The notes under the pieces: generated by a model | What the model was told of the DNA's origin: nothing | The model's database searches: none | Seen by the model: the letters and a program-made list of their open reading frames with translations, nothing else | From: a virus | Lineage: Duplodnaviria; Heunggongvirae; Uroviricota; Caudoviricetes | IMG/VR virus record: IMGVR_UViG_2778261459_000006 | Length of the DNA: 10,942 nucleotides | Strand: one strand, 5' to 3' | In this document: positions 1-10,942 of the stretch, in pieces | How positions within the stretch are numbered: the first letter of the stretch is position 1 | Layout of the letters: each line of letters begins with the position of its first letter | Made by a program: the position numbers and the translations under genes

Positions 1-408
1 GAGATTGATATGTTGAAAAACCAGTTAAGCAACAAAATTGATATTGTAGACAAACCGGTTAATCAACAAATCGAGACCAATGGCGACGCTATTGTAGGAG
101 AACCAGTTATGAAGGACTTAAGCAACAAAAGCGATATTGTAGACAAACCAGTTAATCAACAAAAAGCGGGTGGCCGTCCGGCAAAATTCAAAGTAGAACA
201 GCTAGAGCAATGGCTTAAGGAGCAAGGCGGATATAAGGGAACTATCGACGATTTGGCGCTACATGCGTTCGGCAAGGTCGGCAAAGATGGCAAGCTGCAT
301 GGCGCACCAGGCCGCCACTGGATGTACAAGGCGTTAGCTGAACTGGAGAGCGAGGGGAAAATTGCCAAAGAGGCAGCGACAAGGAGCGGGATTAATATTG
401 TTGCTTAA
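1..408 (+). CDS. 3' part of a junction-spanning XRE-type HTH regulator; continues from 10518..10942, full protein about 251 aa if the molecule is circular
   Basis: Frame is open from nt 1 and in phase with the ORF beginning at 10518; stop TAA at 406-408. Contains a 93-nt (31-aa) tandem repeat, LSNK(I/S)DIVDKPVNQQ, starting at 25 and 118. Followed by an intrinsic terminator. Confidence 0.7.
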   Translation, partial: EIDMLKNQLSNKIDIVDKPVNQQIETNGDAIVGEPVMKDLSNKSDIVDKPVNQQKAGGRPAKFKVEQLEQWLKEQGGYKGTIDDLALHAFGKVGKDGKLHGAPGRHWMYKALAELESEGKIAKEAATRSGINIVA

Positions 409-452
409 CCCTTAAAGCCAACGATTAGCTACAAAACAAGCCATCAAGCGAA

Positions 453-477
453 GCCCAGCCATGCGCTGGGTTTTTTG
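453..477 (+). terminator. Rho-independent terminator after the HTH regulator gene
   Basis: Stem CCCAGC (454-459) / GCTGGG (465-470), 5-nt loop, then TTTTTT (471-476). Confidence 0.7.
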
Positions 478-494
478 TTTGCAAAAAGCCGTAG

Positions 495-524
495 TTGTAA
501 GCCACTCAAAAGCAGGTTTACAAT
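495..524 (+). promoter_or_regulatory. Candidate sigma70 promoter for the alpA-like operon
   Basis: TTGTAA (495-500), 18-bp spacer, TACAAT (519-524). TTGTAA and TTACAA form an inverted pair 17 bp apart, a possible operator. Sequence match only. Confidence 0.35.
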
Positions 525-556
525 AGATCCTGTAACAGCAACAGAGGAACAAGAAA

Positions 557-841
557 ATGAACGCAAACATTGAACAGCAAGTCATGACAATGAAAGACGT
601 CTGCAAACTGTTAAACCGCTCAAGAACGTCAGTTTACGTTGCCATGATGCGCTACCAGGATTTTCCGGAGCCTATGTCACGCGGTCACGGTGTGCGAATG
701 GTCTGGTTAAAGTCTGAGTTAATTGCCTGGTACGAGCAGCACAAGGACGAGCTCGAAGAATCACGGAAAAACGGAATGATCCCGAATGAAAAGGCGATGC
801 GGAAACAACAACAAAAAGAGGAAGTAGAAAATGCTAACTGA
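557..841 (+). CDS. AlpA-family (phage AlpA/Xis-like HTH) regulator, 94 aa
   Basis: ATG at 557 with GAGGA 8 nt upstream. The segment MKDVCKLLNRSRTSVYVAMMRYQDFPEP...WLKSELIAWYE fits the AlpA/excisionase-type HTH pattern by eye. Stop TGA overlaps the next start (ATGCTAACTGA). Confidence 0.75.
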   Translation: MNANIEQQVMTMKDVCKLLNRSRTSVYVAMMRYQDFPEPMSRGHGVRMVWLKSELIAWYEQHKDELEESRKNGMIPNEKAMRKQQQKEEVENAN

Positions 842-1841
842 TACGACTTTACTGCCCGGCCTTGATGATCCAGCACCGTGGGATGATTCCGGCGGAGAGC
901 AGAAAGAAAAACGCCCGGGTGGGAAAGACCAGGGCGATGAGATGGAATCTGATAATGACACCGAATCCAATACGAATATTATCGCAGCAGATGACGGAAA
1001 CATCAACGGCAATAGCGGTAAAAATTCGTCTGCCGTTGAGGAAATCAGAGCAACGAAACCAATAGACCACAGCCTATGGGGATTGCGCAGTTCAGCACGC
1101 AAACCAGTAGCGAAAGCAACCACGGAAGAGCCTAAAGACATGTGGGCGGAAATCCTGGAAGAGGAAGAAAACGAGCAAGCCACGCAGAGTAACCCAGCCG
1201 TCAATCAAAGCGATGATCGTGATGAATGGGTGAAAAAGATGAGCGCTCTTTCGAAACAGTTACGCAATAAAAACAGCGACGGTTGGAAACAATACGAAAG
1301 CGTGCCGCCTGTCGGGATTCAGGACGACATAAAGAAATCAGATTCAGGCATTGCAGTACGCGAGGGTAAGGAGTTCCGGCAGCGTGATGATCTGGTCATA
1401 GAATCGCGTGAAATAACGCGGCCAGAAGCGCCAGGAAGCAACGAAACGCATGAGGCTGAACAATCGCAAGGCCAGCAGGAAACAGTAAGCGAGAAGGCTG
1501 ATAAGGACTGGCGCGGCGGCGACTACTACAGCTATACGAGCGAAGGATGCGCGCATCGCGCCTTTGACCGGGCTATCAAGTATAAGAGTGACGATAAGAC
1601 ATACTGGCAGACAAAAGGGATTTTTCTGACCATCGCCAGTGCAGCACGCAGGAACAATGACGGGGAATGGGTGACTAAAATGACCATATCATCACTGACT
1701 GGCGACACTCACGGTAACGCGTCCAGGAAGATCAAGGGTTGGATAGAAAGACTGGAGAAAGCTGGCCTATTAATCCCGCTTGAGACGAGTAAGAGAGACG
1801 GGAGAGCGTGGAAAATGGGATTCACGGTCCATCGAGGTTAA
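831..1841 (+). CDS. Hypothetical 336-aa protein: long acidic low-complexity N-terminal region plus a C-terminal winged-helix-like domain; candidate iteron-binding replication protein
   Basis: ATG at 831 with GAGGAAG upstream, overlapping the alpA-like stop. N-terminal about 230 aa is rich in D/E/N/S/Q; the C-terminal about 100 aa (…GIFLTIASAARRNNDGEWVTKMTISSL…KIKGWIERLEKAGLLIPLE) looks like a DNA-binding winged helix. Sits directly upstream of the terminator and iterons. Function is inferred from position only. Confidence 0.7.
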   Translation: MLTDTTLLPGLDDPAPWDDSGGEQKEKRPGGKDQGDEMESDNDTESNTNIIAADDGNINGNSGKNSSAVEEIRATKPIDHSLWGLRSSARKPVAKATTEEPKDMWAEILEEEENEQATQSNPAVNQSDDRDEWVKKMSALSKQLRNKNSDGWKQYESVPPVGIQDDIKKSDSGIAVREGKEFRQRDDLVIESREITRPEAPGSNETHEAEQSQGQQETVSEKADKDWRGGDYYSYTSEGCAHRAFDRAIKYKSDDKTYWQTKGIFLTIASAARRNNDGEWVTKMTISSLTGDTHGNASRKIKGWIERLEKAGLLIPLETSKRDGRAWKMGFTVHRG

Positions 1842-1853
1842 ATCAGCAGCAAA

Positions 1854-1878
1854 GCCCGCCGCGTTGGCGGGTTTTTTG
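1854..1878 (+). terminator. Rho-independent terminator after the 336-aa gene
   Basis: Stem CCCGCC (1855-1860) / GGCGGG (1866-1871), loop GCGTT, then TTTTTT (1872-1877). Confidence 0.75.
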
Positions 1879-1933
1879 TGCCTGAACCGTAAACCAACCT
1901 ATCTCACTAATGGTTTACATGTGATGCGAAGCC

Positions 1934-1942
1934 TGTGGATAA
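1934..1942 (-). promoter_or_regulatory. DnaA box, perfect TTATCCACA consensus
   Basis: The + strand reads TGTGGATAA, the reverse complement of TTATCCACA. It lies 12 bp upstream of the iteron array. Confidence 0.6.
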
Positions 1943-1953
1943 CTCAAGATGAA

Positions 1954-2084
1954 CCATCAGTTTTGTACCCATATAAAAATCGAACCATCAGTTTTGTACC
2001 CATATACCATCAGTTTTGTACCCATATAACCATCTTTGAACCATCAGTTTTGTACCCATATACCATCAGTTTTGTACCCATATG
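1954..2084. repeat. Iteron array: five direct copies of the 22-bp unit CCATCAGTTTTGTACCCATATA; candidate plasmid-type replication origin
   Basis: Exact copies at 1954-1975, 1985-2006, 2007-2028 and 2041-2062; the copy at 2063-2084 ends in G. A truncated copy (CCATCTTTG) lies at 2030-2038. Flanked by a DnaA box upstream and an AT-rich tract downstream. Confidence 0.9.
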
Positions 2085-2130
2085 ATTCCCTGAGGGCCGC
2101 GCCGCATCTGGACTACGCCGCCCATTAAGA

Positions 2131-2200
2131 GGTTTTAAGAGAAAAAAAGATAAGAGTATTAAGATCAGGATATTTATTTTTCATAGATCTATGATTGGTG
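2131..2200. other. AT-rich tract next to the iterons; possible DNA-unwinding element
   Basis: AT-rich sequence including A7 and T5 runs and GATC sites, immediately after a GC-rich block (2093-2125). Confidence 0.35.
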
Positions 2201-2525
2201 ACCTTCGGAAAATCATCCGGGTATTGCTAGCTTGCTATTGGCCTGGCAGTGGGCCTACGGCTGGGAACTGGAGAACATGAAACGACGTAAGGCACGGAGC
2301 GCCCACCATAGGCAGACACATAAACATCTGAGAGCGCGCCTTCTATCGCGCTACGCGCTCAATAAAAACCAACGACACCGCCATCCTGAAAGACCAATGG
2401 TTTTATCTCGTATACAGACCAGACATGAAACAGCAGGCTGAAGTGAACACTCAAGCAAGTTTATCCCGCCGCAGACTACCGCAAACTATCATGACCGTGC
2501 AGAATTCGAACTGAATGCCCCCTAG

Positions 2526-2635
2526 AACGCGATGAACACACATACCCGCTACGATTGCATACCTTAAAATCTCACCTCACCACAGAGCGATTGAGACGCC
2601 TTAAAATTGATGCGATTTCGCTAAATTTTTTCACT
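2526..2635. repeat. Long imperfect direct repeat, copy A (about 110 bp)
   Basis: Aligns with 2836-2946; shared blocks AACGCGATNAACACACATA and TTAAAATNGATGCGATTTC..TAAATTTTTTCACT. Confidence 0.85.
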
Positions 2636-2674
2636 TGATGCAGAGCTGTATGCGTGAAGGACAGTTGCGTCCGC

Positions 2675-2735
2675 AACTTTCTTGTTCAAAACCCCAGCCA
2701 TCAAGCGTTGAGCCGAAACTTTCTTGTTCAAAACC
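2675..2735. repeat. Two perfect 19-bp direct repeats, AACTTTCTTGTTCAAAACC, 42 bp apart
   Basis: Copies at 2675-2693 and 2717-2735, lying between the two long direct repeats. Confidence 0.85.
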
Positions 2736-2835
2736 TGGCAAGCCTCACAACCTCCAACGGAGGAAGCTGGGTTAATCAGCTTGATTCTGAGCCGATTGCC
2801 AGCCGGACTACTGACCAGATACTGCCAGGCCATTC

Positions 2836-2946
2836 AACGCGATTAACACACATAAGCGCCACACTTACTTACCTGAAAACTTCACAGCGTCACAGCGCGT
2901 TTTAGACACGTTAAAATCGATGCGATTTCATTAAATTTTTTTCACT
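2836..2946. repeat. Long imperfect direct repeat, copy B (about 111 bp)
   Basis: Aligns with 2526-2635, 310 bp downstream of copy A; the 3' end contains the small palindrome AATCGATGCGATT. Confidence 0.85.
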
Positions 2947-3072
2947 CGCCTGAATGGTGGCAATCAGGACTGATTGCAACATTGCCCCGCCTCGATACTG
3001 AGCGCATAATAAATACATACATTAAGCGGAAACGTCATTAACAGATTTGGAAAAAACAATGGGTTAAACATC

Positions 3073-3693
3073 ATGCGCATATCAAAGCAGCAACGCCAAA
3101 TCCTCGACTATCTGGCAGAAAACGAATCAATCACAGCACGCCAGGCGGCAGATCTCGTTTATGGCGGCAACGTTACCCGCGTACAGGTCGATGCAGCCCG
3201 CCGTTCACTGATGGCGCTGGTCAGCAATGGGCTAATCATGAAACAAGGCCGCGCTTTCGTAGCTGAAAGACATATCAATCACGCTTATAGCCAGGACGTT
3301 GAAGAGTTGCGCCGTCAGATCCTTTGGGTATTCAGCAAAGAGGGGCAGGACTATCTCATTTCTGAGCGTCCAAATTACGCCGCCAAAGAGTTAACAGTAA
3401 GCGGATTGTCGTGCGCACTGGATTATCTTGTCGGTGAAGGTTGCGTTACTTACAAGCAGCTATGGCACGCCCTGAACACGCTTGTAGAAGATGGTTTACT
3501 CATTGCCACGCGTGAGAATATCGAATACTGGATAATGCCGCGTTCAGGTCGCCGCAATCATGCGCGGTATATTTCAGGCAACAAATACAGAACGCCTGAC
3601 TTTAATCCGACACAGGAAGATCGGGACCGTGCCGAAATGATGTGCAGGGAACGGGAGAAAAGATTCATGGACAAGTTGTTTTCGATGCGGTGA
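3073..3693 (+). CDS. 206-aa protein with two tandem winged-helix-like domains; candidate DNA-binding regulator or Rep-like protein
   Basis: ATG at 3073, stop TGA at 3691-3693, then a terminator. Segments QRQILDYLAENESITARQAADLV...LVSNGLIMKQGR and LSCALDYLVGEGCVTYKQLWHALNTLVEDGLLIA each look like a winged helix. Confidence 0.7.
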   Translation: MRISKQQRQILDYLAENESITARQAADLVYGGNVTRVQVDAARRSLMALVSNGLIMKQGRAFVAERHINHAYSQDVEELRRQILWVFSKEGQDYLISERPNYAAKELTVSGLSCALDYLVGEGCVTYKQLWHALNTLVEDGLLIATRENIEYWIMPRSGRRNHARYISGNKYRTPDFNPTQEDRDRAEMMCREREKRFMDKLFSMR

Positions 3694-3699
3694 ACACAA

Positions 3700-3722
3700 G
3701 CGGGCGCAATGCCCGTTTTTCT
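3700..3722 (+). terminator. Rho-independent terminator after the 206-aa gene
   Basis: Stem CGGGC (3701-3705) / GCCCG (3711-3715), loop GCAAT, then TTTTT. Confidence 0.7.
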
Positions 3723-3861
3723 TATCTCATTCCACGCCAGACGAACCAATTTAATCACACCTGAGCAAATGCATAGCCAGAACTTAAGGCCGTCAGAATG
3801 CGTTATATTGCGTTTAAACAGCATCAATTTTTAATTGCTTTTTGATGCGTGAATCGCAGGC

Positions 3862-3890
3862 AAAAAAAATCCCGCGAGTAGCGGCGGGAA
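3862..3890 (-). terminator. Candidate Rho-independent terminator on the minus strand
   Basis: On the minus strand a hairpin (TCCCGC / GCGGGA, 8-nt loop) is followed by a T8 run (complement of the A8 at 3862-3869). No minus-strand ORF is evident, so whatever it terminates would be non-coding or antisense. Confidence 0.45.
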
Positions 3891-4000
3891 ATAGAGACAT
3901 ATCGTTGTAGTTATTAATAGATCACATTTTGAGGCTGAGGATTTGCCTCACTAATATTATCGCGCCGTTACCTTTTAGTCGCAATTGATTGTTTGAAAGA

Positions 4001-4025
4001 GGCTGGATGAATCCGGCCTTTTTTT
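4001..4025 (+). terminator. Rho-independent terminator with no upstream ORF; possible 3' end of a small RNA
   Basis: Stem GGCTGGA (4001-4007) / TCCGGCC (4012-4018) with one G-U pair, loop TGAA, then TTTTTTT (4019-4025). A promoter-like TTGAGG-17-TAATAT lies about 50-70 bp upstream. Confidence 0.6.
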
Positions 4026-4162
4026 CTGGTTGGAGAATCAAAAACAGATAAACGCGGATATAAGTGAGCCATAGTTGTAAAAAACAAACAGACGAGCGAA
4101 AATACTAACATCGGTAAGTGAATCACCCACAGAAAACCGATTATCTTTAAGCCTGGATTTTT

Positions 4163-4194
4163 AGCCCGCTGCCTTACTGGTCGCGGGCTTTTTC
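4163..4194 (+). terminator. Terminator-like hairpin immediately upstream of the RBS of the second alpA-like gene; possible attenuator or sRNA 3' end
   Basis: Stem AGCCCGC (4163-4169) / GCGGGCT (4183-4189), 13-nt loop, then TTTTT; GGAG RBS at 4202-4205 and ATG at 4214. Confidence 0.55.
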
Positions 4195-4213
4195 GTTTAC
4201 AGGAGCCTGAAAG

Positions 4214-4393
4214 ATGAAATCCATTACCCTGAAAGAAGTCTGCAATATTGCAGGCGTTACCCCTGAGACGTATCGGCGCTGGTTAAAAGAAAACTTGCCC
4301 GGTATCCCGTTACCATATACCCCGAAAGGGAAACATCTTCGTTTTTATGAGGACGAAGTGGTCGCCTGGATTAAAGGCCAGCGTGAGGGATAA
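4214..4393 (+). CDS. AlpA/Xis-family small HTH protein, 59 aa; absent from the ORF track
   Basis: AGGAG 8 nt upstream of ATG 4214. Translation is MKSITLKEVCNIAGVTPETYRRWLKENLPGIPLPYTPKGKHLRFYEDEVVAWIKGQREG, a paralog-like pattern of the 557..841 protein (LKEVC / MKDVC ... V-W ... W). Confidence 0.7.
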   Translation: MKSITLKEVCNIAGVTPETYRRWLKENLPGIPLPYTPKGKHLRFYEDEVVAWIKGQREG

Positions 4394-4425
4394 AGCAGTT
4401 TTTTATATTAAGAAGGGATTGGTAA

Positions 4426-5001
4426 ATGAGAAATGAAATCAAATATCAACATATCAAGCGTCTGTGGTGTCTAAAAGATGGCGTTATTTTTACGAGATGG
4501 GGCAATAAGCCTGTTTCTTTCTCCTGTAAAGTAAACGGGCGCCGCTATACAACGATTAAAGTTAACGGAAAATGGCACGCAGTTCTTATTTATGAAGCTA
4601 TTTTTATGCTGTTCCATGACCGCCCAATCGCTGAAGGAAAAGAAATCCACCACAAGGACGGCGATCCAGAAAATAACGCAATTGACAATCTTGTCGAGCT
4701 AACCAGAACGCAGCACAAGAGGATTCATCAATATCAGTGCAACGACCCGCTGCGCGGTATTTGCCTGAATCAAGGCGCATGGGAATTTAAATGGTATGAC
4801 GATAACGGAATATGCCGCAGCCGACGTTTCCACAGTATTAACGAGGCAATAAACTTCCGTGCCGAAATAGAAAAACCTCGCAGAAGAGAATTACGATTGC
4901 TAGGCTTGAACTGTCGTAAAAAATATCGCGGAATTACCGCAAGCCAACTACGCAAAATAAGCCGGAAGCAAAATTCTCGCTTATGGCGCACACACATTTA
5001 A
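4426..5001 (+). CDS. HNH endonuclease with an AP2-like DNA-binding domain, 191 aa
   Basis: HNH signature IHHKDGDPENNAIDNLVELTRTQHKRIH, then an AP2-like segment RGICLNQGAWEFKWYDDNGICRSRRFHSINEAINFRAEI. AAGGGA RBS upstream. Confidence 0.85.
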   Translation: MRNEIKYQHIKRLWCLKDGVIFTRWGNKPVSFSCKVNGRRYTTIKVNGKWHAVLIYEAIFMLFHDRPIAEGKEIHHKDGDPENNAIDNLVELTRTQHKRIHQYQCNDPLRGICLNQGAWEFKWYDDNGICRSRRFHSINEAINFRAEIEKPRRRELRLLGLNCRKKYRGITASQLRKISRKQNSRLWRTHI

Positions 5002-5020
5002 ACAACTGGAGATTTTTATC

Positions 5021-5287
5021 ATGTCTACTCATTCATTAGAACGCTTTATGAATATCGCACCGAAATCAGCTGAACAGGAAGCGCGCGAACAATTTCAGCG
5101 AAAACTAGAAGCAGCAGCGCGGCACATTGTCGAGAAGATGCCGGAGCTACTAATCCCGTTGATGGAAGAGCTGGCAGCAGAGCTTCAGAAAGAGATGCCG
5201 CAAGATATGGAAGGGACGGCACTACAACGACTGCAGTTTGAAGCAAGCCGCTTACTACATCTTCCAGTAGGTGCATTTCGTAAATAA
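5021..5287 (+). CDS. Hypothetical protein, 88 aa, predicted helical
   Basis: ATG start with GGAG upstream; tightly packed between the HNH gene and the next ORF. No family recognised. Confidence 0.55.
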   Translation: MSTHSLERFMNIAPKSAEQEAREQFQRKLEAAARHIVEKMPELLIPLMEELAAELQKEMPQDMEGTALQRLQFEASRLLHLPVGAFRK

Positions 5288-5302
5288 CAGGGAGAACGAA
5301 CT

Positions 5303-5998
5303 ATGAGCAAAACACAGGAAAGAATACACGAGCTTGAGGCTAAATATAGCCGCTTGCTGACTGAGCGTGACCATGCAACTGGCGCTGATCGCTATCTTGC
5401 GGAAAAAGAACTGAAAGCTACTCGTAAGATGATCATTAAGTTGCACGGTAAAAGCATTACAGAAGAGATACAGGGCCAAATACCTGACATGGTGAAACAT
5501 GCACTTGCTGGTGTAACTGCCCAGGTAACCGAACTGCGTAAACAAGCTGGCATGAAGGTTAATGCTGACGAAAAGCCGGACGAAACGCCAGACGAAAAGC
5601 CGCGTGATGAGCGTATCGCTGAGGCTTTGCATGTGGTTAAGAGCAATCTGCTTAACATGGAAATTGATGACCTCATCGACCTTCGGGATCGTGTCCTCAA
5701 GGCGGTTGAAAGTCGTAACCAGGCAGCAGAGCAAAACAAGCTGGCAGACATGACGGTTAACGCGAACCACGTCGGAGCACCGGACGCCGCCAGTTACTTT
5801 GACCCTAATCTGCCGAAAGAGATAGCTGACTACCTCGATCCGCCGTTGCCGCCAGAAATTGAAGCGCATTTCGCCGAAACGAAAACGGTCGCAGGGGTTG
5901 ACCTGGATTCATACTTTCAGGGCAACAATGAAGCGGCAGGGATTGATTTAGACGAATATTTCCTGCCAAGCAAGCACTACAGCGTAAGTAAAGACTGA
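5303..5998 (+). CDS. Hypothetical protein, 231 aa, with acidic C-terminal repeats
   Basis: GGGAGA RBS 7 nt upstream of the ATG. Short repeats DEKPDETPDEKP and DLD(S/E)YF / YFDPNLP / YLDPPLP. Followed by a terminator. No family recognised. Confidence 0.7.
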   Translation: MSKTQERIHELEAKYSRLLTERDHATGADRYLAEKELKATRKMIIKLHGKSITEEIQGQIPDMVKHALAGVTAQVTELRKQAGMKVNADEKPDETPDEKPRDERIAEALHVVKSNLLNMEIDDLIDLRDRVLKAVESRNQAAEQNKLADMTVNANHVGAPDAASYFDPNLPKEIADYLDPPLPPEIEAHFAETKTVAGVDLDSYFQGNNEAAGIDLDEYFLPSKHYSVSKD

Positions 5999-6005
5999 GC
6001 AAACA

Positions 6006-6026
6006 GGGGCCGCAGCGCCCCTTTTC
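6006..6026 (+). terminator. Rho-independent terminator after the 231-aa gene
   Basis: Stem GGGGC / GCCCC with a 6-nt loop, followed by TTTT. Confidence 0.6.
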
Positions 6027-6045
6027 ACTTTCTGGAGATGAGATC

Positions 6046-6324
6046 ATGTCAACGTCAATTACACTTCGGATCTGTATGGGTATGGCACGCGTTATCACGA
6101 AAGAGGTCACAGATATTAAGCACAGCAGCCGGGAGCTACCATTGCGCCGCCAGCAGTTGCGGATTTTCGCCAGTTACGTTTTTGGCACGTTCGCATCACT
6201 GAAGCGCAAATTGAATGGCGGGCCGGTCAGCAATGAAGAAGCGAATTTTTTAAAAAGACTCACGATGATAGAAAAAGACCTGCACACGCAGTTAGAAAGT
6301 ATCAAGGCAGACGTAGGCGAGTAA
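6046..6324 (+). CDS. Hypothetical protein, 92 aa
   Basis: ATG at 6046 with GGAG 9 nt upstream; stop TAA at 6322-6324. No family recognised. Confidence 0.5.
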   Translation: MSTSITLRICMGMARVITKEVTDIKHSSRELPLRRQQLRIFASYVFGTFASLKRKLNGGPVSNEEANFLKRLTMIEKDLHTQLESIKADVGE

Positions 6325-6375
6325 GTTAGCGAGGTGTTAGCGAACGATAGCGGGTAGTTAGCGAACGATAACGGG
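6325..6375. repeat. Tandem direct repeats of GTTAGCGA; two extended 19-bp copies, GTTAGCGAACGATA(G/A)CGGG, at 21-bp period
   Basis: Copies at 6325-6332, 6336-6354 and 6357-6375, intergenic, immediately upstream of the tail module. Confidence 0.8.
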
Positions 6376-6458
6376 CCGTTTTTTGAAGTTAGTTTTCAAT
6401 GCTAAAACCGCCGAAATCCGCGCCATACGGGTTTTTGCACTATATGAGGGGCGCTTTT

Positions 6459-6722
6459 ATGGGGGTAATTTTCGGACAAGTACTATGCGCGCGCGAGGCA
6501 ATCATGAAGCAAGACATAGCGGAAAGGCTGGAGATACTCGAAAACCAGCGAGAAGAAGCCAGACAGATGCGCAGGGAGGCAAATAAAGAGGGCCGGAAAA
6601 AAGATGCATGGCATCTGAGACAATTCATCAACTTTACAAACCGTTGCATCCAGGAGTGCTACATGGAAGACGCAGAAAACTGGCTGGATTCCTTGCCAGA
6701 AAAGCACGGAACAGAGCGATGA
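6459..6722 (+). CDS. Hypothetical protein, 87 aa from the RBS-supported ATG at 6459 (the ORF track starts it at 6399; 6504 is another possible start)
   Basis: GAGGGG 7 nt upstream of ATG 6459. The protein is charged and helical (…IAERLEILENQREEARQMRREANKEGRKK…). Stop TGA at 6720-6722, in the same frame as the next ORF. Confidence 0.45.
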   Translation: MGVIFGQVLCAREAIMKQDIAERLEILENQREEARQMRREANKEGRKKDAWHLRQFINFTNRCIQECYMEDAENWLDSLPEKHGTER

Positions 6723-6743
6723 TTGTTAGACGAAGGGGGTTAC

Positions 6744-7184
6744 ATGCCGATGAGACACCAGGCTGTCATTGAGCAGATCAAGCGGCAGCTAAGGGAAGAA
6801 ATCAAAGAGATTAGCAAGGACGCGGCGACAGCCGCATATGAGATCGCTATCACTGCCGAAGGCTATGCGGTAGCAGATACACCGAGAGACACGGGCACAC
6901 TTATAAACGGCTATTACATCAATATTGACGAAAATCCTGATGGTGCGCACGCCACTTTAGGTAATACGGAACGCTATGCGTATTGGGTTCATGAAATGCC
7001 GGGGATACTGAAAGGTCAACCGCGCGAACATTTCGGGAAGACAAGGGAAGGCGTTGCCTTTGGTGGCGGTACTGAAAAGGGTTGCTATTGGGATCCTGAT
7101 GCAAGGCCCAAATTCCTTGAGCTTGCGCTCGATGAGCATTACGACGAGTTTATGGATATAGCACGCAAATATTTAAAGCGATGA
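6744..7184 (+). CDS. HK97 gp10-like protein (tail completion / head-tail joining family), about 146 aa
   Basis: Motifs PRDTGTL, YAYWVHE and ARPKFLELAL fit the HK97 gp10-like pattern as I recall it. The ORF-track start at 6723 is a TTG; the ATG at 6744 follows a GAAGGGGG RBS. Confidence 0.6.
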   Translation: MPMRHQAVIEQIKRQLREEIKEISKDAATAAYEIAITAEGYAVADTPRDTGTLINGYYINIDENPDGAHATLGNTERYAYWVHEMPGILKGQPREHFGKTREGVAFGGGTEKGCYWDPDARPKFLELALDEHYDEFMDIARKYLKR

Positions 7185-7193
7185 GGTGAGATC

Positions 7194-9374
7194 ATGGGTG
7201 AACAGGTCGGAAGCCTTCAGATAGATATTGACCTGAAGACAAAAAATTTATTGGTAAGCCAAAACCAGGCTGAAAACGCGCTTGATAATATTGGCAATAA
7301 AATCAGCGGTGTGGAACGCAAAACAAAGACCTTTAACACGCAGTTAACTAAAACATCTGCCGCAGTCAAAAGCAGCCTTTCCCCGGCAATTCGCAACGCA
7401 TCGTTTCAGATCGCGGATTTAGCTACCCAATTGCAGATGGGCGGTAATGCTCTGGCGGCATTTGCCGTTCAGGGCGCACAGTTATTAGCTGGCTTTGGCA
7501 CGATGGGCGCGGTAGCTGGCGCGGTGCTGGCTATAGCTGGCGCTATGGGTGGAAGCCTGGCACAAGGCGCTGATAGTGCAGCCGGATCGGTTGAGTACCT
7601 GGACAAGGCGATCACCAAACTGAACGAGGTCATAGCTGTAAATGAGCAGGGCGTGACGGTGATGACTGATAGTTACGCCAATCTTTCTAAGGTTAACGCT
7701 GAAGTAGCGAAACAGATGCGGAACATGGCTGAAATTCAGGCAATTGCAGCACTGCGTGACCTGAAAGAACAGGCAAGCCAGGCACAGGGGGAAATGTCAT
7801 CATTCTGGCGTAGCTTGCAGGGCGGTAAAGCTGACGCAGCAGCAGCAGCACAGGCACTTGATGACCTGGGAATCACGACCAACGACTATAAAGAAGCGAT
7901 CGCCACACTTAACGCCAATCAGCCGGATACACAGGCGCAGATGGCGACGCTGGCTAAATCCGTGATGTATGTTGGCGAAGAATACGATCTGACCAATCAG
8001 CAAGCCTACGAATTCATCCGGGCGCTGAATAAGGCCGCGACAACGAAAACACCGGAAGCAATGCAGGAGCTATCTGGCTTCATGCAGGTATTGCTACAGG
8101 ACACAGAAAACGGTAACGAGGCATTCAGGGAACTGGCTATCAAATTCGTTGATGCACAAACCAAAGGCGCAATGCTGGAAGACCAACTAAACCGACTGAA
8201 AGGCGCTATCAGTGACGCAGCCACAGAAGCCAGAAACGCCAATTTTACCACTATGCTCAACACCGTCGCCGCACGCCTGGCAGCCATTGAGCAAGGTTGG
8301 GAGGCAGGTGTCAGGATGCAGATGAAAGCCCAGGGCTACACTGAAGAGCAGATCGATGAATATGTGAACATGGAAACGGCGTACAGGGATGCAAAAGCCG
8401 CTTTGGACGAGAAGAACAAGGCCGACCGTGAAGCAATTGCGCTATCCAAACGCCAGGCCGCAGAAGCCGCCCGCAAGGCAAAACAGGAAGAAGCTGAAGC
8501 ACAACGCAAGGCCAAACAGTTAGCGGCGCAGAAAGAACAGGCCGGACGCTTTACGCAGCAGGTGATGACGGAATATCAAACGACCGTGGATCCGGCAACA
8601 GGCCAGGCGTTGAACCCTGCCGCACAAGTGGAAATGCAGGAGCAGCAGAAGAAAACGGCATTAGATAAATACAGGCAGTTGGGTGTTTTGGGTGAGCAGG
8701 AGTATCAGAACACGCTAACAGCCATCCAGAAAACTGCATCAATGCGCCGCCAGCAAATCATCAAAGACGAGGCTGACACGTTATTCAACAATCAGCAGCA
8801 GTTGATCGGCACATTTGGCGATTTCTTCGGTGAACTGTCTGGAGTCATAGCAGACGGCGCGGGTGAGCAAAATGCGGCATATCAAGCGCTATTTGCTGTG
8901 CAGAAGGGGTTTGTATTGGCGTCGGCAGCTTTAAGCCTTCAAAAAGCGCTGGCAGAGGCAAACGCCTTACCTTTCCCGGCTAACCTTCCGGCCTATGCGC
9001 AAGCGATGTCAGCAGGTACGCAGATCATTTCAGCTATTCGTGGAATAGCTTTCGGTGGCGGACGCTACAACGGCGGCGCGGTTGGTGCTGGCAACCTGTA
9101 CCGCGTGGGTGAACACGGTAAGCCTGAGATATTCAAGGCGAACAATGGCAGCCAGTACATGATCCCAGGTGATAACGGTCGCGTGATAAGTAATCGTGAC
9201 ATTGGCGGCGGTGGCGGCGTAACAATCAACAGCCCGATCACCATTAACACTACGAATGGCTTCAGTGATGAAGACTCAAGGCGTCTTGAGGAAGCGATGA
9301 AGCGCGTAGCTATGGGCGTTTGCAGGCAGGAGTCAACCAGACCGGGAGGAATGTTAGCCCCGCGCCGCCGTTAA
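7194..9374 (+). CDS. Phage tail tape measure protein, lambda gpH-like, 726 aa
   Basis: N-terminus MGEQVGSLQIDIDLK, then a Gly/Ala-rich hydrophobic segment (…AAFAVQGAQLLAGFGTMGAVAGAVLAIAGAMGG…), a K/A/E/Q-rich helical region and a glycine-rich C-terminus with GNLYRVGEHGKPEIF. This resembles lambda-H-family proteins by eye. Confidence 0.8.
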   Translation: MGEQVGSLQIDIDLKTKNLLVSQNQAENALDNIGNKISGVERKTKTFNTQLTKTSAAVKSSLSPAIRNASFQIADLATQLQMGGNALAAFAVQGAQLLAGFGTMGAVAGAVLAIAGAMGGSLAQGADSAAGSVEYLDKAITKLNEVIAVNEQGVTVMTDSYANLSKVNAEVAKQMRNMAEIQAIAALRDLKEQASQAQGEMSSFWRSLQGGKADAAAAAQALDDLGITTNDYKEAIATLNANQPDTQAQMATLAKSVMYVGEEYDLTNQQAYEFIRALNKAATTKTPEAMQELSGFMQVLLQDTENGNEAFRELAIKFVDAQTKGAMLEDQLNRLKGAISDAATEARNANFTTMLNTVAARLAAIEQGWEAGVRMQMKAQGYTEEQIDEYVNMETAYRDAKAALDEKNKADREAIALSKRQAAEAARKAKQEEAEAQRKAKQLAAQKEQAGRFTQQVMTEYQTTVDPATGQALNPAAQVEMQEQQKKTALDKYRQLGVLGEQEYQNTLTAIQKTASMRRQQIIKDEADTLFNNQQQLIGTFGDFFGELSGVIADGAGEQNAAYQALFAVQKGFVLASAALSLQKALAEANALPFPANLPAYAQAMSAGTQIISAIRGIAFGGGRYNGGAVGAGNLYRVGEHGKPEIFKANNGSQYMIPGDNGRVISNRDIGGGGGVTINSPITINTTNGFSDEDSRRLEEAMKRVAMGVCRQESTRPGGMLAPRRR

Positions 9375-9636
9375 CCAACTCCCACGCCAGGGGGATAGAC
9401 TGGCGGACCCTTCACGCTCCTACGCAAAAATTCCCTCACAATCGCCCTGTCAATTTTTCAGATTTCACCAGAACGCGCCTGAAACAGCCTTCCCACATCC
9501 TTGATATTCCGTACGCCCTGCTAAAAGCGTGATCTGCGACAAAAATTGTACTTTTTGCCGTTGATTCGGGGTCTGTATGGGAATAATCTCACAATCAAAG
9601 AGAGGTAAGGGTATTTGGGAAATGGAGGAAAGTATC

Positions 9637-10263
9637 ATGGCTAACGCAGCTTATATTCGTGTTTCTACTATCGCTCAGGATACATTGCGCCAACGCGAGG
9701 CTATCGCTAACACTGGCATGAAGTTTGAGAAAATCGTTGAAGAGAAAAGGTCAGGTAAAGACCTCGATCGCCCGGCACTGCGGGAGCTATGCGGCTGGTT
9801 ACGTGAAGGTGACGACCTGTACGTCGCATCAATTGACCGCCTGGGGCGCAAACTGACTGATGTAATGGGCGTGGTTGATGAACTGCGGCAGAAAGGGGTT
9901 CGGGTCCACTTTCTGAAAGAAGGGCAGATCATCGGTGGCGAGATGAACGCGGTTCAGGAGTTCTTTATTCAGCTCATGGCAGCAGCCGCGCAGATGGAAC
10001 GTAGCTTTATGCTTGAACGCCAGAAAGAGGCGAACGAAGCCAGGAGGGCGGCAGGGAAACCGGTTGGGCGTGGGCTGGCACCGAAGATTAAGCAGCAGCT
10101 GCCGTACATCCTCAAGGACATGGAACAACGCAAGGAGTCCATGAGCGACCTTTGCCGCAAATACAAAGTGGCGCGAAGCACAATGTACCGGATCCGCGAC
10201 AACGCCATTCGTGACGGGAAGCTGCCGGAAATTGTGAAGGTCAAAAAGGTCGTCATCAACTAA
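9637..10263 (+). CDS. Small serine recombinase (resolvase/invertase family), 208 aa
   Basis: N-terminal catalytic pattern AYIRVSTIAQ...SGKDLDRPALREL...GDDLYVASIDRLGRKL...GVRVHFL and a C-terminal HTH (ARSTMYRIR). GGAGGA 7 nt upstream of ATG 9637; the ORF-track start at 9577 is probably too far upstream. Confidence 0.9.
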   Translation: MANAAYIRVSTIAQDTLRQREAIANTGMKFEKIVEEKRSGKDLDRPALRELCGWLREGDDLYVASIDRLGRKLTDVMGVVDELRQKGVRVHFLKEGQIIGGEMNAVQEFFIQLMAAAAQMERSFMLERQKEANEARRAAGKPVGRGLAPKIKQQLPYILKDMEQRKESMSDLCRKYKVARSTMYRIRDNAIRDGKLPEIVKVKKVVIN

Positions 10264-10276
10264 CCCACCAAAACAA

Positions 10277-10313
10277 AGGGGACTCAGCAATATCACCGAG
10301 TCCCCTTTTTCTT
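10277..10313 (+). terminator. Rho-independent terminator after the recombinase gene
   Basis: Stem AGGGGACTC (10277-10285) / GAGTCCCCT (10298-10306), 12-nt loop, then TTTTT. Confidence 0.8.
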
Positions 10314-10365
10314 TCTCACAATCCCCGCTGACATTATAACCGCCATTCCCTGGTTTTATCATTTG

Positions 10366-10517
10366 TTGACCAGCCTGCTATTTGTAGACAAATCCAATCA
10401 CATCTAAATCATCAACCAATAAATTGACCTAAATCATTTTATCAGTCGCTTAACCAGGTGTATTTTGTAGTCAAACAAGGCTTGACAAGGTTTAGCGACA
10501 AATTAAAGGGGTGAACA
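10366..10517 (+). promoter_or_regulatory. Promoter/operator region of the HTH regulator gene
   Basis: TTGAC(C/A) occurs three times at exact 58-bp spacing (10366, 10424, 10482). The motif TTGTAGACAA (10382-10391) and its variant TTGTAGTCAA (10466-10475) also recur inside the downstream coding repeats. GGGG RBS 5-6 nt before ATG 10518. No convincing -10 element. Confidence 0.4.
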
Positions 10518-10942
10518 ATGTATCAGCCAATGACTTTACCGGATCTGCTATTTGCCGCCGCCGACCGCGCGGGCTATGTCAACAGTAGCGGCAAACTGAA
10601 ACGCAAGGGGTTAGCTGATGCTCTCGGTATCGGTGAGCAGGCGCTTAACAGCTACATGAAAGGTAGCCGGGATGTTAGCACAGAACAACTAAATAACATG
10701 CTGACATTGCTTGGCGTGTACGGCATCGCACCATTCAAGGGCAATCAATGGATGGCGCTGGACGTGGATTATAAAGCGCGTAGCGACGAGATTGTCAGTA
10801 ACAAGATGATTGCGCTGGAACGCGATAACCAGCAAAAGGCACAGCAGATCGCAGCACTGAAAGCTGAGATTGATATGTTGAAAAACCAGTTAAGCAACAA
10901 AATTGATATTGTAGACAAACCGGTTAATCAACAAATCGAGAC
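10518..10942 (+). CDS. 5' part of the junction-spanning XRE-type HTH regulator (continues at 1..408)
   Basis: ATG at 10518; the N-terminus has an HTH pattern (GLADALGIGEQALNSYMKGSRDVSTEQL) followed by a coiled-coil-like segment. The frame runs off the window end and is in phase with 1..408. Confidence 0.7.
   Translation, partial: MYQPMTLPDLLFAAADRAGYVNSSGKLKRKGLADALGIGEQALNSYMKGSRDVSTEQLNNMLTLLGVYGIAPFKGNQWMALDVDYKARSDEIVSNKMIALERDNQQKAQQIAALKAEIDMLKNQLSNKIDIVDKPVNQQIE
10866..10942. repeat. Terminal 77-nt exact duplicate of nt 1-77; circular-contig overlap
   Basis: Direct comparison shows 77 of 77 identical, ending exactly at the window edge. Confidence 0.85.

Follow-up and report, generated by a model that had tools for sequence, protein, structure and literature searches.

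A probable circular Escherichia coli plasmid of 10,865 bp with an iteron-type origin and phage-satellite-like cargo

Relationship to described elements

In the iteron theta plasmids (pSC101, R6K, F and P1) and at lambdoid origins (lambda O/ori), an initiator gene lies beside its iterons, a DnaA box and an AT-rich stretch, and the plasmids combine a winged-helix initiator that co-varies with the iterons with a serine recombinase for multimer resolution. The stretch of DNA analysed here (the window; 10,942 nucleotides, from E. coli) is arranged in the same way around iterons of 22 bp. However, its candidate initiator (Rep) falls outside the curated families, is predicted to be half disordered and is coupled to an AlpA-like gene, and it shows one winged helix where RepA/pi-type initiators have two.

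The structure of the window also has analogues among phage satellites. Satellite P4 in its plasmid state is likewise an E. coli element of ~11 kb, capable of existing as a plasmid, lacking capsid, tail tube and lysis genes, possessing a small HTH protein of the AlpA/Vis type and expected to need a helper. Yet its replication system differs, its hallmarks (the alpha primase-helicase, sid, psu, delta, epsilon and the integrase) have no matches in the window by Pfam, PHROGs and NCBIfam, and it is without the tape measure protein (TMP) and neck protein found here; the candidate helpers of the window are siphoviruses, not P2. Gram-negative PICIs (e.g., EcCICFT073) and cfPICIs resemble the window in size (~10-15 kb), in the order alpA, rep, iteron origin, in having their genes on one strand, and in carrying chosen morphogenesis and packaging genes (HNH, head-tail connector and, in relatives of the window, a small-terminase-like gene). 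Unlike a Gram-negative PICI, the window has no integrase, att site or Pri-Rep primase domain and carries a TMP, and unlike the cfPICIs it contains no detectable capsid, portal or protease genes; PICIs are, moreover, described as lacking a plasmid state (PMC6092414). The EPIP satellites of Mycolicibacterium are reported to encode a TMP, which is said to be essentially unknown in other satellites (preprint PMC12822802). They share a TMP with the window, but host and sequence are unrelated, they possess a serine integrase with capsid and scaffold genes, and their description includes no plasmid replicon (PMC12822802).

Elements of the CPZ-55 type (L001, L002 and the K-12 copy) are inserted between eutB and eutA with intZ. 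The window has neither this insertion context nor intZ, and carries a module of AlpA-like gene, rep and origin (AlpA-Rep-ori) in place of int/att, plus a serine recombinase. Outside the replication module, the elements integrated at eutA/eutB share the rest of the circle. Compared with L001 and L002, amino acid identity is 87-93% for the TMP and 86-94% for the regulator encoded across the contig junction, and the non-coding block is also conserved; of these two, only L001 has the 206-aa protein (81% amino acid identity). In K-12 CPZ-55 itself the TMP has been lost and similarity to the window is faint.

Our essential contention is that the window represents one complete circular E. coli plasmid of 10,865 bp, in which a 77-nt duplication was probably made by the assembler. 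We assign this explanation a probability of about 0.78.

Closure of the circle

The initial annotation proposed a complete circular replicon of about 10.9 kb, and our case for closure rests on assembly logic and on comparison with relatives. The features concerned are:

1..77: first copy of the terminal overlap, identical to 10866-10942 and read as assembler k-mer closure
10866..10942: second copy of the terminal overlap, identical to 1-77
10518..10942, + strand: 5' part of the junction gene, encoding a 251-aa XRE-type HTH and coiled-coil regulator, a candidate repressor
1..408, + strand: 3' part of the junction gene, with two imperfect repeats encoding LSNKxDIVDKPVNQQ
450..474, + strand: terminator-like hairpin 3' of the junction gene

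Direct comparison across the whole window confirmed that nt 1-77 and nt 10866-10942 are exactly identical, and the initial 30 nt, searched against the whole window, match two places only, both of them overlap copies. An exact 77-mer repeat cannot have arisen by chance within 10.9 kb, and 77 is a usual assembler k-mer. The window is the whole of contig NNVN01000081.1 in the E. coli draft assembly GCA_002485715.1, and NCBI lists its proteins under Escherichia coli. Its closure to 10,865 bp produces a single in-frame ORF of 251 aa running from 10518 through the junction to 408, just as the initial annotation had described. Contiguous homologs of this gene in L001 and in L010/L011 encode 252 aa, so the closed gene conceals no third 93-nt repeat unit; such a unit had been raised as another source of the terminal identity, and we looked for it without success. 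The internal copy that does exist (94-170, at 93-nt spacing) is 69% identical to 1-77 and is therefore no source of an exact 77-mer. A junction-centred probe of 800 nt gave unbroken alignments to four other sequences, with identities of 94.6% in L001, 92.7% in L010/L011 and 88.7% in L002.

It might be argued that the closure is false, and that a linear slice looks like a circle owing to a repeat in the HTH gene or to tandem duplication in the chromosome. The contig does end amid internal imperfect repeats of 34 and 93 nt, and in one relative, L105, closing the circle at its 55-nt overlap would remove the origin, which demonstrates that such overlaps can mislead. We nevertheless find this scarcely credible: besides the weak internal repeat, the normal length of the closed gene and its unbroken alignment, the replicon on the contig is complete and unaccompanied by chromosomal genes, and the members of the family share a unit size and are circularly permuted. 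Three pairs of relatives from other samples (L010/L011, L008/L009 and L018/L019) are circular permutations that are 100% identical.

These pairs also bear on the nature of the overlap. In L018 and L019 it differs in position and in length (99 and 55 nt, respectively), while L016 has 111 nt and L010 has 30 nt. Overlap length thus depends on the assembler even in identical copies, which excludes a biological terminal repeat and supports the earlier attribution of the 77 nt to a k-mer overlap on a 10,865-bp circle. It is consequently very improbable that the contig is linear virion DNA, terminally redundant or circularly permuted, from a mini-phage or satellite particle, with the 77 nt as a true direct terminal repeat. 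Virion-type genes are present and one relative bears the deposited name 'MAG TPA: Bacteriophage sp.' (DAW21186.1), but the overlap has the length of a common assembler k, lies inside a coding gene, and occurs on an element with a resolvase-type recombinase and an origin of the plasmid type.

Replication and maintenance

Downstream of the junction gene lies the replication module; the recombinase is encoded towards the other end of the window:

557..841, + strand: AlpA/excisionase-like HTH_17 protein, 94 aa, overlapping the start of rep
831..1841, + strand: replication initiator candidate (Rep), 336 aa
1854..1878, + strand: GC-rich hairpin and T-run after rep, terminator-like as read from the sequence
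1934..1942, - strand: perfect DnaA box, TTATCCACA, the sole copy in the window
1953..2083, + strand: iteron array, five exact copies of ACCATCAGTTTTGTACCCATAT and one partial copy
2084..2200: GC-rich block, then an AT-rich stretch with GATC sites, a candidate oriV unwinding region
9637..10263, + strand: small serine recombinase of the resolvase/invertase family, 208 aa, with the catalytic motif YIRVST
10275..10308: strong hairpin terminator after the recombinase gene

The 94-aa AlpA-like gene is found 5' of rep in every Rep-bearing relative, and its product matches HTH_17 at 29.3 bits (cut-off 27), the match to Phage_AlpA being sub-threshold. Rep itself has no match in Pfam, NCBIfam or PHROGs, no curated replication-initiator family scored above threshold, and no primase or helicase domain was found in it. 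Its predicted organisation is a disordered N-terminal half followed by a small beta domain and a C-terminal winged helix; the structure model is of low confidence (mean pLDDT 52) and the PDB profile and fold matches are to generic winged helices. Among 30 homologs, HTH_36 is recognised in 15 and RP-C, weakly, in four; matches to RepA_N are also weak.

In the origin, five exact 22-bp iterons are observed against none expected by chance, and GC content is 0.385-0.39 across positions 1900-2199. Relatives carry iteron arrays at the equivalent place within the same origin layout, with the DnaA box present 3' of rep in nine of ten. Comparison of these relatives shows that iteron sequence follows the identity of the C-terminal 100 aa of Rep, independent of the N-terminus: the Rep of L004 (68% identical to the window's in its N-terminal part, 96% in its C-terminal part) is accompanied by the same iterons, while that of L010 (90% and 22%, respectively) is accompanied by different ones. 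Iterons beside the initiator gene, an adjoining DnaA box and AT-rich region, and the co-variation of Rep and iterons support the assignment of a putative iteron-type plasmid origin.

We propose a model of replication drawn from this anatomy and from comparison with relatives. The C-terminal winged helix of Rep would bind the five or six 22-bp iterons directly downstream of rep, and Rep and host DnaA, the latter at the DnaA box alongside, would jointly open the neighbouring AT-rich stretch for theta-type replication; the 94-aa AlpA-like protein is probably co-transcribed with Rep. No partition or toxin-antitoxin genes were found in the window. The serine recombinase (PF00239 at 1.2e-31, the YIRVST motif and a weak C-terminal match to HTH_7) would most likely resolve plasmid multimers. 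It belongs to a module (9415-10338) with 91% identity to 8-kb E. coli plasmids, in which the region 5' of the gene (9415-9636) is also conserved. Its cluster of 101 members is listed almost entirely on contigs of ~10 kb or less, the exception being an 84-aa fragment on a 16.6-kb contig, and is also represented on deposited 8-kb E. coli plasmids.

Extrachromosomal distribution

AlpA-Rep-ori is the sole module common to a set of circles of ~7-12 kb whose cargo is otherwise different. It was found in none of 5,426 complete E. coli genomes or 185,579 species representatives, and a search of IMG/VR through Rep returned no relative. In PLSDB and the complete E. coli genomes no closed plasmid carries the Rep family, apart from a distant 8-kb cousin (28% identity). 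Across 63 clusters of Rep homologs, the longest contig measures 10.2-12.4 kb in 24 and exceeds 13.4 kb in none; in contrast, the 206-aa protein that is shared with chromosomal elements sits on contigs of up to 6 Mb. Searches with Pfam, PHROGs and NCBIfam revealed neither a tyrosine nor a large serine integrase in the window, and we therefore propose that the element stays extrachromosomal.

The element had initially been described as 'autonomous or excised'. The first term can be retained, because the window combines a Rep/iteron/DnaA-box origin with the lack of an integrase, and because its replication module is not chromosomal and Rep contigs are small; the second is disfavoured. An integrative element that is resident in the host chromosome and is seen here in its excised or replicating state, such as an induced PICI or prophage, might be suspected from the related modules at eutA/eutB beside intZ in ~260 E. 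coli genomes, and from the circles that satellites form upon induction (PMC6092414). This is very improbable, given not only the missing integrase but also that AlpA-Rep-ori fills the position of int/att in the chromosomal relatives and is itself never chromosomal in the complete genomes. Furthermore, the contig closes within a gene and not at an att site, as an unbranched assembly-graph cycle would.

Morphogenesis and packaging cargo

Between the origin and the recombinase module, the autonomous plasmid that we propose carries:

2526..2941: non-coding region in which two 23-nt repeats lie between the copies of a 106-nt direct repeat (78%)
3073..3693, + strand: 206-aa protein, common to the chromosomal eut-locus elements
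3862..3984, - strand: candidate antisense small RNA, with promoter TTGCGA-17-GATAAT and a hairpin and T8 terminator
4214..4393, + strand: HTH_17 protein, 59 aa, heading the morphogenesis/packaging operon
4426..5001, + strand: HNH endonuclease, 191 aa, PF13392
5021..6722, + strand: four ORFs of 88, 231, 92 and 107 aa without assigned function
6723..7184, + strand: HK97 gp10-like neck or tail-completion protein
7194..9374, + strand: TMP homolog, 726 aa

The candidate small RNA has an invariant single-stranded core and is conserved in all 11 aligned relatives. The HNH protein belongs to the HNH_3 type, often encountered in homing endonucleases, and the 107-aa ORF occupies the slot of an Sf6-type small-terminase-like gene in relatives. 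The neck protein is 47% identical to gp81 of mEp013, a late-operon protein. The TMP is assigned by phrog_1538 (3e-100) and by tblastn identities of 31-35% over ~60% of its length to annotated phage TMPs; near-full-length homologs at 53-58% occur in temperate siphophages of ~48 kb (IMG/VR) and in E. coli prophages, while its C-terminal 93 aa are 72% identical to a late-operon protein of mEp013. Homologs recovered from IMG/VR with the TMP are distant only, and lie mostly on phage contigs of 40-55 kb. The neck and TMP genes are adjacent here, whereas 4.5-5 kb of tail genes separate them in complete phages, and the neighbours of the TMP gene are those for the neck protein and the recombinase, not tail chaperone or tip genes. 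Searches with Pfam and PHROGs detected no capsid, portal, protease, large terminase, tail tube, chaperone, tail tip or lysis genes.

We must then ask whether these genes have a purpose, since the window could be an ordinary small cryptic plasmid that recombined with a piece of defective prophage (a CPZ-55-like module), the tail genes being passive cargo without helper transfer. Its mosaic character is consistent with this; only ~36% of the window aligns at about 90% identity to any chromosomal relative, and the recombinase module comes from 8-kb plasmids. Three relatives with the same AlpA-Rep-ori backbone (L106, L105 and L012) lack the TMP, so the plasmid can do without the tail genes. No helper phage, packaging site or induction signal was identified for the element, for which we infer only candidate helpers. 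However, in plasmid and chromosomal forms alike the TMP is intact, of near-constant length (726-727 aa) and subject to purifying selection (dN/dS 0.16-0.18), the same subset of virion genes (neck, TMP, HNH and, in relatives, the small-terminase-like gene) recurs in many independent elements, and a conserved regulatory block lies 5' of the operon. On balance we regard passive carriage as a serious alternative, but an unlikely one.

A possible plasmid-state satellite

The element is most likely phage-satellite-like and in the plasmid state, its satellite behaviour being suggested by gene content. There are roughly even odds that its cargo is a satellite gene set used for helper-dependent packaging and transfer. 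If so, the virion would come from a temperate siphovirus belonging to the mEp021 or CobraSix-like groups, while the element would contribute its own TMP and neck proteins, and probably packaging specificity, causing its own DNA to be packaged and transferred. The non-coding regions show no DNA similarity to any phage.

Rather more tentatively, and at somewhat less than even odds, the window may belong to a family of E. coli phage satellites, as yet undescribed, whose members are either integrated at eutA/eutB or free as an iteron plasmid of ~11 kb, and which parasitises temperate siphoviruses with its own TMP and neck proteins. On such a reading the CPZ-55 'cryptic prophage' would be a decayed member, and the antisense small RNA perhaps exerts control. 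If correct, this would represent a plasmid-state satellite outside the P4 family, one that re-tools the tail of its helper rather than the capsid.

Circular closure and the junction gene

The first 77 nt of the window are identical to its last 77 nt and occur nowhere else in the 10,942 nt, and closure at 10,865 bp yields a single 251-aa ORF (10518->408) reading across the junction; the identity of the ends and the in-frame ORF are as the initial annotation described. The window is the entire contig NNVN01000081.1 of draft assembly GCA_002485715.1, and its proteins are recorded as Escherichia coli; 77 is a standard top k-mer in short-read assemblers, and a cycle without branches is output by these programs as a contig with ends overlapping by k. 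The circular molecule of 10,865 bp that had been proposed is borne out by restoration of the junction gene, whose product carries an XRE-type helix-turn-helix at its N-terminus and a coiled-coil region, and by an 800-nt junction-centred probe that aligned unbroken in four other sequences: two E. coli chromosomal relatives at the eutA/eutB locus (L001, 94.6%; L002, 88.7%) and the related contigs L010 and L011 (92.7%). The identity of the ends might instead have arisen from a third copy of the repeat spaced at 93 nt, but this proved negative, because the internal copy at 94-170 is only 69% identical to 1-77, the closed gene is equal in length to its contiguous homologs (252 aa) and the probe alignment is unbroken. 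The junction gene does contain imperfect 34-nt and 93-nt repeats (4-170 and 10869-10935), which encode a duplicated LSNKxDIVDKPVNQQ motif; L002 lacks 48 nt within them, and so repeat number varies.

Homologs of the 336-aa candidate initiator (Rep, 831-1841) fall into 63 clusters, which come almost entirely from isolates of E. coli or from gut metagenomes. The longest contig measures 10.2-12.4 kb in 24 of these clusters and 13.4 kb at most; by contrast, the 206-aa protein that the window has in common with chromosomal elements occurs on contigs of up to 6 Mb. The relatives that we fetched are alike in gene order but differ in the gene at which they start, and three pairs (L010/L011, L008/L009 and L018/L019) are 100% identical circular permutations. 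L018 and L019, from separate metagenome samples, overlap terminally by 99 and 55 nt at different positions, while the overlaps of L010 and L016 are 30 and 111 nt. Since overlap size differs among relatives and identical copies, we attribute it to the assembler and not to a fixed terminal repeat of biological origin.

Three sequences were set aside. The 29-nt overlap of contig L013 sits within its iterons and was not counted as closure. Joining the 5753-nt contig L105 (MTYF01000091.1) through its 55-nt overlap would cost it the iterons together with the DnaA box and give Rep a different C-terminus; either the closure is false or the contig is a deletion derivative that does not replicate. The metagenome contig L017 (13.4 kb), which holds the full L018 element, was rejected as evidence of integration: nothing in E. 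coli matches its foreign ends (1-1144 and 11673-13237), where an N-terminal fragment of RNase Y and an ORF fusing Lon-N to IspD are encoded, and the contig is probably a chimeric assembly. As closing L105 would remove its origin, an overlap by itself does not prove circularity; we trust that of the window because the junction gene is restored. The circular-replicon finding is correct, and the closure in itself is routine.

A probable, modular iteron replicon

Downstream of rep the window reads as an origin of the plasmid type, with the following features in order:

1854-1878: hairpin terminator
1934-1942, minus strand: perfect DnaA box TTATCCACA, the sole copy in the window
1953-2083: iterons, five exact copies of ACCATCAGTTTTGTACCCATAT and one partial copy (none expected by chance)
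3' of the iterons: GC-rich block, then an AT-rich stretch with GATC sites

This layout is repeated behind the homologous rep in relatives, with a DnaA box in 9 of 10. Among the relatives compared, iteron sequence tracks the last 100 residues of Rep independently of the N-terminus. The Rep of L004 is 96% identical to that of the window at the C-terminus and 68% at the N-terminus, and its iterons are the same; in L010 the values are 22% and 90%, and the iterons differ; L005, L008 and L106, with C-terminal identities of 74-82%, have iterons alike in one half only. At its C-terminus Rep has a winged helix: 15 of 30 homologs match HTH_36, similarities to RepA_N and RP-C are weak, and residues 237-332 are modelled at pLDDT 70-84. 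The N-terminal half is mostly predicted to be disordered. Origin anatomy and the co-variation of Rep C-terminus with iterons lead us to infer that the 336-aa protein is a replication initiator and 1934-2200 its oriV.

The 336-aa protein matched no curated Rep family, and a PDB fold search returned generic winged helices with no significant E-value, so that structure assigned it to none; the whole-protein model was of low confidence (pLDDT 52). Cumulative GC skew was uninformative as an origin indicator, being dominated by the single coding strand. Across the window, L004-L018 and L106, Rep is modular, a conserved and largely disordered N-terminal half being combined with interchangeable winged-helix C-termini, each with its own iterons. 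This looks like swapping of a domain together with its site, which probably defines incompatibility types.

The long non-coding stretch that follows the origin contains two sets of repeats:

2526-2631 and 2836-2941: 106-nt direct repeat, copies 78% identical
2671-2693 and 2713-2735: two 23-nt repeats, bracketed by the 106-nt repeat

Within the same stretch, 2746-2836 is 92% identical to an unannotated part of the 9-kb E. coli plasmid CP057168.1.

Resident plasmid or excised element

The circle had been described as 'autonomous or excised', and our results favour a resident plasmid over an excised integrative form. The window encodes neither a tyrosine nor a large serine integrase, and its sole recombinase is a 208-aa protein of the resolvase/invertase type with a YIRVST catalytic motif. 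Deposited E. coli plasmids of 8 kb match the module of this recombinase (9415-10338) at 91% identity, and its protein cluster of 101 members is listed on contigs no longer than ~10 kb, with the single exception of an 84-aa fragment on a 16.6-kb contig. The module formed by the alpA-like gene, rep and origin (AlpA-Rep-ori) was not found by sensitive blastn in any of 5,426 complete E. coli genomes; neither it nor Rep has relatives among 185,579 species-representative genomes, nor does Rep in IMG/VR. It is the only module common to small circles of differing cargo (L106 at 7.4 kb, L012 at 8 kb and the 10-12-kb set), and its 94-aa AlpA/excisionase-like helix-turn-helix protein overlaps the start of rep and lies upstream of rep in all Rep-bearing relatives. 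The plasmid-type origin, the lack of an integrase, the absence of the module from genomes and its presence in varied circles together argue for residence, and there is strong support for a circle of 10,865 bp that is maintained extrachromosomally, has a Rep/iteron/DnaA-box origin and encodes a small serine recombinase.

Among the relatives, the 8-kb E. coli plasmids of the L012 type (NZ_CP062859.1 and NZ_CP062904.1) have a serine recombinase 97% identical in amino acid sequence, a distant Rep C-terminus (28%), their own iterons (five copies of CCATGTCCCACCACACACCACC) and a DnaA box, and lack the tape measure protein (TMP) gene described below; the chromosome of the L012 host strain also bears a eut-locus relative.

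Tail genes as cargo

The largest cargo gene (7194-9374) encodes a 726-aa TMP homolog that matches phrog_1538 at 3e-100. Identity is 31-35% over ~60% of the length to annotated TMPs and 53-58% over nearly the full length to proteins of ~48-kb temperate siphophages and CobraSix-like E. coli prophages, while the last 93 aa are 63-72% identical to TMP C-termini of E. coli phages of the mEp021 group. Its dN/dS of 0.16-0.18 indicates purifying selection, and its length is constant at 726-727 aa in seven plasmid and chromosomal elements. The adjoining gene encodes a neck/tail-completion protein of 153 aa that resembles gp10 of HK97 and is 47% identical to gp81 of mEp013. The two genes abut in the window, whereas in complete phages they are separated by 4.5-5 kb that includes the tail tube and chaperone genes. 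Upstream are a 59-aa helix-turn-helix protein, an HNH nuclease and several ORFs without assigned function, in which a PADLOC scan for defence functions gave nothing credible; relatives additionally carry an Sf6-type small-terminase-like gene. Genes for capsid, portal, large terminase, tail tube, tail tip and lysis are absent from the window, and the non-coding regions of 2090-4220, compared with all phages in search of a common cos/pac site, gave no match. The element presents a full-length, selectively constrained TMP gene on 11 kb of DNA lacking tail tube, chaperone and tip genes.

Some relatives encode a cyclophilin-type prolyl isomerase within the morphogenesis module (L010, 7427-7930; L011, 2309-2812; L013, 3216-3716). 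For DNA injection, phage HK97 requires its TMP and, along with it, a prolyl isomerase chaperone of the periplasm, and by analogy the isomerase of these relatives may be related to TMP function.

The region preceding the morphogenesis operon, which starts at 4214, has the following candidate elements:

3862-3984, minus strand: candidate antisense sRNA of ~90 nt within a conserved block (3740-3985), with conserved promoter and hairpins
4001-4030 and 4163-4195, plus strand: a pair of terminator-like hairpins and their T-runs, after the conserved block and before the operon start

The candidate sRNA is framed by a promoter on the minus strand (TTGCGA-17-GATAAT) and a hairpin+T8 terminator, and it has a hairpin at its 5' end and an invariant core of ~25 nt that is single-stranded (GTGATCT.TTAA.AACTACAAC). 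All 11 aligned plasmid and chromosomal relatives conserve it, better than most genes, with a single compensatory pair, and it lies antisense to the leader of the operon running from the 59-aa protein through the HNH nuclease to TMP. No Rfam family matched anywhere in the window at E<=1. Because two terminator-like hairpins precede the operon, its organisation suggests control by transcription termination/antitermination, possibly responsive to a helper phage.

Relationship to CPZ-55

Approximately one third of the window is roughly 90% identical to elements in ~260 E. coli chromosomes. The two that we examined lie between eutB and eutA, beside intZ, at the location of cryptic prophage CPZ-55 in K-12 (PMC6379469). 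Window and chromosomal relatives have in common TMP (87-93% amino acid identity), the junction regulator (86-94%) and the non-coding block, and with L001 only, the 206-aa protein (81%); AlpA-Rep-ori stands in the window where the chromosomal relatives have their int/att ends. CPZ-55 of K-12 is a decayed copy without the 726-aa gene. In MG1655 (2558691-2565480) the 3' flank of TMP is kept at ~78% over 100 nt with the gene itself gone, and there are weak resemblances of YffS to the junction regulator and of YffM to the 92-aa protein of the window. Given the retained flank and these weak resemblances, CPZ-55 looks like a deletion remnant of fuller eut-locus elements. We found no literature linking CPZ-55 to satellites.

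A candidate phage satellite

What we describe combines an uncurated iteron replicon with a satellite-like module of the CPZ-55 type that bears a TMP gene, satellite function being a candidate property. In the mechanism that we propose, Rep would start theta replication at the iterons with host DnaA, the small serine recombinase would resolve plasmid multimers, and a helper siphovirus would package and transfer the element, whose own TMP and neck protein would enter the helper's tail assembly. The part of TMP most similar to mEp-phage TMPs is the C-terminus, the end that engages the tail-tip complex. The main rival to this last step is a plain plasmid with inert prophage debris as cargo; the TMP-less relatives speak for this rival, and the conservation of TMP and the recurrence of the identical subset of virion genes speak against it. 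We put the odds that the cargo makes the element a satellite, packaged and transferred by a helper siphovirus, at about even. A deposited MAG protein filed under 'Bacteriophage sp.' (DAW21186.1) represents one of the relatives.

The closest analogue in lifestyle is the plasmid state of P4, although P4 hallmark genes are all absent here. Gram-negative PICIs are alike in size and in alpA-rep-iteron order, but their integrase and Pri-Rep initiator are missing from our element, and a plasmid state is said not to exist in PICI-type satellites (PMC6092414). Capsid-forming PICIs encode capsids, unlike the element described here. A December 2025 preprint reports TMPs to be essentially unknown or absent in satellites (PMC12822802), and our literature search found nothing on an E. 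coli satellite with a TMP or on the plasmid family of the window.

Circular closure fixes the context, in that all maintenance functions must fit within 10.9 kb, as a compact and uncurated Rep/iteron replicon, and collections of curated plasmids and of complete genomes lack such plasmids of ~11 kb. The cargo is of more interest than the closure, because TMPs are reported to be nearly absent from known satellites, PICIs are said to have no plasmid state and CPZ-55 has gone unexplained. If the satellite reading holds, this would be a second plasmid-capable satellite lineage in E. coli, and a tractable system for studying how a parasite can use tail assembly or DNA injection, with the K-12-infecting mEp phages as candidate helpers; CPZ-55, a 'cryptic prophage' unexplained for decades, would gain an identity.

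Follow-up and report, generated by a model that had tools for sequence, protein, structure and literature searches.

An iteron-type circular element of Escherichia coli with neck and tape measure genes: candidate plasmid form of an undescribed satellite-like family related to CPZ-55

What kind of element joins an apparent plasmid replicon to satellite-style regulators and two virion genes, and could it move in the particles of another phage? The question is raised by a stretch of 10,942 nt (the window, i.e. the whole of the DNA analysed here), which is the entire contig NNVN01000081.1 of the E. coli isolate assembly GCA_002485715.1. Its first 77 bases are identical to its last 77 (1-77 = 10866-10942), which implies a closed circular molecule of 10,865 bp. 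Its 13 genes are all encoded on one strand. Behind an AlpA1-Rep operon come a DnaA box, five iterons and a tract of 75% AT; the late operon runs from AlpA2 and an HNH endonuclease gene through five unassigned genes to a neck/tail-completion protein and the tail tape measure protein (TMP). The other genes include one for a small serine recombinase and one, crossing the circular junction, for an XRE-like regulator. A preliminary description had proposed a mosaic element of plasmid, satellite and tail features. The features it listed (DnaA box, iterons, AT tract, recombinase, regulators and tail genes) are all present, with four corrections, and the combination of replicon, satellite-style regulators and virion genes in one element is supported.

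That combination could in principle be an assembly artefact, a chimera of plasmid and prophage pieces, as the DNA matches to the window are mosaic and the best single record covers no more than 37% of it. A full-length match was found in none of 72,556 plasmid and 50,697 phage records, nor was a close relative found in IMG/VR, the latter counting against the satellite interpretation developed below. However, circles of 10.8-12 kb with the same architecture come from five or more independent assemblies (NCBI, JGI, ENA and Logan); the circular relatives L012, L013, L102/L103 and L104 keep the gene order of the window, and L102 and L103 agree exactly in unit length (11,973 bp). With its gene order recurring in independently assembled circles, the window is not a chimera, and this explanation is effectively refuted.

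The proposed replicon consists of the following features.

557..841, + strand: AlpA-family HTH gene (AlpA1), heading the replication operon; HTH_17 29.3 bits (cutoff 27), Phage_AlpA E 0.004
831..1841, + strand: putative replication initiator Rep, 336 aa; present in circular members of the family only
1853..1878, + strand: terminator-like hairpin and T-run directly 3' of Rep; sequence inspection
1934..1942, - strand: perfect DnaA box TTATCCACA, upstream of the first iteron
1953..2083, + strand: five perfect 22-nt iterons ACCATCAGTTTTGTACCCATAT; 0 expected in 200 shuffles
2125..2200, no strand: AT-rich tract, 75% AT with GATC sites, a putative DNA-unwinding element; composition

AlpA1, which also matches PHROG excisionase/regulator families, overlaps Rep by 11 nt. 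The count of a single DnaA box is not significant by itself, so the box carries weight through its location, 11 nt ahead of the first iteron. Each circular relative has its own set of 3-6 iterons directly 3' of its own Rep variant (in L104, three 38-nt copies). Taken together, this anatomy would be that of an iteron-type replicon, and the order Rep, DnaA box, direct 22-nt iterons and AT tract, along with a resolvase for multimers, is that of iteron theta plasmids in the style of pSC101, R6K and pPS10. Unlike in those plasmids, no sequence similarity of Rep to known Rep families could be detected, and the rest of the window is phage-related. Homologs of Rep occur on contigs of about 8-13 kb, some of them with PF13730 or PF13545. 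Its AF2 model, of low confidence, consists of a disordered acidic N-terminus, a beta domain (150-196) and a C-terminal winged helix (237-332), and used as query against the PDB it gave no significant match. This, and the fact that Rep is essentially absent from PLSDB, also counts against a satellite.

Regulatory genes, the recombinase and a non-coding block surround the late operon.

10518..10942, + strand: 5' part of a YffS-like XRE/HTH regulator, 251 aa; ORF reconstructed across the junction
1..408, + strand: 3' part of this regulator, coding resuming past the repeat at 78-408; same reconstruction
450-474: terminator-like hairpin 3' of the YffS-like regulator
2277..2941, no strand: conserved non-coding block, common to plasmid and chromosomal relatives
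3073..3693, + strand: putative winged-helix regulator, 206 aa; weak HTH_24, Sta1 and Ren-like matches only
3698-3718: terminator of the 206-aa regulator
about 4000-4030 and 4164-4200: two terminator-like hairpins before AlpA2
4214..4393, + strand: second AlpA/MerR-type HTH gene (AlpA2), heading the late operon; HTH_17 33.4 bits, MerR_1 27.5 bits
9577..10263, + strand: small resolvase/invertase-class serine recombinase, start probably at 9637; Resolvase 1e-31, phrog_125 9e-51
10275-10308: bidirectional terminator 3' of the recombinase

Both AlpA-family genes of the preliminary description thus exceed the HTH_17 cutoff. Its XRE repressor-like gene is also present but with other boundaries, being one 251-aa gene across the junction whose HTH_3 match (residues 26-67, E 3.9e-4) falls below the Pfam gathering score. 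This protein is 63-94% identical to the right-end gene of chromosomal islands and 23% identical to K-12 YffS. An imperfect internal repeat of 77 nt (1-77 / 94-170) lies within 1-408. In the non-coding block of the window, two copies of a 106-nt piece (2526-2631 / 2836-2941) flank a 204-bp insert; an RNA-structure signal was sought in the block and none was found. The 206-aa regulator occurs in 10 of 15 members of the family compared below, and its exact sequence in 474 E. coli/Shigella contigs. The serine recombinase is about equally near to Gin, gamma-delta/Tn3 and Sin (PDB matches of ~1e-19), is 97% identical to that of 8-kb E. coli plasmids, and most likely resolves multimers.

4426..5001, + strand: HNH endonuclease; Pfam HNH_3 1.2e-10, 13 PHROG HNH families
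5021..5287, + strand: p88, family core protein, 88 aa; in 14/15 members
5303..5998, + strand: helical protein, 231 aa, its C-terminus acidic and modelled with low confidence; two neighbouring genes of relatives fused into one
6046..6324, + strand: p92, universal core protein, 92 aa, homolog of K-12 YffM; in 15/15 members
6399..6722, + strand: p107, 107 aa (or 87 aa), at the TerS-like slot of most relatives
6723..7184, + strand: HK97 gp10-like neck/tail-completion protein; phrog_5 7.5e-9, Pfam HK97-gp10_like E 0.0014
7194..9374, + strand: TMP, 726 aa; phrog_1538 3e-100

The two tail genes are therefore the neck/tail-completion gene and the TMP gene of this late operon. Profile searches of the window with Pfam, PHROGs and NCBIfam gave no match to capsid, portal, terminase, tail tube or lysis genes, nor was a chaperone for tail assembly recognised. 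The claim that capsid and packaging genes are lacking holds to that extent, but the HNH gene is there (10 of the 15 members have it), and six ORFs are left without annotation by these searches; the unannotated ORFs, like the lack of a recognised chaperone, weigh against the satellite reading. In HK97-like phages, endonucleases of the HNH class assist the terminase. p88 has no profile match in the same three collections. The 231-aa protein resembles a protein of 147-155 aa in the islands (hhalign 96.6%), and its AF2 model has long helices at 3-81 and low confidence in the remainder. Within the 15-member family p107 is common only to the window and the island L006; as a candidate TerS it was rejected, the hhalign probability against the TerS-like protein being 0.2%. 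The TMP is 85-93% identical to those of nine relatives, all of 726-727 aa, and is intact in 10 elements with a dN/dS of 0.11-0.19 at dS 0.3-0.65; judging from these ratios it is functional and under purifying selection. Among the 10 elements the centre of the TMP is 96-99% conserved and the ends are its most variable parts.

The mosaic is not isolated. Among 5,426 complete E. coli genomes, 262 contain partial DNA matches to the window, and of five islands examined, four lie at eutB/eutA and one at ychJ, all adjoining a tyrosine integrase. Our comparison set comprised 15 members, nine circular and six chromosomal islands, with a core of p92/YffM (15), AlpA (14), p88 (14), a TerS-like protein (13), a YffS-like HTH protein (12) and TMP (12). 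The TerS-like protein of the relatives matches the Sf6 small terminase in the PDB (4e-9), so that most relatives, unlike the window, have a packaging gene of this type. The window is an atypical member of the family in lacking this gene, and this lack, with the unrelated p107 as substitute, counts against the satellite reading.

The preliminary description did not recognise that integrated members sit at the locus of CPZ-55, the K-12 cryptic prophage between eutB and eutA (intZ, yffL-yffS). YffM corresponds to p92 and YffS to the junction regulator, and among the relatives YffO corresponds to the TerS-like gene and YffP to C12. CPZ-55 differs from the window in being integrated, with a tyrosine integrase, in lacking Rep, iterons and TMP, and in its size of 6.8 kb; more complete islands at this locus do have a TMP, with 86-93% identity to that of the window. 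Hence this long-unexplained prophage appears to be a decayed relative of the window, and we found no treatment of it as a satellite in the literature. The window belongs to a sizeable undescribed E. coli/Shigella family, for whose integrated forms we use the term CPZ-55-type islands. We lean slightly towards the interpretation that this family is phage-satellite-like and that the window is its plasmid form, which would depend on a helper and build chimeric tails.

The circle could instead be an excised intermediate of a chromosomal island rather than a stable plasmid, with the serine recombinase as integrase. Close chromosomal cousins exist and satellites circularise after induction, but Rep is confined to the nine circular members and the tyrosine integrase to the six chromosomal ones, iterons are absent from the islands, the recombinase is of the small class rather than a large serine integrase, a recombinase is missing altogether from several circular relatives, and the isolate assembly gives a contig that circularises cleanly. 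We regard this account as very improbable.

A passive phage-remnant plasmid, in which a small iteron plasmid captured a siphovirus morphogenesis fragment without helper-dependent transfer, would fit the missing TerS-like gene and the existence of TMP-less cousins, namely 8-9-kb plasmids typed in PLSDB as non-mobilizable and CPZ-55 itself. Yet diverged members, both plasmid and integrated and at two different att sites, have kept the same gene order, the exact TMP length and low dN/dS are not what is expected of a remnant, which should decay as CPZ-55 did in K-12, and what has been retained is a set of specificity parts (TerS-like, neck, TMP, HNH), not an arbitrary piece of a phage. It seems unlikely to us.

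Which helper might a satellite of this kind use? The C-terminal ~125 aa of the TMP are 60-72% identical to TMPs of the mEp013/mEp021 group, the best over this segment among 50,697 phage records; mEp021-group coliphages provide the seven best phage matches to the gp10-like protein (43-48%); and the TerS-like gene of the relatives shares 30-43% identity with the mEp013 gene that immediately precedes a 1.5-kb ORF (26896-28374), this ORF being taken by position to be TerL. Three independent genes with best matches in the mEp021/mEpimmI group thus suggest the link. As the identity is only moderate, a different phage may be the actual helper. Only about 35 of the 5,426 complete genomes contain mEpimmI-like structural modules, and none of the listed genomes with such a module is among the listed island-bearing ones. 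No cos or pac similarity was found between the window and mEp013, a further point against the satellite reading.

On the satellite reading, it can be hypothesized that the junction XRE-like protein, the 206-aa winged-helix protein or both hold off the late operon, whose leader contains the two terminator-like hairpins, until a helper siphovirus of mEp021/mEpimmI type, infecting or induced, turns on AlpA2 and the late operon. The element would then supply a few virion parts, the neck/tail-completion protein and a TMP whose ends resemble the helper's and whose centre is specific to the element family. Neck, TMP and HNH, with the Sf6-type TerS-like protein in most relatives, may divert helper capsids to yield chimeric tails carrying element DNA. 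Speculatively, a different TMP core could let this DNA enter cells that block helper DNA by mechanisms acting on the TMP.

The same mimicry of phage interfaces by the TMP ends would suit an anti-phage defence plasmid or island, whose TMP and neck decoys poison mEpimmI-like tail assembly with no need for spread, and tail-assembly interference is documented for PICIs, P4-like elements and PLE11 (PMC11364771; PMC12987554). PADLOC, however, matched only homing-endonuclease models, on the HNH gene, and the relatives' TerS-like gene points to DNA packaging and not to defence alone. Interference does not exclude transfer, since PLE does both; defence as the whole explanation we consider about as unlikely as the phage remnant.

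None of the described satellite families (P4-like, PICI, cfPICI, PLE) fits the window by its defining features, in agreement with the preliminary description. P4 is likewise a satellite with an AlpA-type regulator that can be maintained extrachromosomally, but profile searches of the window gave zero matches to Sid, Psu, Delta or the alpha primase-helicase, and the origin is of iteron/Rep type. The PICIs and cfPICIs of Enterobacteriaceae share AlpA-headed operons, HNH, a TerS-like gene (in the window's relatives), a size of 10-15 kb and, in our working model, dependence on a temperate siphovirus; the window, a plasmid and not a chromosomal island, lacks their tyrosine integrase, primase-replicase and capsid module, and has tail-class genes, which SatelliteFinder forbids for both (PMC10085698). 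A TMP in a satellite has precedents, which favour the satellite reading. TMPs are predicted in some cf-PICIs and in the EPIPs of Mycolicibacterium, for which tail hijacking via the TMP was proposed (bioRxiv 10.64898/2025.12.02.691453). EPIPs resemble the window in their size (about 11 kb) and in having a TMP, genes for head-tail joining and a serine recombinase, but infect Actinobacteria and have TerS, scaffold, major capsid protein and a serine integrase, all absent from the window with its small resolvase/invertase-type recombinase. Use of a TMP by a satellite was shown experimentally for PLE, the Vibrio cholerae satellite of ICP1, which has its own TMP, no capsid genes and satellite/helper chimeric tails (PMC12987554), as may be formed here. 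PLE differs in being chromosomal, in its host, in parasitising a myovirus and in encoding a tail assembly chaperone and baseplate hub, where the second virion gene of the window is that of a neck protein. The PLE TMP is 95 aa shorter than that of its helper, whereas the 726 aa of the window's TMP are close to the 735 aa of mEp013's.

The first 77 bases of the window are identical to its last 77, and since a closed circle from an assembler run at k=77 typically carries a 77-bp overlap, we read the window as a circle of 10,865 bp. It is the complete contig NNVN01000081.1 of the isolate assembly GCA_002485715.1, whose proteins are recorded as those of E. coli. All of its credible genes (13/13) lie on the + strand, one of them running across the junction. 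This gene and the AT-rich tract of the replicon are located as follows.

Two features of the circle
10518-10942, continuing at 78-408, + strand: XRE-like regulator, 251 aa
2125-2200: AT-rich tract, 75% AT, with GATC sites

The junction gene contains an internal imperfect repeat with a spacing of 93 nt (window 1-170 and 10866-10942) that encodes LSNKxDIVDKPVNQQ; the regulator is 236-252 aa long in relatives, and the copy number of the repeat may account for this range. Two AlpA-type genes both score above the Pfam cutoff for HTH_17. AlpA1 overlaps the gene for a 336-aa Rep candidate by 11 nt, and AlpA2 is followed by an HNH gene; HNH endonucleases of this class assist terminases in HK97-like phages. 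The recombinase belongs to the small serine recombinases and is about as near to Gin as to gamma-delta/Tn3 resolvase and Sin; an integrase-class identity was rejected in favour of the small resolvase class, and no inverted repeats suitable for an invertible segment were found. Only two virion genes were detected, one for an HK97 gp10-like neck/tail-completion protein (phrog_5, 7.5e-9) and one for a tail tape measure protein, TMP (phrog_1538, 3e-100). None of the four libraries searched (Pfam, PHROGs, NCBIfam and PADLOC) gave a match for a capsid, portal, terminase, tail-tube, lysis or defence gene in the window; from PADLOC came only homing-endonuclease models for the HNH gene. A tyrosine integrase is likewise absent by Pfam and PHROGs, and Rfam and tRNA scans of the window gave no matches. 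Six ORFs, all short, have no annotation, and none is of the size of a TerL, portal or major capsid protein. The annotation confirmed every feature named in the preliminary description (DnaA box, iterons, AT-rich tract, serine recombinase, regulators and tail genes), and its statement that capsid, portal, terminase and lysis genes are missing held under Pfam, PHROGs and NCBIfam. The 231-aa protein p231 (window 5303-5998) corresponds to two adjacent genes (~80 aa and ~140 aa) in most relatives, by fusion here or splitting there; it has repeated D-x-D-x-Y-F motifs at its C-terminus, and its structure model consists of long helices at low confidence.

The Rep gene adjoins tandem iterons, a DnaA box and the AT-rich tract, which is the layout of an iteron-type replicon. 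The iterons are five perfect 22-nt copies at 1953-2083, where 200 shuffles led us to expect none, and a perfect DnaA box lies 11 nt 5' of the first, a single box being not significant by count. The arrangement also has a comparative signature, because each circular member of the family pairs its own repeats with its own Rep variant: all six other circular members checked (6/6) carry 3-6 direct repeats, mostly of ~22 nt, right after Rep, and one of the six (L104) has a DnaA box. From this observed anatomy we infer that the replicon drives the maintenance of the window. The Rep candidate is without a primase or helicase domain and matches nothing in Pfam, PHROGs or NCBIfam. Its AF2 model has a mean pLDDT of 52 with a predicted C-terminal winged helix, and the best PDB match of this low-confidence model in a fold search was TubR (E 0.016), initiator matches including RepA_N being non-significant; PDB sequence searches with Rep, the 206-aa protein p206 and the gp10-like protein returned nothing meaningful. 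Rep homologs lie almost all on 8-13-kb contigs, and the Rep/iteron replicon has only a distant match (28%) in the curated plasmid database, in two 8-kb plasmids. The first ~130 residues of Rep (window 831-1230) are acidic and predicted to be disordered, and homologs vary from 271 to 339 aa by indels in this N-terminal region. Five elements share a 66-aa ORF that overlaps Rep (865-1065); the apparent conservation is most likely a by-product of the overlap alone.

No plasmid or phage record matched the window in full length, each covering a small part only; the near matches were confined to the recombinase gene, shared with two 8-kb plasmids, a stretch of 91 nt shared with a 9-kb plasmid, and 164 nt that fall in the TMP gene of phage mEp013. 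Mosaic partial matches, as islands or fragments, occur in 262 of 5,426 complete E. coli genomes (~5%). The five islands examined measure 10-12 kb and adjoin a tyrosine integrase: in four of them, located between eutB and eutA at the locus of the K-12 cryptic prophage CPZ-55, it is IntZ, and in the fifth, at ychJ, it is another integrase. Other relatives are circles by end overlap (L012, 99 bp; L013, 55 bp; L102, 30 bp; L104, 29 bp), and an independent assembly, L103, has with 11,973 bp the unit length of L102. The gene order of the window is common to these five, and the possibility that the contig is an assembly chimera, which the preliminary description had raised against itself, is effectively refuted by these independent circles. 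In this respect, and in the want of a full-length match, its interpretation of the window as possibly a new kind of helper-dependent element is partly supported; the element is not an isolated mosaic, given the relatives in those 262 genomes.

ORF clustering covered 15 elements, of which nine are circular or plasmid-type (five confirmed circles, three plasmid records and one unclosed contig) and six are chromosomal.

Occurrence of family proteins among the 15 elements
p92 (K-12 YffM): 15/15
AlpA: 14/15
p88: 14/15
Sf6-type TerS-like protein: 13/15
YffS-like HTH: 12/15
TMP: 12/15
p206: 10/15
HNH: 10/15
p231-like: 10/15, or 14 with a remote hhalign link included

The window carries the shared core of this CPZ-55-type family, namely p92/YffM, p88, the AlpA-headed late operon and the YffS-like HTH. 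It is nevertheless an atypical member. The TerS-like protein of its relatives (Pfam PF20901; PDB 4dzp, E 4e-9) is missing, an unrelated 107-aa ORF (p107) standing at that position, and the gp10-like gene and the serine recombinase, both present here, are each found in only 3 of the 15 elements, the window included. A hidden TerS in p107 was rejected (hhalign probability 0.2%). Three plasmids of complete E. coli genomes, two of 8 kb and one of 9 kb, are cousins without a TMP. Rep is found in every circular or plasmid-type element (9/9) and in no island (0/6), and the tyrosine integrase shows the reverse pattern. This strict split, together with a recombinase of the resolvase class, argues against the window being the excised intermediate of a chromosomal island, a reading that we disfavour.

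The family looks confined to E. coli and Shigella at this search sensitivity, because searches of species-representative genomes found no core gene elsewhere: p92 patterns matched nothing in representative genomes of 100,044 species, and none of the 78 TMP matches in other Enterobacterales came with a family core gene. In IMG/VR, the best 79 of ~600 matching stretches were all phage-type contigs, none with a family core gene. CPZ-55 (L004; NC_000913.3 2558691-2565480), which has no TMP, appears to be a decayed member of the family. Its products can be assigned tentatively: YffM to the 92-aa core protein present in all elements, YffO to the Sf6-type small-terminase-like protein, YffP to a protein whose gene lies between those of TerS-like and TMP in fuller relatives, and YffS to the HTH regulator of the family; we found no literature treating CPZ-55 or its y-genes as satellites. 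Strain Res13-Lact-PEB14-36 carries both a TMP-bearing chromosomal island (NZ_CP062863) and a TMP-less plasmid cousin, L008 (NZ_CP062859, 8,009 bp), whose serine recombinase is 97% identical to that of the window.

TMP is intact at 726-727 aa in ten elements and is kept by purifying selection, with a dN/dS of 0.11-0.19 at dS 0.3-0.65 in pairwise comparisons with the window. Its variability within the family is highest in the first 50 and last 125 residues, the centre being 96-99% conserved. A passive plasmid that happens to hold phage remnants would agree with the window's want of a TerS-like gene; this alternative is disfavoured by the selection acting on TMP and by a synteny conserved across backbones and integration sites. 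L102, L103 and L104 carry a cyclophilin-type peptidyl-prolyl isomerase gene (PF00160) in the late operon, ahead of the TerS-like and TMP genes (7427-7930, 2309-2812 and 3216-3716, respectively). A study of HK97 reportedly ties TMP and a periplasmic chaperone to DNA injection, so that a link of this isomerase to TMP function is conceivable.

A search of 50,697 phage records for a helper link returned, for the C-terminal ~95 residues of the window TMP, mEp013, MagusPhagus, mEp554, mEp515, mEp021, mEp010 and mEp044 as best matches, at 63-72% identity (60% over 139 columns by BLASTP). The TMP of one relative matches that of mEp013 at 52% over 365 aa, and another does so at 44% over its N-terminal 75 aa. 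The same seven phages are the top matches of the gp10-like protein (43-48%). The TerS-like proteins of relatives, and K-12 YffO, match an mEp013 gene (26408-26893) at 30-43%; it lies directly upstream of a 1.5-kb ORF (26896-28374) that we take by its position to be a putative TerL. Three independent genes thus point, by sequence similarity, to the mEp021/mEpimmI group as candidate helper, a group of Nus-dependent, non-lambdoid temperate coliphages reported to be prevalent in the gut (PMC11893012). The TMP of mEp013 has 735 aa, so the 726-aa TMP of the element would not appreciably alter tail length, if that length is proportional to TMP. Cos/pac comparison of the window with mEp013 gave only short matches at chance level, and co-residence of family elements with mEpimmI-like prophages was not seen among the complete genomes listed. 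Since the identities are moderate and no cos/pac DNA is shared, the true helper may be a closer, unsequenced relative. The window also matches Stx phages over 36 nt (E 1e-3). That 54.3 kb, the length of five units, corresponds to an mEpimmI genome (53-54.7 kb) was given no weight as a coincidence, because members of ~12 kb do not fit and the Sf6-type TerS suggests headful packaging.

Comparison with known systems agrees with the preliminary description, in which this combination was not recognised as a described satellite family. Gram-negative PICIs, as defined by SatelliteFinder, have a tyrosine integrase at their end and a chromosomal site, whereas the window is circular without such an integrase; the AlpA regulator is common to both, as two HTH_17/AlpA-type genes here, but the defining pri-rep has as its counterpart only a Rep candidate without primase or helicase domain. 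Tail profiles are forbidden components for PICIs in SatelliteFinder (PMC10085698), a ban that the window breaks with both TMP and gp10-like. The TerL, portal, protease, major capsid, head-tail adaptor and connector that cfPICIs encode were detected in no window ORF, and the Sid, Psu, Delta, alpha primase-helicase and integrase of P4-like elements have no match there in Pfam, PHROGs or NCBIfam. PLEs, with a Vibrio host, ICP1 as helper, a large serine integrase, a RepA_N initiator and a TcaP scaffold, differ from an E. coli element with a small resolvase-class recombinase. A PLE contributes its own TMP to ICP1 virions (PMC12987554), that is, a satellite TMP enters helper-derived tails, and the window has a TMP gene under purifying selection with a predicted virion role. 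EPIP shares a size of ~11 kb and a TMP with the window, but has TerS, adaptor, stopper, scaffold, major capsid and serine integrase, whereas the window gave no TerS, scaffold or capsid match and its recombinase is not integrase-class. By analogy, the window probably works most like PLE and EPIP as regards TMP, being neither by host or gene content. A phage-plasmid would hold a complete virion and lysis set, compared with the two virion genes detected in these 10.9 kb, and CPZ-55-type islands are integrated beside a tyrosine integrase that the circular window lacks.

Considering these findings, the window would most likely be a plasmid-maintained phage satellite. It can be hypothesized that a helper switches on the late operon (AlpA2 through TMP), that the element adds TMP and the neck protein to otherwise helper-made virions, and that the HNH nuclease, joined by the TerS-like protein in relatives, diverts packaging. 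A speculative gain would be access to cells in which exclusion systems target the helper at its TMP-dependent injection step. The full proposal, to which we give somewhat less than even credence, is that of an E. coli satellite family that alternates between an iteron-plasmid and an integrase backbone and that, rather than remodel capsids, replaces the TMP, and sometimes the neck protein, of its helper for chimeric mEp021/mEpimmI-type tails, with CPZ-55 as a decayed member. A defence element that poisons tail assembly is also plausible and is compatible with the satellite model. The window is best filed as a family-level variant among phage satellites, with an unusual plasmid backbone, tail-protein cargo and a putative helper dependence. 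If the proposal holds, satellite tail remodelling, so far demonstrated only for PLE/ICP1 in Vibrio, would gain a K-12-compatible E. coli model, the mEp collection of candidate helpers growing on K-12; the nature of CPZ-55 and related eut-locus islands would be explained; one satellite cargo could use a plasmid or an integrative backbone; and a Rep/iteron replicon with so distant a counterpart among curated plasmids would be defined. Elements of this kind escape current satellite finders, for which tail genes are forbidden and integrases expected.

A non-coding block of ~350 nt (2277-2635; also 2836-2941) has 72-92% identity in plasmid and chromosomal relatives, whose backbones are otherwise different, and a strongly negative GC skew; a role in packaging or regulation is conceivable. 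A structured RNA there was rejected, the consensus fold being weak (-9.2 kcal/mol) with an unfavourable covariation term, as was a minus-strand sRNA at 3855-3952 (z = -1.26). The window is rearranged at 2526-2941: two copies of a 106-nt segment that is single-copy in relatives, 78% identical to each other, flank a 204-bp insert, which contains two direct repeats of 23 nt (2671-2693 and 2713-2735) as well as a hairpin; plasmid CP057168 matches part of this insert (2746-2836) at 92% identity. On the + strand, the leader of the AlpA2 late operon has two hairpin and T-run motifs (4000-4030 and 4164-4200), and the plasmid L008 has a similar hairpin 44 nt before its AlpA gene; such hairpins were not found in all relatives. 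Together with the Nus dependence of the candidate helper group, the leader hairpins suggest antitermination control of the late operon, which is only a guess. A tandem 21-nt repeat (TAGCGAGGTGTTAGCGAACGA / TAGCGGGTAGTTAGCGAACGA) occupies 6327-6368, between the genes for p92 and p107; relatives have their TerS-like gene here.

Follow-up and report, generated by a model that had tools for sequence, protein, structure and literature searches.

What does the acidic front half of a small candidate replication protein do for the mobile element that encodes it? The window, that is the whole stretch of 10,942 nucleotides that was analysed, is a circular contig (77-nt terminal overlap) and represents a 10.9-kb element of Escherichia coli that looks like a phage satellite entering cells as naked DNA. 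Its ORF listing includes rep (831..1841 including the stop codon, + strand), a replication-initiator candidate of 336 aa, in which the initial annotation recognized a long acidic N-terminal region preceding a DNA-binding-like domain and suggested that the former could act as a DNA mimic or as an interaction hub. Our analysis indicates that this ORF is probably an initiator made of two halves, a swappable winged helix reading iterons and a constant effector or regulatory N-terminal half, and that recruitment or regulation of partners is a likelier role for its acidic front half than mimicry of DNA.

The Shine-Dalgarno sequence of rep is GAGGA, and the rep start codon (ATG) overlaps with the stop codon of the gene upstream (ATGCTAACTGA), which encodes a small AlpA/HTH_17-like DNA-binding protein of 94 aa (557..841, + strand) matching Pfam HTH_17 (E 1.1e-6), weakly Phage_AlpA, and PHROG excisionase/regulator families. 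A 94-aa alpA-like gene precedes rep in the relatives too, with an identical overlap of equal length. A sigma-70-like promoter candidate (TTGTAA-18-TACAAT, 495..524, + strand), proposed from a consensus scan only with 9/12 matches, is located 5' of the pair; it comes just 3' of a terminator-like hairpin at 450-474. Downstream, rep is followed by an intrinsic terminator (GCCCGCC-GCGTT-GGCGGG then TTTTTT, 1854..1877, + strand) that was read directly from the sequence and is missing from the pattern-scan output. Rfam returned no match in the window. Neither a helicase, primase or loader domain nor another replication gene was detected on the circular element with Pfam and PHROG, so that host machinery must be recruited.

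The sequence following the terminator, which separates gene and origin, has the layout of a candidate origin of replication. Five exact copies of a 21-bp iteron, against 0.00 expected by chance, are found at 1953..2082 (+ strand), starting 112 bp after the rep stop codon, with start-to-start spacings of 31, 22, 34 and 22 bp. They lie between a perfect DnaA box, unique in the window (TGTGGATAA, 1934..1942), and an A+T-rich stretch (2127..2195, GC 23%) carrying two GATC sites, a putative DNA-unwinding element in which falls the lowest-GC 60-nt segment of positions 1842-3070 (GC 0.20 at 2133). Perfect DnaA boxes also adjoin the iterons in relatives L002, L004, L014-L017 and L020, and in an 8-kb E. 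coli plasmid (L011). Such an arrangement would correspond to a classical theta-type, iteron-controlled origin.

The C-terminal end of rep (residues 237-336; 1539..1838, + strand) is a basic, putatively DNA-binding winged-helix domain, here called type A, predicted by AF2 with a pLDDT of about 80. The compact, DNA-binding-like domain that had been proposed for this end is supported by the model, which contains a single winged helix with the order of helices and strands typical of this fold, and by sequence and structure searches. Residues 231-336 contain 23% D/E/N/S/Q and have a pI of 9.7, the winged helix having a net charge of +8. The domain weakly matches HTH_36 (PF13730; 16.5 bits, E 0.007, under the Pfam gathering threshold of 25 bits), a type C relative (P0026) exceeds this threshold with 35.4 bits, and one relative shows a faint match to phage_O_Nterm (E 0.07). 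The top Foldseek matches of the full model against the PDB are all winged-helix proteins, among them 4pql and 5kbj (RepA_N initiators), but none is significant, with E of at least 0.027, the value of the best match, TubR.

Homologs of rep fall into 63 protein clusters, mostly from E. coli, and their comparison points to the winged helix as the variable part of the protein. Among the relatives, the same N-terminal half is found fused to six or more unrelated winged-helix types, and each of the five types out of six for which downstream sequence is available has its own iteron: ACCATCAGTTTTGTACCCATA for type A, CATGTACCATCACAGATAGTACATG for type B, CCCCCACCAAAAATGGGCTA for type C (identical in L004 and L020), ACCTATGCCCCTGAGGAATAAC for type D and CCCCTAATGCATACAT for type E, the contigs of type F stopping before the origin. 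Even among three sub-variants of type A (L001, L013, L014), the predicted recognition-helix region is changed and the 5' half of the iteron differs, number and spacing being kept. Winged-helix identity amounts to 87.5% within types vs 22.6% between types, with a dN/dS of 0.22 within type, and the N-terminal part remains 75-85% identical irrespective of the C-terminal type. Judging from these sequences, the specificity of each initiator appears to match its own iterons; relatives of types D and E have another winged-helix ORF between rep and the iterons, and there either protein may be the one reading the repeats. The N-terminal half could be constant merely because the elements are recent relatives, but a synonymous divergence of 0.25-0.54 argues against this. 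Taken with the iterons, the DnaA box and the AT-rich stretch, the tracking of iteron sequence by winged-helix type strongly supports the initial designation of the ORF as a candidate Rep.

The N-terminal half was first described as a long acidic region of about 230 residues rich in D/E/N/S/Q, a picture that holds for its acidic and polar composition and not for its uniformity. Residues 1-230 contain 22% D+E and 13% K+R (net charge -21, pI 4.5), and 43% D/E/N/S/Q vs 19-35% in the other ORFs of the window; the share of basic residues makes "highly acidic" an overstatement. The first ~236 residues carry a net charge of about -22, or -0.09 per residue overall, which is unevenly distributed (-0.19 per residue in 1-63, -0.06 in 64-127, about 0 in 128-196 and -0.125 in 197-236), and a folded mini-domain is present within the region. 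AF2 predicted disorder at 1-127 and 197-236 and folded parts at 150-196 and 237-330, the low pLDDT of the former possibly stemming in part from a shallow alignment of close relatives. The Uversky charge-hydropathy plot was uninformative, as even the winged helix fell on the "disordered" side.

Five segments can be distinguished in this half, and the dN/dS values given for them and for the winged helix are rough, being pooled over non-independent pairs of 13 sequences. Residues 1-63 (831..1019, + strand) form an acidic, predicted-disordered segment (pLDDT <50, net -12, pooled dN/dS 0.34) with conserved positions P9, P16, W17, D19, S20, E39, S46, I50, D54, N57 and N59 in the alignment. They are followed by an optional disordered spacer (residues 64-127; 1020..1211, + strand; pLDDT <50), missing in many homologs (P0009-P0015, P0054-P0058), whose dN/dS of 0.95 suggests near-neutral evolution. 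An amphipathic helix (residues 128-149; 1212..1277, + strand; dN/dS 0.83) exists in the family as two sequence alleles, EWVKKMSALSKQLRNK and DFAQKMIAIAKRKRAA, and was modelled by AF2 at 128-147 with low confidence in the full model and a pLDDT of about 70 in a sub-model. Next comes a strongly conserved orphan mini-domain of ~47 residues (150-196; 1278..1418, + strand; DGWKQxESVPPVGI...SGIAVREGKEFRQRDDLVIESRE), consisting of a helix and a three-stranded sheet (AF2 pLDDT 70-89, dN/dS 0.21); from these ratios, both residues 1-63 and the mini-domain appear to be under purifying selection. Finally, a Q/E-rich disordered linker (residues 197-236; 1419..1538, + strand; pLDDT <50) is the point where homology between winged-helix types stops, with an identity of 85% within type vs 39% between types, a pattern that marks it as an apparent recombination joint.

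The negative charge before the mini-domain is a constant feature of the long family members, as this region is net negative in 60 out of 60, at -0.05 to -0.19 per residue. On the 8-kb plasmid, a 195-aa homolog (28% identity, E 1e-14), the sole Rep candidate of that plasmid, is made of mini-domain, linker and winged helix and is followed by iterons and two DnaA boxes; only 29 non-acidic residues precede its mini-domain, and the acidic extension is absent. A 190-aa "short Rep" (P0062), considered as a natural form devoid of the N-terminus, was rejected as a start-codon miscall since its locus (L020) has the full ORF in frame, and P0063, also of 190 aa and starting at the equivalent methionine, is assumed to be a similar miscall. 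The very start of the protein contains TSLLPGL, which we compared to the QLSLPL of Hda as a potential beta-clamp motif and discarded as unsupported, since it lacks Gln and ends in a residue that differs among family members (L/F/M/Q/P).

Neither rep nor its parts matched a Pfam, PHROG or NCBIfam family above threshold, and sequence searches of the PDB with both halves gave no match at E up to 10. The mini-domain region (126-200) has no significant fold match, neither this region nor residues 1-127 could be assigned to a Pfam family, and a mini-domain profile compared to 1.84 billion representative proteins retrieved family members, one variant (P0064), two spurious repeat proteins and nothing else. 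The family is very rare and essentially confined to E. coli; tblastn yielded no match in phages and only the 8-kb plasmid pair in plasmids, blastn of the alpA-rep-ori region gave no match in 5,426 complete E. coli genomes, IMG/VR and GTDB representative genomes contained no relatives, and JGI metagenomes provided three loci. The literature search retrieved no description of the element or of the protein. The searches did not place rep as an ordinary protein of some known family whose N-terminal domain is structured and, if our reading is right, it is a previously unclassified Rep with an uncatalogued iteron-initiator architecture.

From the co-variation of domain and repeats, we infer that the winged helix is the variable specificity module and most likely binds the five iterons, and the constant half (residues 1-236) would be the effector or regulatory module. 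The mini-domain and the preceding helix would most likely make a protein-protein contact, which could consist in the recruitment of the host helicase, DnaA or clamp, or in self-association of Rep. The short conserved motifs of residues 1-63 probably bind a partner or tune Rep activity, and residues 64-127 and the linker may be flexible spacers, the latter also providing the joint for the exchange of winged-helix cassettes between elements. An interaction hub, the other role first suggested for the acidic half, is plausible by analogy with TrfA and fits the data, since the N-terminal half is constant while the DNA-binding end is swapped and both residues 1-63 and 150-196 seem to be maintained by purifying selection.

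An Ocr- or ArdA-like mimic that shields the element, or a phage present in the same cell, against restriction or other defences aimed at DNA would be useful to a satellite-like element entering as naked DNA and shares with these proteins an acidic excess in a mobile-element protein. The resemblance is one of composition, residues 1-63 (-0.19 per residue) approaching T7 Ocr (about -0.24 per residue). However, known DNA mimics are rigid, folded proteins with arrayed carboxylates, whereas residues 1-127 and 197-236 are predicted to be disordered (pLDDT <50) and not to form a folded DNA-shaped surface, and the region as a whole, with -0.09 per residue and 13% basic residues, has a far lower charge density. 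No homology to Ocr or ArdA was found, no PDB chain or Pfam family being matched by sequence, the middle part (64-127) is dispensable and evolves near-neutrally (dN/dS about 0.95), and the distant plasmid Rep has no acidic extension. Moreover, the acidic region belongs to a larger DNA-binding protein that must sit at the origin, and it is expressed from the replication operon rather than from a leading or early region. Mimicry is most improbable; it would matter more if true, but no finding here supports it. It is also extremely unlikely that the ORF is a transcription regulator or a partition-type DNA-binding protein whose repeats are an operator or a centromere. Winged helices and direct repeats can indeed be found in repressors and centromere-binding proteins, TubR among them (the best Foldseek match, E 0.027). 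However, in many independent relatives the repeats lie next to a perfect DnaA box and an A+T-rich stretch, the element has no other replication gene and no adjacent gene for a partner NTPase in partition, and this module provides the 8-kb plasmid with its sole Rep candidate.

Two other readings of the acidic half deserve somewhat more credit. Acidic tails fold back on DNA-binding domains in HMGB1 and T7 gp2.5, and residues 1-127 and 197-236 might similarly compete with non-specific DNA for the basic winged helix, and so make iteron binding more specific or hold Rep inactive before its remodelling. The charges are opposite (N-terminal part -22 vs winged helix +8), every one of the 60 long members is negative ahead of the mini-domain, and the predicted disorder would allow this region to reach the C-terminal domain. 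On the other hand, residues 1-63 are conserved in sequence and not in charge alone (dN/dS 0.34; invariant P/W/D/S), which points to recognition of motifs, charge density is modest and the short plasmid Rep works without the extension; we consider this reading possible but rather unlikely, and it would be compatible with our main explanation as an added role. Less likely still, the disordered N-terminus could be a handle recognized by DnaK/DnaJ, ClpXP, ClpAP or Lon, through which these would set Rep half-life or the balance of monomers and dimers, and hence copy number. Such control is typical of iteron Reps, chaperones or proteases being known to act on P1 RepA, TrfA and lambda O, and the extreme N-terminus (MLTDTSLLPGL...) is conserved within an accessible, disordered region; however, no ClpX or ClpA N-motif is recognizable by eye and the conserved mini-domain would be left unexplained. 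It is very unlikely that, through residues 1-63 and the mini-domain, rep has a dual purpose in a plasmid-like phage satellite, serving initiation and also binding a helper-phage or host-defence protein via disordered acidic motifs; if true, helper sensing, hijack of the helper replisome or blocking of a DNA-binding defence enzyme would tie the replication of the satellite to infection or counter-defence.

As a two-half initiator, rep shares features with several known systems and is superimposable on none. TrfA of RK2/RP4 (TrfA-44, TrfA-33) is also an iteron initiator, its theta-type origin contains DnaA boxes and an AT-rich region, and it likewise has a long extension before its winged helices, though not one known to be notably acidic. 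It contains WH1, WH2 and an extra helical DNA-binding domain, whereas in rep an unrelated mini-domain accompanies the only winged helix, which is C-terminal; no sequence similarity between them was found with Pfam and NCBIfam, and a QLSLF-type motif is not obvious in rep. The long N-terminal region of RK2 TrfA was once predicted to be disordered, carries the QLSLF clamp-binding motif and was implicated in contacts with DnaB (PMC8034659). Rep_3 initiators (F RepE, pPS10 RepA, R6K pi, pSC101 RepA) resemble rep by a gene beside the origin, direct repeats, a DnaA box, an AT-rich stretch and winged-helix specificity, but they use a WH1-WH2 pair instead of the one winged helix of the AF2 model, the domain order and acidic extension of rep have no counterpart among them, and Pfam gave no match to Rep_3 (PF01051) at E up to 0.1 for the whole protein and up to 10 for its parts. 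In lambda O and phage replication organizers of the HTH_36 type, a single winged helix of the HTH_36/phage_O_Nterm kind reads the repeats of the origin, recruitment of the helicase loader being left to a separate region; the DNA-binding domain is N-terminal in lambda O and C-terminal in rep, and no P-like loader gene is present. In the Rep of SaPI/PICI elements, a C-terminal specificity region matches element-specific iterons located just downstream, and these modules differ between otherwise similar elements. The present element similarly looks like a satellite encoding a replication protein whose specificity region is matched to downstream iterons. However, SaPI Rep is a helicase accompanied by a primase, whereas inspection of the rep sequence revealed no Walker A motif (GxxxxGK[ST]) and Pfam no helicase or AAA match; without an NTPase of its own, rep must obtain a helicase from the host or from a helper.

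If this reading of rep as a two-half initiator is right, the exchangeable winged helix sets origin specificity, and hence probably incompatibility, and the constant half combines an orphan mini-domain with a disordered acidic tail. The gene would then be a replicon marker for a rare family of circular E. coli elements of about 11 kb with phage-tail and packaging genes, elements that current typing schemes for plasmids and phages do not include. The family would also offer a compact natural system to understand recruitment of the E. coli replisome by a minimal Rep, and how small elements escape incompatibility by the joint swap of a DNA-binding cassette and its iterons.

The rep open reading frame (831-1841, + strand, 336 aa) is a real gene according to the ORF listing, with a GAGGA Shine-Dalgarno sequence upstream of its ATG, which overlaps the stop of the preceding 94-aa AlpA/HTH_17-like gene (ATGCTAACTGA), an overlap also present in relatives. 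The acidic and polar composition of the N-terminal part reported in the initial annotation is correct: residues 1-230 contain 22% D+E and 13% K+R (net -21, pI 4.5) and 43% D/E/N/S/Q, vs 19-35% D/E/N/S/Q in the remaining window ORFs, and residues 231-336 contain 11% D+E, 18% K+R (net +7, pI 9.7) and 23% D/E/N/S/Q. The description of a single acidic region did not hold, since this part is a composite of distinct segments. These were characterized with an alignment of 58 family members, AlphaFold2 models (full model and sub-model) and Nei-Gojobori dN/dS of 13 coding sequences from fetched contigs. Residues 1-63 are acidic and predicted disordered (charge per residue -0.19, dN/dS 0.34), with near-invariant positions scattered among them (P9, P16, W17, D19, S20, E39, S46, I50, D54, N57, N59). 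Residues 64-127, also predicted disordered, are wholly absent in many relatives (-0.06, dN/dS 0.95), and residues 128-149 form a predicted helix with two alleles (dN/dS 0.83). The most conserved part, DGWKQxESVPPVGI..SGIAVREGKEFRQRDDLVIESRE, is a mini-domain (residues 150-196) predicted by AlphaFold2 to fold as one helix and a three-stranded sheet (pLDDT 70-89, dN/dS 0.21), the charge per residue of 128-196 being about 0. A Q/E-rich, predicted disordered linker follows (197-236; -0.125, dN/dS 0.28 within type), then a predicted folded winged helix (237-336; pLDDT about 80, charge +0.08, dN/dS 0.22 within type). The latter matched HTH_36 with an E-value of 0.007 and 16.5 bits, under the 25-bit threshold, and Foldseek returned winged-helix proteins only, including staphylococcal RepA_N initiators, none significant.

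That this protein is the replication initiator, as initially annotated, is well supported. A terminator hairpin (1854-1877) separates rep from the features of the origin. These are a DnaA box (TGTGGATAA, 1934-1942), the sole perfect one in the window, five exact copies of the iteron ACCATCAGTTTTGTACCCATA (1953-2082, spacing 31/22/34/22 bp; none expected from shuffles) and 69 bp with a GC content of 23% that include two GATC sites. In its way of working the protein resembles initiators of iteron plasmids, but with a single winged helix and without a sequence match it does not belong to Rep_3. About 1 kb of non-coding DNA without Rfam match (2100-3070) separates the origin from the following gene. 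Two repeats occur in it, one direct and of 106 nt (2526-2631 and 2836-2941, 78% identity), the other of 23 nt (2671-2693 and 2713-2735), and parts of it are conserved in relatives and in the 9-kb plasmid CP057168.1 (2746-2836).

The strongest evidence for the initiator role comes from sequence comparison among relatives. The 63 homologous clusters, mostly from E. coli contigs of about 10-12 kb, have the N-terminal half in common, joined to at least six unrelated winged-helix types (A to F, ours being type A). Winged-helix identity is 87.5% within type vs 22.6% between types, and residues 1-63 and 150-196 remain about 75-85% identical irrespective of type. Each of the five types with downstream sequence on the contig has its own iteron: CATGTACCATCACAGATAGTACATG for type B, CCCCCACCAAAAATGGGCTA for type C (the same in two independent loci), ACCTATGCCCCTGAGGAATAAC for type D and CCCCTAATGCATACAT for type E, besides that of type A; type F contigs stop before the origin. 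Within type A, three sub-variants (loci L001, L013 and L014) present changes in the predicted recognition-helix region and also vary in the 5' half of the iteron, with copy number and spacing unchanged. Since homology between types stops in the low-complexity linker, the latter looks like a recombination joint.

Relatives of types D and E encode an extra ORF that overlaps the rep stop, between rep and the iterons (L018 9719-10009; L007 10969-11538; L017 7954-8484). The products are winged-helix cassettes that stand alone, lacking the N-terminal half, namely a 96-aa type-C-like domain in L018 and fused type B and type C domains in one 189-aa protein in L007; they may be remnants of an exchange of cassettes, or regulators. 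Four homologs (P0045, P0064, P0061 and P0060) have quite different N-terminal halves that keep the DGW motif: P0045 and P0064 carry a polar stretch of about 50 aa followed by a variant mini-domain (NDGWELV...YQGYLWRKTEDGWGYERK), and the mini-domain of P0061 carries an insertion. The N-terminal half is thus exchangeable too, though much less often than the winged helix.

The family is rare. No Pfam, PHROG or NCBIfam family scored above threshold for the Rep protein, and neither half matched PDB sequences. Apart from family members, a profile of residues 126-200 searched against 1.84 billion representative proteins recovered just one variant and two repeat proteins judged spurious. None of 5,426 complete E. 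coli genomes or 185,579 representative genomes contained the alpA-rep-ori DNA, nor did the phage collection or IMG/VR; metagenomes gave three loci. The sole more distant relative is a 195-aa Rep candidate of the 8-kb E. coli plasmid NZ_CP062859.1, which aligns from residue 150 on (28% identity, E 1e-14). In it, a variant mini-domain is joined through a short linker to a winged helix similar to type A, and iterons of its own and two DnaA boxes lie downstream. Only 29 non-acidic residues precede its mini-domain. From this, the minimal unit consists of mini-domain, linker and winged helix, the acidic extension being a lineage-specific addition. The 190-aa short forms in the database were rejected as natural truncations: in P0062 the start codon was miscalled, and the same is assumed for P0063, whose start lies at the equivalent methionine.

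The window is the complete contig NNVN01000081.1 (assembly GCA_002485715.1). Since its two ends share the same 77 bases, the molecule is circular, with 10,865 bp, and we found no description of it in the literature searched. This element looks like a plasmid-borne phage satellite. It bears phage-morphogenesis-type genes, with an HNH endonuclease (4426-5001), an ORF in small-terminase position (6399-6722) whose positional equivalents in relatives match PF20901 Sf6_terminase, a gp10/tail-completion-like gene (6723-7184) and a 726-aa tape measure protein (7194-9374; PHROG 1538, E 3e-100), and no capsid, portal or large terminase gene. The serine recombinase/resolvase of the circular form (9577-10263) is 91% identical to that of NZ_CP062859.1. 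At the intZ/eut (CPZ-55) site of E. coli chromosomes (e.g., L010, NZ_CP127252.1), mosaic relatives of the morphogenesis genes are found beside a tyrosine integrase, and the rep described here is missing there; 262 of the 5,426 complete genomes give partial matches. A gene spanning the contig junction (10518-10942 and 1-408), immediately upstream of the alpA-like/rep operon, is probably the repressor of the element. An XRE-like HTH at the N-terminus, a coiled coil in the middle and a C-terminal domain make up this gene, which also contains an internal near-repeat (NKIDIVDKPVNQQ / NKSDIVDKPVNQQ). A 206-aa ORF (3073-3693), kept in the relative L016 (8406-9026), gives a weak N-terminal winged-helix signal (HTH_24/HTH_39, Ren-like PHROG 142), and a second acidic protein of 231 aa (5303-5998; D+E 19%, net -14, pI 5.0) has a PDETPDEKPRDE stretch and no family match.

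The acidic region had been proposed to act as a DNA mimic similar to the anti-restriction proteins Ocr and ArdA, or as an interaction hub. The former is very improbable: composition is the one point in its favour, but the region has no homology to Ocr or ArdA, is predicted to be disordered, unlike known mimics, which have rigid and folded surfaces, and carries a low charge (-0.09 per residue vs about -0.24 for Ocr). Moreover, its central segment is dispensable and evolves neutrally, and a related Rep does without the acidic extension. A hub or regulatory role of the N-terminal half is plausible by analogy and fits better, as this half is the constant module while the DNA-binding end gets swapped, purifying selection acts on residues 1-63 and 150-196 despite a synonymous divergence of 0.25-0.54, and the element lacks replisome genes of its own, no other window ORF having a helicase, primase or loader domain in Pfam or PHROG. 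Further roles, which are not mutually exclusive, would be an intramolecular acidic tail that tunes the basic winged helix (all 60 long forms are net negative ahead of the mini-domain), or a handle for a chaperone or protease. TrfA of RK2 is a precedent for the hub role: it has an extended N-terminal region that was at one time predicted to be disordered, in which the QLSLF motif for clamp binding resides and which has been linked to contacts with DnaB (PMC8034659).

Follow-up and report, generated by a model that had tools for sequence, protein, structure and literature searches.

A putative iteron-type replication origin located 3′ of its candidate initiator gene in a 10,865-bp circular element of Escherichia coli

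In the whole stretch of DNA analysed here (the window, 10,942 nt), positions 1934–2196 are probably the origin from which a circular E. coli plasmid of 10,865 bp undergoes vegetative, theta-type replication, with the 336-aa protein encoded just upstream (Rep) as its likely initiator. The first 77 nt of the window are identical to its last 77 nt, and this terminal overlap indicates a circular molecule of 10,865 bp. An iteron-type origin placed 3′ of its initiator gene had been proposed in the original prediction. We found that the module recurs in the relatives examined and that its repeats covary with the C-terminal winged helix of Rep, which at the level of sequence comparison supports that proposal. 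The window offered no other candidate origin or initiator.

Anatomy of the putative origin and of the operon upstream

An iteron origin is expected to hold at least three direct, near-identical sites of ~17–24 bp, with an AT-rich unwinding element and a host DnaA box adjacent to them. The window contains five perfect 22-mers together with both of the other elements; the perfect DnaA box, the five 22-bp iterons and the AT-rich tract of the original prediction were all recovered where it had placed them (Table 1).

The 22-mer ACCATCAGTTTTGTACCCATAT was found five times with zero mismatches, always on the + strand (1953–1974, 1984–2005, 2006–2027, 2040–2061 and 2062–2083). The start-to-start spacings are 31, 22, 34 and 22, and the partial copy AACCATCTTTG occupies the spacer at 2028–2038. 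When the sequence was shuffled 200 times with dinucleotides preserved, the mean number of iteron matches was 0.00 and the maximum 0. The DnaA box, the sole perfect one in the window, lies 11 nt ahead of the first iteron. The chance expectation for a perfect 9-mer on both strands of 10.9 kb is about 0.08; taken alone, a single perfect 9-mer is weak evidence, and the weight of this box comes from its position and its conservation (see below). Downstream of the array, the segment 2133–2192 has a GC content of 20%, the lowest of any 60-nt segment of the circle (48.6% over the window as a whole), and nearest-neighbour energies mark 2157–2196 as the weakest 40-mer of the whole circle. Two GATC sites (2163 and 2186) lie inside this tract.

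In P1 and F, the iteron arrays that follow rep act in control and do not serve as origins, and by its placement 3′ of rep the array of the window resembles P1 incA and F incC. Were it likewise a copy-number or incompatibility control array, titrating or handcuffing the initiator, the origin would lie elsewhere. We consider this very unlikely. With up to 3 mismatches tolerated, ACCATCAGTTTTGTACCCATAT was found nowhere else in the window or circle, and no second iteron array was present; this array alone is bordered by the DnaA box and the least stable AT tract; and the three-part arrangement is retained across classes of relatives. The array is treated below as part of the probable origin.

GC skew gave no independent origin signal, and it is uninformative because all genes of the window sit on one strand. 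The whole window had no Rfam match at E ≤ 1, and RNAalifold gave no convincing structure for the conserved non-coding segment 2260–2650.

The origin had also been predicted to lie just after an operon of an AlpA-like gene and the 336-aa gene, in agreement with the gene and terminator positions in Table 1. The AlpA-like protein scores 29.3 bits with Pfam HTH_17 (cut-off 27) and 17.4 bits with Phage_AlpA, under the cut-off of that model, and it matches PHROG excisionase/regulator families. Its gene overlaps rep by 11 nt. The promoter scan of the region returned 7 sites vs. 4.0 expected. At the other end of the operon, the terminator region (1838–1885) folds with −21.9 kcal/mol (z −3.24), and a hairpin with a T-run is found at the matching place in all relatives examined.

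Table 1. Positions of the features discussed in the text (numbering of the window).
Feature	Position	Strand	Basis or remark
Sigma-70-like promoter candidate, TTGTAA-18-TACAAT	495–524	+	Consensus scan, 9/12 matches; pattern match only
AlpA-like small HTH gene, 94 aa, first gene of the operon	557–841	+	HTH_17
rep, 336-aa candidate initiator	831–1841	+	63 homologues
Central motif of Rep, DGWKQ..VPPVGI..IKKSDSGIAVREGKEFRQRDDLVIESRE, aa 150–196	1278–1418	+	Alignment A1
C-terminal winged helix of Rep, aa 239–333, proposed iteron reader	1545–1829	+	AlphaFold2
Intrinsic terminator of the alpA-rep operon, GCCCGCC-loop-GGCGGG then T6	1854–1877	+	Fold of 1838–1885
Perfect DnaA box TTATCCACA (+ strand reads TGTGGATAA)	1934–1942	−	
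Iteron array, five identical 22-bp copies and one partial	1953–2083	+	Exact repeat search, shuffles
G+C-rich spacer from iterons to AT tract	2084–2126		GC 0.57 over 2070–2129; alignment A3 columns conserved in the Rep class of the window
A/T-rich tract, proposed DNA-unwinding element	2127–2196		GC content and duplex stability
Gene of the 206-aa winged-helix-like protein	3073–3693		
Second small HTH gene	4214–4393		
HNH nuclease gene	4426–5001		
Tail-completion gene	6723–7184		
Tape-measure gene	7194–9374		
Small serine recombinase gene	9577–10263		

The winged helix of Rep and its covariation with the iterons

The 336-aa Rep protein gave no match in Pfam (E ≤ 0.1), NCBIfam, PHROGs or PADLOC, and nothing significant in a PDB sequence search. 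Its domain plan was derived from an alignment of homologues (A1) and two AlphaFold2 models, the full-length one of moderate confidence. Residues 1–132 are acidic and predicted to be disordered. Residues 150–196 form a small β-rich domain that is nearly invariant and holds most of the invariant columns of A1 (one helix and three strands in the model, pLDDT 65–77); we propose that it may serve as an effector or recruitment domain. A predicted disordered linker (residues 197–238) joins it to the C-terminal domain. The winged-helix-like C-terminus of the original prediction is supported by the fold modelled with AlphaFold2 and by relatives whose proteins reach the Pfam HTH_36 threshold. Neither the Pfam, NCBIfam and PHROG searches nor the structure model revealed any helicase, primase or ATPase domain in Rep.

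When the C-terminal domain was used in fold searches, only generic winged-helix proteins were returned. The modelled fold is compatible with a DNA-binding initiator, and no family is assigned by it. The top Foldseek match was TubR, which was not significant (E 0.013, TM 0.37–0.44). The repeats might by this token be a partition centromere bound by a winged-helix protein such as TubR, and centromeres, too, are direct-repeat arrays that covary with their binding protein. However, no ParA, ParM or TubZ-type NTPase was found when every ORF of ≥88 aa in the window was scanned. The conserved DnaA box and AT tract would have no role in a centromere, and the plasmid would otherwise be left with no recognisable origin or initiator. 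A centromere is highly improbable, and the C-terminal domain is taken here as the putative iteron reader of an initiator.

Contigs were compared for members of each Rep class. Downstream of every Rep homologue examined the order was a terminator, usually a DnaA box, and direct repeats, followed in most cases by an A/T tract. The repeats themselves differ with the Rep class (loci are given by L numbers and Rep classes by P numbers). Six copies of CCATGTACCATCACAGATAGTACAT were found in L003 and L004 (class P0016), four copies of CCCCACCMAAAATGGGCTAGGTA in L005 (class P0026), three copies of GACCATAGCCCCTGATGCATACAT in L006 (class P0039), and two interleaved repeat types in L015 (class P0060). 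In L002, an island at eutB/eutA, a gene for a 260-aa HTH protein is followed by five copies of GACGTGTGACATTTGGGACACAGGT and then by an AT tract. A distant case is L016, a complete E. coli plasmid of 8,009 bp that encodes a Rep homologue of 195 aa with 28% identity; after its rep gene come first TTATCCACA, then some six iterons of 22 bp, then an AT tract and finally another DnaA box.

The DnaA box is conserved beside differing iterons in most classes. A perfect box adjoins the repeats in L003/4, L005, L007, L012, L013 and L016, and a box with one mismatch is present in L009–11. No box was found beside the repeats of L002, L006 and L015, suggesting that some members of the family may not depend on DnaA. 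An A- or T-rich tract lies 3′ of the repeats in L002, L003, L005, L007, L010, L013 and L016, and L012 shares only the first ~25 nt of the AT tract of the window. The record of L008 lacks its first 204 nt, so that its ends cannot be joined and its apparent deletion of the AT tract is an artefact; the same caveat applies to anything past the record ends of L006 and L014.

It is in the winged helix that Rep varies: the alignment shows at least five unrelated sequence classes of this domain joined to common N-terminal and central parts. When eight loci were compared in a Mantel-type test, iteron identity correlated with winged-helix identity (rho 0.82, p ∼0.002; these loci are few, related and not phylogenetically independent, and the p-value is indicative only). 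In the same test, iteron identity was not correlated with the identity of the AlpA-like protein (rho 0.15, p 0.18) or of the N-terminal part of Rep (rho −0.06). Single loci lead to the same point without statistics. L012 has iterons identical to those of the window, and its identity to the window is 42% for AlpA, 68% for the N-terminal part of Rep and 96% for the last 100 aa. L013 has differing iterons (ATATGTTCACTTTCGTACCCATAT), with 91% identity for AlpA, 95% for the N-terminal part of Rep and 82% for the last 100 aa. In L003, with unrelated iterons, the N-terminal part of Rep is 90% identical and the last 100 aa are 24% identical. L010 and L007, which belong to the class of the window itself, carry intermediate iteron variants. 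The AlpA-like protein was considered as an iteron binder and was rejected, as it shows no covariation with the iterons.

The correspondence is graded, not one-to-one. With winged helices that are 97% identical, L013 and L010 still have iterons with 2 differences in 24 nt; from the matching recognition regions an iteron identical to that of L010 had been expected in L013, and 22 of 24 nt agreed with this expectation. Within each related element of alignment A3 all five copies bear one variant, suggesting that the iteron array changes in concert.

These data suggest that (i) Rep is a cis-encoded initiator whose DNA-binding domain is specific for the iterons beside its gene, as the covariation implies; and (ii) within the family, the C-terminal ~100 residues of Rep may be exchanged along with the iteron array, as a specificity cassette. 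Such an exchange would free related elements from each other's replication control.

The same data bear on two further roles for the repeats: they might be recognised by a small terminase during packaging, or might simply be an array of transcriptional operators. Genes for an Sf6-like small terminase and an HNH nuclease are present in relatives, and the sites that terminases recognise can be repeated. However, the window and L012 have identical iterons, and L012 has a terminase gene (Sf6_terminase), whereas the window ORFs scanned gave no Pfam terminase match; furthermore, the repeats track the winged helix of Rep and not the packaging genes. As for an operator, the repeats lie 3′ of the terminator and before ∼0.9 kb of non-coding DNA, and hence not at a promoter. 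We give hardly any credence to either role, and return to an initiator-bound origin.

The 206-aa winged-helix-like protein had been put forward as a second initiator candidate. This was not upheld: the protein is absent from L003–L008 and L012, which keep rep and the iterons, and it is 93–100% identical in the chromosomal islands L001 and L002, whose repeats differ from those of the window. Its absence from the former and its presence beside other repeats in the latter indicate that it is not the initiator.

On the preferred reading of 1934–2196 as the origin, initiation would proceed as follows. The alpA-like/rep operon would be transcribed from about 495–524 to the hairpin at 1854–1877, and the C-terminal winged helix of Rep would bind the five iterons. 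Host DnaA would occupy the perfect box 11 nt ahead of the iteron array, and the Rep-DnaA complex would open the AT tract, ∼45 nt downstream of the last iteron. The host helicase and replisome would then be loaded, leading to theta replication. Rep has no helicase, primase or ATPase domain, and loading would therefore probably occur via its central mini-domain and/or its acidic disordered N-terminus. The iterons may, in addition, act in incompatibility.

Distribution of the module and lifestyle of the elements

About 63 close homologues of Rep were collected, all from E. coli or gut metagenomes and most on contigs of 10–12.4 kb. A profile search run exhaustively over 1.84 billion cluster representatives returned only 23 proteins at E ≤ 0.001, and the distant relatives obtained in this way carry the HTH_36 winged-helix model. 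No relatives were found in GTDB representative genomes or IMG/VR. At the DNA level, neither phages nor 5,426 complete E. coli genomes yielded a match to the rep-ori module, and PLSDB yielded a single 91-nt match, outside the origin. The PLSDB record of the distant plasmid relative (L016) shows no replicon type. Our literature search returned no paper that describes this family or ties CPZ-55 to satellites.

Terminal overlaps show that several relatives are circular (30 nt in L003, 29 nt in L005, 99 nt in L010 and 55 nt in L011). Among the called genes of L003, L005 and L012 no integrase or recombinase domain is on record, which argues that an autonomous origin is needed. The window is likewise a free circle, which encodes a small serine recombinase only and no tyrosine integrase. 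In contrast, the related islands L001 and L002 carry a tyrosine integrase and phage genes and occupy the eutB/eutA (intZ, CPZ-55) site. The gene set of the window (Table 1) is unlike ordinary plasmid cargo, which suggests a satellite-like lifestyle.

In Vibrio PLE a RepA_N initiator was reported for helper-dependent satellite replication (PMC7145576). By analogy, the origin of the window might be of a satellite type that fires only upon infection or induction of a helper phage, with Rep binding the iterons and phage proteins unwinding the DNA and loading the replisome. Several features are in keeping with such dependence: the phage-related genes of the element and its relatives (tape measure, tail completion, HNH, and the Sf6-like small terminase in relatives); the kinship with eut/intZ-site islands; a Rep that, like PLE RepA, has no helicase or primase domain (PMC7145576); and an AlpA-like gene that leads the operon, as in Gram-negative PICIs (PMC6092414). 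However, many members of the family are separate ∼11-kb circular contigs in assemblies of E. coli isolates and have no recognisable integrase, which indicates that they are maintained without a lytic helper. The conservation of a host DnaA box beside the iterons in most classes also speaks against helper dependence, as does the occurrence of a distantly related module in a complete plasmid of 8 kb. We judge strict helper dependence to be unlikely, and the origin is read as one that would function with host proteins.

A broader reading is possible, although short of probable. The origin may be the maintenance module of undescribed ∼11-kb, plasmid-resident, phage-satellite-like elements of E. 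coli that are free-living relatives of the eut/CPZ-55 ‘cryptic prophage’ islands. Such elements would bring the tape-measure, tail-completion, HNH and small-terminase functions to a helper phage and would persist between infections as DnaA-dependent iteron plasmids, with winged helix and iterons as an exchangeable specificity cassette. If so, exchangeable cassettes would allow several of these elements either to coexist or to displace each other.

In L006, two foreign winged-helix cassettes are fused in a separate ORF directly after rep. Cassette replacement may have left this ORF behind as a fossil; alternatively, the ORF could encode a protein that blocks the iterons of rivals.

The module, if it functions as proposed, would define for small E. 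coli plasmids a replicon type missing from the usual catalogues. It offers a natural experiment on initiator specificity, with at least five winged-helix classes and fine variants, each with its own iterons, and ready-made chimeras for studies of recognition and incompatibility. It also ties free plasmids to the islands at the CPZ-55 site, treated as cryptic prophages, suggesting that the latter either are replicating satellite-like elements or derive from such elements.

Comparison with known replication systems

The layout of this iteron origin is textbook, and the initiator family is uncatalogued, with a cassette-like specificity domain. Classic iteron plasmids (RK2 oriV/TrfA, pSC101/RepA, P1 oriR/RepA, F ori2/RepE and R6K γ/π) combine ∼17–22-bp direct repeats with a winged-helix initiator, a DnaA box and an AT tract with GATC. 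The window has this anatomy in common with them, namely identical repeats, an adjacent host DnaA box and an AT tract with GATC, and the minimal RK2 oriV is the closest match to its order of DnaA box, five iterons and AT-rich region. The window differs from the classic plasmids in that its origin is preceded by rep and then by a terminator. Many iteron plasmids autoregulate via an inverted half-iteron operator at the rep promoter, whereas no iteron-like operator or operator-like inverted half-iteron repeat was found at the rep promoter of the window.

Membership of the Rep_3 family (RepA, RepE and π) was rejected. Rep of the window has no match to the Rep_3 model (PF01051, Rep3_N) at E ≤ 0.1, and only a distant relative, P0119, has a sub-threshold score with it (18.4 bits vs. 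22.4). In addition, Rep_3 proteins have a WH1-WH2 pair, whereas the models of Rep show one C-terminal winged helix that follows ∼130 disordered residues and a small domain. With the λ O-type model (TIGR01610, phage_O_Nterm) only relative P0060 gave a score, 13.1 bits against a cut-off of 45.5, and the iterons of λ O-type systems lie inside the gene, whereas here they lie outside rep. HTH_36 (PF13730) is reached at threshold by one class (e.g., P0026, P0030 and P0047) and by most distant relatives, in the region aligned to the C-terminal domain of the window; Rep of the window itself does not match it, even at E ≤ 0.1. HTH_36 denotes a DNA-binding fold, not a replication function.

The RepA_N initiators (RepA of pSK41 and pTZ2162, and PLE RepA; PMC7145576) are alike in that one winged helix reads the iterons, a second, lineage-specific part is thought to recruit machinery of the host or the phage, and no helicase or primase is present. 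The domain order is reversed, the winged helix of Rep being C-terminal. Rep has no Pfam match to RepA_N (PF06970). RepA_N N-terminal domains (4pql, 4pt7, 5kbj and 4pta) were among the better structural matches of the modelled C-terminal domain, and they were no better than regulators of the Fur, CRP and MarR types.

PICI modules consist of alpA, pri-rep and an ori immediately 3′ of rep, and PICI origins have two iteron sets that flank an AT-rich region and a Rep of the primase/helicase type (PMC6092414). The original prediction likened the window to PICI/SaPI satellites, and this held in part. The window differs from PICIs in that (i) the AT tract is preceded by all five iterons and followed by none; (ii) Rep has no primase, helicase or other enzymatic domain; (iii) a DnaA box lies beside the iterons; and (iv) the element is a free circle that lacks a tyrosine integrase. 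The likeness stands for the order of AlpA-like gene, initiator and 3′ origin, for a size of ∼11 kb with transcription in one direction and phage-related genes, and for the relatedness to islands that carry an integrase and occupy a fixed site in the chromosome, here eutB/eutA.

Circular form and the junction-spanning ORF

The first and last 77 nt of the window are identical, and the window therefore represents a circular molecule of 10,865 bp. Terminal overlaps were also observed in the contigs of four relatives, at 30 nt in L003, 29 nt in L005, 99 nt in L010 and 55 nt in L011. When the circle is closed, the ORF at 10-408 proves to be no more than the 3′ portion of a longer ORF, of ~250 aa, which spans the junction. 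Because this ORF lies directly upstream of the operon formed by the AlpA-like gene and rep, the gene of the 336-aa candidate initiator (Rep), it may encode the regulator of the element. Its counterparts in relatives show a weak HTH_3 match, and the annotation of the complete 8,009-bp E. coli plasmid L016 names an XRE-family regulator at the corresponding place. A 34-nt tandem repeat inside the junction ORF encodes a repeated peptide.

Coordinates of the features and of the family regions
Feature	Locus	Position	Remark
Identical ends	window	1-77; 10866-10942	
Junction ORF	window	10518-10865 joined to 1-408	
34-nt tandem repeat	window	4-70	
Conserved non-coding block	window	2277-2640	
~115-nt duplicate copies	window	2521-2640; 2830-2945	
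AACTTTCTTGTTCAAAACC	window	about 2677; about 2716	
91-nt plasmid match	window	2746-2836	
206-aa protein	window	3073-3693	
TAGCGGGTAGTTAGCGAACGA tandem repeat	window	6327-6375	
Small serine recombinase	window	9577-10263	Resolvase domain, 110 bits; PHROG DNA invertase
189-aa ORF (also protein P0106)	L006	10969-11538	directly 3′ of rep, overlapping its stop codon
Family regions	window	4214-9374	
	L001	9563-19615	
	L002	9054-17788	
	L003, L005, L007, L012	whole loci	

Non-coding DNA past the origin

Directly past the proposed origin, ~360 nt of non-coding DNA is kept across all family members, whichever Rep class they carry. Conservation extends to the chromosomal islands, with the island L001 being 98.8% identical over 2833-3072. 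This block had no match in Rfam, and no convincing structure was found with RNAalifold; it could be a promoter region, belong to the replicon or serve as a packaging site. Its last ~115 nt are present twice in the window, and the insert between the two copies contains two copies of AACTTTCTTGTTCAAAACC. A 91-nt stretch within the non-coding insert has a 92% match in CP057168.1, an unrelated E. coli plasmid of 9 kb, in a region where that plasmid has no annotated feature. This stretch may be a short sequence that is mobile or prone to recombination.

Cassettes and repeats in the relatives and the window

In the relative L006, the 189-aa ORF consists of two winged-helix cassettes of other Rep classes fused head-to-tail (89% identity to the C-terminus of the Rep relative P0016 and 79% to that of P0026), and it lacks the N-terminal and central parts of Rep. 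It may be a relic left by cassettes replacing one another in turn, or its product may sit on the iterons of competing elements. In L015, the first ~300 nt past rep (gene end at 7778) contain AATGCAGTGTACCTGAAATCCCCACATG and GAGCATGTGTCCCTCTCGTACCCACATG interleaved rather than one iteron type; these repeats were read across joined contig ends, and joining may inflate their apparent copy number. The window itself contains 2.3 copies of the 21-nt tandem repeat TAGCGGGTAGTTAGCGAACGA in the short interval that precedes the genes for the 107-aa, tail-completion and tape-measure proteins, where it could serve as a regulatory or recognition site.

Gene content of the family and its integrated relatives

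The 206-aa protein has 42 homologues, all in E. coli and Shigella, and is found in chromosomal islands as well as in the ~11-kb circles. Strain MB19 has a copy with 100% identity, and the annotation there marks the CDS overlapping it as a pseudogene containing an internal stop. Its only domain matches, all weak, are winged-helix, Ren-like and Sta1-like. The window encodes the small serine recombinase, as do L013, L015 and L016; in L003, L005, L007 and L012 no recombinase of any kind was detected. The enzyme probably resolves multimers rather than acting as an integrase.

The element is one of a family of ~11-kb circular contigs from E. coli, which carry a tape-measure protein of 726 aa, an HK97 gp10-like tail-completion protein and an HNH nuclease; an Sf6-like small terminase is carried by relatives. 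Among the genes scanned, no match to a capsid or large terminase was found in the family, and the literature searched yielded no description of such a satellite-like family. At least 129 of 5,426 complete E. coli genomes carry integrated relatives at the CPZ-55 site, which lies between eutB and eutA beside intZ. Together, the circles and their integrated kin look like elements with a phage-satellite lifestyle.

Follow-up and report, generated by a model that had tools for sequence, protein, structure and literature searches.

The locus examined here raises two questions: what a non-coding module of about 110 nt does at the edge of a variable region, and why one element holds two copies of it when related genomes hold one. 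The DNA analyzed, called the window below, is a stretch of 10,942 nt. The original prediction described in it two imperfect 110-bp direct repeats that bracket a pair of perfect 19-bp direct repeats, and both levels of repetition were recovered in our analysis. A repeat search of the window returned the long repeat at 2526-2631 and 2836-2941 (106 nt, 78% identity, start-to-start distance of 310), and gapped alignment by MAFFT and by blastn against the window extended it to 2526-2635 and 2836-2946 (111 columns, 78.4% identity, one gap; E=3.9e-21). The left edge is sharp at AACGCGAT and the right edge lies at TAAATTTTTT; in the MAFFT alignment the second copy starts exactly at the first base of the unit. 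Between the two copies, perfect 19-nt repeats occupy 2675-2693 and 2717-2735, 42 nt apart, and form the core of a longer inner repeat (2671-2693 and 2713-2735) of 23 nt with one mismatch. By our own arithmetic, the chance expectation of a perfect 19-mer pair in 10.9 kb is about 2e-4. The two long copies are referred to as units A and B:

2526-2635, plus strand: unit A, the first copy of a family-conserved non-coding module of ~110 nt; closest ortholog in locus L004 (88%)
2836-2946, plus strand: unit B, the second copy, at the head of the 206-aa gene cassette; 100% identical to the unit of ET881 (locus L002)

The surrounding tract had been described as poor in open reading frames, with only short frames that lack ATG starts and ribosome-binding sites. 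The absence of a ribosome-binding site holds, and the absence of an ATG start does not, as an ATG-initiated frame of 70 aa exists on the minus strand at 2621-2833. This frame is not a credible gene, since it has no Shine-Dalgarno sequence and its ortholog in plasmid pRHB34-C15_2 meets a stop at codon 16. The tract at 2277-3000 is also C- and A-rich on the plus strand, with a GC skew of about -0.2 to -0.25 and an AT skew of up to +0.3, opposite to the flanking genes, and it folds worse than shuffled sequences. A C-rich, unstructured transcript of this tract would resemble a Rho loading region.

Bases 1-77 of the window are identical to bases 10866-10942, which makes the contig, NNVN01000081.1 of assembly GCA_002485715.1, a circle of 10,865 bp. 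Its gene order is a RepA-like gene, oriV, about 1 kb without genes, a gene for a 206-aa protein, an HTH_17 gene, and an HNH gene with small ORFs, followed by an HK97-gp10-like gene, a 726-aa tape-measure-like gene, and a serine recombinase gene. Neither an integrase nor a small terminase was found among the ORFs compared with Pfam, PHROGs, and NCBIfam. The features of this backbone to which the argument returns are as follows:

831-1841: RepA-like gene
1934-2083, plus strand: oriV, with a DnaA box (TGTGGATAA) and five 22-bp iterons (1951-2083) whose sequence is unlike that of the unit
3073-3693, plus strand: 206-aa gene, with a weak winged-helix match; cargo of module 2 (see below)
4214-4393: Xis/AlpA-type HTH_17 gene; a second HTH_17 protein is encoded at 557-841
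6744-7184: HK97-gp10-like gene (tail component)
7194-9374: 726-aa tape-measure-like gene (PHROG 1538, E=3e-100)

The tape-measure-like gene includes 164 nt at 84% identity to phage mEp013. The 206-aa gene begins 127 nt downstream of unit B, and its product has a weak match to a PHROG of the moron category. Across the assembly collection, 932 blocks index the identical protein, and the 8 contexts listed for it are all chromosomal islands with one unit each; in several genomes PGAP lengthens the gene upstream as a "frameshifted" pseudogene. Two other repeats were noticed elsewhere in the window. A 77-nt direct repeat (1-77 and 94-170, 69% identity) covers the start of a 132-aa ORF (10-408) and the sequence upstream of it; this ORF has no family match. 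A tandem 21-nt repeat, TAGCGAGGTGTTAGCGAACGA, occurs in two copies (86%) at 6327-6368, in the gap before an 87-aa ORF, and the equivalent place in L002, before the small-terminase-like gene, holds three 18-nt repeats of the type CCTTAGCGA. The repeat at 6327-6368 may be a regulatory or packaging site. A search for related loci with the 231-aa protein found nothing in viral contigs.

The distribution of the unit places the window among a family of chromosomal elements. The unit is present in 179-188 of 5,426 complete Escherichia coli genomes, exactly once per genome and on the chromosome every time, and the non-coding tract is matched in part by about 190-230 of the 5,426, again always chromosomally. 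The annotated chromosomal relatives are islands between eutB and eutA, i.e., at the CPZ-55 site. These islands carry, in order, intZ, a Rep-like protein (yffL or a protein of another type) accompanied by iterons of its own, a gene-free stretch of 1.0 to 1.5 kb, an AlpA-like HTH gene, HNH, and small ORFs, and they continue either in a small-terminase-like gene (PF20901, E=2e-13) with a 495-aa gene or in the 726-aa gene. The eut-site relatives look like PICI-type satellites and the window like an autonomous plasmid form of them. The exchange of the pair that includes the 726-aa gene for the pair of PF20901 and 495-aa genes suggests swappable modules for interaction with a helper phage.

One related plasmid was found, pRHB34-C15_2 (CP057168), which lacks the unit core and has other sequence in its place. 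The closest plasmid-like relative (L107, OQVL01001664.1) shares RepA, iterons, and the left block (defined below) with the window at about 83%; its unit is single and is directly followed by low-GC, foreign-looking genes and a truncated 206-aa gene. This metagenome assembly is probably chimeric, and because of this appearance nothing but its unit was used. In E. coli K-12 MG1655, CPZ-55 (L109, 2560898-2561368) keeps yffL and four 23-bp iterons, but the non-coding tract conserved in the other islands is gone, as are the unit and the small-RNA candidate described below, so that K-12 transcriptome data are uninformative on either the unit or the small-RNA candidate. The non-coding region of the window has no match in 50,697 phage records, so that mimicry of a helper cos site by this region lacks support. 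In the literature on CPZ-55, on intZ/yffL, and on satellites with a tape-measure protein, we found no description of the 1-kb tract.

In all relatives the unit forms a border, with a conserved left block on one side and variable cargo on the other. The left block (...AATTCGAA.GGAATG..) precedes the unit, and a conserved right block closes what we call the slot. The cargo between the unit and the right block is of at least five types, 230-950 nt long; most are non-coding mosaics of small hairpins, and some hold the 206-aa gene. The slot of the window contains two modules in tandem, each headed by its own unit, and the parts other than the units are the following:

2277-2525, plus strand: left conserved non-coding block, which precedes the unit in every relative; C- and A-rich
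2636-2745, plus strand: module 1, unique part, with a terminator-like hairpin (2663-2678) followed by TTTCTTGTT, and the 19-nt repeats
2746-2835, plus strand: block C, the end of a short non-coding cargo; 92% identical to pRHB34-C15_2 2869-2959
3698-3718, plus strand: strong intrinsic terminator closing the 206-aa cassette
3729-3866, plus strand: right conserved non-coding block, which starts with ATTCCACGCCAGACGAA and closes the slot in all relatives

The unique part of module 1 (2636-2745) had no match in the 5,426 E. coli genomes, plasmids, viral contigs, or fetched loci, and block C is partly present in the cargo of L113. The 206-aa cassette is present or absent among otherwise collinear relatives, being absent in L003, L087, L112, and L113. 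The 19-nt repeat is unique to the window record, with one chance match in viral contigs and none in the loci. The first of its two copies overlaps the terminator-like hairpin at the 3′ arm and the tail, and a comparable pair of perfect 23-nt repeats, 43 nt apart, occurs in the cargo of L113, where each copy follows a small hairpin. Short hairpin-plus-tail duplications thus seem typical of the slot. Decayed second units were sought in the cargo of relatives, where local alignment scores stayed within those of shuffled sequences.

How the double arrangement arose is indicated by the kinship of the two copies. Units A and B, at 78%, are the most distant pair in the identity matrix of the family. 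Unit B is 100% identical to the single unit of ET881 (L002), and unit B together with its gene is 96-100% identical to the ET881 sequence, where it stands directly after the left block; unit A is 88% identical to the unit of L004. The L004 unit is A-like over its first two thirds and then runs on like the downstream flank of unit B, which is the hybrid expected from recombination between the two heads. Since the heads are different alleles, recombination between diverged elements, and not a recent duplication, would have built the arrangement, which suggests a mosaic formed by recombination, in which each of the two cargo modules has a head of its own. Recombination between unit A and unit B would in turn delete module 1 and restore the common one-unit layout. 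The original prediction had itself named a recent tandem duplication with no binding or transcription among the findings that would undo it. The direct orientation of the copies and their spacing of only 310 bp would agree with a functionless duplication or an assembly artefact; however, each copy has its nearest kin in another element (100% and 88%), not in its partner (78%), and the sequence between the units is partly orthologous to the cargo of other elements. An assembly artefact is ruled out by the 78% identity of the units, and this explanation as a whole retains almost no credibility.

With regard to function, we give about an even chance to the reading that the unit is a conserved intergenic module, likely a sigma-70 promoter facing the slot, and that its double copy in the window is a recombinational mosaic. 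The sites on which this reading is built are given here:

2579-2607, plus strand: predicted promoter of unit A, ACCACA (2579-2584), 17-nt spacer, TAAAAT (2602-2607)
2889-2917, plus strand: predicted promoter of unit B, GTCACA, 17-nt spacer, TAAAAT (-10 from 2912); 9/12 in the scan
2603-2619, plus strand: near-invariant core AAAATYGATGCGATTTC, with the dyad AAATYG-ATG-CGATTT over the -10 and the predicted start; second copy at 2913-2929
2982-3010, plus strand: proximal promoter-like site of the 206-aa gene, TTGCCC, 17-nt spacer, CATAAT; conserved in L002 and L004

Duplicated promoter or RNA units had been suggested for this tract, and it is the promoter part of that suggestion that agrees with the data: in each copy a promoter-like -35/17-nt/-10 arrangement is conserved and points rightward, while a structured RNA found no support (see below). 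The predicted start of unit B lies near 2924. The unit A site is orthologous to that of unit B, with a predicted start near 2614, and its match of 8/12 falls under the scan threshold. Among 11 BLAST-retrieved sequences, the -35 occurs as GTCACA, GCCACA, or ACCACA, with CACAG never changing, and the -10 as TAAAAT, TAGAAT, TAGAGT, or TATAAT, with T1, A2, and T6 invariant. The argument from the -10 is restricted to these 11 because several other sequences were retrieved with a pattern that contains the -10. The spacer is constant at 17 nt in all orthologs and variable in sequence, and only one larger deletion occurs, of 15 nt in L112, on the upstream side of the -35. Hardly any variation is seen in the 20 nt that follow the -10 (YGATGCGATTYCATTAA), and they form the dyad AAATYG-ATG-CGATTT, for which a role as an operator is plausible. 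The -35 matches are weak (4/6 for GTCACA in copy B and 3/6 for ACCACA in copy A), the match of the family to a promoter reaches only 8-10/12, and promoter-like matches in the region are not above shuffles (5 found versus 5.3 expected). Nothing comparable to the promoter-like arrangement of the plus strand is evident on the opposite strand of the unit.

Several observations limit what a promoter would explain. Conservation also covers about 75 nt on the upstream side of the -35, as well as the left block of 250 nt, for which a promoter alone does not account. The second promoter-like site, at 2982-3010, is nearer the gene, so that unit B is not needed for expression of the 206-aa protein. Plasmid maintenance, at the least, does not require the module, as the unit core is replaced in pRHB34-C15_2. 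The 3′ end of the unit was flagged as a terminator in L113, a reading that was rejected since the 5′ arm varies without compensation and the 3′ arm is invariant. Similar sequences occur elsewhere in the window: a weak inverted copy of the unit core (AAAATTGATGC, 3 mismatches) lies on the minus strand of the right block at 3815-3831, and TYGATGCG occurs 5 times against 1.3 expected, 4 of these on the plus strand between 2607 and 3849.

Under the promoter reading, it is as DNA that the unit would act: a sigma-70 promoter, with control sequences upstream and at the start site, would fire rightward into whatever fills the slot. Unit A would yield a short transcript, of ~75 nt from 2614 to 2688, ending at the hairpin 2663-2678 and its T-rich tail, and unit B would read into the 206-aa gene, which has its terminator at 3698-3718. 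In the plasmid form, RepA, iterons, and the serine recombinase stand in place of the integrase.

Action at the level of RNA or protein was weighed against the same alignments. Each unit could encode a structured RNA, either a cis-regulatory leader or a small RNA, that has been duplicated; folding predicts a short hairpin rich in A and U (AAAUYGaugCGAUUU), which is conserved and shows one compensatory change, and the terminator-like hairpin of module 1 lies ~50 nt downstream of the predicted start. The consensus fold nevertheless reaches only about -5 kcal/mol, with 1-2 compensatory pairs and almost no covariation. The unit does not fold better than shuffles on either strand (z = -1.3, +0.25, -0.9, and +0.4), nor does the left block plus unit (z = +1.2), and Rfam searches of the window and of 7 relatives returned nothing at E<=1. 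These values make a structured RNA very unlikely. Module 1 and block C, folded on both strands, showed no significant structure either.

The left block plus unit could also be the 3′ part of a protein gene, with the window copies as pseudogene fragments. The frame in question ends at the TAA inside CATTAA, within the unit, and is open for 133-160 codons in L087 (1192-1674), L112 (2297-2764), and L113 (2295-2696). However, variable columns are distributed 63/71/68 by codon position across the family, with no third-position excess, and two open versions differ at 15/14/16 by codon position. Indels of 1 nt are frequent, in-frame stops are found in most members, including both window copies, the candidate ATG lacks a Shine-Dalgarno sequence, and long open frames are more probable on a strand this poor in T and G. 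The sequence is non-coding on this evidence, and a protein gene is highly improbable. The open frames in L087, L112, and L113 are a trap for gene callers.

The main rival to the promoter reading, and one compatible with it, takes the unit for a boundary or recognition sequence that does not act as a promoter, and the two copies for scars of cassette acquisition. The unit could serve as a homology anchor for cargo swaps or as a region bound by a factor of the element or of the helper phage, such as the Xis/AlpA-like HTH_17 protein. The transition from conserved to variable sequence coincides exactly with the unit, the second copy starts at the very first base of the unit, and conservation extends far upstream of any promoter. 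The non-coding sequence is also better kept than most of the genes: between the window and E. coli ATCC 8739 (L003), the non-coding blocks are 80-89% identical (82-89% for 2277-2640 and 3729-3970), versus 25-50% for most syntenic proteins (25-48% for HNH and the 87-aa, 180-aa, and 95-aa proteins), and only the tape-measure-like protein reaches 86%. The excess of TYGATGCG (5 versus 1.3) and the weak inverted core copy at 3815-3831 would likewise suit a recognition sequence. Yet no recombinase-type core or dyad occurs at both ends of the cassettes, the unit is kept although the recombinases differ (tyrosine integrase or serine recombinase), and invariant T1, A2, and T6 with a fixed spacer make a specifically promoter-like pattern. 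We regard a boundary role of this kind, in either version, as possible though not probable. The presence of the unit in relatives without the 206-aa gene (L003, L087, L112, and L113) means that it is not the private operator of that protein.

A broader proposal, which we hold to be rather doubtful, is that the C/A-rich tract of ~0.5-1 kb (left block, unit, and right block), which is better conserved than most of the satellite proteins, would be an undescribed functional element of a little-studied E. coli satellite family, in which the unit would be a portable expression/recombination adaptor; or else the tract may be where a signal of the helper phage is sensed. Were the unit such an adaptor, it would define cassette boundaries, and cargo would be gained, or lost by unit-unit recombination. 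A cassette-like slot would have its cargo breakpoints clustered at AACGCGAT and TAAATTTT.

Reiterated protein-binding sites, in the form of a partition centromere, a second origin, or an operator array, had been put forward as well; as sites for plasmid maintenance, they could also form an incompatibility array. The repeats are direct, adjoin oriV in an ORF-poor tract, and contain a small dyad, as such sites might. Against this, there are two copies only, and in the window plasmid only, while the relatives have one copy and, as chromosomal islands, do not depend on partition. No ParA/ParB-type match appeared among the ORFs compared with Pfam, PHROGs, and NCBIfam, the 22-bp iteron family (1951-2083) has no member in 2526-2946, the unit accompanies at least four unrelated Rep types, and the complete related plasmid pRHB34-C15_2 does without the unit core. 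Centromere and origin models are already largely refuted by this distribution, and a maintenance role must be considered very improbable.

To the right of the slot, a candidate small RNA on the minus strand is well supported:

3862-3950, minus strand: candidate small RNA of ~89 nt, read from 3950 to 3862, with a TTGCGA-17-GATAAT promoter at 3984-3956 whose -10 is conserved

The sequence of its 5′ hairpin varies between relatives and always pairs, and is followed by a conserved single-stranded AACUACAACGAU and by a terminator hairpin with U8, the stem of which includes one compensatory change of a C-G to an A-U pair. The candidate folds at z=-2.95 and has no Rfam match. Transcripts that run rightward out of the slot would converge on it and be antisense to it.

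Collectively, about 3.5% of complete E. coli genomes carry this unannotated non-coding module, which stands at the entrance to the variable slot of CPZ-55/PICI-like satellites, and the window shows this slot holding two modules at once. If the promoter reading, to which we return here, is correct, it would show where the accessory genes are expressed from, and it would offer a simple route for the gain and loss of cargo. As far as its sequence suggests, the unit is an uncharacterized regulatory module of ordinary appearance in a mosaic mobile element; the result is of modest practical importance and leaves current concepts unchallenged.

Among known systems, integron gene-cassette arrays resemble the window in layout: in a mobile element, modules that are each marked by a copy of a conserved sequence stand in tandem at a variable slot. 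In contrast to integrons, the window has no IntI-type integrase and no attC-like imperfect palindrome; its conserved unit is placed 5′ and resembles a promoter, and the array consists of two modules in one record only, all other records having one. Phage morons are self-contained promoter-gene-terminator insertions, and module 2 resembles them in having predicted promoters (2889-2917 and 2982-3010), one gene, and a terminator (3698-3718), and in being present or absent among collinear relatives. It differs from a moron in that its upstream part copies a backbone module and is not foreign sequence.

The gene content of PICIs comprises an integrase, an AlpA-type regulator, a rep-ori region, a packaging gene, and a specific att site. 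Relatives of the window match this description with an integrase, an AlpA-type HTH_17 gene, a replication protein with an iteron origin, a small-terminase-like protein, and an att site. The window itself has the AlpA-type HTH and rep-ori and lacks the integrase and small terminase, with the HK97-gp10-like and 726-aa tape-measure-like proteins instead. PICIs of Gram-negative bacteria are described in PMC6092414 and PMC10085698. Another close known element is CPZ-55 of K-12 (intZ, yffL-yffS); chromosomal relatives of the window sit at the same eutB/eutA site. In these relatives, intZ, yffL, and 23-bp iterons precede the non-coding tract common to the window, and the Xis/AlpA-like HTH gene, HNH, and small ORFs that come after it are syntenic with the window. 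The K-12 copy differs in having lost the tract and the unit, and the window differs in being an autonomous circle, with RepA, other iterons, and a serine recombinase where the islands have their integrase. The window documents a plasmid form of the CPZ-55/PICI-like satellite family.

Follow-up and report, generated by a model that had tools for sequence, protein, structure and literature searches.

The 520-bp stretch at positions 3694-4213 of the window (the whole 10,942-nt stretch of DNA analysed here) lies between a 206-aa gene and an operon that encodes an HTH protein, an HNH endonuclease, a TerS-like protein and a tape-measure-like protein. It contains four hairpins followed by T-runs, a conserved non-coding block, a candidate sRNA gene on the minus strand and two divergent candidate promoters, the coordinates of which are collected in Table 1. 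The initial annotation called the stretch ORF-free, and in a useful sense it is: ORFs of 20-89 aa overlap it and are not kept in relatives. Those of 41, 52 and 89 aa, an 89-aa CDS called by PGAP in CV839-06 and a 93-aa call in loci L006/L008 are all unconserved and broken by indels, and alignment indels of 2, 6 and 16 nt rule out coding.

Table 1. Features in and next to the 520-bp stretch (window coordinates).
Feature	Position	Strand	Details
Terminator of the 206-aa gene	stem-loop 3698-3718, T-run to 3723	+	-12.3 kcal/mol, z -3.9, then TTTTT
Conserved non-coding block	3722-3861		sharp start at CATTCCACGCCAGACGAA
Candidate sRNA gene, ~88 nt	3862-3949 (read 3949 to 3862)	-	promoter, covariance model, covariation
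sRNA parts	5' stem-loop 3950-3936; unpaired core 3935-3890; terminator stem-loop 3889-3870; U8 3869-3862	-	
sRNA terminator	hairpin 3889-3870, U8 3869-3862	-	-10.7 kcal/mol
sRNA sigma-70 promoter	3956-3984	-	-35 TTGCGA 3984-3979, 17-bp spacer, -10 GATAAT 3961-3956; predicted start ~3949
Extra terminator	4001-4026 (stem 4001-4018, T7)	+	-17.1 kcal/mol including A/U extension, z -3.2
Candidate HTH operon promoter	4075-4103	+	-35 TTGTAA 4075-4080, 17 bp, -10 GAAAAT 4098-4103; predicted start ~4110
Leader	4110-4213	+	5' hairpin ATCGGT/ACCGAT 4110-4141; hairpin 4163-4189; T-run 4190-4198; AGGAG 4201-4205
Leader terminator	4163-4189, then TTTTCGTTT; T-run 4190-4198	+	about -19 kcal/mol, z -3.0
First operon gene, 59-aa winged-helix DNA-binding protein (HTH_17/MerR_1)	4214-4393	+	Pfam HTH_17 5e-8, MerR_1 3e-6

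Relatives of the window occupy the site between eutB/intZ and eutA in E. coli. The two ends of the 10.9-kb assembly overlap by 77 nt, indicating that the contig is circular; a sister element is on record as a 9-kb circle and was the sole match among plasmid records, and phage records gave no DNA similarity match. A familiar counterpart in layout is CPZ-55 of E. coli K-12 (intZ, yffL to yffS), which shares the eutB/eutA site, intZ and a similar small-island organization but lacks both the conserved block and the sRNA (BLAST found nothing and the covariance model described below had no match). The gene content points to a satellite-like element. Matches to the tape-measure-like protein, leaving aside 18 records with 60-80% identity over part of it, are mostly distant, mainly in Salmonella and Klebsiella siphoviruses, and name no helper phage. 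For comparative purposes, 39 related loci were assembled together with the window's own copy, giving 22 distinct sequences. Comparison with E. coli EM20-18-50 reveals a mosaic junction in the region, the left part being 99.6% identical to an E. coli island and the right part having no match among complete E. coli genomes.

All four of the terminators first described from the sequence, three on the plus strand and one on the minus strand, lie at the positions given for them and fold as described, with a GC-rich stem-loop and adjoining U-tract at each site. A strict scan (hairpin of -9 kcal/mol or lower, closing no more than 2 nt from a tail in which 6 or more of 8 letters are T) found 14 sites in the whole window; 20 dinucleotide shuffles gave 7.45 on average and never more than 11. 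Four of these 14 fall in the 520 bp, where about 0.35 would be expected by chance, a roughly tenfold excess. The 3698-3723 terminator is kept wherever the 206-aa gene is present and absent where another gene lies upstream. The one at 4001-4026 is found in the window's variant group only (the window and L003-L011, with a diverged 5' arm in L012) and lies inside a larger stretch missing from other variants, where the alignment of L001, for instance, has gaps totalling about 39 nt, with diverged flanks. Short repeats are common to this terminator and the leader terminator. Its hairpin is nearly invariant within the group and therefore uninformative on compensatory change; placed between the two divergent promoters, it is probably an insulator against upstream read-through.

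These observations could also be accommodated without any regulatory function, as ordinary gene-end terminators or insulators piled up at a recombination junction of a mosaic island that makes no discrete RNA. The region is indeed such a junction in the EM20-18-50 comparison, the 4001-4026 terminator is indeed variant-specific, and a lax terminator scan showed no enrichment over shuffles (17 found, 13.8 expected). What makes this account quite improbable is the minus strand. A minus-strand terminator with no minus-strand gene requires a transcript to terminate, and one appears to be provided for by a sigma-70 promoter, picked up by a standard scan, whose -10 is invariant and whose -35 is kept at the right distance: each of the 15 distinct promoter variants has either TTGCGN with a spacing of 17 bp or TTTGCA with one of 18 bp. 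The hexamers are kept even across the mosaic junction, while the spacer and outer flank diverge. Gene-end debris would also not be expected to show a 5' hairpin replaced by different hairpins at the same spot, an unpaired core better conserved than the adjacent coding sequence, or, on the plus strand, a leader hairpin that sits downstream of a conserved promoter and not at a gene end.

Between this promoter and terminator lies what is probably a conserved and previously unannotated sRNA gene, with no Rfam family and no RefSeq annotation. Judged by sequence, it is an independent non-coding unit with its own promoter and its own terminator. A covariance model of the RNA gave 40 matches including the window, exactly one per true locus, representing 22 distinct sequences with scores of 65-114 bits; neither the K-12 CPZ-55 locus nor the searched chance-match loci gave a match. 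At the positions proposed to pair, 93.3% of cells are paired, against 35-50% in slid controls, although counts of this kind come from a model-fitted alignment of related sequences and so lean towards structure. Compensatory changes occur at four pairs, and the covariation score was reached by none of 500 shuffles. An independent MAFFT/RNAalifold run recovered the same two helices. The 5' stem-loop varies in sequence with its pairing kept, and different hairpins can be substituted at the same place; in the terminator, a compensatory change converts CCCGC/GCGGG to CCAGC/GCTGG. The helices are separated by about 45 nt of unpaired core sequence, most of which does not vary; GUGAUCU and AUAACUACAACGAU are its two invariant stretches. 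The fold energy of the full-length RNA is unexceptional (z -1.4).

The 3' end of the sRNA is of a familiar type. In the window it reads UAUUU-CCCGC...GCGGGA-U8, and the tails of the variants have 7-9 U; sRNAs of the Hfq type usually end in a module of this kind, a terminator with U-rich sequence on its 5' side and a U8 tail behind it. The sole ORF inside the gene (28 aa, ATG at 3900) runs through the terminator, and its ATG is lost in variants with the alternative 3' segment. Of 5,426 complete E. coli genomes, 178 (~3%) carry the sRNA, each in a single copy and in every case on the chromosome; E. coli ATCC 8739 is one such carrier. The only species representatives that have it are E. coli and Shigella flexneri. 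Nearly all listed records have no annotation under the match, and the 'hypothetical protein' CDS that overlaps it in a few, called by PGAP, can be flagged as probably spurious. When the window and five variant loci were searched against Rfam at E<=1, the only matches were to REP/naRNA4, outside the island, and the region itself gave none. A full-text literature search returned nothing relevant on the sRNA sequence, nor on CPZ-55 in combination with an sRNA or a satellite.

To the left of the sRNA gene, the 3722-3861 block accompanies the downstream operon regardless of which gene lies upstream. Conservation reaches 81% in the sRNA and the mean pairwise identity is 78% in the block, in each case against 63-64% for the adjoining leader and HTH coding sequence. 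The block shows no consensus RNA fold on either strand. Positions 3722-3870 contain no conserved plus-strand promoter, and a candidate there (TTGATG-17-AAAAAT) is lost in L063/L065-type variants when the alignment is read by eye. These results bear on whether the sRNA might be a cis-antisense RNA like lambda OOP, one that pairs with plus-strand read-through across 3862-3949 and keeps upstream transcripts out of the operon. The sRNA is convergent with the upstream genes and would be fully complementary to any RNA that reads through, and most variants have no plus-strand terminator between sRNA and operon. We nevertheless consider such a role unlikely: the upstream 206-aa gene has a strong terminator of its own, the block and sRNA terminator offer no conserved plus-strand promoter as a source of target, and antisense action alone would not demand a strongly conserved core, since any sequence is complementary to its own antisense strand.

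The rightward side of the region is organized differently. The operon promoter in the window is weak, with 8 of 12 consensus positions matched, and was not reported by the standard scan. At the homologous position, every variant has a candidate with 8-10 of 12 matches, such as TTGAAC-17-TAAAAT or ATGTCA-17-TATAAT. The leader that follows is 87-108 nt long across variants (~104 nt in the window) and always contains a GC-rich hairpin with a T4-5 run, built from at least 10 different stem sequences, with 19-26 nt between the stem end and the ATG (24 nt in the window). The order of promoter, intrinsic terminator and first gene is thus the same in all variants. In the window, the hairpin stands directly before the RBS, as had been noted at the outset, with the AGGAG Shine-Dalgarno and the ATG following at once. 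The window's version is canonical: its 7-bp GC stem and inner helix enclose a loop of 5 nt, and the T-run adjoins the stem. In most of the other variants, the loop is 12-27 nt long and the T-run begins 2-4 nt past the stem, features that would make poor terminators of those hairpins. TCCATATTT is common to most of these non-window loops, a hint that the hairpin may be a recognition element and not simply a terminator.

Such features raise the possibility that the leader hairpin is in fact an operator at the DNA level, where the adjacent variant-specific HTH protein would bind the inverted repeat for autoregulation or as a packaging site, with no role as an RNA hairpin. The stem sequences change together with the type of neighbouring HTH protein, the arms lie 12-27 bp apart in most types with the conserved TCCATATTT between them, the T-run is often 2-4 nt from the stem, and the fold of the 59-aa protein is that of MerR/BldC/RacA and small-terminase DNA-binding domains. 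Against this stand the T4-5 run found behind the repeat in every variant and a preference for one strand. In 8 of 13 types the hairpin includes a G.U pair (G.T in the DNA) that is valid on the plus strand alone, and the summed energy of the leader hairpins is -206.9 kcal/mol on the plus strand versus -192.4 kcal/mol on the minus strand. Together with the canonical terminator in the window, this makes an operator without RNA function a rather unlikely reading, about on a par with the antisense one. Operator and terminator roles of a hairpin are not mutually exclusive. The preferred reading is that the leader hairpin is a terminator that most likely throttles the operon until an antitermination factor acts.

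The initial annotation had put forward small RNA or attenuator candidates here and suggested a switch analogous to P4 immunity. Both an sRNA gene and a leader terminator before the HTH operon gain comparative support, but the details change. The sRNA is a minus-strand unit ending at the 3862-3890 terminator and not a plus-strand transcript ending at 4025 or 4194; probes proposed for 3960-4025 and 4100-4194 would consequently miss it. P4 CI RNA and the C4 RNAs of P1 and P7 are processed from the leader that they control and pair with that leader. An equivalent arrangement, with a small RNA from the region binding the HTH operon's leader by base pairing and so causing premature termination at 4163-4194, would share with those systems the combination of a small RNA and premature termination in a satellite or prophage control region. 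The sRNA gene and the leader terminator do lie less than 300 bp apart, and in the window the 3' arm of the sRNA terminator resembles the 3' arm of the leader hairpin. This resemblance is limited to the window's leader type because other types have different leader stems but still have CCCGC/GCGGG in the sRNA terminator. On each feature that could be tested (family match, origin, complementarity and co-inheritance with the leader), the island departs from the P4 pattern. A cmscan of the whole window and five variant loci gave no covariance-model match to Rfam C4/CI at E<=1. The sRNA has its own conserved divergent promoter on the opposite strand and is not processed from the leader. Its core is near constant while the leaders are wholly different, and sRNA segments and leader types recombine freely. 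Finally, when the sRNA was searched against the island with RNAduplex (window, L001 and L002), the leader was not among the top sites, and the top sites did no better than those of shuffled cores. A P4-type switch is therefore highly improbable.

Several individual pairings were considered and set aside. The best site in the window, 4264-4274 (GAGACGTATCG) inside the 59-aa gene at -22.9 kcal/mol, falls within the shuffled range and by eye is unconserved in the variants. Pairing of the conserved leader loop TCCATATTT with sRNA AAAAUGUG, over 8 bp with one wobble, was rejected by eye because the motif is missing from the window's loop and the sRNA segment from pRHB34-C15_2. The C/A-rich core suggested a GcvB sponge, which scored no better than shuffles. 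Long complementarity to phage genomes was at chance level, with E of 1-3. The sRNA most likely would act in trans, by base pairing on host or helper-phage RNA.

Known sRNAs provide precedents for this kind of activity. Enterobacterial prophages and islands encode trans-acting sRNAs with Rho-independent terminators, such as DicF of Qin, with which a class-level comparison can be made. Like these, the island sRNA is a stand-alone gene in an acquired element with its own sigma-70 promoter and a length of about 90 nt, and has a 5' stem-loop, an unpaired conserved stretch, a GC hairpin, a U-rich flank and a U8 tail. It differs in being unrelated to any Rfam 15 family by sequence or covariance model, and in its position, which is fixed across variants and divergent from the promoter of a satellite-like operon. 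A second precedent is SviR, an sRNA of the Vibrio cholerae PLE satellite that regulates helper genes (bioRxiv 10.1101/2022.04.08.487710). SviR likewise belongs to a phage-satellite-like island and shows that action on both helper-phage and satellite transcripts can occur (bioRxiv 10.1101/2022.04.08.487710), but its host, satellite family and sequence are different, and the island described here is judged satellite-like by its gene content.

The operon had been described as alpA-like, a label that is not supported: the 59-aa product is an HTH_17/MerR-like winged helix and not Pfam Phage_AlpA. Neither this protein nor any of six positional homologues matches PF05930, and all match HTH_17. An NCBIfam excisionase-family domain falls just under its cut-off (4e-6), fold matches include RacA, BldC, small-terminase DNA-binding domains, Xis and RppC, and AlpA is absent from the PDB sequence matches and the top 50 fold matches. 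A homologue search returned the protein's own cluster only. The 94-aa protein encoded upstream, at 557-841, reaches 17.4 bits against PF05930 and so falls short of the cut-off of 21 bits.

The layout of the leader nonetheless recalls AlpA-controlled systems. AlpA of P. aeruginosa loads at a promoter and bypasses a terminator located just upstream of the first gene, and its binding element, GGGACGN5GGTA, lies between the -35 and the -10 (PMC7969949). In the PICIs of Gram-negative bacteria, AlpA acts as a helper-induced positive autoregulator (PMC11773190). What the island shares with lambda Q at PR'/tR' and P. aeruginosa AlpA at PalpB/tB is a promoter, a short leader and an intrinsic terminator right before the first gene of a lysis- or late-type operon (PMC7969949, PMC9371919), as well as a small winged-helix protein encoded nearby. 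The promoter spacers of several island variants contain GGACA-N5-6-G(G/A)TA, which is reminiscent of the AlpA-binding element; the window's spacer, AAAACAAACAGACGAGC, is without the motif. The island differs from these systems in that its candidate antitermination factor does not match PF05930 and is encoded downstream of the terminator.

Sequence features, conservation and covariation can be read directly from the loci, and on this basis a model of transcription, termination, antitermination and trans action can be proposed. On balance, we favour the view that the 520-bp gene-free stretch serves as regulatory hub for a small mobile island of the CPZ-55 kind, found in E. coli and Shigella. Two back-to-back sigma-70 promoters would form its centre, the leftward one directed to the sRNA and the rightward one to the operon with its leader terminator, and as a whole this explanation seems to us fairly probable. 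The leftward promoter would produce the stand-alone sRNA of ~88 nt, from 3949 to 3862. The rightward promoter at 4075-4103 would serve the operon, its ~104-nt leader ending in the intrinsic terminator at 4163-4198. In the resting state, most rightward transcripts would stop at this terminator, giving a short RNA of ~88 nt, and expression of the operon would then require an antitermination input. Candidates for this input are the island's own small HTH proteins, which would create a positive loop, or a factor from a helper phage. The sRNA would not act on this leader and would most likely pair in trans with host or helper-phage RNA, while the terminators at 3698-3723 and 4001-4026 would shield the hub from upstream transcription.

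A more ambitious version can be put forward tentatively, and taken jointly its parts are unlikely to hold. The sRNA would found a new sRNA family restricted to the satellite-like islands of E. coli/Shigella and, like SviR in Vibrio PLE, would target transcripts of the helper phage or the host in trans. The leader terminator would then act as the switch in an antitermination loop with positive feedback, and the driver of the loop would be a small HTH_17 protein outside the Pfam AlpA family. If true, this joint reading would make enterobacterial satellites a further case of control by AlpA-style antitermination. The strictly conserved layout also yields a testable hypothesis, namely that the 'positive autoregulation' reported for small AlpA-like regulators of Gram-negative islands may be antitermination and not activation of initiation. 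About 3% of complete E. coli genomes contain a member of this island family, the regulation of which has so far been undescribed; the conserved, unannotated sRNA offers a concrete handle on how such islands may communicate with their host or helper phage.

The window corresponds to contig NNVN01000081.1 of assembly GCA_002485715.1, and since bases 1-77 of its 10,942 bases are identical to bases 10866-10942, the assembly closes into a circle of ~10.9 kb. All of its credible genes lie on the plus strand, and neither tRNA genes nor Rfam families were found across its entire length. Relatives in E. coli chromosomes are inserted between eutB/intZ and eutA, where K-12 has the CPZ-55 cryptic prophage, and they carry the tyrosine integrase IntZ, whereas the window carries a resolvase-type serine recombinase instead. 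A sister element, pRHB34-C15_2 (CP057168.1), is entered in the database as a 9,003-bp circular 'plasmid', and both may represent a CPZ-55-like island in an excised or episomal state. The window's gene set, its relatives at eutB/intZ-eutA, its circular ends and its circular sister element thus identify it as a small mosaic satellite-like mobile island, here in circular form. A strong bidirectional terminator (10275-10308; 15-bp stem, -14 to -20 kcal/mol, both strands) lies directly 3' of the recombinase gene. Rfam matches to naRNA4, a REP-element family, occur in the related locus L001 (17651-17791), in the eutH-eutG intergenic region; they are outside the island and unrelated to the finding.

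Features of the island, in window positions
Feature	Position	Strand	Remark
AlpA/Xis-like HTH protein gene	557-841	+	
206-aa protein gene	3073-3693	+	weak winged-helix signal
Hairpin terminator of 206-aa gene	3698-3723	+	present only in loci with that gene
Extra terminator	4001-4026	+	between two divergent promoters; stretch limited to the window's variant group
Operon promoter, candidate	4075-4103	+	TTGTAA-17-GAAAAT in the window
59-aa HTH_17/MerR-like protein gene	4214-4393	+	
HNH endonuclease gene	4426-5001	+	
726-aa protein gene	7194-9374	+	matches tail tape-measure families
Resolvase-type serine recombinase gene	9577-10263	+	
Small ORFs, several		+	

The initial annotation described 3694-4213 as free of ORFs and bearing four hairpin terminators, three on the plus strand and one on the minus strand. 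Both observations hold: overlapping short ORFs are not conserved, being interrupted in relatives by indels of 2, 6 and 16 nt, and all four hairpins fold as described, each followed by a T-run. A lax terminator scan of the window gave no enrichment (17 sites vs 13.8 in shuffles); a stricter one gave 14 sites (mean in shuffles, 7.45), four of them in the 520-bp region, where about 0.35 would be expected. Alignments show a mosaic junction here, together with a mobile block of non-coding DNA. From 3694 to about 3971 the sequence is 99.6% identical to E. coli EM20-18-50, to which the final 35 bases of the 206-aa gene are, by reading the alignment, only about three-quarters identical, and from about 3972 to 4420 it has no match among 5,426 complete E. 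coli genomes. Among contigs encoding an identical 59-aa protein, conservation has an abrupt left edge at CATTCCACGCCAGACGAA (3722) and continues to the operon that this protein's gene opens, whether the gene upstream is the 206-aa gene, a 270-aa gene, a DUF5906 primase or a truncated integrase, so the block belongs to the operon and not to the 206-aa gene. Its first 140 bp (3722-3861) are 78% conserved, on par with the RNA gene that follows, and show no consensus RNA fold on either strand, conserved ORF or recognisable conserved promoter; this part is a mosaic of two haplotypes.

Next in the block is a candidate small RNA (sRNA) gene on the minus strand, running from 3949 to 3862. A promoter scan finds TTGCGA-17-GATAAT at 3984..3956. 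All 15 distinct promoter variants share an identical -10, and their -35 is either TTGCGN (17-bp spacing) or TTTGCA (18-bp spacing), these hexamers being kept while the spacer and the sequence beyond have diverged. The predicted start near 3949, about 7 nt past the -10, would place a stem-loop at the 5' end, followed by an unpaired stretch, a hairpin (3889-3870) and U8, for a length of about 88 nt. The 5' stem-loop varies in sequence, but its pairing is kept in all variants (UGAGG/CCUCA, GAGGAU/AUCCUC, CGAGGG/CCCUCG, AAGGG/CCCUU and AAGGAUU/AAUCCUU), and the terminator stem changes from CCCGC/GCGGG to CCAGC/GCUGG in relatives. A covariance model built on 19 sequences gives a single match in the window and in every one of 39 true loci (65-114 bits; 22 distinct sequences), and none in the chance-match loci searched or at CPZ-55 of K-12. 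In the model alignment, 93.3% of pair cells hold standard pairs (35-50% with partners slid), and four pairs show compensatory changes, with a covariation score reached in 0 of 500 shuffles, a case somewhat overstated because the alignment is model-fitted and the sequences are related. A separate MAFFT/RNAalifold run again yielded both helices and showed compensatory change at two pairs. In locus L012 (about 1258-1400), the sequence immediately upstream of the sRNA start has given way to about 100 nt of unrelated DNA that contains a GC-rich hairpin of its own; the sRNA body is intact and the -10/-35 would be lost.

Mean pairwise identity is 81% in the sRNA but only 64% in the HTH coding sequence and 63% in the promoter-leader segment. 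The sRNA is carried by 178 of 5,426 complete E. coli genomes, in one copy each and always in the chromosome; a pattern scan in which a single genome represented each species detected it in E. coli and Shigella flexneri alone, and gut and food samples account for most metagenome copies. No Rfam family matched its variants, a full-text literature search with its sequence found nothing, and the records listed annotate no RNA feature at its position. In E. coli CV839-06 (L002 7198-7467, plus strand), a PGAP 'hypothetical protein' of 89 aa, WP_001268866.1, spans the sRNA gene and is probably spurious, as the window and most variants lack this open frame.

The conserved unpaired core, together with the U-rich flank and U8 tail at the terminator, fits an sRNA that acts in trans and probably binds Hfq. 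The proposal of an immunity RNA like that of P4 satellites is not supported: the sRNA is not derived from the operon leader (4110-4213), its complementarity to the leader is not above shuffled controls, and its segments recombine freely with leader types. The best partners anywhere in the island are likewise no better than those of shuffled cores, and a search found no long sRNA matches in phage genomes. A reading of the sRNA as a GcvB sponge also gave nothing above shuffled controls. It may possibly act as a cis-antisense RNA against read-through from upstream. A trans target in the host or in a helper phage is the most economical reading, and the Vibrio PLE offers a precedent for a satellite-encoded sRNA that regulates helper genes (bioRxiv 10.1101/2022.04.08.487710). 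Terminator 4001-4026 is best read as an insulator, not an sRNA end; short direct repeats shared by 4000-4054 and 4113-4193 (AGGCTGGAT/AGCCTGGAT, CGGCCTTTTT/CGGGCTTTTT and a 27-nt pair with 70% identity) suggest that it arose through partial duplication of the leader.

On the plus strand, every variant has a -35/-10 pair at the homologous position, scoring 8-10 of 12 (e.g., TTGAAC-17-TAAAAT or ATGTCA-17-TATAAT). The predicted leaders span 87-108 nt, each opening, as read from folds, with a small hairpin and closing with a GC-rich hairpin and T4-5, the stem ending 19-26 nt upstream of the ATG. Ten or more versions of the stem occur, among them AGCCCGC/GCGGGCU, GCGGUGAGG/CCUCACCGC, AGCGGCGGUUG/CCAGCCGCCGCU and CCGCCUCCAGG/CCUGGGGGCGG. 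A G.U pair possible only on the plus strand occurs in 8 of 13 types, and summed energies are -206.9 kcal/mol for the plus strand vs -192.4 for the minus strand. The window's own hairpin (4163-4198) has canonical terminator form. Many other variants have a 12-27 nt loop with a common TCCATATTT and a T-run beginning 2-4 nt past the stem; such hairpins would terminate weakly and may also serve as protein-binding sites. The initial interpretation is partly supported: the comparisons back a candidate sRNA gene and a leader terminator, but not the P4-like role.

Back-to-back promoters would transcribe the sRNA and the operon divergently, and the leader terminator should halt most rightward transcripts about 88 nt past their start, so that the operon of HTH, HNH, TerS-like and tape-measure-like genes would stay low until polymerase is let through. 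The layout of promoter, short leader and terminator immediately before the first gene is shared with Q and AlpA antitermination. For example, P. aeruginosa AlpA, once bound between -35 and -10, goes on to bypass a terminator just 5' of the first gene (PMC7969949), and the AlpA of Gram-negative PICIs is reported as a helper-induced positive autoregulator (PMC11773190). The promoter spacers of L001, L002, L018, L071 and L125 contain GGACA-N5-6-G(G/A)TA, resembling the P. aeruginosa AlpA-binding element GGGACGN5GGTA; the window's spacer (4081-4097) does not contain it. The 59-aa protein and six positional homologues matched HTH_17 and gave no match to Phage_AlpA. The best PDB sequence match of the 59-aa protein is the RppC N-terminal domain (E = 0.014). 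In a fold search with its single-sequence model (pLDDT 71, moderate confidence), it resembles RacA, BldC, small-terminase DNA-binding domains and Xis, and AlpA is not among the 50 highest-ranked matches. AlpA membership is not supported, and antitermination by a factor from the island or a helper is therefore inferred from the layout only.

The 726-aa ORF matches tail tape-measure phrog_1538 in PHROGs (3e-100). Its identity to tape-measure proteins of the listed siphoviruses is mostly 30-49%, and 18 records with 60-80% identity cover only part of the protein. Capsid and other tail genes are absent from the island, and the tape-measure-like, HNH and TerS-like genes together resemble a phage-satellite module for packaging or tail interference. 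As judged from sequence, the predicted sRNA is a new family, and the putative leader terminator is a conserved element; both lie in the regulatory region of an island family that has been little studied.

Follow-up and report, generated by a model that had tools for sequence, protein, structure and literature searches.

In SaPI1, the proteins CpmB and CpmA reportedly redirect capsid size against phage 80alpha. CpmB is a helical satellite protein that shares the C-terminal capsid-binding motif of the helper scaffold and competes with it, and its gene lies in a late operon beside packaging genes. In P22, 80alpha/SaPI1 and P2, it is the C-terminus of the scaffold that binds the capsid. P4 is an enterobacterial satellite for which a plasmid state is possible, and it re-sizes helper capsids with the external scaffold Sid. 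Gram-negative PICIs such as EcCICFT073 carry AlpA together with Rpp (PMC6092414, PMC6739421). Under the rules of SatelliteFinder, tail or holin genes are forbidden for PICIs (PMC10085698). The EPIP satellites of Mycolicibacterium have their own tape-measure protein, TerS and head-tail proteins, the tape measure being called unusual in a satellite; they are also reported to encode a serine integrase and their own capsid or scaffold proteins (preprint PMC12822802).

The DNA analysed here, a stretch of 10,942 nucleotides referred to below as the window, is a circular assembly, a 10,865-bp circle without a tyrosine integrase. It contains a rep-like gene (a 336-aa ORF that matches HTH_36 only weakly), six 22-nt iterons downstream of it, and a plasmid-type resolvase with 91% nucleotide identity to resolvases of 8-kb plasmids; the relative L093 carries DUF5906. 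AlpA1 reaches 17.4 bits against Phage_AlpA, for which the cut-off is 21 bits. No capsid, portal, TerL, tail-tube or lysis genes were found in the element, and an Rfam search of the whole window at E<=1 gave no match. In E. coli, members of the family are either integrated as 10-12-kb islands at the eutB/eutA (CPZ-55) and ychJ sites, where they carry intZ or another integrase, or found as 9-11-kb circular contigs without a tyrosine integrase, of which the window is one; several independent assemblies gave circular contigs. DNA-level matches to the window are present in 262 of 5,426 complete E. coli genomes, with no K-12 record among the matches listed.

The element looks like a phage satellite and would probably live as one. 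It resembles the Gram-negative PICIs in being a small E. coli island whose late operon goes together with a putative regulator of AlpA type and a candidate replication module, the redirection of helper packaging being a feature of the PICIs. It differs from them in the lack of a tyrosine integrase in the window copy, in family packaging genes that point to TerS/pac and not cos and, by the SatelliteFinder rule, in the presence of tape-measure-like and gp10-like genes. Like P4 it is enterobacterial, a plasmid-like circle and endowed with a putative scaffold-type protein, capsid re-sizing being P4’s feature. A homologue of P4’s Sid, Psu or Delta was not detected in searches of Pfam, PHROG and NCBIfam families, and Sid is an external scaffold and no tip mimic. 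A tape-measure gene, with TerS-like genes in relatives, is shared with the EPIPs, whose hosts and sequences are unrelated. The integrated relatives share the eutB-eutA site and an intZ-type integrase with CPZ-55, the cryptic prophage of E. coli K-12.

An earlier note on this DNA had described bases 4214-6722 as a cargo operon of six genes. All six ORFs were found, at approximately the following coordinates, and the operon continues past 6722 into two genes related to phage tails (4214-9374). The features are as follows.

4163-4198, plus strand: terminator-like hairpin (4163-4189) and U-run; RNA fold of -19.3 kcal/mol, z -2.97
4214-4393, plus strand: ORF of AlpA2, 59 aa
4426-5001, plus strand: ORF of the HNH_3 protein, 191 aa
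5021-5287, plus strand: ORF of the 88-aa protein
5303-5998, plus strand: ORF of the 231-aa YF-repeat protein
5774-5962, plus strand: tip-motif array in the 231-aa protein (GAPDAASYF, (IADYL), EIEAHF, GVDLDSYF, GIDLDEYF)
6005-6022, plus strand: weak hairpin of terminator type between the genes for the 231- and 92-aa proteins; -11.2 kcal/mol, z -1.05
6046-6324, plus strand: ORF of the 92-aa protein
6325-6375, plus strand: helically phased direct repeats of GTTAGCGA at 6325, 6336 and 6357; 21-nt unit x2.3, TRF score 75
6399/6459/6504-6722, plus strand: last ORF, 107, 87 or 72 aa by start, with the conserved product from 6504
6744-7184, plus strand: gp10-like tail-completion protein, 146 aa (phrog_5, 7.5e-9), beyond 6722 in the same operon
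7194-9374, plus strand: tape-measure-like protein, 726 aa (phrog_1538, 3e-100), beyond 6722 in the same operon

Each of the six ORFs is preceded by a Shine–Dalgarno-like sequence, and the intergenic gaps are 15-47 nt. The strong upstream hairpin with its U-run lies 15 nt before the ribosome-binding site of AlpA2, and no sigma-70 consensus promoter was found between this terminator-like structure and the AlpA2 start codon; expression of the operon thus probably needs read-through or an activator. The ORFs of 88, 231 and 92 aa are real genes under purifying selection (dN/dS 0.13-0.37 against relatives), with homologues at the same position in 13 of 13 related islands or circles examined. Three of the four unrecognised proteins are in this way core genes, and the label of cargo does not suit them. 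Searches of the four against Pfam, PHROGs, NCBIfam and PADLOC gave nothing usable. A PDB sequence search with the four and the HNH protein found no match, RppC included for the four. No part of mEp013 encodes a relative of the 88-, 92- or 72-aa protein or of the HNH protein.

The gp10-like protein has 47% identity to mEp013_81, which is also 146 aa long. In most relatives examined, the tape-measure-like protein keeps 86-93% identity and a length of 726-727 aa (L096 and L097 have 732-733 aa), and its C-terminal 93 aa have 72% identity to the mEp013 tape-measure protein. Its relatives in genome and viral collections are ordinary prophages without the 88-, 231-, 92- and 72-aa families. The TerS-like, gp10-like and tape-measure proteins of the islands all match mEp021-group phages, and this group takes the place of the HK97-like affinity suggested before.

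A putative link to virion assembly lies in the 231-aa protein, where a GAPDxxSYF / DLDxYF motif occurs four or five times. In mEp021-group (mEpimmI) coliphages this motif is what the scaffold-position protein conserves at its extreme C-terminus: mEp013_75 ends in TPDINNYFA, its E. coli prophage homologues in VPDFNTYF, and those of other Enterobacterales in GAPDPAAYFGGAA or GAPNPDEYFK. Some island and phage tips are near-identical. Island GAPNPDEYF pairs with the phage end GAPNPDEYFK, and two island protein ends, APDFNSYFD and TPDIDNYFN, pair with VPDFNTYF of E. coli prophages and TPDINNYFA of mEp013. In the 231-aa protein the motifs lie inside the chain, between 65 and 11 residues before its end; in the phages they are at the extreme C-terminus. 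A regular expression for the tip, run on the six-frame ORFs of 160 prophage loci (2.95 M residues), gave 35 matches; 21 lay no more than 6 aa from an ORF end, and the ORF ends inspected proved to be where the scaffold-position protein terminates. Across 13 island loci, every one of the 22 matches fell in the YF protein or in its 110-114-aa paralogue, which adds two motif copies in some islands. Comparison of the 231-aa family alignment with the C-terminal 125 aa of the phage scaffold-position protein by hhalign gave 84.6% probability (E 6.9e-6, residues 23-169), against 0.05-1.2% in controls. The YF family had no hhalign match to the second scaffold class.

In the phages, the scaffold-position gene has a Mu-F-like head morphogenesis gene on one side and the genes for decoration and major capsid proteins on the other; mEp013_75 is a putative scaffold, judging by this position and a helical C-terminal half. 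The 231-aa protein shares the C-terminal tip motif of that protein, as CpmB does with its helper scaffold. No homology to CpmB was found in Pfam, PHROG or PDB searches, and it can be called a functional analogue of CpmB at most. Both are helical proteins, the 231-aa one by prediction, with a scaffold-type C-terminal motif, and both are encoded in a late operon. The two differ in having no sequence relation, in the Gram-negative host, and in the multiplication of the tip (4-5 copies in one protein and 2 more in the paralogue of some islands). The 231-aa protein also appears to be derived from the C-terminal domain of a helper-type scaffold. Capsid re-sizing is the reported outcome for CpmB and a possible one here.

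It is proposed that the 231-aa protein is a diverged copy of the scaffold-position protein's C-terminal portion in which the tip motif has been multiplied. It would most likely compete with the phage scaffold for the same partner, probably the major capsid protein. With that partner, helper capsids would be re-sized or blocked on the SaPI1 CpmB principle. The motif and profile likeness suggests a hijacker or blocker of phage capsid assembly, and it lends support to the earlier claim of a satellite-like element with a putative helper-directed function at 4214-6722. We consider it somewhat probable that these bases form the first portion of a conserved late operon belonging to a small phage-satellite-like replicon that acts on mEp021-group virion assembly with a competing-scaffold mimic. 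The helper would come from the mEp021 group. Of 5,426 E. coli genomes, only 35 have an mEp013-type scaffold gene, and no co-resident mEp013-type prophage was seen in 7 island-bearing genomes inspected.

The same scaffold-tip mimicry would also fit a module of interference or defence only, in which a plasmid or island, itself neither packaged nor transferred, poisons mEp021-type phages with decoys (the scaffold-tip mimic and the tape-measure and tail-completion look-alikes). The window agrees with such a module in its plasmid-type resolvase, in its circle without a tyrosine integrase and in the absence of a TerS-like gene. What weighs against it is the content of the slot downstream of the 92-aa gene. 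In most relatives this slot holds a TerS-like gene of the Sf6 type, whose product is homologous to phage TerS (32-38% identity to that of mEp013) and makes sense only for packaging. These genes also argue for pac-type rather than cos packaging. As PADLOC returned no defence-system match either, a module of decoys is thought unlikely.

The slot is occupied in the window by the last gene of the six, whose product replaces the TerS-like protein of most relatives. The lengths of 88, 231 and 92 aa given previously hold for the other unrecognised proteins, while this one is 72 aa long from the ATG at 6504 and not about 87. Its relatives carry annotations of 76 aa; the upstream ATG of L097 lies out of frame, and bases 6399-6503 behave like non-coding DNA. 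The protein is helical, its family alignment has an invariant ECYxEDAENWLDSLP, and out of 1.84 billion representatives a full HMMER search recovered only 9 clusters, all short. A TerS fragment or mimic was considered and rejected, as hhalign against the TerS-like and 129-aa families was negative. The only likeness, of 8 residues (YxEDAE(Y)NW), is to the extension at the C-terminus of one TerS-like protein. The 11-bp-phased GTTAGCGA repeats occupy the place that is directly upstream of the TerS-like gene in relatives and are a candidate DNA site. Relatives have in this place 4-8 units of G[TC][TC]AG[CA]GA, or of AATTCGGGGGT/AATTCGCTATC, at exact 11-bp spacing. When co-variation with AlpA2, the 92-aa protein and TerS type was compared, the arrays were seen to travel with the adjacent downstream gene.

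A second alternative keeps the motif and changes its partner. The YF motif could be a short linear motif for the prohead protease, the portal or a host protein, and the 231-aa protein would then be no scaffold competitor. The homology support is indeed concentrated on the motif, the confident hhalign columns being mostly the last ~20, at the tip. In the AF2 model, helices span residues 3-81 at pLDDT 60-88 and the C-terminal array, below 50, is predicted to be disordered; the overall pLDDT of 55 is too low for a fold search. The phage scaffold-position protein has no assigned function, mEp013_75 having no Pfam or PDB match and its phrog_760 the label 'unknown function'. The motif is, however, specific to the C-terminus of this protein, and scaffold C-termini bind the capsid in P22, 80alpha/SaPI1 and P2. 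Another partner is considered quite improbable.

In the competing-scaffold reading, the 88- and 92-aa proteins would be co-inherited core partners and may be adaptors. The helical 88-aa protein has homologues of 25-97% identity at the same position in all islands examined and a dN/dS of 0.15-0.17; no match was found in Pfam, PHROG, NCBIfam, PADLOC or the PDB. It was considered as a mimic of the second scaffold class (QSEMPED against a tip ending in QSVSEMPE), which was rejected at an hhalign probability of 0.9%. The 92-aa protein is confidently predicted as an up-down three-helix bundle, and no relatives of its family were found in IMG/VR viral contigs.

AlpA2, which is 100% identical in L090, matches HTH_17 (5.3e-8) and MerR_1 (3.3e-6) in Pfam and the TIGR01764 excisionase domain (4e-6). 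It does not reach Pfam Phage_AlpA, so the description as AlpA-like holds at the level of the superfamily of HTH_17/MerR-type winged helices. Its best match among solved structures, a point of likeness to the PICIs, is the DNA-binding domain of RppC (6hlk, E 0.014, RppC residues 10-58). Rpp proteins, of 144-153 aa, join a MerR-like winged helix at the N-terminus to a C-terminal domain for dimerisation and TerS binding. The element has no Rpp, unlike the PICIs, and AlpA2, with 59 aa, is without the dimerisation domain. This small winged-helix protein of HTH_17/MerR-like or excisionase type is probably the regulator or DNA-binding component.

The 191-aa protein had been called an HNH-AP2 endonuclease within a cargo operon, and a role with the cos terminase of a helper had been suggested for it. 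The first half of that name stands: HNH_3 (PF13392) is found at 1.2e-10 in residues 68-99, with the HH..D..NN..H motif intact. AP2 (PF00847) was not detected by Pfam in residues 100-191 at E<=10, and the AP2 label is therefore a pattern by eye only. Such an AP2-like pattern can be discerned in the stretch RGICLNQGAWEFKWYDDNGICRSRRFHSINEAINF. The HNH gene is not a free-standing ORF, being fused in frame to a tail of ~30 aa. This C-terminal tail (NC+KK..GITASQLRKISR..N.RLWRT) is common to the HNH protein, to the KilA-N protein of L085 and to a 37-aa ORF of L090 and L087, and it is under purifying selection (dN/dS 0.10-0.16). The HNH head is missing from L090 and L087, the closest relatives, and replaced by KilA-N in L085; bases 4394-4928 here face 44 bp in L090, a clean cassette difference. 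Several interchangeable N-terminal domains occur on the conserved 30-aa tail; the HNH_3 head is one of them, and the family can do without it. With its catalytic residues and sporadic presence among close relatives it has the marks of a homing-type endonuclease, and the phage genes nearest to it are HNH genes that stand free in T5- and T7-like lytic phages.

Terminase-associated HNH proteins of the HK97 gp74 type are small, of PF01844 type, encoded beside terS/terL and cos, and conserved among relatives. The intact catalytic motif and the nearby repeat array are what a cos-terminase partner could claim in its favour. The domain is, however, HNH_3 and not the terminase-associated type. It is absent from L090 and L087 and exchanged in L085, its phage kin are free-standing genes of lytic phages, and no TerL accompanies it. 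Three of the unrecognised proteins are moreover core genes, and the relatives carry Sf6-type TerS-like genes. Cargo with a packaging endonuclease is accordingly very unlikely. A decaying cryptic-prophage remnant, with small ORFs without current function, would account for the CPZ-55 cryptic-prophage site and for isolated tail genes with no remaining tail module, but it is just as implausible given genes under purifying selection, synteny kept across more than 10 divergent islands and two integration sites, a nearly invariant tape-measure length and circular contigs from several independent assemblies.

A wider reading of the competing-scaffold proposal is possible and put forward tentatively. 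The family may be an unrecognised satellite class of E. coli that parasitises mEpimmI (mEp021-group) phages and exists as integrase-less plasmid-like circles or chromosomal islands. It would act on the helper virion at both ends: a scaffold-derived protein with a multiplied capsid-binding tip would remodel the capsid, and the satellite’s own length-conserved tape measure the tail. No literature on CPZ-55 as a satellite, or on E. coli satellites with tape-measure genes, was found, and the 2025 description of mEpimmI (mEp021-group) phages mentions no satellite.

If true, this would be a second, independent case of the competing-scaffold strategy, now in a Gram-negative host. The new twist would be that the capsid-binding tip of the scaffold is multiplied within one protein, with a short peptide motif defined. 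The HNH gene, otherwise readable as a packaging factor, receives a new label. A recently defined, gut-prevalent coliphage group, mEpimmI, would gain a satellite family. Satellites could then carry tail genes, an exclusion criterion of current detection tools, and those of this kind would be missed by satellite finders because such tools treat tail genes as disqualifying. The CPZ-55 'cryptic prophage site' would become a satellite system in E. coli.

Six co-directional ORFs are present on the + strand at about 4214-6722, a range that the earlier note had described as a cargo operon of an AlpA-like protein, an HNH-AP2 endonuclease and four unknown proteins. Intergenic gaps are short throughout the run and a Shine–Dalgarno-like sequence precedes every gene. 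The operon unit extends beyond 6722, with a gp10-like and then a tape-measure-like gene directly downstream.

Genes of the operon unit
4214-4393, + strand: ORF, AlpA2, 59 aa, HTH_17/MerR-type winged helix (Pfam, 5e-8)
4426-5001, + strand: ORF, 191-aa HNH_3 protein (Pfam, 1.2e-10)
5021-5287, + strand: ORF, 88-aa protein
5303-5998, + strand: ORF, 231-aa protein
6046-6324, + strand: ORF, 92-aa protein
6399/6459/6504-6722, + strand: last ORF of the run, alternative starts, conserved product 72 aa
6744-7184, + strand: gp10-like tail-completion gene (phrog_5, 7.5e-9)
7194-9374, + strand: tape-measure-like gene, 726 aa (phrog_1538, 3e-100)

The 88-, 231-, 92- and 72-aa proteins have no match in Pfam, PHROGs, NCBIfam, PADLOC or PDB sequences. 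Despite lacking database matches, the 88-, 231- and 92-aa ORFs are real genes, since dN/dS against relatives is low (0.15-0.17, 0.26-0.37 and 0.13-0.29, respectively). The last ORF exists, but its size had been put at about 87 aa; the conserved product is 72 aa from ATG 6504, with relatives annotated at 76 aa. The stretch 6399-6503 aligns to non-coding DNA in the relative L094, and in L097, another relative, the upstream ATG of the counterpart is out of frame, ending in an ATGA overlap.

The term "cargo" does not suit the 88-, 231- and 92-aa genes, as these conserved families keep their position in 13/13 relatives examined. The order in each is the winged-helix gene, a variable gene, the three families and then an optional repeat array, a TerS-like or 72-76-aa gene, an optional gene of ~130 aa, an optional gp10-like gene and the tape-measure gene. 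The three families align across all 13 relatives at 25-96% identity with invariant residues. These families are narrow: in 5.8 billion sequences the window's 231-aa allele has 8 clusters, and the 92-aa family comprises 159 clusters, all those with a source name being E. coli. For the 72-aa family, a set of 1.84 billion representatives yielded 9 short clusters.

The HNH_3 motif of the 191-aa protein (HH..D..NN..H) is intact. Pfam finds no AP2 domain in the C-terminal half of the protein at a cut-off as loose as E<=10. Compared with its closest relatives, the circular contigs L090 and L087 (92-96% identical on either side), the window has a clean cassette difference, 4394-4928 in place of 44 bp, and these contigs retain only a 37-aa ORF (MSKPINCNCKKTHYGITASQLRKISRTPNTRLWRTHI) at the HNH position. 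The relative L085 has a 266-aa KilA-N protein there, and other islands encode unrelated HNH proteins of 131 or 178 aa, or no HNH. The HNH protein, the KilA-N protein and the 37-aa ORF have a common C-terminal tail (NC+KK..GITASQLRKISR..N.RLWRT) with a dN/dS of 0.10-0.16. The nuclease is thus an interchangeable head attached to a small protein that is itself conserved. The suggested partnership of HNH with terminase is not conserved, HNH being missing from L090/L087 and replaced by KilA-N in L085. This exchangeability speaks against such a conserved role, as do the nearest phage relatives (30-35% identity), which belong to T5- and T7-like lytic phages and are encoded there as free-standing HNH genes.

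Members of the 231-aa family have in common a helical N-terminal part and, towards the C-terminus, 4-5 arrayed motifs with the consensus P/I-D-L/I-x-S/E-Y-F-D/G; for the window protein, AF2 predicts long helices at residues 3-81 and disorder across the motifs. In one island clade, a second protein of 110-114 aa lies between the 231- and 92-aa families and bears two terminal motifs (KTPDLNSYF...RTPDIDNYFN*). A motif scan of the candidate helper phage mEp013 gave one match, in the very last residues of mEp013_75 (...GGNKPATPDINNYFA*). This 423-aa protein (L178:6716-7987; phrog_760, "unknown function") has a helical, A-, E- and K-rich C-terminal third, and its gene is flanked by a Mu-F-like head-morphogenesis gene on one side and decoration and major-capsid genes on the other. 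It sits at the scaffolding-protein position, from which we infer a scaffold role.

Homologues of mEp013_75 end in ...GEVPDFNTYF* in E. coli prophages and in TGAPDPAAYFGGAA*, GAPNPDEYFK* or GAPAASEYFK* in other Enterobacterales. Island motifs are close to these tips: GAPDAASYFDP in the window, GAPNPDEYFSP in L002 and KAPDFNSYFD* in L095. The tip regex has 35 matches in 2.95 million residues (six-frame ORFs of 160 prophage loci), 21 of them <=6 residues from the ORF end; at 13 island loci, 22/22 matches fall within the two motif-bearing (YF) families. When the YF family was compared, profile against profile, with the C-terminal 125 residues of the phage protein, the probability was 84.6% (E 6.9e-6) over 108 columns, the confident ones being mainly the last ~20. 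Among the controls, TerS-like proteins reached 0.05%, the 88-aa family 1.2%, the 92-aa family 0.4% and the second scaffold class 0.2%. The target of the 231-aa protein may be the capsid protein. The scaffold-position proteins, mEp013_75 and its homologues in L005-L177, share an N-terminal domain. Their C-terminal tips divide them into two or more classes, ...GAPDxxxYF(GGAA)* and ...QSVSEMPE*, with a few homologues ending otherwise. DNA-level alignment of the E. coli prophage copies stops at the tip region.

mEp013 is one of the non-lambdoid coliphages that make up the mEpimmI group (PMC11893012). The islands' TerS-like proteins match Sf6_terminase (2.7e-12) and are 32-38% identical to mEp013 TerS; the gp10-like protein and mEp013_81, each of 146 aa, share 47% identity. 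The tape-measure protein is close to its 735-aa mEp013 counterpart only over the final 93 residues (72% identity); in relatives it is mostly 726-727 aa long, and 732-733 aa in two. No co-resident mEp013-type prophage was found in 7 island genomes inspected. The invariant ECYxEDAENWLDSLP of the 72-aa protein is similar to EYLEDAEYNW, which lies in the extension at the C-terminus of a 214-aa TerS-like protein (L094:5918-6562), a resemblance too short for significance (hhalign probability 2.8%). The best match of AlpA2 among PDB sequences is the RppC DNA-binding domain (E 0.014, residues 6-57 versus 10-58), RppC being a PICI protein that redirects lambda packaging (PMC6092414, PMC6739421). As a weak lead from this match, AlpA2 could bind a packaging-related site, instead of or besides a promoter.

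The window is a 10,865-bp circle, since nt 1-77 are identical to nt 10866-10942 and the junction interrupts a gene that relatives carry uninterrupted. Further features lie outside the operon.

Other features of the circle
831-2083: 336-aa rep-like ORF, overlapping the first AlpA-like gene, with a weak C-terminal HTH_36 match, and iterons
9415-10338: serine recombinase of resolvase/invertase type, 228 aa, 91% nt identity to plasmid genes
10518-10942 joined to 1-408: 251-aa HTH_3 protein, spanning the circle junction

Six 22-nt iterons (AACCATCAGTTTTGTACCCATAT) at 1951-2083 lie downstream of the 336-aa ORF, and 831-2083 is likely a rep/ori module; at this position relatives carry a different replicon (270-aa protein, DUF5906 or HTH_36). 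The recombinase genes matched are those of the 8-kb non-mobilisable E. coli plasmids NZ_CP062859 and NZ_CP062904; in integrated relatives the slot holds 62- and 78-aa genes. The HTH_3 gene is the family's most widely conserved flanking gene, and its product has a tandem ~31-aa repeat (LSNK[I/S]DIVDKPVNQQ...). The long non-coding stretch from the iterons to the 206-aa gene contains a 106-nt direct repeat (2526-2631 and 2836-2941, 78% identity). The non-coding block 3728-3970 is 73-99% identical among islands whose sequences to either side of the block differ, and ychJ islands carry a ~115-nt piece (window ~3727-3841) at the opposite end. Its minus-strand terminator (3889-3862) and promoter-like site (3984-3956) make it a candidate small RNA of ~90 nt; Rfam gave no match.

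Matches to the window occur in 262/5,426 complete E. coli genomes. Related E. coli islands of 10-12 kb lie between eutB and eutA (the CPZ-55 site) with intZ, or adjoin ychJ. Further relatives are integrase-less circular contigs of 8.8-11 kb (L087, L090/91, L093), suggesting that the island family has a form that is plasmid-like or packaged. L086 (ENA contig NODE_1828) is probably a chimeric metagenome assembly, because island sequence is joined to the Firmicute-like genes SpoIIE and DUF896.

Capsid, portal, TerL, tail-tube and lysis genes are absent from every family member; size and gene content fit a phage satellite, and such a lifestyle is what we infer. The element works like a PICI/SaPI late operon. 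However, it departs from PICIs in several features: the window copy is without an integrase (no tyrosine integrase was found) and it has tail genes, which are forbidden in SatelliteFinder (PMC10085698). A recent preprint describes tape-measure genes in satellites as exceptional (PMC12822802), and we found no description of this E. coli island/circle family in the literature that could be searched. A tape-measure gene is unusual in a satellite-like element, and genes of this kind lead satellite finders to discard a candidate.

Follow-up and report, generated by a model that had tools for sequence, protein, structure and literature searches.

The direct repeats at positions 6325 to 6378 of the window (the whole stretch of DNA analysed here, 10,942 nucleotides) form an array of five short cores, one per turn of the double helix. 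In related elements of E. coli, this array lies directly upstream of a gene for a small-terminase (TerS)-like protein, and in the window that gene and its partner have been replaced by a cassette that contains tail genes. Our best reading is that the repeats are not a control element of a tail operon but would belong to a lost packaging-specifier gene, of which they are the orphaned front end. Going one step further, we see about an even chance that the array is a helically phased binding array for a ring-shaped TerS, similar to cosB or pacL and orphaned in the window; this estimate is based on sequence comparisons.

The element and its repeat array

Bases 1-77 of the window are the same as bases 10866-10942, and this 77-bp overlap of the ends indicates that the window represents a circular molecule of 10,865 bp, or a terminally redundant assembly. 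Its main open reading frames (ORFs) are all on the plus strand. The 5' part contains an AlpA/HTH_17 gene and a Rep-like ORF; behind the latter lie the 22-bp iterons and then the genes for a winged-HTH protein and another HTH_17 protein. Next come an HNH endonuclease, three conserved ORFs of unknown function (88, 231 and 92 aa) and the repeats, and the 3' part contains a small 72-aa gene, a gp10-like gene, a gene for a 726-aa tape-measure protein and a serine recombinase. The repeats are situated mid-way in this row of genes, which all point the same way and have an HTH_17 gene at their head. The relevant features are:

1929-2083, just downstream of the ORF at 831-1841: 22-bp iterons (ACCATCAGTTTTGTACCCATAT), five to six copies
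4426-5001, plus strand: HNH endonuclease gene (HNH_3, E=1e-10), part of the operon-like gene string that includes the array
6046-6324, plus strand: 92-aa ORF, conserved in the family, directly upstream of the array
6325-6378, plus strand: phased repeat array, consisting of a partial unit (6325-6335) and two 21-bp units (6336-6356 and 6357-6377)
6327, 6338, 6348 and 6359 (TAGCG) and 6369 (TAACG), plus strand: cores of the array, spacing 11/10/11/10
6504-6722, plus strand: small 72-aa gene (MKQDIAERLE...), in the slot held by the terS-like gene and its partner in relatives
6744-7184, plus strand: HK97 gp10-like tail-completion gene (phrog_5, E=7.5e-9)
7194-9374, plus strand: tail tape-measure protein gene, 726 aa (phrog_1538, E=3e-100)

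The product of 6744-7184 also gives a weak match, under the cut-off, to the Pfam family HK97-gp10_like, and its homologue in relative L008 is annotated as HK97 gp10 family. The 3' end of the tape-measure gene (9153-9316) has 84% nucleotide identity to the tape-measure gene of phage mEp013. Thus, this 11-kb element lacks capsid, portal and terminase genes, yet it has a gp10-like gene and a full tape-measure gene; together with the mEp013-like 3' end, this suggests that the element is a satellite that supplies or replaces tail parts of a helper. HK97-like terminases have HNH proteins as accessory factors; by analogy, the HNH gene at 4426-5001 would fit an HK97-like packaging machinery. Phage mEp013 also has an HNH gene upstream of terS. 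The iterons and the adjacent ORF 831-1841 (336 aa, no family match) are probably a replication origin and its initiator.

An earlier note had described a 19-mer that occurs twice at a 21-bp period with a third, partial copy, and this description was borne out by direct reading, by TRF and by shuffling. Starting at 6325, 6336 and 6357, the letters of the array read GTTAGCGAGGT, GTTAGCGAACGATAGCGGGTA and GTTAGCGAACGATAACGGGCC, respectively, and then run into a stretch of Ts. The 19-mer GTTAGCGAACGATA(G/A)CGGG, with R at position 15, has two exact matches in the window (6336-6354 and 6357-6375), and the partial copy is at 6325-6335; no match was found in 200 dinucleotide shuffles, even with three mismatches allowed. 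TRF reported 6327-6375 with a period of 21, 2.3 copies and a score of 75. Each 21-bp unit is composed of two half-units, such that the basic motif is the pentamer TA(G/A)CG, present five times with a period of 10.5 bp, which is one helical turn of B-DNA. In first-order Markov simulations, at least five phased cores were obtained in 0 of 1000 cases and at least four in 1 of 1000, and a scan of both strands of the window revealed no second phased TA(G/A)CG cluster.

Two further details of the earlier description require adjustment. Firstly, the repeats had been placed in the gap between two gene groups. The array does lie between the 92-aa ORF, beginning 1 nt past its stop, and the tail-side genes; but since the conserved small gene downstream most likely starts at the ATG at 6504, the gap is about 180 bp and the repeats fill only part of it. 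Secondly, the site had been thought to be dimeric. The array has no dyad symmetry: it consists of five direct half-units at 10.5 bp, and of five to seven direct units at 11 bp in relatives, so that a dimeric site is not supported.

Relatives with and without the array

The relatives of the window (referred to by L numbers) reside in E. coli chromosomes and have a highly mosaic make-up. Most of them are located between eutB and eutA, beside intZ, which is the site of the cryptic prophage CPZ-55 in strain K-12, and others are located beside rssA. A single phased TA[GA][CT]G array is present in each of L001, L007, L008, L013/14, L015, L019/20, L022, L023, L028 and L029. In all of these except L001, the array is directly 5' of a terS-like gene of either the long or the short type, while only the start of such a gene, ATGGGGG, is retained in the window. 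The gene upstream of the array varies and encodes a member of the 92-aa family, a cyclophilin (PPIase), or a protein of 78 or 100 aa.

Several results support the assignment of the downstream gene. The proteins of L007 (WP_187195932.1), L008 and L002 score 40.2, 30.8 and 47.6 bits, respectively, against PF20901 (Sf6_terminase), for which the curated gathering cut-off is 27 bits. A profile built from these three family members matches the structure of Sf6 gp1 (3HEF) with E=5.4e-14 over residues 6-101, and it also matches the Sf6 gene 1 structure 4DYC, covering the helix-turn-helix and oligomerisation regions. Judged by these profile matches, the neighbour of the array in relatives is a genuine TerS homologue of the Sf6 gp1 type. 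YffO of K-12 belongs to the same Sf6-gp1-like family; its homology to Sf6 Gp1, its helix-turn-helix and its GRP AT-hook have been noted independently, and its function was called unknown (PMC10380284). Behind the terS-like gene there is in every case a conserved partner gene; its product has 105-134 aa in most relatives, and in K-12 it is YffP with 197 aa. Of 5426 complete E. coli genomes, about 226 contain a yffO-like gene and only one contains long-type terS DNA.

CPZ-55 itself (L021; NC_000913.3, 2561989-2562113) is a decayed member of the family, in which yffO is the TerS-like gene and yffP takes the position of the partner gene; yffO is preceded by a degenerate array of TAACG, TTAGCG, TTAATG and TTATTG at about 11 bp. 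CPZ-55 (intZ-yffL..yffS) thus resembles the elements studied here in that it belongs to the same family, occupies the same eutB/eutA site as many relatives and encodes a TerS of the same family (PMC10380284). It differs in having only a decayed array, whereas the window, a 10.9-kb circle, contains tail genes, a serine recombinase and iterons next to a Rep-like ORF.

The proposal that the repeats control the tail module does not agree with this distribution. L004, L005 and L006 contain neither a terS-like gene nor an array; in these elements the small gene directly follows the 92-aa gene without any repeats, and L004 and L005 also contain the tape-measure gene. The opposite combination, an array in the absence of any tail genes, is found in L019/L020, L013-15, L028 and L029. 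Neither is the 92-aa gene the constant partner of the array, as far as gene content tells: homologues are present where there is no array (L004-6 and L016-18) and absent where there is one (L007, L013-15 and L029). The 92-aa protein and the HTH_17 regulator were both considered as the binder of the array, and both were rejected because their distributions do not track it; L001, with the array, and L006, without it, for example, have identical copies of the HTH regulator WP_000999973.1.

Conservation within the array is concentrated in the cores. Between the window and L001, 24 of 25 core positions are identical compared with 20 of 28 spacer positions (p=0.026); between the window and L029 the values are 24/25 and 16/28 (p=0.0011), and between L001 and L029 they are 25/25 and 13/28 (p<1e-4). 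All three pairwise comparisons therefore display the conservation of core over spacer that is expected of a TerS recognition site. L029 contains five perfect TAGCG cores at 11/10/11/10 spacing with very different spacers, and each of the four long-type lineages that carry an array shows this alternation of 11 and 10 bp. As the alternation is kept across lineages, it argues for recognition as B-DNA on one helical face, and not for an RNA signal. Because the cores are conserved while the spacers diverge, and because of the helical phasing, the array looks like a protein-binding site, and to this extent the interpretation of the earlier note is supported.

The short-type relatives have units of 11 bp, and their arrays take up all of the space between the stop codon and the ribosome-binding site within the operon. 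The copy number of the L002-type unit, AATTCG(GGGGT/CTATC)A (L002 7003-7061), varies from five to seven between E. coli strains, as judged from a comparison that included L025, L026 and L027 and in which the flanks are nearly identical. The long-type lineages L016-18 and L030, whose TerS-like proteins have amino-acid identities of 85-86% and 82%, respectively, have kept the leader of the gene, and no array was found in the DNA examined (from 2.8 kb for L030 to 20 kb for L016). The TerS proteins of L022 and L002 are 75% identical over the N-terminal 75 aligned columns and 86% over the rest; despite this similarity, their repeat types are TTAGCG and AATTCG, respectively. Once the variable N-terminal tail was excluded, no convincing covariation between the TerS DNA-binding domain and the repeat type was seen. 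On the other side of the same comparison, TerS-like proteins with no more than 23-50% identity to one another are preceded by the same TAGCG core.

A cassette exchange at the terS start codon

The sequence between the array and the small gene contains three segments of different origin:

6379-6458, plus strand: conserved non-coding leader of the long-type terS-like gene (..AGTTTTCAATGCTAAAACC..GGGTTTTTGCACTATATGAGGGG..), containing the former terS ribosome-binding site; aligned with the leaders of L007, L019, L001, L013, L016 and L030
6459-6465, plus strand: vestigial terS-like start ATGGGGG at the recombination junction, in frame with the downstream small gene
6466-6503, plus strand: segment TAATTTTCGGACAAGTAC..., which in L004/L005 directly follows the last sense codon of the gene of the 92-aa family and precedes the small gene

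In L007 (E. coli PEC145), positions 7004-7141 are 94% identical to 6323-6460 of the window, with an identical array, and form the leader of a gene annotated as 'terminase small subunit-like protein'. L019/L020 (Logan contigs from SRR22355848 and SRR22356112) agree with the window in the array and leader and almost fully in the end of the 92-aa gene, but continue with an intact terS-like gene, a 109-aa partner and a resolvase, and are devoid of tail genes; L019 is probably circular with a size of 8.5 kb (30-bp terminal overlap). The PF20901 gene of L007 and L019 opens with ATGGGGGAATTGACG..., while in the window ATGGGGG (6459) runs directly into TAATTTTCGGACAAGTAC... and the terS-like gene and its partner are absent. 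No TerS-like protein was detected when the ORFs of the window were compared with PF20901 and the TerS-family profile. The protein encoded at 10-408 was considered as a TerS homologue and rejected, as it shares only a GGRPAKF arm, similar to the AT-hook arm of TerS (hhalign probability 1.6%).

Since the ATG at 6459 is fused to a sequence that elsewhere follows the 92-aa gene, this alignment shows that a cassette composed of the small gene, the gp10-like gene and the tape-measure gene has taken the place of the terS-like gene and its partner, with the junction at the terS start codon. The window shares the junction at the terS-like start with L001. Positions 6436-6465 are identical to L001 (30/30); over positions 6466-6503 the identity to L001 is 34/38, and L007 and L019 have no related sequence there. 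Upstream, 6319-6378 is 60/60 identical to both L007 and L019, compared with 48/60 for L001. The perfect match to the terS-bearing L007 and L019, combined with the match to the terS-less L001 over 6436-6503, suggests that the window is a recent recombinant, and that it probably acquired its array by recombination with a terS-bearing relative. The ATG at 6459, which still has the ribosome-binding site of the lost terS in front of it, opens the reading frame of the small gene, so that an 87-aa product (MGVIFGQVLCAREAIMKQ..., 6459-6722) is possible. In L001, the vestigial ATG opens an ORF of just 17 codons whose stop overlaps the ATG of the small gene (ATGA), and by this comparison the in-frame fusion protein is not conserved.

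The same history leads to the explanation that the array in the window may be a relic without function, derived from recent recombination with a terS-bearing relative and not yet decayed. We consider this explanation possible, albeit doubtful. The composite origin of the region around the junction and the lack of a TerS-like gene in the window both speak for it, and CPZ-55 of K-12 provides an example of what a decayed array looks like. However, L001 has the same junction with a diverged array in which all five cores are intact, and this is unexpected under neutral decay. It should be noted that recombination could also explain the intact cores of L001. Alternatively, the array in the window may still act, for instance as a chance translation or transcription context for the genes at 6504-9374.

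A possible packaging site and its alternatives

According to the reading of the array as a packaging site, it would be the recognition array of a satellite-encoded TerS of the family of Sf6 gp1 and E. coli YffO. The TAGCG cores, one per helical turn, would all be exposed on one face of the DNA, and the helix-turn-helix domains of an oligomeric TerS would bind successive cores, with the DNA being bent or wrapped. The ring geometry assumed for this TerS comes from the Sf6 literature. The bound array would then mark the DNA of the element for the large terminase of a helper phage, in the manner of lambda cosB or SPP1 pacL. Autoregulation of the terS-like gene through this binding would also be possible. 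In the window, illegitimate recombination at the terS start codon would have swapped the terS-like gene and its partner for the cassette with the small gene, the gp10-like gene and the tape-measure gene, and this replacement would have left the array and leader orphaned, either as a recent relic or as a cis signal that needs TerS in trans. This reading is favoured by the position of the array in front of terS-like genes whatever the gene upstream, by its absence from the terS-less loci L004-6, and by the conservation and phasing of the cores. Against it stand the long-type lineages L016-18 and L030, which have the gene but no array in the DNA examined, the different repeat types of L022 and L002, the absence of a TerS-like protein from the window, and the candidate helper phages, in which no similar site was found. 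Moreover, a search at the DNA level gave no long-type terS-like gene that might serve in trans in genomes with an L001-type orphan array, given how rare long-type terS DNA is among the complete genomes.

Repeated TerS sites upstream of terS are of a known kind. In lambda cosB, repeated R sites located beside cosN are bound by TerS (PMC4669245). The likeness to the array lies in short, repeated and non-coding TerS-binding elements that are placed directly 5' of terS, confer packaging specificity and travel with terS (PMC4669245). There are also differences: cosB has three 16-bp R sites (R3, R2 and R1) in mixed orientation and an IHF bend, and lambda TerS, gpNu1, is a dimeric winged-helix protein of another fold family than the Sf6-type TerS of the array-bearing relatives. 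The array family, on the other hand, has five to seven direct repeats, one per turn, no IHF-like site (searched in 6300-6500 of the window) and no identified cosN.

A second comparison is provided by the pac region of SPP1, in which direct repeats span promoters and the start of the terS gene (PMC4737164). SPP1 and the SPP1-like phage SF6 share with our elements the sets of direct repeats at the terS start and a ring-shaped TerS with a helix-turn-helix (PMC4737164), but the sequences and spacing of the repeats and the host differ, and the TerS proteins are not close relatives. The isolated DNA-binding domain of SF6 TerS has little preference for the pac repeats; therefore, repeats near terS are no proof of TerS binding (PMC4737164).

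A third comparison concerns satellites. SaPI TerS, and GpsA/GpsB of PLE with their pac site, likewise combine a DNA-recognition component of their own with a cis signal and use the large terminase of the helper (10.1101/2024.04.22.590561). These specifiers have been defined experimentally, whereas the array family is known here from sequence alone, and the window differs from both systems in that the specifier gene itself is missing. Moreover, PLE mimics the pac site of its helper, whereas the array is not similar to sequences of the candidate helpers mEp013 and mEp021. The nearest E. coli phages are those of the mEp021 group, whose TerS is about 33% identical to the long-type protein. The regions upstream of terS in mEp013 and mEp021 showed no similarity to the array and leader above shuffled controls, and no phased array was found in 50 kb of mEp013; mimicry of a helper pac or cos site was rejected on the basis of these comparisons.

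The main competing function, which we consider unlikely, is that of an operator or activator array for a transcription factor of the element, the helper or the host, with an internal promoter for the downstream genes. Response-regulator and winged-helix proteins bind direct repeats of 10-11 bp, and conserved, phased direct repeats just upstream of an ORF start are what such a site would look like. A shared external factor would also easily explain why one TAGCG core is kept in front of such dissimilar TerS proteins. In addition, yffO is said to be sigma-38 dependent, which implies a nearby promoter (PMC10380284). However, no sigma-70-like promoter was found on either strand of 5900-6900, which leaves the expression control envisaged in the earlier note without a promoter of this type to act on. 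Furthermore, the arrays of L022 and L002 abut the ribosome-binding site and leave no room for a downstream promoter; an array that fills the gap from stop codon to ribosome-binding site within an operon is hard to reconcile with an activator site upstream of a promoter. Other observations against an operator are that the tail-side genes of L004-6 do without the array, that WP_000999973.1 does not differ between L001 and L006, and that the array is located in the middle of a co-oriented string of genes headed by an HTH_17 gene. Thus, what is left of the control site postulated in the earlier note is its appearance as a protein-binding site, which is evident from the phasing and the conservation of the cores relative to the spacers, whereas the link to the tail genes, the dimer and the promoter are not supported.

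It is conceivable, although we judge it quite improbable, that the array is a portable cis packaging signal in a system in which specifier and tail cassettes are exchanged at one slot, and that the window is packaged by the TerS of a related satellite or helper. The specifier cassette of the CPZ-55-like family would consist of the array, the terS-like gene and its partner, and the tail cassette of the small gene, the gp10-like gene and the tape-measure gene. If this were true, a satellite would exploit the packaging specifier of another satellite while re-tooling the tail of its helper.

Plasmid R1 parC consists of arrays of 11-bp direct repeats upstream of an operon. The least probable explanation, with very little weight in our view, is that the array resembles it in function as a centromere-like (parC-type) or architectural site of a non-terminase protein, or that it is a slippage repeat without a specific partner. 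The arrangement of the 11-bp arrays in relatives is similar to parC, the window is circular and replicon-like with a Rep-like ORF and iterons, and the variation from five to seven copies among L002-type strains shows that slippage occurs; but scans of the main ORFs of the window with Pfam, PHROG and NCBIfam named no partition protein, elements integrated in chromosomes have the array just as well, and pure slippage does not explain cores kept across lineages with diverged spacers.

Other types of sites were looked for at the same locus. No terminator-like site was detected at 6325-6460, and an RNA element was rejected for the array and leader, which have a fold z-score of +0.84 and no Rfam match at E<=1. 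The possibility that the array represents the iterons of a replication origin was also rejected: the iterons of the window, the 22-bp repeats at 1951-2083, adjoin ORF 831-1841, 4.3 kb from the TAGCG array, and the array is not beside the initiator gene.

Searches of wider collections gave a similar picture. The phage records of the collection contained no close TerS homologue, all tblastn matches being below 60% identity, and searches for related loci with the 92-aa protein or the TerS alignment returned nothing useful from genome or viral contigs. A scan for four phased TAGCG cores returned 7 stretches from viral and 95 from metagenome collections; among the 87 loci fetched, none had a TerS-like protein or resembled the window, and these matches were set aside as unrelated tandem repeats. 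The viral contig L003 (IMGVR_UViG_3300019889_000038, IMG/VR, 6773-6848) has an exact match to the 18-mer GTTAGCGAACGATAACGG, with GTTAGCGA and CTAAGCGAG nearby. This match is intergenic in an unrelated contig with primase and methyltransferase genes and is probably due to chance, being within the estimated chance expectation.

A description of the phased TAGCG array, or of the family of CPZ-55-like elements that hosts it, was not found in the searchable literature. If the array is a TerS site, it would provide a simple DNA signal for a widespread and uncharacterised family of small E. coli elements that includes CPZ-55 of K-12. The presence of one core per helical turn would be a prediction of DNA wrapped around a ring-shaped TerS, and the array could serve as a natural substrate for addressing the sequence specificity of such rings.

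The window contains several other repeats. A 34-bp tandem repeat at 4-70 (and 10869-10935) in ORF 10-408 gives rise to a duplicated peptide (..NKxDIVDKPVNQQ..), and a 12-bp repeat present three times (GACGAAAAGCCG) at 5567-5602 in ORF 5303-5998 encodes the low-complexity stretch DEKPDETPDEKP. Two direct repeats, one of 106 bp with 78% identity (2526-2631 and 2836-2941) and one of 23 bp (2671-2693 and 2713-2735), fall in the largely non-coding region 2100-3070, parts of which are common to many relatives.

Follow-up and report, generated by a model that had tools for sequence, protein, structure and literature searches.

The 10,942-nt stretch of DNA analysed here (hereafter the window), which is the entire NCBI contig, is in our view, with a probability of about 0.6, the complete genome of an Escherichia coli phage-satellite-like episome that would put its own tape measure protein (TMP) and tail completion protein (TCP) into hybrid tails otherwise derived from a helper phage. 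The two genes are separated by 9 bp:

6744..7184, + strand: TCP of the HK97 gp10 / lambda gpZ / SPP1 gp16.1 / 80alpha gp51 type, 146 aa
7194..9374, + strand: TMP, 726 aa, assigned from phrog_1538, PDB 9occ_M and full-length identity to related elements

The original prediction had placed a gp10-like gene and a 726-aa TMP gene at 6744-9374, and both open reading frames lie there. It would have failed had the larger protein belonged to a non-tail family. The protein falls in a tail family, matching phrog_1538 “tail length tape measure protein” (E 3e-100) and eight further PHROGs, of which six carry a TMP annotation and two have no assigned function. Its C-terminal part matched PDB chain 9occ_M, “Tail tape measure protein gp18” (E 9e-16), and over its full length the protein shares 86-92% identity with its counterparts in nine related elements. 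It is Ala-rich (16.5%) and has two hydrophobic stretches, aa 86-126 and aa 562-583. The proposed HMM searches were thus positive with the TMP PHROGs and remained below threshold in Pfam, both for the TMP (TMP_2, PF06791, 17.5 bits for a cut-off of 30.2) and for the TCP (PF04883, 20.0 bits for a gathering score of 21.4). Close relatives of the TMP have PF10145 on record, and TCP relatives with 76-91% identity have PF04883. The fold of the TCP fits the type, with a long N-terminal helix, a beta-hairpin loop and a C-terminal helix; a PDB sequence search with this protein returned nothing. Throughout the NCBI annotation, the 726-aa protein is called “hypothetical.”

The ends of the window are identical over 77 bp, which gives a circle of 10,865 bp, and one gene reads across the junction. 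The features related to closure, regulation and replication are the following:

10866..10942, no strand: terminal repeat, identical to positions 1-77, where the assembly of a circular molecule overlaps itself
10518..10942 and on across the junction to 408, + strand: gene of a 251-aa HTH regulator, its 5' part lying before the junction and its frame continuing across it
557-841, + strand: AlpA/Xis-like HTH protein, weak HTH_17 match, phrog_2790/66 excisionase-regulator families
831-1841, + strand: Rep-like protein, 336 aa; Rep homologues adjoin the equivalent position in the circular relatives L092 and L097
1929..2083, no strand: five to six 22-bp iterons, ACCATCAGTTTTGTACCCATAT, candidate replication origin
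9577..10263, + strand: small serine recombinase of the resolvase/invertase type (PF00239, E 1e-31)

The 251-aa regulator has a counterpart of 94% identity in a chromosomal island (L001 15623-16378), and the serine recombinase shares 97% protein identity with that of an 8-kb E. coli plasmid. Circle, iterons and resolvase are plasmid-like traits, and the element probably replicates autonomously, by way of the Rep-like gene, the iterons and the resolvase; the 336-aa protein had no family match of any kind and its role as initiator is putative. The Pfam scan of the window detected the small serine recombinase and no integrase. Between the replication region and the tail genes lie:

3728..3990, no strand: non-coding block that every member of the family conserves; it may be a packaging site or encode a small RNA on the minus strand, of about 95 nt at 3862-3950
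4214..4393, + strand: small HTH_17/excisionase-type DNA-binding protein (Pfam match; NCBIfam “excise” domain, E 4e-6)
4426..5001, + strand: HNH endonuclease (PF13392, E 1e-10; PADLOC homing-endonuclease models also match)
5021..6324, + strand: three family ORFs of 88, 231 and 92 aa, 93-100% identical in the relatives L096 and L098
6399..6722, + strand: unique ORF, located where relatives have a TerS-like gene and a gene of about 130 aa

The small protein encoded at 4214..4393 heads a late-looking operon and is conserved in every relative. The HNH gene is variably present in close relatives, L096 and L098 lacking it except for a 33-aa remnant. The 88-, 231- and 92-aa ORFs had no family match in Pfam, PHROGs and NCBIfam; the last of them is a homologue of YffM of K-12 (38% identity). 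In L098, about 975 bp are found in place of window positions 6334-6732, and the ORF at 6399-6722 had no homologue in any fetched locus and no family match in PHROGs or NCBIfam. No TerS-like gene was detectable in the window.

The original prediction had noted that tube, chaperone and baseplate genes were missing, and the scans agree: in Pfam, PHROGs, NCBIfam and PADLOC, no other window ORF matched a family of tail proteins (tube, chaperone, terminator, tip), of head and packaging proteins (capsid, portal, TerL) or of lysis proteins. The TMP gene is consequently not flanked by tail chaperone or tail-tip genes (Pfam, PHROGs); the gene directly 5' of it, where no tail assembly chaperone family was matched, is that of the TCP. 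The psu, sid, delta and alpha primase genes of P4-like satellites were not found in the window (PHROGs, Pfam), Rfam and tRNA scans of the whole window returned nothing, and megablast against phage and plasmid collections gave, apart from the recombinase region, just one phage match of 164 bp.

The TMP is shared by a family of elements. We recovered, beyond the window, at least five circular contigs of 10-12.5 kb with the same TMP (terminal overlaps of 77 bp in L090, 141 bp in L092, 127 bp in L096 and L097, and 30 bp in L098), and the TMP was found in about 72 of 5,426 complete E. coli genomes. The chromosomal copies are islands of about 11 kb, mostly at the site of the CPZ-55 “cryptic prophage.” Islands at the eut locus (eutA/eutB, CPZ-55) use intZ and those at ychJ another tyrosine integrase; with the resolvase and plasmid form, the module is thus associated with three recombination/integration back-ends. 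The earlier idea of a small mobile element carrying only the length ruler and a tail completion protein is supported. Some relatives have a TerS-like gene (phrog_1482, PF20901) and an HNH gene beside the module, DUF5906 primase-type genes were present in L090 and L098 only, and E. coli ATCC 8739 carries a member of the family. No small plasmid with the TMP emerged from a tblastn search of plasmid sequences. The TMP scan of IMG/VR viral contigs likewise yielded no close relative: the matches were full-size phages only, with 27-68% identity over the best segment, which have only TCP and TMP in common with the window, and no small contig proved circular.

The relatives devoid of TMP are CPZ-55 of K-12 and two plasmids of 8-9 kb; because they exist, the TMP is an add-on and not a requirement of the family. 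CPZ-55 has the insertion site and the integrase of most chromosomal relatives, and homologues of its YffM, YffO (TerS-like), YffP, YffQ and YffS occur across the family. It differs from the window in its size (6.8 kb) and in having neither TMP nor TCP, the window being circular and without integrase. The literature regards CPZ-55 as a cryptic prophage, and our search of it found nothing on CPZ-55 as a satellite or on TMP-bearing satellites of E. coli.

Two parts of the TMP have to be distinguished:

7194..7334, + strand: N-terminal module of the TMP, aa 1-47, co-segregating with the TCP gene
9003..9374, + strand: C-terminal domain of the TMP, aa 604-726, phage-like, candidate end for docking in the tail tip

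The TMP is a mosaic, with phage-like ends and a divergent core. The C-terminal domain shares 63% protein identity (and, in part, 84% DNA identity) with the TMP of phage mEp013 and is matched by 108 phage records at 60-80% identity; over its last 324 nt, the gene shares 98.8% identity with another TMP allele, the one in island L005. At the other end, aa 1-47 are of class I in all seven elements that have the TCP and of class II, similar to phage mEp013, in all six that lack it, so that class and TCP presence match in 13/13 elements, an association that is confounded by the physical adjacency of the two DNA segments. In complete genomes, the comparison of N-terminal class with TCP gave 7/7 versus about 51. 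Residues 48-120 group otherwise than aa 1-47. In the structure of phage 80alpha, a single TCP caps the DNA end and its beta-hairpin binds TMP residues 1-37 (PMC11661146).

The comparison with lambda gpH made in the original prediction is not relevant here, the related phages being those of the mEp013/mEp021 group. The TCP is 48% identical to mEp013_81, whose gene directly precedes mEp013_82 (called “tail termination protein” by RefSeq for its homologues in homologous prophages) and then the major tail protein gene. The phage TMP homologue, mEp013_87, is located between the tube gene and tip genes of the M/L/K/I/J type, and the TMP of island L005 aligns with it over the full length (52% identity). 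Gene 71 of mEp013, directly 5' of a putative TerL gene of 1.5 kb, encodes a protein with 29-38% identity to the TerS-like protein of the islands. From these similarities, we infer that mEp013/mEp021-type siphophages serve as helpers. Sensitive blastn detected no cos-like sequence in common with mEp013, only two coding matches. Prophages similar to mEp013 were present in 35 genomes and in none of the 60 listed TMP-island genomes, for about 0.5 expected by chance, numbers too small for the absence to be informative.

Lacking genes of its own for capsid, tube, tip and lysis, the element would leave the cell only inside the particle of another phage, and the original suggestion of an action on a helper tail probably holds. 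We propose that the satellite TCP and TMP replace the helper's copies, yielding hybrid tails in which a satellite core sits inside the helper's tube, terminator and tip. Both proteins would occupy the tail lumen, in contact with each other and with the DNA end; the phage-like C-terminal domain of the TMP would dock in the helper tail tip, its first 47 or so residues would be fitted to the element's own TCP, and its length, close to that of the phage protein, would produce a tube of normal length. Against this proposal speak the missing TerS-like gene of the window, the missing tail assembly chaperone, which the PLE satellites of Vibrio cholerae have, and the identity to proteins of the candidate helper, of 30-63% only, as well as the TMP-less members of the family and the lack of a close relative in the IMG/VR scan.

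A more specific extension, which we advance tentatively and consider rather less probable than its negation, is that these elements form an undescribed family of E. coli satellite plasmids and islands, many of them with a private tail lumen, consisting of their own TMP and, in a subset, of a co-adapted TCP that pairs with about the first 47 residues of this TMP; the same tentative reading takes CPZ-55 of K-12 as a TMP-less member. Within a tail that is otherwise stolen, the DNA end, TCP and TMP would then constitute an orthogonal plug. This could benefit the satellite by tying its DNA selectively to satellite-type tails or, alternatively, by letting its particles evade exclusion or defence aimed at the helper TMP.

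Among the other explanations, the one that survives best, although we regard it as unlikely, is interference instead of piracy: the satellite TMP and TCP would co-assemble with the helper tail proteins and poison them, lowering the helper yield and protecting the host population, akin to the tail-assembly block by Tab, Tai and Rta. Mobile elements commonly block tail assembly (PMC10884400; PMC11364771; Rta of PLE11), and a TMP with phage-like termini and a different core would suit such a role. A pure poison would, however, have no obvious need for the strict length of the TMP in close relatives, nor for a private, matched pair of TCP and TMP N-terminus; furthermore, PADLOC detected no defence system in the window, and the TMP of PLE satellites is a structural component of the virion (PMC11838301). 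Interference and piracy are not mutually exclusive.

The original prediction stressed tail length. TMP length sets tail length (Katsura 1987, as cited in PMC11838301), PLE tails are 10 nm shorter (PMC11838301), mycobacterial EPIP tails are longer (bioRxiv 10.64898/2025.12.02.691453), and the relative L092 has a TMP of 788 aa, so that an altered helper tail giving distinct particles could be imagined. The window allele and more than 100 close relatives nevertheless measure 725-728 aa, against 735 aa in mEp013, the most similar phage TMP; the predicted difference is about 1.4 nm, less than one ring of the tube, and we consider remodelling improbable. Among the 120 listed clusters with 85-100% identity, two fall outside this range, at 722 and 689 aa; the more distant alleles of the family have 729, 732 and 788 aa.

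Marginally less probable still is that the element is an autonomous plasmid or island in which the TMP-like and gp10-like genes are phage debris that has lost its function or does something with no bearing on virions. The degraded-prophage relic envisaged in the original prediction is of this kind. The “hypothetical” label of the 726-aa protein, the standing of CPZ-55 as a cryptic prophage and the plasmid features of the window would agree with it. Both genes are under purifying selection, at saturating synonymous divergence: dN/dS is 0.05-0.06 for the TMP (550 codons of the central region, dS 0.44-0.6) and 0.10-0.20 for the TCP. The TMP ORF is intact in more than 120 sequence clusters, no truncated allele was present among more than 100 clusters, recombination within the gene preserves frame and length, the module is joined to three different back-ends, and packaging-type genes (TerS-like, HNH) adjoin it in relatives; all this argues against decay. 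That the contig is a piece of a full phage or prophage with its remaining tail genes elsewhere, which would also have told against the original prediction and which the presence of just two tail genes might suggest, is very improbable: the sequence closes into a circle, five independent circular relatives are of like size, and the eut or ychJ flanks of the integrated copies are intact and spaced by about 11-12 kb.

The preferred reading, of a satellite supplying the core of a helper's tail, has its closest parallel in the PLEs of V. cholerae, which replace the TMP of ICP1 with their own, required for transduction (PMC12987554; PMC11838301). Like the window, PLEs are small, lack capsid and tube genes and have a TMP that differs from that of the helper at a similar length, which they use in its place, as we infer for the element (PMC12987554). 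They differ by the absence of any detected sequence relationship, by their myophage helper, by encoding a tail assembly chaperone and, in some cases, a baseplate hub, by the lack of TCP and of plasmid form, and in that the role is experimentally established there and proposed here. The EPIPs of Mycolicibacterium (bioRxiv 10.64898/2025.12.02.691453) also combine TerS, head-tail/neck proteins, serine recombinase, HTH and TMP in a satellite gene set; unlike the window, they are listed with capsid and scaffold genes, have longer tails and belong to another host phylum, and co-variation of TCP and TMP is not described for them. The window resembles PICIs and cf-PICIs, some of the latter having putative tmp genes (PMC12987554), by its size and one-direction operons, by a putative AlpA-type regulator and a putative replication module that includes iterons, and by packaging genes (HNH in the window, TerS-like in relatives). 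It differs from them by having no integrase; pri-rep, Rpp and other PICI-type families had no match in the window (Pfam, PHROGs, NCBIfam), and a cf-PICI is ruled out, no capsid, portal, protease or head-tail connector being matched. In phages, the genes for TCPs of this type (80alpha gp51, HK97 gp10, lambda gpZ, SPP1 gp16.1) are 3-7 kb from the TMP gene, separated from it by terminator, tube and chaperone genes; the element lacks these genes and its TCP gene directly precedes that of the TMP.

Satellites have long been thought to take whole tails. In the literature searched, a satellite's own TMP in its tails has been experimentally shown for PLEs only. If our reading is true, E. coli would provide a second, unrelated case, which would show that satellites generally make use of private tail cores. 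CPZ-55, the “cryptic prophage” of K-12, would be recast as a satellite relative. The family, which offers an episomal form and natural TMP+/TMP- and TCP+/TCP- variants, would be a tractable system for the roles of TMP and TCP in assembly and DNA delivery, and the natural swap of the TMP N-terminus would be a ready test of the TCP-TMP contact in the 80alpha neck structure.

The first 77 bases of the window are identical to the last 77, which closes a circle of 10,865 bp, so that the reading of this contig as a fragment of a larger phage was not borne out and was discarded: the window is a complete circular element. It corresponds to the entire contig NNVN01000081.1 (assembly GCA_002485715.1), whose proteins are labeled Escherichia coli by NCBI. 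Every sizeable ORF lies on the plus strand.

Layout of the circular element (window positions)
Across the circle junction: HTH regulator, 251 aa
Around the circle, before the Rep-like ORF: AlpA/Xis-like HTH protein
Rep-like ORF, 336 aa, then five to six 22-bp iterons
Around the circle, listed after the iterons: winged-helix protein
3728-3990: conserved non-coding block
Listed after this block: small HTH protein and HNH endonuclease
Upstream of the next two genes: four small ORFs without assigned family
6744-7184, plus strand: tail completion protein (TCP), 146 aa; PHROG 5 "tail completion or Neck1", E 7.5e-9
7194-9374, plus strand: tape measure protein (TMP), 726 aa; PHROG 1538 "tail length tape measure protein", E 3e-100
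After the TMP gene: small serine recombinase, 97% identical to the recombinase of an 8-kb E. coli plasmid

The original prediction of an orphan module, made of a gp10-like protein and a 726-aa TMP, was confirmed by family matches for both proteins and for no other tail family in the window. The family search proposed as a check placed the 726-aa protein in TMP families, with eight matches besides PHROG 1538, six of them annotated as TMP; the score for Pfam TMP_2 was under threshold. The C-terminal part of the protein aligned with a chain of solved structure, 9occ_M ("Tail tape measure protein gp18"; E 9e-16); the protein is rich in Ala and has two hydrophobic stretches (aa 86-126, aa 562-583). 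The TCP gene is preceded by a good ribosome-binding site and its stop codon lies 9 bp from the TMP start. The TCP itself fell slightly short of the Pfam HK97-gp10_like cut-off (20.0 bits vs 21.4); PF04883 matches are recorded for relatives of 76-91% identity, relatives of 69-99% identity carry the NCBI name "HK97 gp10 family", and Foldseek against predicted viral structures returned "HK97 gp10", "Type I neck protein" and "putative tail component". No other ORF of the window matched tube, terminator, chaperone, tip, capsid, portal, large terminase or lysis families.

Several other features of the element were recorded. The junction-spanning HTH regulator contains an internal 46-bp duplication (window 25-70 and 118-163, also 10890-10935), producing the repeated peptide LSNKxDIVDKPVNQQ. 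The 1.2-kb ORF-free stretch from the iterons to ORF 3073 carries a 106-nt direct repeat whose copies (2526-2631/2836-2941) are 78% identical, as well as two 23-nt repeats (2671-2735). Parts of it are shared with islands and plasmids, including a 91-bp match at 92% to pRHB34-C15_2. The 231-aa ORF at 5303-5998, without family match, is 96% identical in the circular relatives L096 and L098; it has a coiled-coil N-terminal half and an acidic tail with four D-x-(Y/D)-(F/L) motifs (SYFDPNLP, DYLDPPLP, DSYFQGN, DEYFLPS), and could be a scaffold-like or capsid-directed factor. The HNH gene (4426-5001) is reduced to a 33-aa remnant in these two relatives, which are otherwise 92-98% identical to the window over shared DNA segments, as expected for a homing endonuclease that comes and goes.

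A Megablast search of 5,426 complete E. coli genomes recovered mosaic relatives in 262 and the TMP gene in 72, the latter chromosomal in every case. In IMG/VR, no close relative was seen. The chromosomal copies examined were islands of ~11-12 kb that adjoin intZ at the CPZ-55 site, which is flanked by eutB and eutA, and one island was located at ychJ with another tyrosine integrase. Their gene order is integrase, HTH, (HNH), small ORFs, TerS-like (phrog_1482/PF20901), ~130-aa ORF, (TCP), TMP and regulators. Five more TMP-bearing contigs of 10.3-12.5 kb were self-closing (L090, L092, L096, L097 and L098). In the nearest relative of the window, L098, which lacks the HNH gene, a TerS-like gene and a 129-aa gene occupy the slot of a unique ~400-bp segment of the window (6334-6732), whose ORF (6399-6722) had no homologue in any fetched locus; the window was the sole TMP-bearing member among those examined without a TerS-like gene. 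In some relatives a gene for a cyclophilin-type peptidyl-prolyl isomerase lies immediately upstream of the TerS-like gene (e.g., L097 3384-3881), which is of interest because DNA injection by HK97 reportedly relies on its TMP and a periplasmic chaperone.

The module is optional, since TMP-less relatives exist. These include two E. coli plasmids of 8-9 kb carrying the serine recombinase, and CPZ-55, the "cryptic prophage" of K-12 (MG1655 2558691-2565480), where yffP and yffQ flank an empty TMP slot. Within the family there are homologues of YffM, YffO, YffP, YffQ and YffS: YffM matches window ORF 6046-6324, the TerS-like YffO is 44-52% identical to most relatives and 35-40% to three, and homologues of the other three are present in circular relatives. 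Across the TMP-bearing members, the same module travels with at least three recombination or integration back-ends, namely two tyrosine integrases at different chromosomal sites and the small serine recombinase of the circular forms.

A decaying prophage relic, the alternative raised originally, was ruled out by the low dN/dS and the constant TMP length: dN/dS was 0.05-0.06 for the TMP at dS 0.44-0.6 (central 550 codons, window vs three relatives) and 0.10-0.20 for the TCP, and 118 of 120 listed TMP clusters of 85-100% identity were 725-728 aa long (the other two 722 and 689 aa), their sources, where named, being all E. coli or Escherichia.

The TMP alleles diverge strongly in the middle. Allele B (729 aa, in L006) is 45% identical to allele A of the window (726 aa), allele C (in L005) has 732 aa and the L092 allele 788 aa. 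A C-terminal domain of ~125 aa is common to all alleles and to phage TMPs; it is 63% identical to that of Escherichia phage mEp013, and 108 phage records match it at 60-80% identity. The last 324 nt of the window gene are 98.8% identical to allele C, the two being otherwise unrelated, which points to recent exchange. Over its entire length, allele C is itself 52% identical to the TMP of mEp013, which has 735 aa.

Residues 1-47 formed two classes that followed the presence of the TCP. All seven elements with their own TCP belonged to class I (the window, L006, L089, L090, L091, L092 and L098), six of them being 72-91% identical in pairwise comparison and L098 sharing its first 60 residues with the window. 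The six elements without TCP (L001, L002, L005, L094, L096 and L097) all belonged to class II: L001, L002 and L005 shared 51-66% identity with the N-terminus of the mEp013 TMP, against just 21-36% with class I, and the N-termini of the other three were nearly identical to that of L001. Residues 48-120 grouped otherwise, the window, L001 and L002 being 93-99% identical. Among the complete-genome TMP matches listed, the gp10-like gene was present in all seven aligning from nucleotide 1 and absent in ~51 aligning only from nt 139-157.

In the neck of 80α/SaPI1 observed by cryo-EM (Kizziah et al., PMC11661146), one copy of the TCP gp51, equated with HK97 gp10, λ gpZ and SPP1 gp16.1, sits in the lumen, where it caps the end of the packaged DNA and makes few contacts with the outer ring proteins; its β-hairpin pairs with residues 1-37 from three copies of the TMP to make a sheet. 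TCP and TMP are thus the two luminal, mutually contacting components of the siphophage tail, and the "orphan" pair of the window is this unit. The boundary of recombination, at about codon 47 of the TMP, matches the TCP-binding region, and a phage-like TMP N-terminus in TCP-less elements would be expected if it had to pair with the TCP of a helper. With the two DNA segments adjacent, such a pattern could also arise from linkage by itself; that the boundary falls inside the TMP gene is a hint, short of proof.

The element is best read as a phage satellite able to live as a plasmid, based on the packaging-type genes of its relatives (TerS-like, HNH), its presumed autonomous replicon and the lack of a virion shell; its own ORFs include no recognizable TerS-like gene or chaperone. 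Candidate helpers, unproven, are the mEp013/mEp021 "mEp immI" siphophages: the window TCP is 48% and the relatives' TerS-like protein 29-38% identical to the mEp013 counterparts, and a 78-aa island protein is 79% identical to mEp013_03. Prophages of this type occurred in 35 complete genomes, none among the listed island-bearing ones, an overlap of no statistical weight. Five unit lengths amount to 54.3 kb for the window and 54.9 kb for L090, close to the 53.0-54.7 kb of mEp-group genomes, a numerical coincidence that would fit multimer packaging into full-size helper heads.

We infer helper dependence, particle composition and benefit as follows. During helper growth, the satellite TMP, and the TCP where present, would replace the helper's copies; the phage-like C-terminus would dock in the helper tip, the near-phage length would let the helper tube polymerize to normal length (726 vs 735 aa, predicted at about 109 vs 110 nm with 1.5 Å per residue), and the TCP and TMP N-terminus would meet the DNA end at the neck. 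Benefits might be escape from TMP-targeting blocks (Rta, Tab) or from DNA-entry exclusion, or damage to helper tail assembly.

The ~270-bp block at 3728-3990 is 71-94% conserved in all family members, integrated and circular, despite mosaic flanking genes. Its three features are a terminator on the minus strand (3889->3870 plus T8), in which L006 shows one compensatory change of a base pair; a second hairpin, with a variable loop; and, again on the minus strand, a promoter-like site whose GATAAT is conserved. Rfam gave no match for the block. The block may encode a small RNA of ~95 nt, comparable to P4 CI RNA and PLE SviR, or be a packaging site.

The element is neither P4-like nor a PLE, fits the PICI definition only in part, and differs from cf-PICIs, in some of which TMPs have been noted bioinformatically, by having no capsid genes. 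For the mycobacterial EPIPs, which also have a serine integrase, TerS and neck proteins, a satellite TMP has been proposed. The TMP that PLEs encode is present in their virions, excludes the TMP of phage ICP1 and is required for transduction (PMC11838301, PMC12987554), the same strategy as proposed here. In our literature search, neither elements of the CPZ-55 type described as satellites nor TMP-carrying satellites of E. coli came up. The idea of a satellite-encoded TMP is already known, being established for PLEs; new here are the family of elements, its existence as a plasmid, the addition of a TCP and the correlated variation of TCP and TMP N-terminus.

Follow-up and report, generated by a model that had tools for sequence, protein, structure and literature searches.

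The window, a stretch of 10,942 nt that makes up the whole of contig NNVN01000081.1 from an E. coli assembly, carries a gene for a small serine recombinase near its right end. Positions 1–77 and 10866–10942 form an exact 77-bp terminal repeat, and this repeat at both contig ends is an assembly overlap; the molecule is therefore a 10,865-bp circle. An XRE-type ORF (10518 to 408) spans the circle junction. The features are as follows.

831–2083, + strand: putative Rep ORF (831–1841), then six 22-nt iterons (1929–2083)
9414–9479, no strand assigned: 66-bp backbone block that ends in ACGCGCC and occurs with or without the recombinase
9480–10310, + strand: recombinase cassette (res, gene, and terminator), an indel relative to recombinase-less relatives
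9490–9621, + strand: proposed res with three dyads and six half-sites (-> <- -> <- -> <-), from comparison with other cassette types
9490–9515, + strand: site I, proposed crossover site, 26 bp, TTCCCACATCCT-TG-ATATTCCGTACG, from homologous dyads in types 2 and 3 and from natural joints
9536–9561, no strand assigned: A-tract dyad GCGACAAAAATT-GT-ACTTTTTGCCGT, arms matching at 9/12, single copy
9547–9583, + strand: proposed site II, 37 bp, TGTACTTTTTGC ... TCTGTATGGGAA (reverse complement TTCCCATACAGA), by homology transfer; overlaps a weak promoter-like region
9588–9621, + strand: proposed site III, 34 bp, CTCACAATCAAA-N10-GGTATTTGGGAA (reverse complement TTCCCAAATACC), by homology transfer; abuts the ribosome-binding site (RBS)
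9624–9629, + strand: RBS GGAGGA, 7 nt 5' of the ATG at 9637, conserved in alignments
9637–10263, + strand: small serine recombinase of the resolvase type, 208 aa, from Pfam and PDB matches, alignment, and the public gene call
10270–10313, + strand: hairpin terminator 3' of the gene
10866–10942, no strand assigned: assembly overlap, exact copy of 1–77

The mechanical ORF of the recombinase begins at 9577. This start codon was ruled out by a stop codon in the corresponding extension of a relative (L005) and by the position of the RBS; with GGAGGA lying 7 nt before the ATG at 9637, the gene therefore occupies 9637–10263, which is also the public gene call. A promoter scan found no + strand candidate that passed the threshold. 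By eye, we found a weak promoter-like region upstream of the gene, with a −35 (TTGATT, 9561–9566) and a −10 (AATAAT/TAATCT, 9582–9589). The best promoter-like match of the region is ATGATA-N18-TATAAT (10/12) at 10333–10362 on the − strand, which faces leftward into the recombinase terminator; its −10 lies within GACATTATA, which is kept in all relatives.

Elsewhere in the circle, the central part of the ORF at 831–1841 shares 75% identity with the N-terminus of a protein of a related element (L014) that bears an HTH_36 domain, and this ORF and the iterons probably form a Rep/iteron replicon. Megablast of this region (500–2300) returned no match among 5,426 complete E. coli genomes, which points to a replication module specific to the plasmid form. 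Other ORFs encode two HTH_17/AlpA-like proteins, an HNH endonuclease, a tail-completion (gp10)-like protein, and a 726-aa tape-measure-like protein (7194–9374), which is genuinely related to phage tail tape-measure proteins (phrog_1538, 3e-100); no tyrosine integrase was found in the window. Phage mEp013 matches 164 bp within 7194–9374 at 84% identity. The region 2100–3070 is a long non-coding stretch with repeats at 2526–2631 and 2836–2941 (106 nt, 78%) and at 2671–2693 and 2713–2735 (23 nt, 96%), and 2669–2759 is 92% identical to plasmid pRHB34-C15_2. An Rfam scan of the entire window gave zero matches.

The recombinase protein

The initial annotation had assigned the gene product to the small serine recombinases of the resolvase/invertase type, and the protein searches bear this out. 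The Pfam Resolvase model matched at 9.2e-32 (110.6 bits, cut-off 23.3), while the HTH_7 match was weak and sub-threshold (17.9 bits, cut-off 23.8). In the PDB, Gin invertase and the gamma-delta, Tn3, and Sin resolvases matched almost equally well (1e-19 to 3e-18). Alignment with gamma-delta resolvase placed the nucleophile at S10 and matched Y6, R8, Q14, S39, R45, D59, D67, R68, and R71 as well as the two helix-E glutamates, E121 and E127. A G144-R145 arm joins the catalytic domain to a short C-terminal HTH; the gamma-delta alignment extends to residue 187, and the alignments with gamma-delta and Tn3 both cover this HTH, in which the recognition helix reads ARSTMYRIR. A C-terminal extension of ~20 aa follows, which is common to cassette types 1 (that of the window) and 2. 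The protein has the characters of the small serine recombinase family, i.e., a PF00239 catalytic domain linked through a GR arm to an HTH in ~180–210 aa, and, judged from these alignments, it is intact, with complete catalytic and DNA-binding domains.

We considered whether the enzyme is a DNA invertase that switches gene expression by turning around a segment of the element. The best PHROG family carries the label 'DNA invertase' (5.9e-50), and Gin tops the PDB list, by a slim margin (1.2e-19). However, the NCBIfam model of Mpi-family invertases scored 69.1 bits, far under its cut-off of 272; every sizeable ORF of the window lies on the + strand, with no bracketed segment; and, in the 10.9-kb circle, no candidate site recurs in either orientation and inverted repeats do not exceed 23 nt. 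The initial annotation was therefore right that an invertible segment is missing, and the inversion function that it had nonetheless offered does not hold. We regard an invertase as highly improbable.

The upstream region and natural joints at the proposed site I

To place the recombination site, we compared three diverged cassette types that occupy the same position in related small E. coli plasmids. The upstream regions of types 1 and 2 are collinear homologues (z = 8.1 versus shuffles). In type 2, a site I-like dyad of 26 bp, TGTCCGTAACCA-TG-ATTTGTTGAACA, is the sole match to YGTYC-N16-GRACR in the plasmid (0.10 expected), and a 34-bp dyad, TGTCCGTAATGA-N10-CTATCTGGAACA, is the sole match to YGTYC-N24-GRACR (0.13 expected; 9 kb searched); both lie just upstream of the recombinase gene. 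A fifth half-site, TGTTC, is located between the two dyads, and five of the 39 TGTYC copies fall inside 131 bp. The type-3 element (L114) has six YGTNY half-sites at the same place, the first dyad being CGTCCGATAACCA-TG-CAAAACCATACA. The site positions in the window were transferred by homology from these other types, and they give the array at 9490–9621, with TG at 9502–9503 as the central dinucleotide of site I.

A res of three dyads built from 12-bp half-sites is clear in types 2 and 3, whereas dyad symmetry in the window is weak: its type-1 half-sites are identical at 3–6 of 12 positions inside each dyad, and a half-site matrix built from type 2 did not single out the type-1 region. Three of the seven TTCCCA copies in the window lie inside the 132 bp of the proposed res (orientation + − −), and TTCCCAMAT occurs solely at the two outer ends of the array. 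The right half of site I (reverse complement CGTACGGAATAT) agrees at 10 of 12 positions with the gamma-delta site I half-site, CGTCCGAAATAT. Furthermore, the res region is present in recombinase-bearing relatives only and is missing from relatives that lack the gene, including empty islands. A search by eye for an IHF site gave near-matches only, none of them convincing. The initial annotation had seen no convincing res site, a view that we revise in light of this six-half-site, res-like array. Given these features, we think it probable that the gene encodes an active small serine resolvase and that its target is the gamma-delta/Tn3-like res at 9490–9621.

Three natural joints, none of which was used in building the res model, map to 9499–9503, the centre of site I, and give indirect support to a crossover there. 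First, in the comparison of L001 with L014, 36–37 of ~97 positions differ as far as 9498, and only one differs over the 323 bp that follow; this breakpoint could also be explained by homologous recombination that ended where homology ends, and a donor of the L014 left half-site was not found in complete E. coli genomes. Second, the type-4 element (L116) is identical to the type-1 element L005 through TTCCCACATCCTTG / TGAAAAGCCGTTCCCACATCCTTG, TG included, and is unrelated from the next base. This joint is the cleanest of the three and looks like the hybrid expected from exchange between different res sites with a common central dinucleotide. Third, a deletion variant found on several metagenome contigs (L015–L017) joins 9501 to 10002; the 500-bp deletion (9502–10001) removes most of res and the catalytic domain and leaves an 84-aa C-terminal ORF, and its right end is unlike a site.

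The same joints bear on another reading, in which the enzyme resolves multimers but the crossover core is a hix-like A-tract dyad at 9536–9561 (12-2-12, centre GT), with the TTCCCA/TGTAC flanks as accessory sequences. This dyad, which sits in the gap between sites I and II and overlaps half-site 3, is the only one of its kind upstream of the gene, and its 9/12-symmetric arms occur once in the window; type 2 has a perfect palindrome at this position. With an outer 5 bp followed by an A5 tract and a 2-bp centre, the geometry of the dyad resembles that of hix/gix sites. However, none of the three joints falls at the A-tract dyad, its left arm is unconserved in L005, and the type-2 palindrome is a different sequence with a different geometry. 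We therefore consider a crossover at 9536–9561 improbable and retain site I for this role; the A-tract dyad may bind another protein or form a bend.

The AAAAATT motifs that the initial annotation had proposed as subsites do exist where it put them (9426–9432, +; 9452–9458, −; 9541–9547, +), and these three of the nine copies in the window fall inside 122 bp, a clustering statistically as strong as that of TTCCCA. Their role as res subsites was rejected, as the first two copies (9426 and 9452) belong not to the cassette but to a backbone block that recombinase-less relatives share, and the copy at 9452 is unconserved in other type-1 relatives. That block (9414–9479) is kept across plasmids and islands and carries the inverted A-tract/AAAAATT pair GCAAAAATT ... 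AATTTTTCA. Breakpoints recur at both edges, where the block is joined to a 106–129-bp terminator insert (L008/L014/L020), to a cassette of one of the four types, or simply to a terminator. Around the gene, CTCACAATC is present in three direct copies (9435–9443, 9588–9596, and 10315–10323); the outer two copies are backbone, also present in recombinase-less and type-2 elements, and the middle one is proposed half-site 5. These direct repeats were rejected as excision sites: empty relatives retain both flanking copies, hence there is no excision scar.

Plasmid relatives and integrated islands

The recombinase belongs to a small clade, restricted to E. coli, with a 101-member cluster (at least 90% identity), two proteins at 82–84%, and nothing else above 48%. 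The segment 9414–10338 is ~92% identical in 8–9-kb elements of otherwise unrelated DNA, several of them circular by terminal overlap, and the related elements are circular contigs or complete plasmids of 8–10.9 kb. We looked at 20 clusters of the clade, 285 sequences in all; in 19 of these clusters, no listed contig reaches 12 kb. The 5,426 complete E. coli genomes contain the type-1 recombinase on two plasmids and on none of their chromosomes, and they contain no type-2 DNA. The gene order of the window is shared by two complete circular plasmids, pRHB34-C15_2 (L022) and pRHB29-C22_2 (L023), whose recombinase, of type 2, is 46–47% identical, and a profile search added two more recombinase types, designated types 3 (L114) and 4 (L116). 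A circular relative (L016) has a truncated recombinase, and the gene is thus dispensable for replication. Searches for relatives returned one unrelated locus from genome contigs and none from viral contigs; a viral DNA-pattern scan gave one true relative among 45, and a metagenome scan gave seven, without a new recombinase type.

The backbone of the window (78–9300; loci L002, L003, L018–L021, and L112) has a different distribution. It matches 261 of the 5,426 complete E. coli genomes, in every case on the chromosome. We inspected six of these places, and each proved to be a CPZ-55-type island that lies between eutB/intZ and eutA and carries the tyrosine integrase IntZ at the island end. These islands share with the window its structural-like and regulatory backbone, 85–99% identical in parts, including 9414–9479 and the 3' end of the tape-measure-like gene (97–99% identical to the island copies). 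Unlike the window, they are integrated, carry IntZ, and lack the serine recombinase save for one exception; the window has the Rep/iteron module instead. Islands with a homologous intergenic region join 9384–9479 to 10311 onward, with a 33–38-bp terminator between, and the cassette is therefore an indel spanning 9480–10310. The exception is an integrated eut island (L112/L113, 10001–10612) with an intact type-2 recombinase and res beside IntZ, indicating that the cassette is not strictly tied to plasmid life.

These islands raise the question of whether the recombinase could be an integrase or excisionase that works with the AlpA-like proteins, as the initial annotation had allowed, and inserts the element into a chromosome or prophage. 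Members of the backbone family are indeed found integrated between eutB and eutA, and one integrated island bears a type-2 cassette. Yet all integrated relatives have IntZ at the island end and use it, type 1 was in none of the chromosomes of the 5,426 genomes, and the L112 cassette is internal to its island with res intact and unsplit, hence away from the att junction. In addition, the 208-aa protein is without the large C-terminal domain of serine integrases. Integration or excision by this enzyme is thus hardly credible.

Taken together, the comparison suggests a phage-satellite-like island family of which the window would be a plasmid-borne version. Our literature search returned no direct description of CPZ-55 as a satellite or of plasmid satellites of tailed phages; a recent review counts only one proven plasmid phage satellite and holds that others may exist (PMC12282955). 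Another reading ties the cassette to the replicative or transfer phase of a phage-satellite-like life instead of to vegetative plasmid stability: it would resolve concatemers from induced replication or from multimeric packaging into helper-phage heads, or it would be largely a selfish, exchangeable module. The HNH, tail-completion-like, and tape-measure-like genes of the backbone and a terminase-small-subunit-like gene in relatives speak for this reading, as do the presence of the cassette in one integrated island and its swapping between unrelated backbones at 92% identity. Plasmid carriage, which is overwhelmingly the rule, speaks against it, and we judge this reading unlikely.

Proposed function and comparison with known systems

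The recombinase is most likely a divergent but conventional resolvase with its own res, which would explain why a target had seemed to be missing. The cassette is most likely an ordinary plasmid multimer-resolution system rather than one for integration or inversion, because a single res on a small iteron replicon is combined with an intact resolvase, no inverted partner, and near-exclusive carriage on small contigs. Thus, among the three functions first offered, it is multimer resolution that fits the single res and the iteron circle, and inversion and integration/excision drop out. In the mechanism that we propose, resolvase dimers would occupy the three dyad subsites, the two directly repeated res sites of an iteron plasmid dimer or multimer would synapse, and strand exchange at the TG centre of site I (9502–9503) would restore monomers. 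Multimers of the Rep/iteron replicon (831–2083) would be the substrate. As sites II and III extend into the promoter-like region and up to the RBS, their occupancy would likely autoregulate the gene; with site III directly beside the RBS, the effect would probably be repression. Half-site binding, resolution activity, autoregulation, and a benefit to plasmid stability are what we infer from this arrangement.

The closest parallel is the Tn3/gamma-delta group. The res of Tn3 consists of three dimer-binding sites made of 12-mer half-sites, and recombination there favours res copies that are directly repeated within a single supercoiled circle (PMC9943657). The arrangement proposed for the window is alike in having res directly 5' of the gene, 12-bp half-sites, the crossover site farthest from the gene, a first dyad set apart, sites II and III almost abutting, and the gene beside site III (PMC9943657). 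The proteins share the fold, all catalytic residues, and a near-identical recognition helix (ARSTMYRI versus ARSTVYKV in gamma-delta). However, the recombinase is only 33% identical to gamma-delta resolvase and is set apart from this group by its ~20-aa C-terminal extension. The DNA sites differ as well: their lengths are 26/37/34 bp versus 28/34/25 in Tn3, the site I centre is TG rather than the palindromic AT of Tn3/gamma-delta, and the half-sites TTCCCA and CTCACA depart from TGTCYG. The carrier is a plasmid and not a transposon. The window contains no DDE transposase ORF and no terminal inverted repeats of ~38 bp, and a Tn3-family transposon as the present carrier finds no support.

In its inferred role, a self-encoded recombinase that acts on a single adjacent res to yield monomers, the system resembles ParA-res of RP4/RK2, Sin of staphylococcal plasmids, and beta of pSM19035. 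Sin is a clear PDB homologue (3e-18), and in sequence the recombinase is equidistant from the ParA, Sin, and beta systems. The res of Sin and beta has two dimer sites and an HU/IHF site (PMC9943657), in contrast to the three dyads proposed here, with no convincing IHF site. The Hin/Gin/Cin/Pin invertases belong to the same protein family and likewise use a 26-bp crossover site with a 2-bp centre; unlike them, the window has neither an inverted partner site nor an invertible segment, and identity to these proteins is only ~35%.

For the recombinase itself, these results change little in understanding. The four diverged, naturally hybridising res/resolvase pairs with a common TG crossover could serve as orthogonal recombination tools, and they offer a natural example of res-mediated module exchange. 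The surrounding element family merits a separate look: a small E. coli plasmid family that has tail- and packaging-related genes in common with integrated CPZ-55-type islands bears on the number of plasmid phage satellites (PMC12282955). It is possible, if on balance doubtful, that the window represents a family of plasmid-borne, phage-satellite-like elements, so far undescribed, which either descends from the CPZ-55-type eut islands or is ancestral to them, and in which the res-resolvase cassette would enable life as a replicon and the recovery of monomers after concatemeric replication or packaging; site I exchange between res types would then also shuffle modules among elements, to which the hybrid sites of L014 and L116 point.

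Remoter plasmid recombinases (40–44% identity) are encoded on 5.7-kb plasmids of E. coli, Salmonella, and Klebsiella. Just upstream of these genes (L006, 2686–2801; L024) are half-site arrays in which TGTATCGA occurs five times and CGTAGTGAT three times.

Follow-up and report, generated by a model that had tools for sequence, protein, structure and literature searches.

A regulator gene on a small circular E. coli element probably carries predicted binding sites for its own product

The element and its regulator

The window, that is, the whole stretch of 10,942 nucleotides analysed here, ends with the sequence with which it begins: bases 1-77 are identical to bases 10866-10942, and it hence represents a circular element of 10,865 bp. 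This element is a mosaic relative of the CPZ-55-like islands, which are found in E. coli chromosomes integrated beside intZ/eutA or near ychJ/purU, and it is also related to plasmid-like contigs of 5-12 kb. It is a small E. coli plasmid or satellite. A literature search for CPZ-55 as a satellite, and for comparable plasmids, returned nothing relevant. Besides a resolvase gene, the element carries a Rep gene (831-1841) with its own 22-nt iterons at 1929-2083, and a regulator gene that runs across the ends of the window. The features surrounding the latter are as follows.

10275-10308, plus strand: stem-loop with T-run (TTTTTCTTT) at the end of the resolvase gene, directly upstream of the P1 module; the prediction tool placed the stem-loop on the minus strand, while the T-run follows on the plus strand
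10311-10502, plus strand: regulatory module P1, about 192 nt alignable in 16 of 16 chromosomal relatives
10488-10502, plus strand: 15-nt join AGGTTTAGCGACAAA, present in both leaders; deletion junction
10518-10942, plus strand: regulator coding sequence, part 1 (weak XRE-type HTH, long helix, start of the linker)
78-408, plus strand: regulator coding sequence, part 2 (remainder of the linker and C-terminal winged-helix-like domain)
453-476, plus strand: stem-loop followed by a T-run, read from the sequence as the terminator of the regulator gene

The regulator gene thus consists of 10518-10942 followed by 78-408. It encodes a protein of 251 amino acids and contains a 93-nt (31-aa) tandem repeat. 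The C-terminal domain, which starts with the residues GGRPAKF, is encoded by 169-405, directly ahead of the stop codon at 406-408. For promoters, only weak matches to the consensus were obtained.

At its N-terminus, the protein matches the Pfam model HTH_3 (residues 26-67, E-value 3.9e-4) with a score of 20.8 bits, short of the cutoff of 23, and the score for HTH_31 was 19.3 bits against a cutoff of 27. One group of relatives has a different N-terminal region (type B, see below), in which no HTH match was obtained. No PDB sequence matches the regulator, and a scan of a genome-contig collection returned no relatives of the protein. The C-terminal domain of the window (class I, see below) belongs to no Pfam family and gave 4 matches among 1.84 billion representatives, so that it has essentially no relatives beyond this E. 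coli cluster and a deeper alignment was impossible. The full-length AlphaFold2 model is that of a homologue with 95% identity (P0007). It shows the HTH helices, a long helix at about residues 83-131, a disordered stretch that includes the repeats (132-180) and a small helical C-terminal domain, but with a pLDDT of 50.6 it was too poor for a fold search. Modelled alone, the C-terminal domain of the window reached a pLDDT of 71.6 with the topology H-b-H-H-b-b. The top Foldseek matches of this model were winged-helix DNA-binding domains (the CodY DNA-binding domain, Fur/Zur, MarR, Z-alpha and histone H1); their probabilities were 0.9-0.99, and their E-values of at least 0.05 are not significant. 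A basic arm precedes the C-terminal domain in every class described below; its sequence is GGRPAKF in class I, whereas classes II and III have RRNPKP.

A shared 10-mer is one arm of a palindromic unit

The original prediction drew attention to a 10-mer that lies upstream of the regulator gene and recurs in its coding repeat, and held that such a recurrence is not expected by chance. Exact copies of this 10-mer (TTGTAGACAA) are indeed present at 44-53, 137-146 and 10382-10391. The variant with one mismatch (TTGTAGTCAA) occupies 10465-10474, one position to the left of the 10466-10475 originally given. A further exact copy at 10909-10918 is the same as that at 44-53, because the window is circular. 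The string common to the upstream region and the gene is 11 nt long (TTGTAGACAAA), and its flanks are dissimilar. Taken alone, this coincidence is weak. The claim of rarity holds only for a motif named beforehand: the probability that any upstream 10-mer recurs in the 756-nt gene is 0.29, and for an 11-mer it is 0.08. The two coding copies count as one event, because they stem from a tandem duplication. Moreover, 13 10-mers (6.0 expected) and three 11-mers (1.55 expected) from the 254 nt upstream of the gene are found again in other parts of the circle, and another upstream 10-mer, CTGCTATTTG, is found in the regulator gene, too. The bare 10-mer would therefore be compatible with mere chance or composition, i.e. 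with AT-rich sequence, Q/N/K codons and a tandem duplication of coding DNA.

The signal lies far above chance when the motif is taken as one half of a palindrome. The 10-mer is the left arm of a larger inverted repeat of 26 or 37 nt. Thus, the same cis element does occur in the promoter region and in the coding repeat, as had been proposed, with the 10-mer being a half-site rather than the whole site. A unit is defined as an inverted pair of 12-nt arms with the consensus TTGTWGNTWAAC, separated by a spacer of 2 nt (26-nt unit) or 13 nt (37-nt unit). Allowing at most one mismatch over the twelve outer positions, we found seven units in the circle, compared to 0.21 expected, and all of them lie between the promoter region and the stop codon of the regulator gene:

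10382-10418: unit U1, 37 nt, TTGTAGACAAAT-N13-AATCATCAACCA; the left arm is the upstream 10-mer, the right hexamer (CAACCA) has one mismatch
10465-10501: hybrid unit U2/U3, TTGTAGTCAAAC-N13-GTTTAGCGACAA; the left arm is the variant motif
10875-10900 (= 10-35): unit S1, 26 nt, coding, ATGTTGAAAAAC-CA-GTTAAGCAACAA; the left hexamer has one mismatch
10909-10934 (= 44-69): unit S2, 26 nt, coding, TTGTAGACAAAC-CG-GTTAATCAACAA; encodes IVDKPVNQQ and holds the first coding 10-mer
92-128: unit U4, 37 nt, coding, TTGTAGGAGAAC-N13-CTTAAGCAACAA
137-162: unit S3, 26 nt, TTGTAGACAAAC-CA-GTTAATCAACAA; holds the second coding 10-mer
398-434: unit U5, 37 nt, across the stop codon, TTGTTGCTTAAC-N13-GATTAGCTACAA; the left arm overlaps the last codons

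The in-gene units (10875-10934, 92-128 and 137-162) sit in the segment coding for the linker that is modelled as disordered. Exact copies of S3 are limited to the window and the plasmid-like clade; in 7 of 16 chromosomal alleles, this unit is degraded to TTGCAG. The shorter pattern TTGTWGNNNAA occurs 14 times in the circle (0.88 expected). A repeat search in a 4.9-kb relative gave a corresponding picture: the 41 nt at the end of P1 find their best matches in P2, within the coding repeat and across the stop codon. In the relatives L001 and L022, 27-30 of 41 positions agree in these matches, and the best match in shuffled sequences never reached 27. U4 is among the best matches of this 41-mer in the element, with 25 of 41 positions in the window and 27-28 of 41 in L001 and L022; the random maximum was at least 25 in 4.2% of the shuffles and never 27.

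Across 24 class I relatives, i.e. those sharing the motif of the window, we counted 172 units. The regulator region (48 kb in total) holds 170 of them and a distant P1 module of L007 the other two; none was found in the remaining 128 kb, and none in the loci of classes II and III. Position 10 of the arm, which is not fixed by the search pattern, is an A in 66 of 66 distinct arms. Given these counts, and two more classes of relatives that repeat the pattern with motifs of their own, we regard chance or composition as an extremely unlikely explanation for the units.

Promoter modules and a deletion in the window

In the relatives, the P1 module is followed by a variable cassette of one to three small genes, a terminator, a second module (P2) and the regulator gene. 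P1 and P2 are paralogous: both contain ATTTTGT, 19 nt and then AGGTTTAGC. In an alignment of 17 sequences, P1 has a mean column identity of 86%, and its invariant blocks include both boxes. The P1 boxes are located about 630-1,700 nt upstream of the regulator ATG in 24 of 24 class I relatives read, and the unit next to the gene in the relatives is U3, at -50/-53 of the ATG. This arrangement suggests that P1 drives the variable cassette of small cargo genes. The original reading of the motif region as the promoter of the regulator gene itself does not agree with it, since this region is P1, the presumed promoter of the cargo cassette.

P1 adjoins the regulator gene in the window because of a deletion between two units. 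Positions 225-239 of the query, in which P1 occupies 48-239, match both leaders in the relatives, and these positions correspond to the 15-nt join. The sequence is best read as the outcome of a deletion at AGGTTTAGCGACAAA that removed the cargo genes, the terminator and the left part of U3. Accordingly, the right arm and the leader of the hybrid U2/U3 derive from U3, the regulator's own upstream unit. A second example of the U2xU3 junction is absent from viral_contigs, JGI metagenomes and GTDB representatives, and the junction had no single-piece match in 5,426 E. coli genomes.

Three motif classes and natural domain swaps

Two further classes of related loci carry different motifs. Class II is represented by the 8-kb E. 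coli plasmid NZ_CP062859 (L025), which encodes a resolvase with 98% identity, followed by a homologous regulator. This regulator has a DVTA linker (five copies) and a C-terminal domain unrelated to that of class I. The class II motif GATGTAACGG occurs 11 times in L025, compared to 0.35 expected, and only around the regulator gene: two copies, each with an inverted partner, lie upstream, five in the DVTA codons (GAT GTA ACA GCC), one on the stop codon and three after it. The copies behind the stop codon have a 12-nt period, and the linker array of the same period is almost identical to this array. Class III comprises L026, L028 and L029, which have linker repeats of the DERV type (DKRV in L028). 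Its motif CGATGAAAGG is present in ten copies each in L026 and L029 (0.67-0.69 expected), which lie on both strands of the P regions, beside the ribosome-binding site, within the codons of the linker and downstream of the stop codon.

The remaining parts of these elements have been exchanged against each other, so that the motif can be compared with each candidate protein in turn. The Rep-like proteins of L022 (class I) and L026 (class III) are 98% identical, and the resolvases of the window (class I), L025 (class II) and L028 (class III) are 97-99% identical. N-terminal types A and B of the regulator, only 31% identical, both occur with the class I motif, and type B is common to classes I and II. 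Type C (91% identical) is shared by L030/L031, which have the class II motif in their P regions, and L029 of class III. The C-terminal 80 amino acids, on the other hand, are 96% identical within class I and 44-48% identical between classes II and III, with those of class I being unrelated to the others. By this comparison, the motif tracks the C-terminal winged-helix-like domain and not the N-terminal HTH, the resolvase or Rep. The sites in the linker and on the stop codon are co-inherited with the C-terminal domain as expected, because they are physically adjacent to it. For the same reason, only the P-region sites test the co-variation independently, and this part rests on a handful of recombination events. 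P2 adjoins the N-terminal coding part of the gene, and simple linkage would therefore predict the opposite association.

These data bear on the question of which protein might use the sites. They could belong to the serine recombinase (as res or hix sites), to Rep (as iterons) or to the N-terminal XRE-type HTH (as operators), and this idea draws on the 12+2+12 layout, which we take to be hix-like, on the resolvase gene directly upstream of P1 and on the position of the HTH at the start of the protein. But the nearly identical resolvases, including their C-terminal HTH regions, go along with three different motifs, and the sites persist without a resolvase gene in 16 of 16 chromosomal relatives and in the 4.9-kb plasmids. 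The nearly identical Rep proteins go along with classes I and III, and the Rep of the window is unrelated to them. Nor does the motif change with N-terminal types A, B and C. Hence, we consider it very unlikely that the sites serve one of these three. The original proposal that the regulator has binding sites in its own gene gains support from the comparison of the classes, although with the C-terminal domain as the likely binder in place of the N-terminal HTH that had been assumed. A relationship of the regulator to Hin was rejected as well: there was no HTH_7 match at E-values up to 10, the C-terminal domain is modelled as a winged helix, and the motif does not co-vary with the resolvase. 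BLASTP against Hin gave an E-value of 0.12.

The inverted repeats might also act at the RNA level, as hairpins in the leader or mRNA that control translation or stability. Units do lie beside ribosome-binding sites and within the transcript, and in L025 every class II copy is found on the sense strand. However, the class III sites of P1 occur on both strands, and L030/L031 have class II copies on the minus strand. In addition, no more than 7-10 of 12-13 positions are complementary between the arms, for U2 and U3 the left arm is probably located at or upstream of the transcription start, and an Rfam search gave no match. A function as RNA hairpins thus appears highly improbable.

Constraint on the arms and variation in repeat number

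The arms are 3-10 times less variable than the spacers or flanks in U1, U2, U3 and U5. For U1, the minor-allele fraction is 0.028 in the arms and 0.120 in the spacer (18 distinct sequences); for U5, the values are 0.015 in the arms and 0.109 in the flanks. Within the gene, synonymous variants at third positions were found at 1 of 15 sites inside the hexamers and at 47 of 119 outside (p=0.011). For whole arms, the numbers are 5 of 31 inside and 43 of 103 outside (p=0.010). Both p values come from a test that takes no account of how the alleles are related or of gene conversion that may occur among repeats. Amino-acid variability is not lower in the in-gene arms.

As had been suggested, we compared the repeat copy number across relatives and found it to be variable: zero to two repeats in class I, two to five DVT units in class II and one to three repeats in class III. 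In the short-repeat alleles L002, L004 and L007, S1 is the only in-gene unit left. The single-repeat allele L015 retains S1 and one degraded unit, and the regulator P0040 (182 aa) lacks the repeats altogether. The in-gene units are hence dispensable in some alleles. A synonymous change that destroys the 10-mer, named at the outset as evidence against a site, does occur in L006 (GAC>GAT), but leaves the core hexamer intact and does not refute the site. For this reason, we rejected the loss of the exact 10-mer in L006, the short alleles and L015 as a disproof of function.

This variability raises the possibility that only the promoter units are bound, and that the copies within the gene are translated and tolerated as by-products of a mobile array of sites. 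Slippage or recombination between units would make such arrays longer or shorter and shift them to new places, and an array landing in frame in a permissive, disordered linker would be translated. It would account for the variable copy number in all three classes, for alleles without most or all in-gene units and for the resemblance of the class II linker array to the array behind the stop codon; the window itself shows a recombination between the units U2 and U3. Capture of operator DNA by the coding repeat had already been proposed, and classes II and III, with arrays of 12-nt period both in the linker and behind the stop codon, fit this idea without establishing its direction. On the other hand, the in-gene arms are poor in synonymous variation (p about 0.01), the arrays are found at the same place in three classes, and the unit on the stop codon is conserved. 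In the light of these findings, we regard tolerated by-products as an unlikely explanation.

A proposed model for the reading of the units by the C-terminal domain

The gene probably carries predicted binding sites for its own product. Because there are three specificity classes, natural domain swaps, conserved arms and a depletion of synonymous variation, we consider it on balance probable that the regulator is a modular DNA-binding protein, that its C-terminal domain would recognise the arms, and that its cluster of sites both brackets and penetrates its own gene. The observations behind this model are the sites, which are conserved, confined to one region and co-variant with the C-terminal domain; what it proposes is binding, repression and a role for the in-gene copies. 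The predicted modules are an N-terminal HTH of the XRE type that can be exchanged, a helix forming a coiled coil, a disordered linker made of repeats and, behind a basic GGRP arm, a winged helix at the C-terminus. The C-terminal domain would bind the arms as a dimer, and the coiled coil together with the flexible linker may allow for the two spacings, which differ by about one helical turn. Sites would be occupied in the core and leader regions of P1 and P2 (U1 and U2, and U3 in the relatives), in the linker-coding DNA and on the stop codon. This would occlude the promoters of the cargo genes and of the regulator gene, and both would be repressed. The units in the gene and on the stop codon could serve as auxiliary operators through cooperative binding, looping or a roadblock, and may also gate read-through into the downstream alpA/rep replication genes.

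The cluster could instead be a maintenance locus, such as a centromere-like site of a single-protein partition system, an array for handcuffing and copy control, or an embedded second origin. Class I elements have 7-8 sites each; in classes II and III, the number is 10-13, and there are direct arrays of 12-nt period. The sites lie upstream, inside and downstream of the gene, beside rep genes. Minimal circular plasmids of 4.9 kb retain the P1 module and the regulator gene, and the origin of phage lambda within gene O provides a precedent (PMC5043065, PMC4488673). But we noticed no gene for a partition NTPase in these elements, and found no ParB-type domain in the regulator or the other proteins scanned and no match of the regulator to Phage_rep_O in Pfam, PHROGs or NCBIfam. 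The gene contains no AT-rich stretch for unwinding, as the maximum AT content over 40 nt is 0.70 (0.75 in P1). Furthermore, there are separate Rep genes with iteron-like repeats of their own, both in the window and in L022 (repeats at 4501-4586). A maintenance locus is therefore a doubtful alternative, which we rate as quite unlikely.

Beyond the model of a regulator that reads its arms through the C-terminal domain, a more speculative extension is conceivable, although we rather doubt it. Here, the disordered linker between the domains would be an in-frame, evolving array of the protein's own sites, new specificities of the C-terminal domain would rewrite the linker peptide (IVDKPVNQQ, DVTA, DERV), and the array would have a function, be it as an origin within the gene, as a centromere or as a roadblock for feedback. 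If this were true, the ori-lambda-in-O design would have a second case, independent of the first and dynamic in its evolution, and there would be a general route from arrays of cis elements to protein linkers.

If the C-terminal domain binds the units, one stretch of DNA would serve as an array of cis sites and also encode the flexible linker of the very protein reading that array. The system would then show the co-evolution of DNA-binding specificity, operators and a coding repeat, and would explain the variable repeat number, with three specificity classes and ready-made domain swaps at hand. The regulator would likely be a master regulator of the widespread, uncharacterised CPZ-55-like islands and of E. 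coli plasmids of 5-12 kb. More generally, a marginal k-mer coincidence can flag a real element, and only comparative data decide.

Comparison with known systems

The 12+2+12 layout and the arm TTGTTGAAAAAC presumably resemble hix sites. We also take the T-rich outer part and inner A-tract of the arm, and the basic arm of the GRP type ahead of the DNA-binding domain, to be features shared with hix, gix and res systems. The likeness to hix and res extends to both unit types, with 12+2+12 for the 26-nt and 12+13+12 for the 37-nt units. In contrast to the corresponding recombinases, the C-terminal domain is modelled as a winged helix instead of the three-helix HTH_7, and the regulator has no catalytic domain.

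Operators within transcribed coding sequences are known from lac O2 in lacZ and gal OI in galE, which cooperate with promoter-proximal operators; like parS within spo0J, they are a looser parallel than ori-lambda. Unlike the array described here, which is translated as a repeat in the regulator's own gene, these are single sites in regulated structural genes. Sites close to or within the gene of the binding protein are known from parS inside spo0J (ParB/Spo0J) and from the iteron arrays incC and incA that flank P1 repA, while Par of pSK1 and StbA of R388 represent single-protein partition systems. ParB/Spo0J, P1 RepA, pSK1 Par and R388 StbA share autoregulation and the use of repeated sites to build a higher-order complex. 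Our regulator differs from ParB, RepA and StbA in its predicted architecture of HTH, coiled coil, linker and winged helix, and no ParB, RepA or StbA domain was detected in it.

The nearest known design, by analogy, is that of ori-lambda and gene O. In gene O, the origin region codes for a linker between domains, and the pairing of the O domain with its iterons is type-specific among lambdoid phages. Common to both is a (here predicted) array of inverted-repeat sites within the coding sequence of the protein itself, in the segment that codes for a linker. In ori-lambda, the inverted-repeat iterons for O dimers lie inside gene O (PMC5043065, PMC4488673). The regulator has no sequence relation to O, and its presumed binding domain is C-terminal, whereas that of O is N-terminal. 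Here, there is neither an adjacent AT-rich unwinding region nor a helicase-loader partner, Rep and iteron modules are separate, and further units are located in the promoters and on the stop codon. The regulator is thus a member of none of the families compared. What appears to be new, judging from the loci compared, is that the repeat coding for the linker of a two-domain regulator spells the predicted site of this regulator, in three specificity classes in which site and protein co-vary.

Circularity and putative replication region

The first 77 nt of the window are identical to its last 77 (1-77 = 10866-10942). This makes the window a complete 10,865-bp circle, in which features near the ends are double-counted unless the overlap is considered. 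Two neighboring features look like the Rep/iteron replicon of the element:

831-1841, gene for a 336-aa protein without a family match
1929-2083, the 22-nt sequence ACCATCAGTTTTGTACCCATAT directly repeated five to six times, 90 nt downstream of the 336-aa gene

The 336-aa protein is 42% identical to the HTH_36 Rep-like protein of L028, a related E. coli locus with a class III regulator, and its putative Rep gene shows no relation to the Rep-like gene in the sister plasmids. Two related loci, L022 and L023, are each a circle of roughly 4.9 kb whose contig ends overlap by 30 nt. Both contain the P1 module (the motif-carrying region upstream of the regulator gene), a single cargo gene and the class I regulator, as well as genes for a 196-aa Rep-like protein and a 102-aa protein and an ORF for a transposase fragment. 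They look like the module reduced to a minimal plasmid. Inverted GGGTGGTAATTTTTACCAC repeats were found at 4501-4586 of L022.

Genes suggestive of a phage satellite

The element carries the following genes:

4426-5001, HNH endonuclease
6723-7184, HK97 gp10-like neck/tail-completion protein
7194-9374, 726-aa tape-measure-like protein

These genes are present on a 10.9-kb element without any capsid gene, and small-terminase-like genes are also found in the relatives. Taken together, this suggests a phage-satellite lifestyle, for which we found no description for such an element in the literature searched.

Repeats and short sequences

Additional repeats lie elsewhere in the window:

516-535, inverted repeat TTTACAATAGATCCTGTAA, between the regulator's terminator and the closely following alpA-like gene (557-841)
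2526-2631 and 2836-2941, 106-nt sequence in two direct copies with 78% identity, where no ORF is convincing
6327-6375, 21-nt tandem repeat, 2.3 copies

The inverted repeat may be an operator for a different regulator. A search against Rfam gave no matches across the whole window. A second 10-mer from the upstream region, CTGCTATTTG (10375-10384), was found again within the regulator gene at about 10544-10553. With no conservation pattern, it illustrates within this element how a 10-mer can recur by chance.

In relatives, a 20-codon ORF, MKRWEVILLMVMMFVMCIEC (L001 9251-9313), starts directly after U2, the putative inverted-repeat site unit at the end of P1, and precedes the cargo genes. This ORF, which is missing from the window, may encode a leader peptide; a similar short hydrophobic ORF is present in a class III element.

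Resolvase and adjacent block

Downstream of the tape-measure-like gene come a resolvase gene, which lies ahead of the P1 module, and two features at the start of this module:

9637-10263, small serine recombinase of the resolvase family (counterparts: L025 3988-4614; L028 3144-3770)
10315-10338, block CTCACAATCCCCGCTGACATTATA, directly 3' of the resolvase terminator (also L025 about 4661-4686; L026 about 3567-3580)
10362 to 10333, minus strand, promoter-like pair ATGATA-18-TATAAT, overlapping the block

The complete block is common to the window and the class II plasmid (L025), whereas class III has only its first part, CTCACAATCCCC. Outside the block, the P region is not alike between the classes. 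The block may represent a recombination joint or a piece of a res site. The resolvase itself is 97-99% identical to those in E. coli plasmids and plasmid-like contigs with class II or III regulators, and the chromosomal relatives do not carry it. The element seems to derive from a CPZ-55-like island and to be plasmid-borne.
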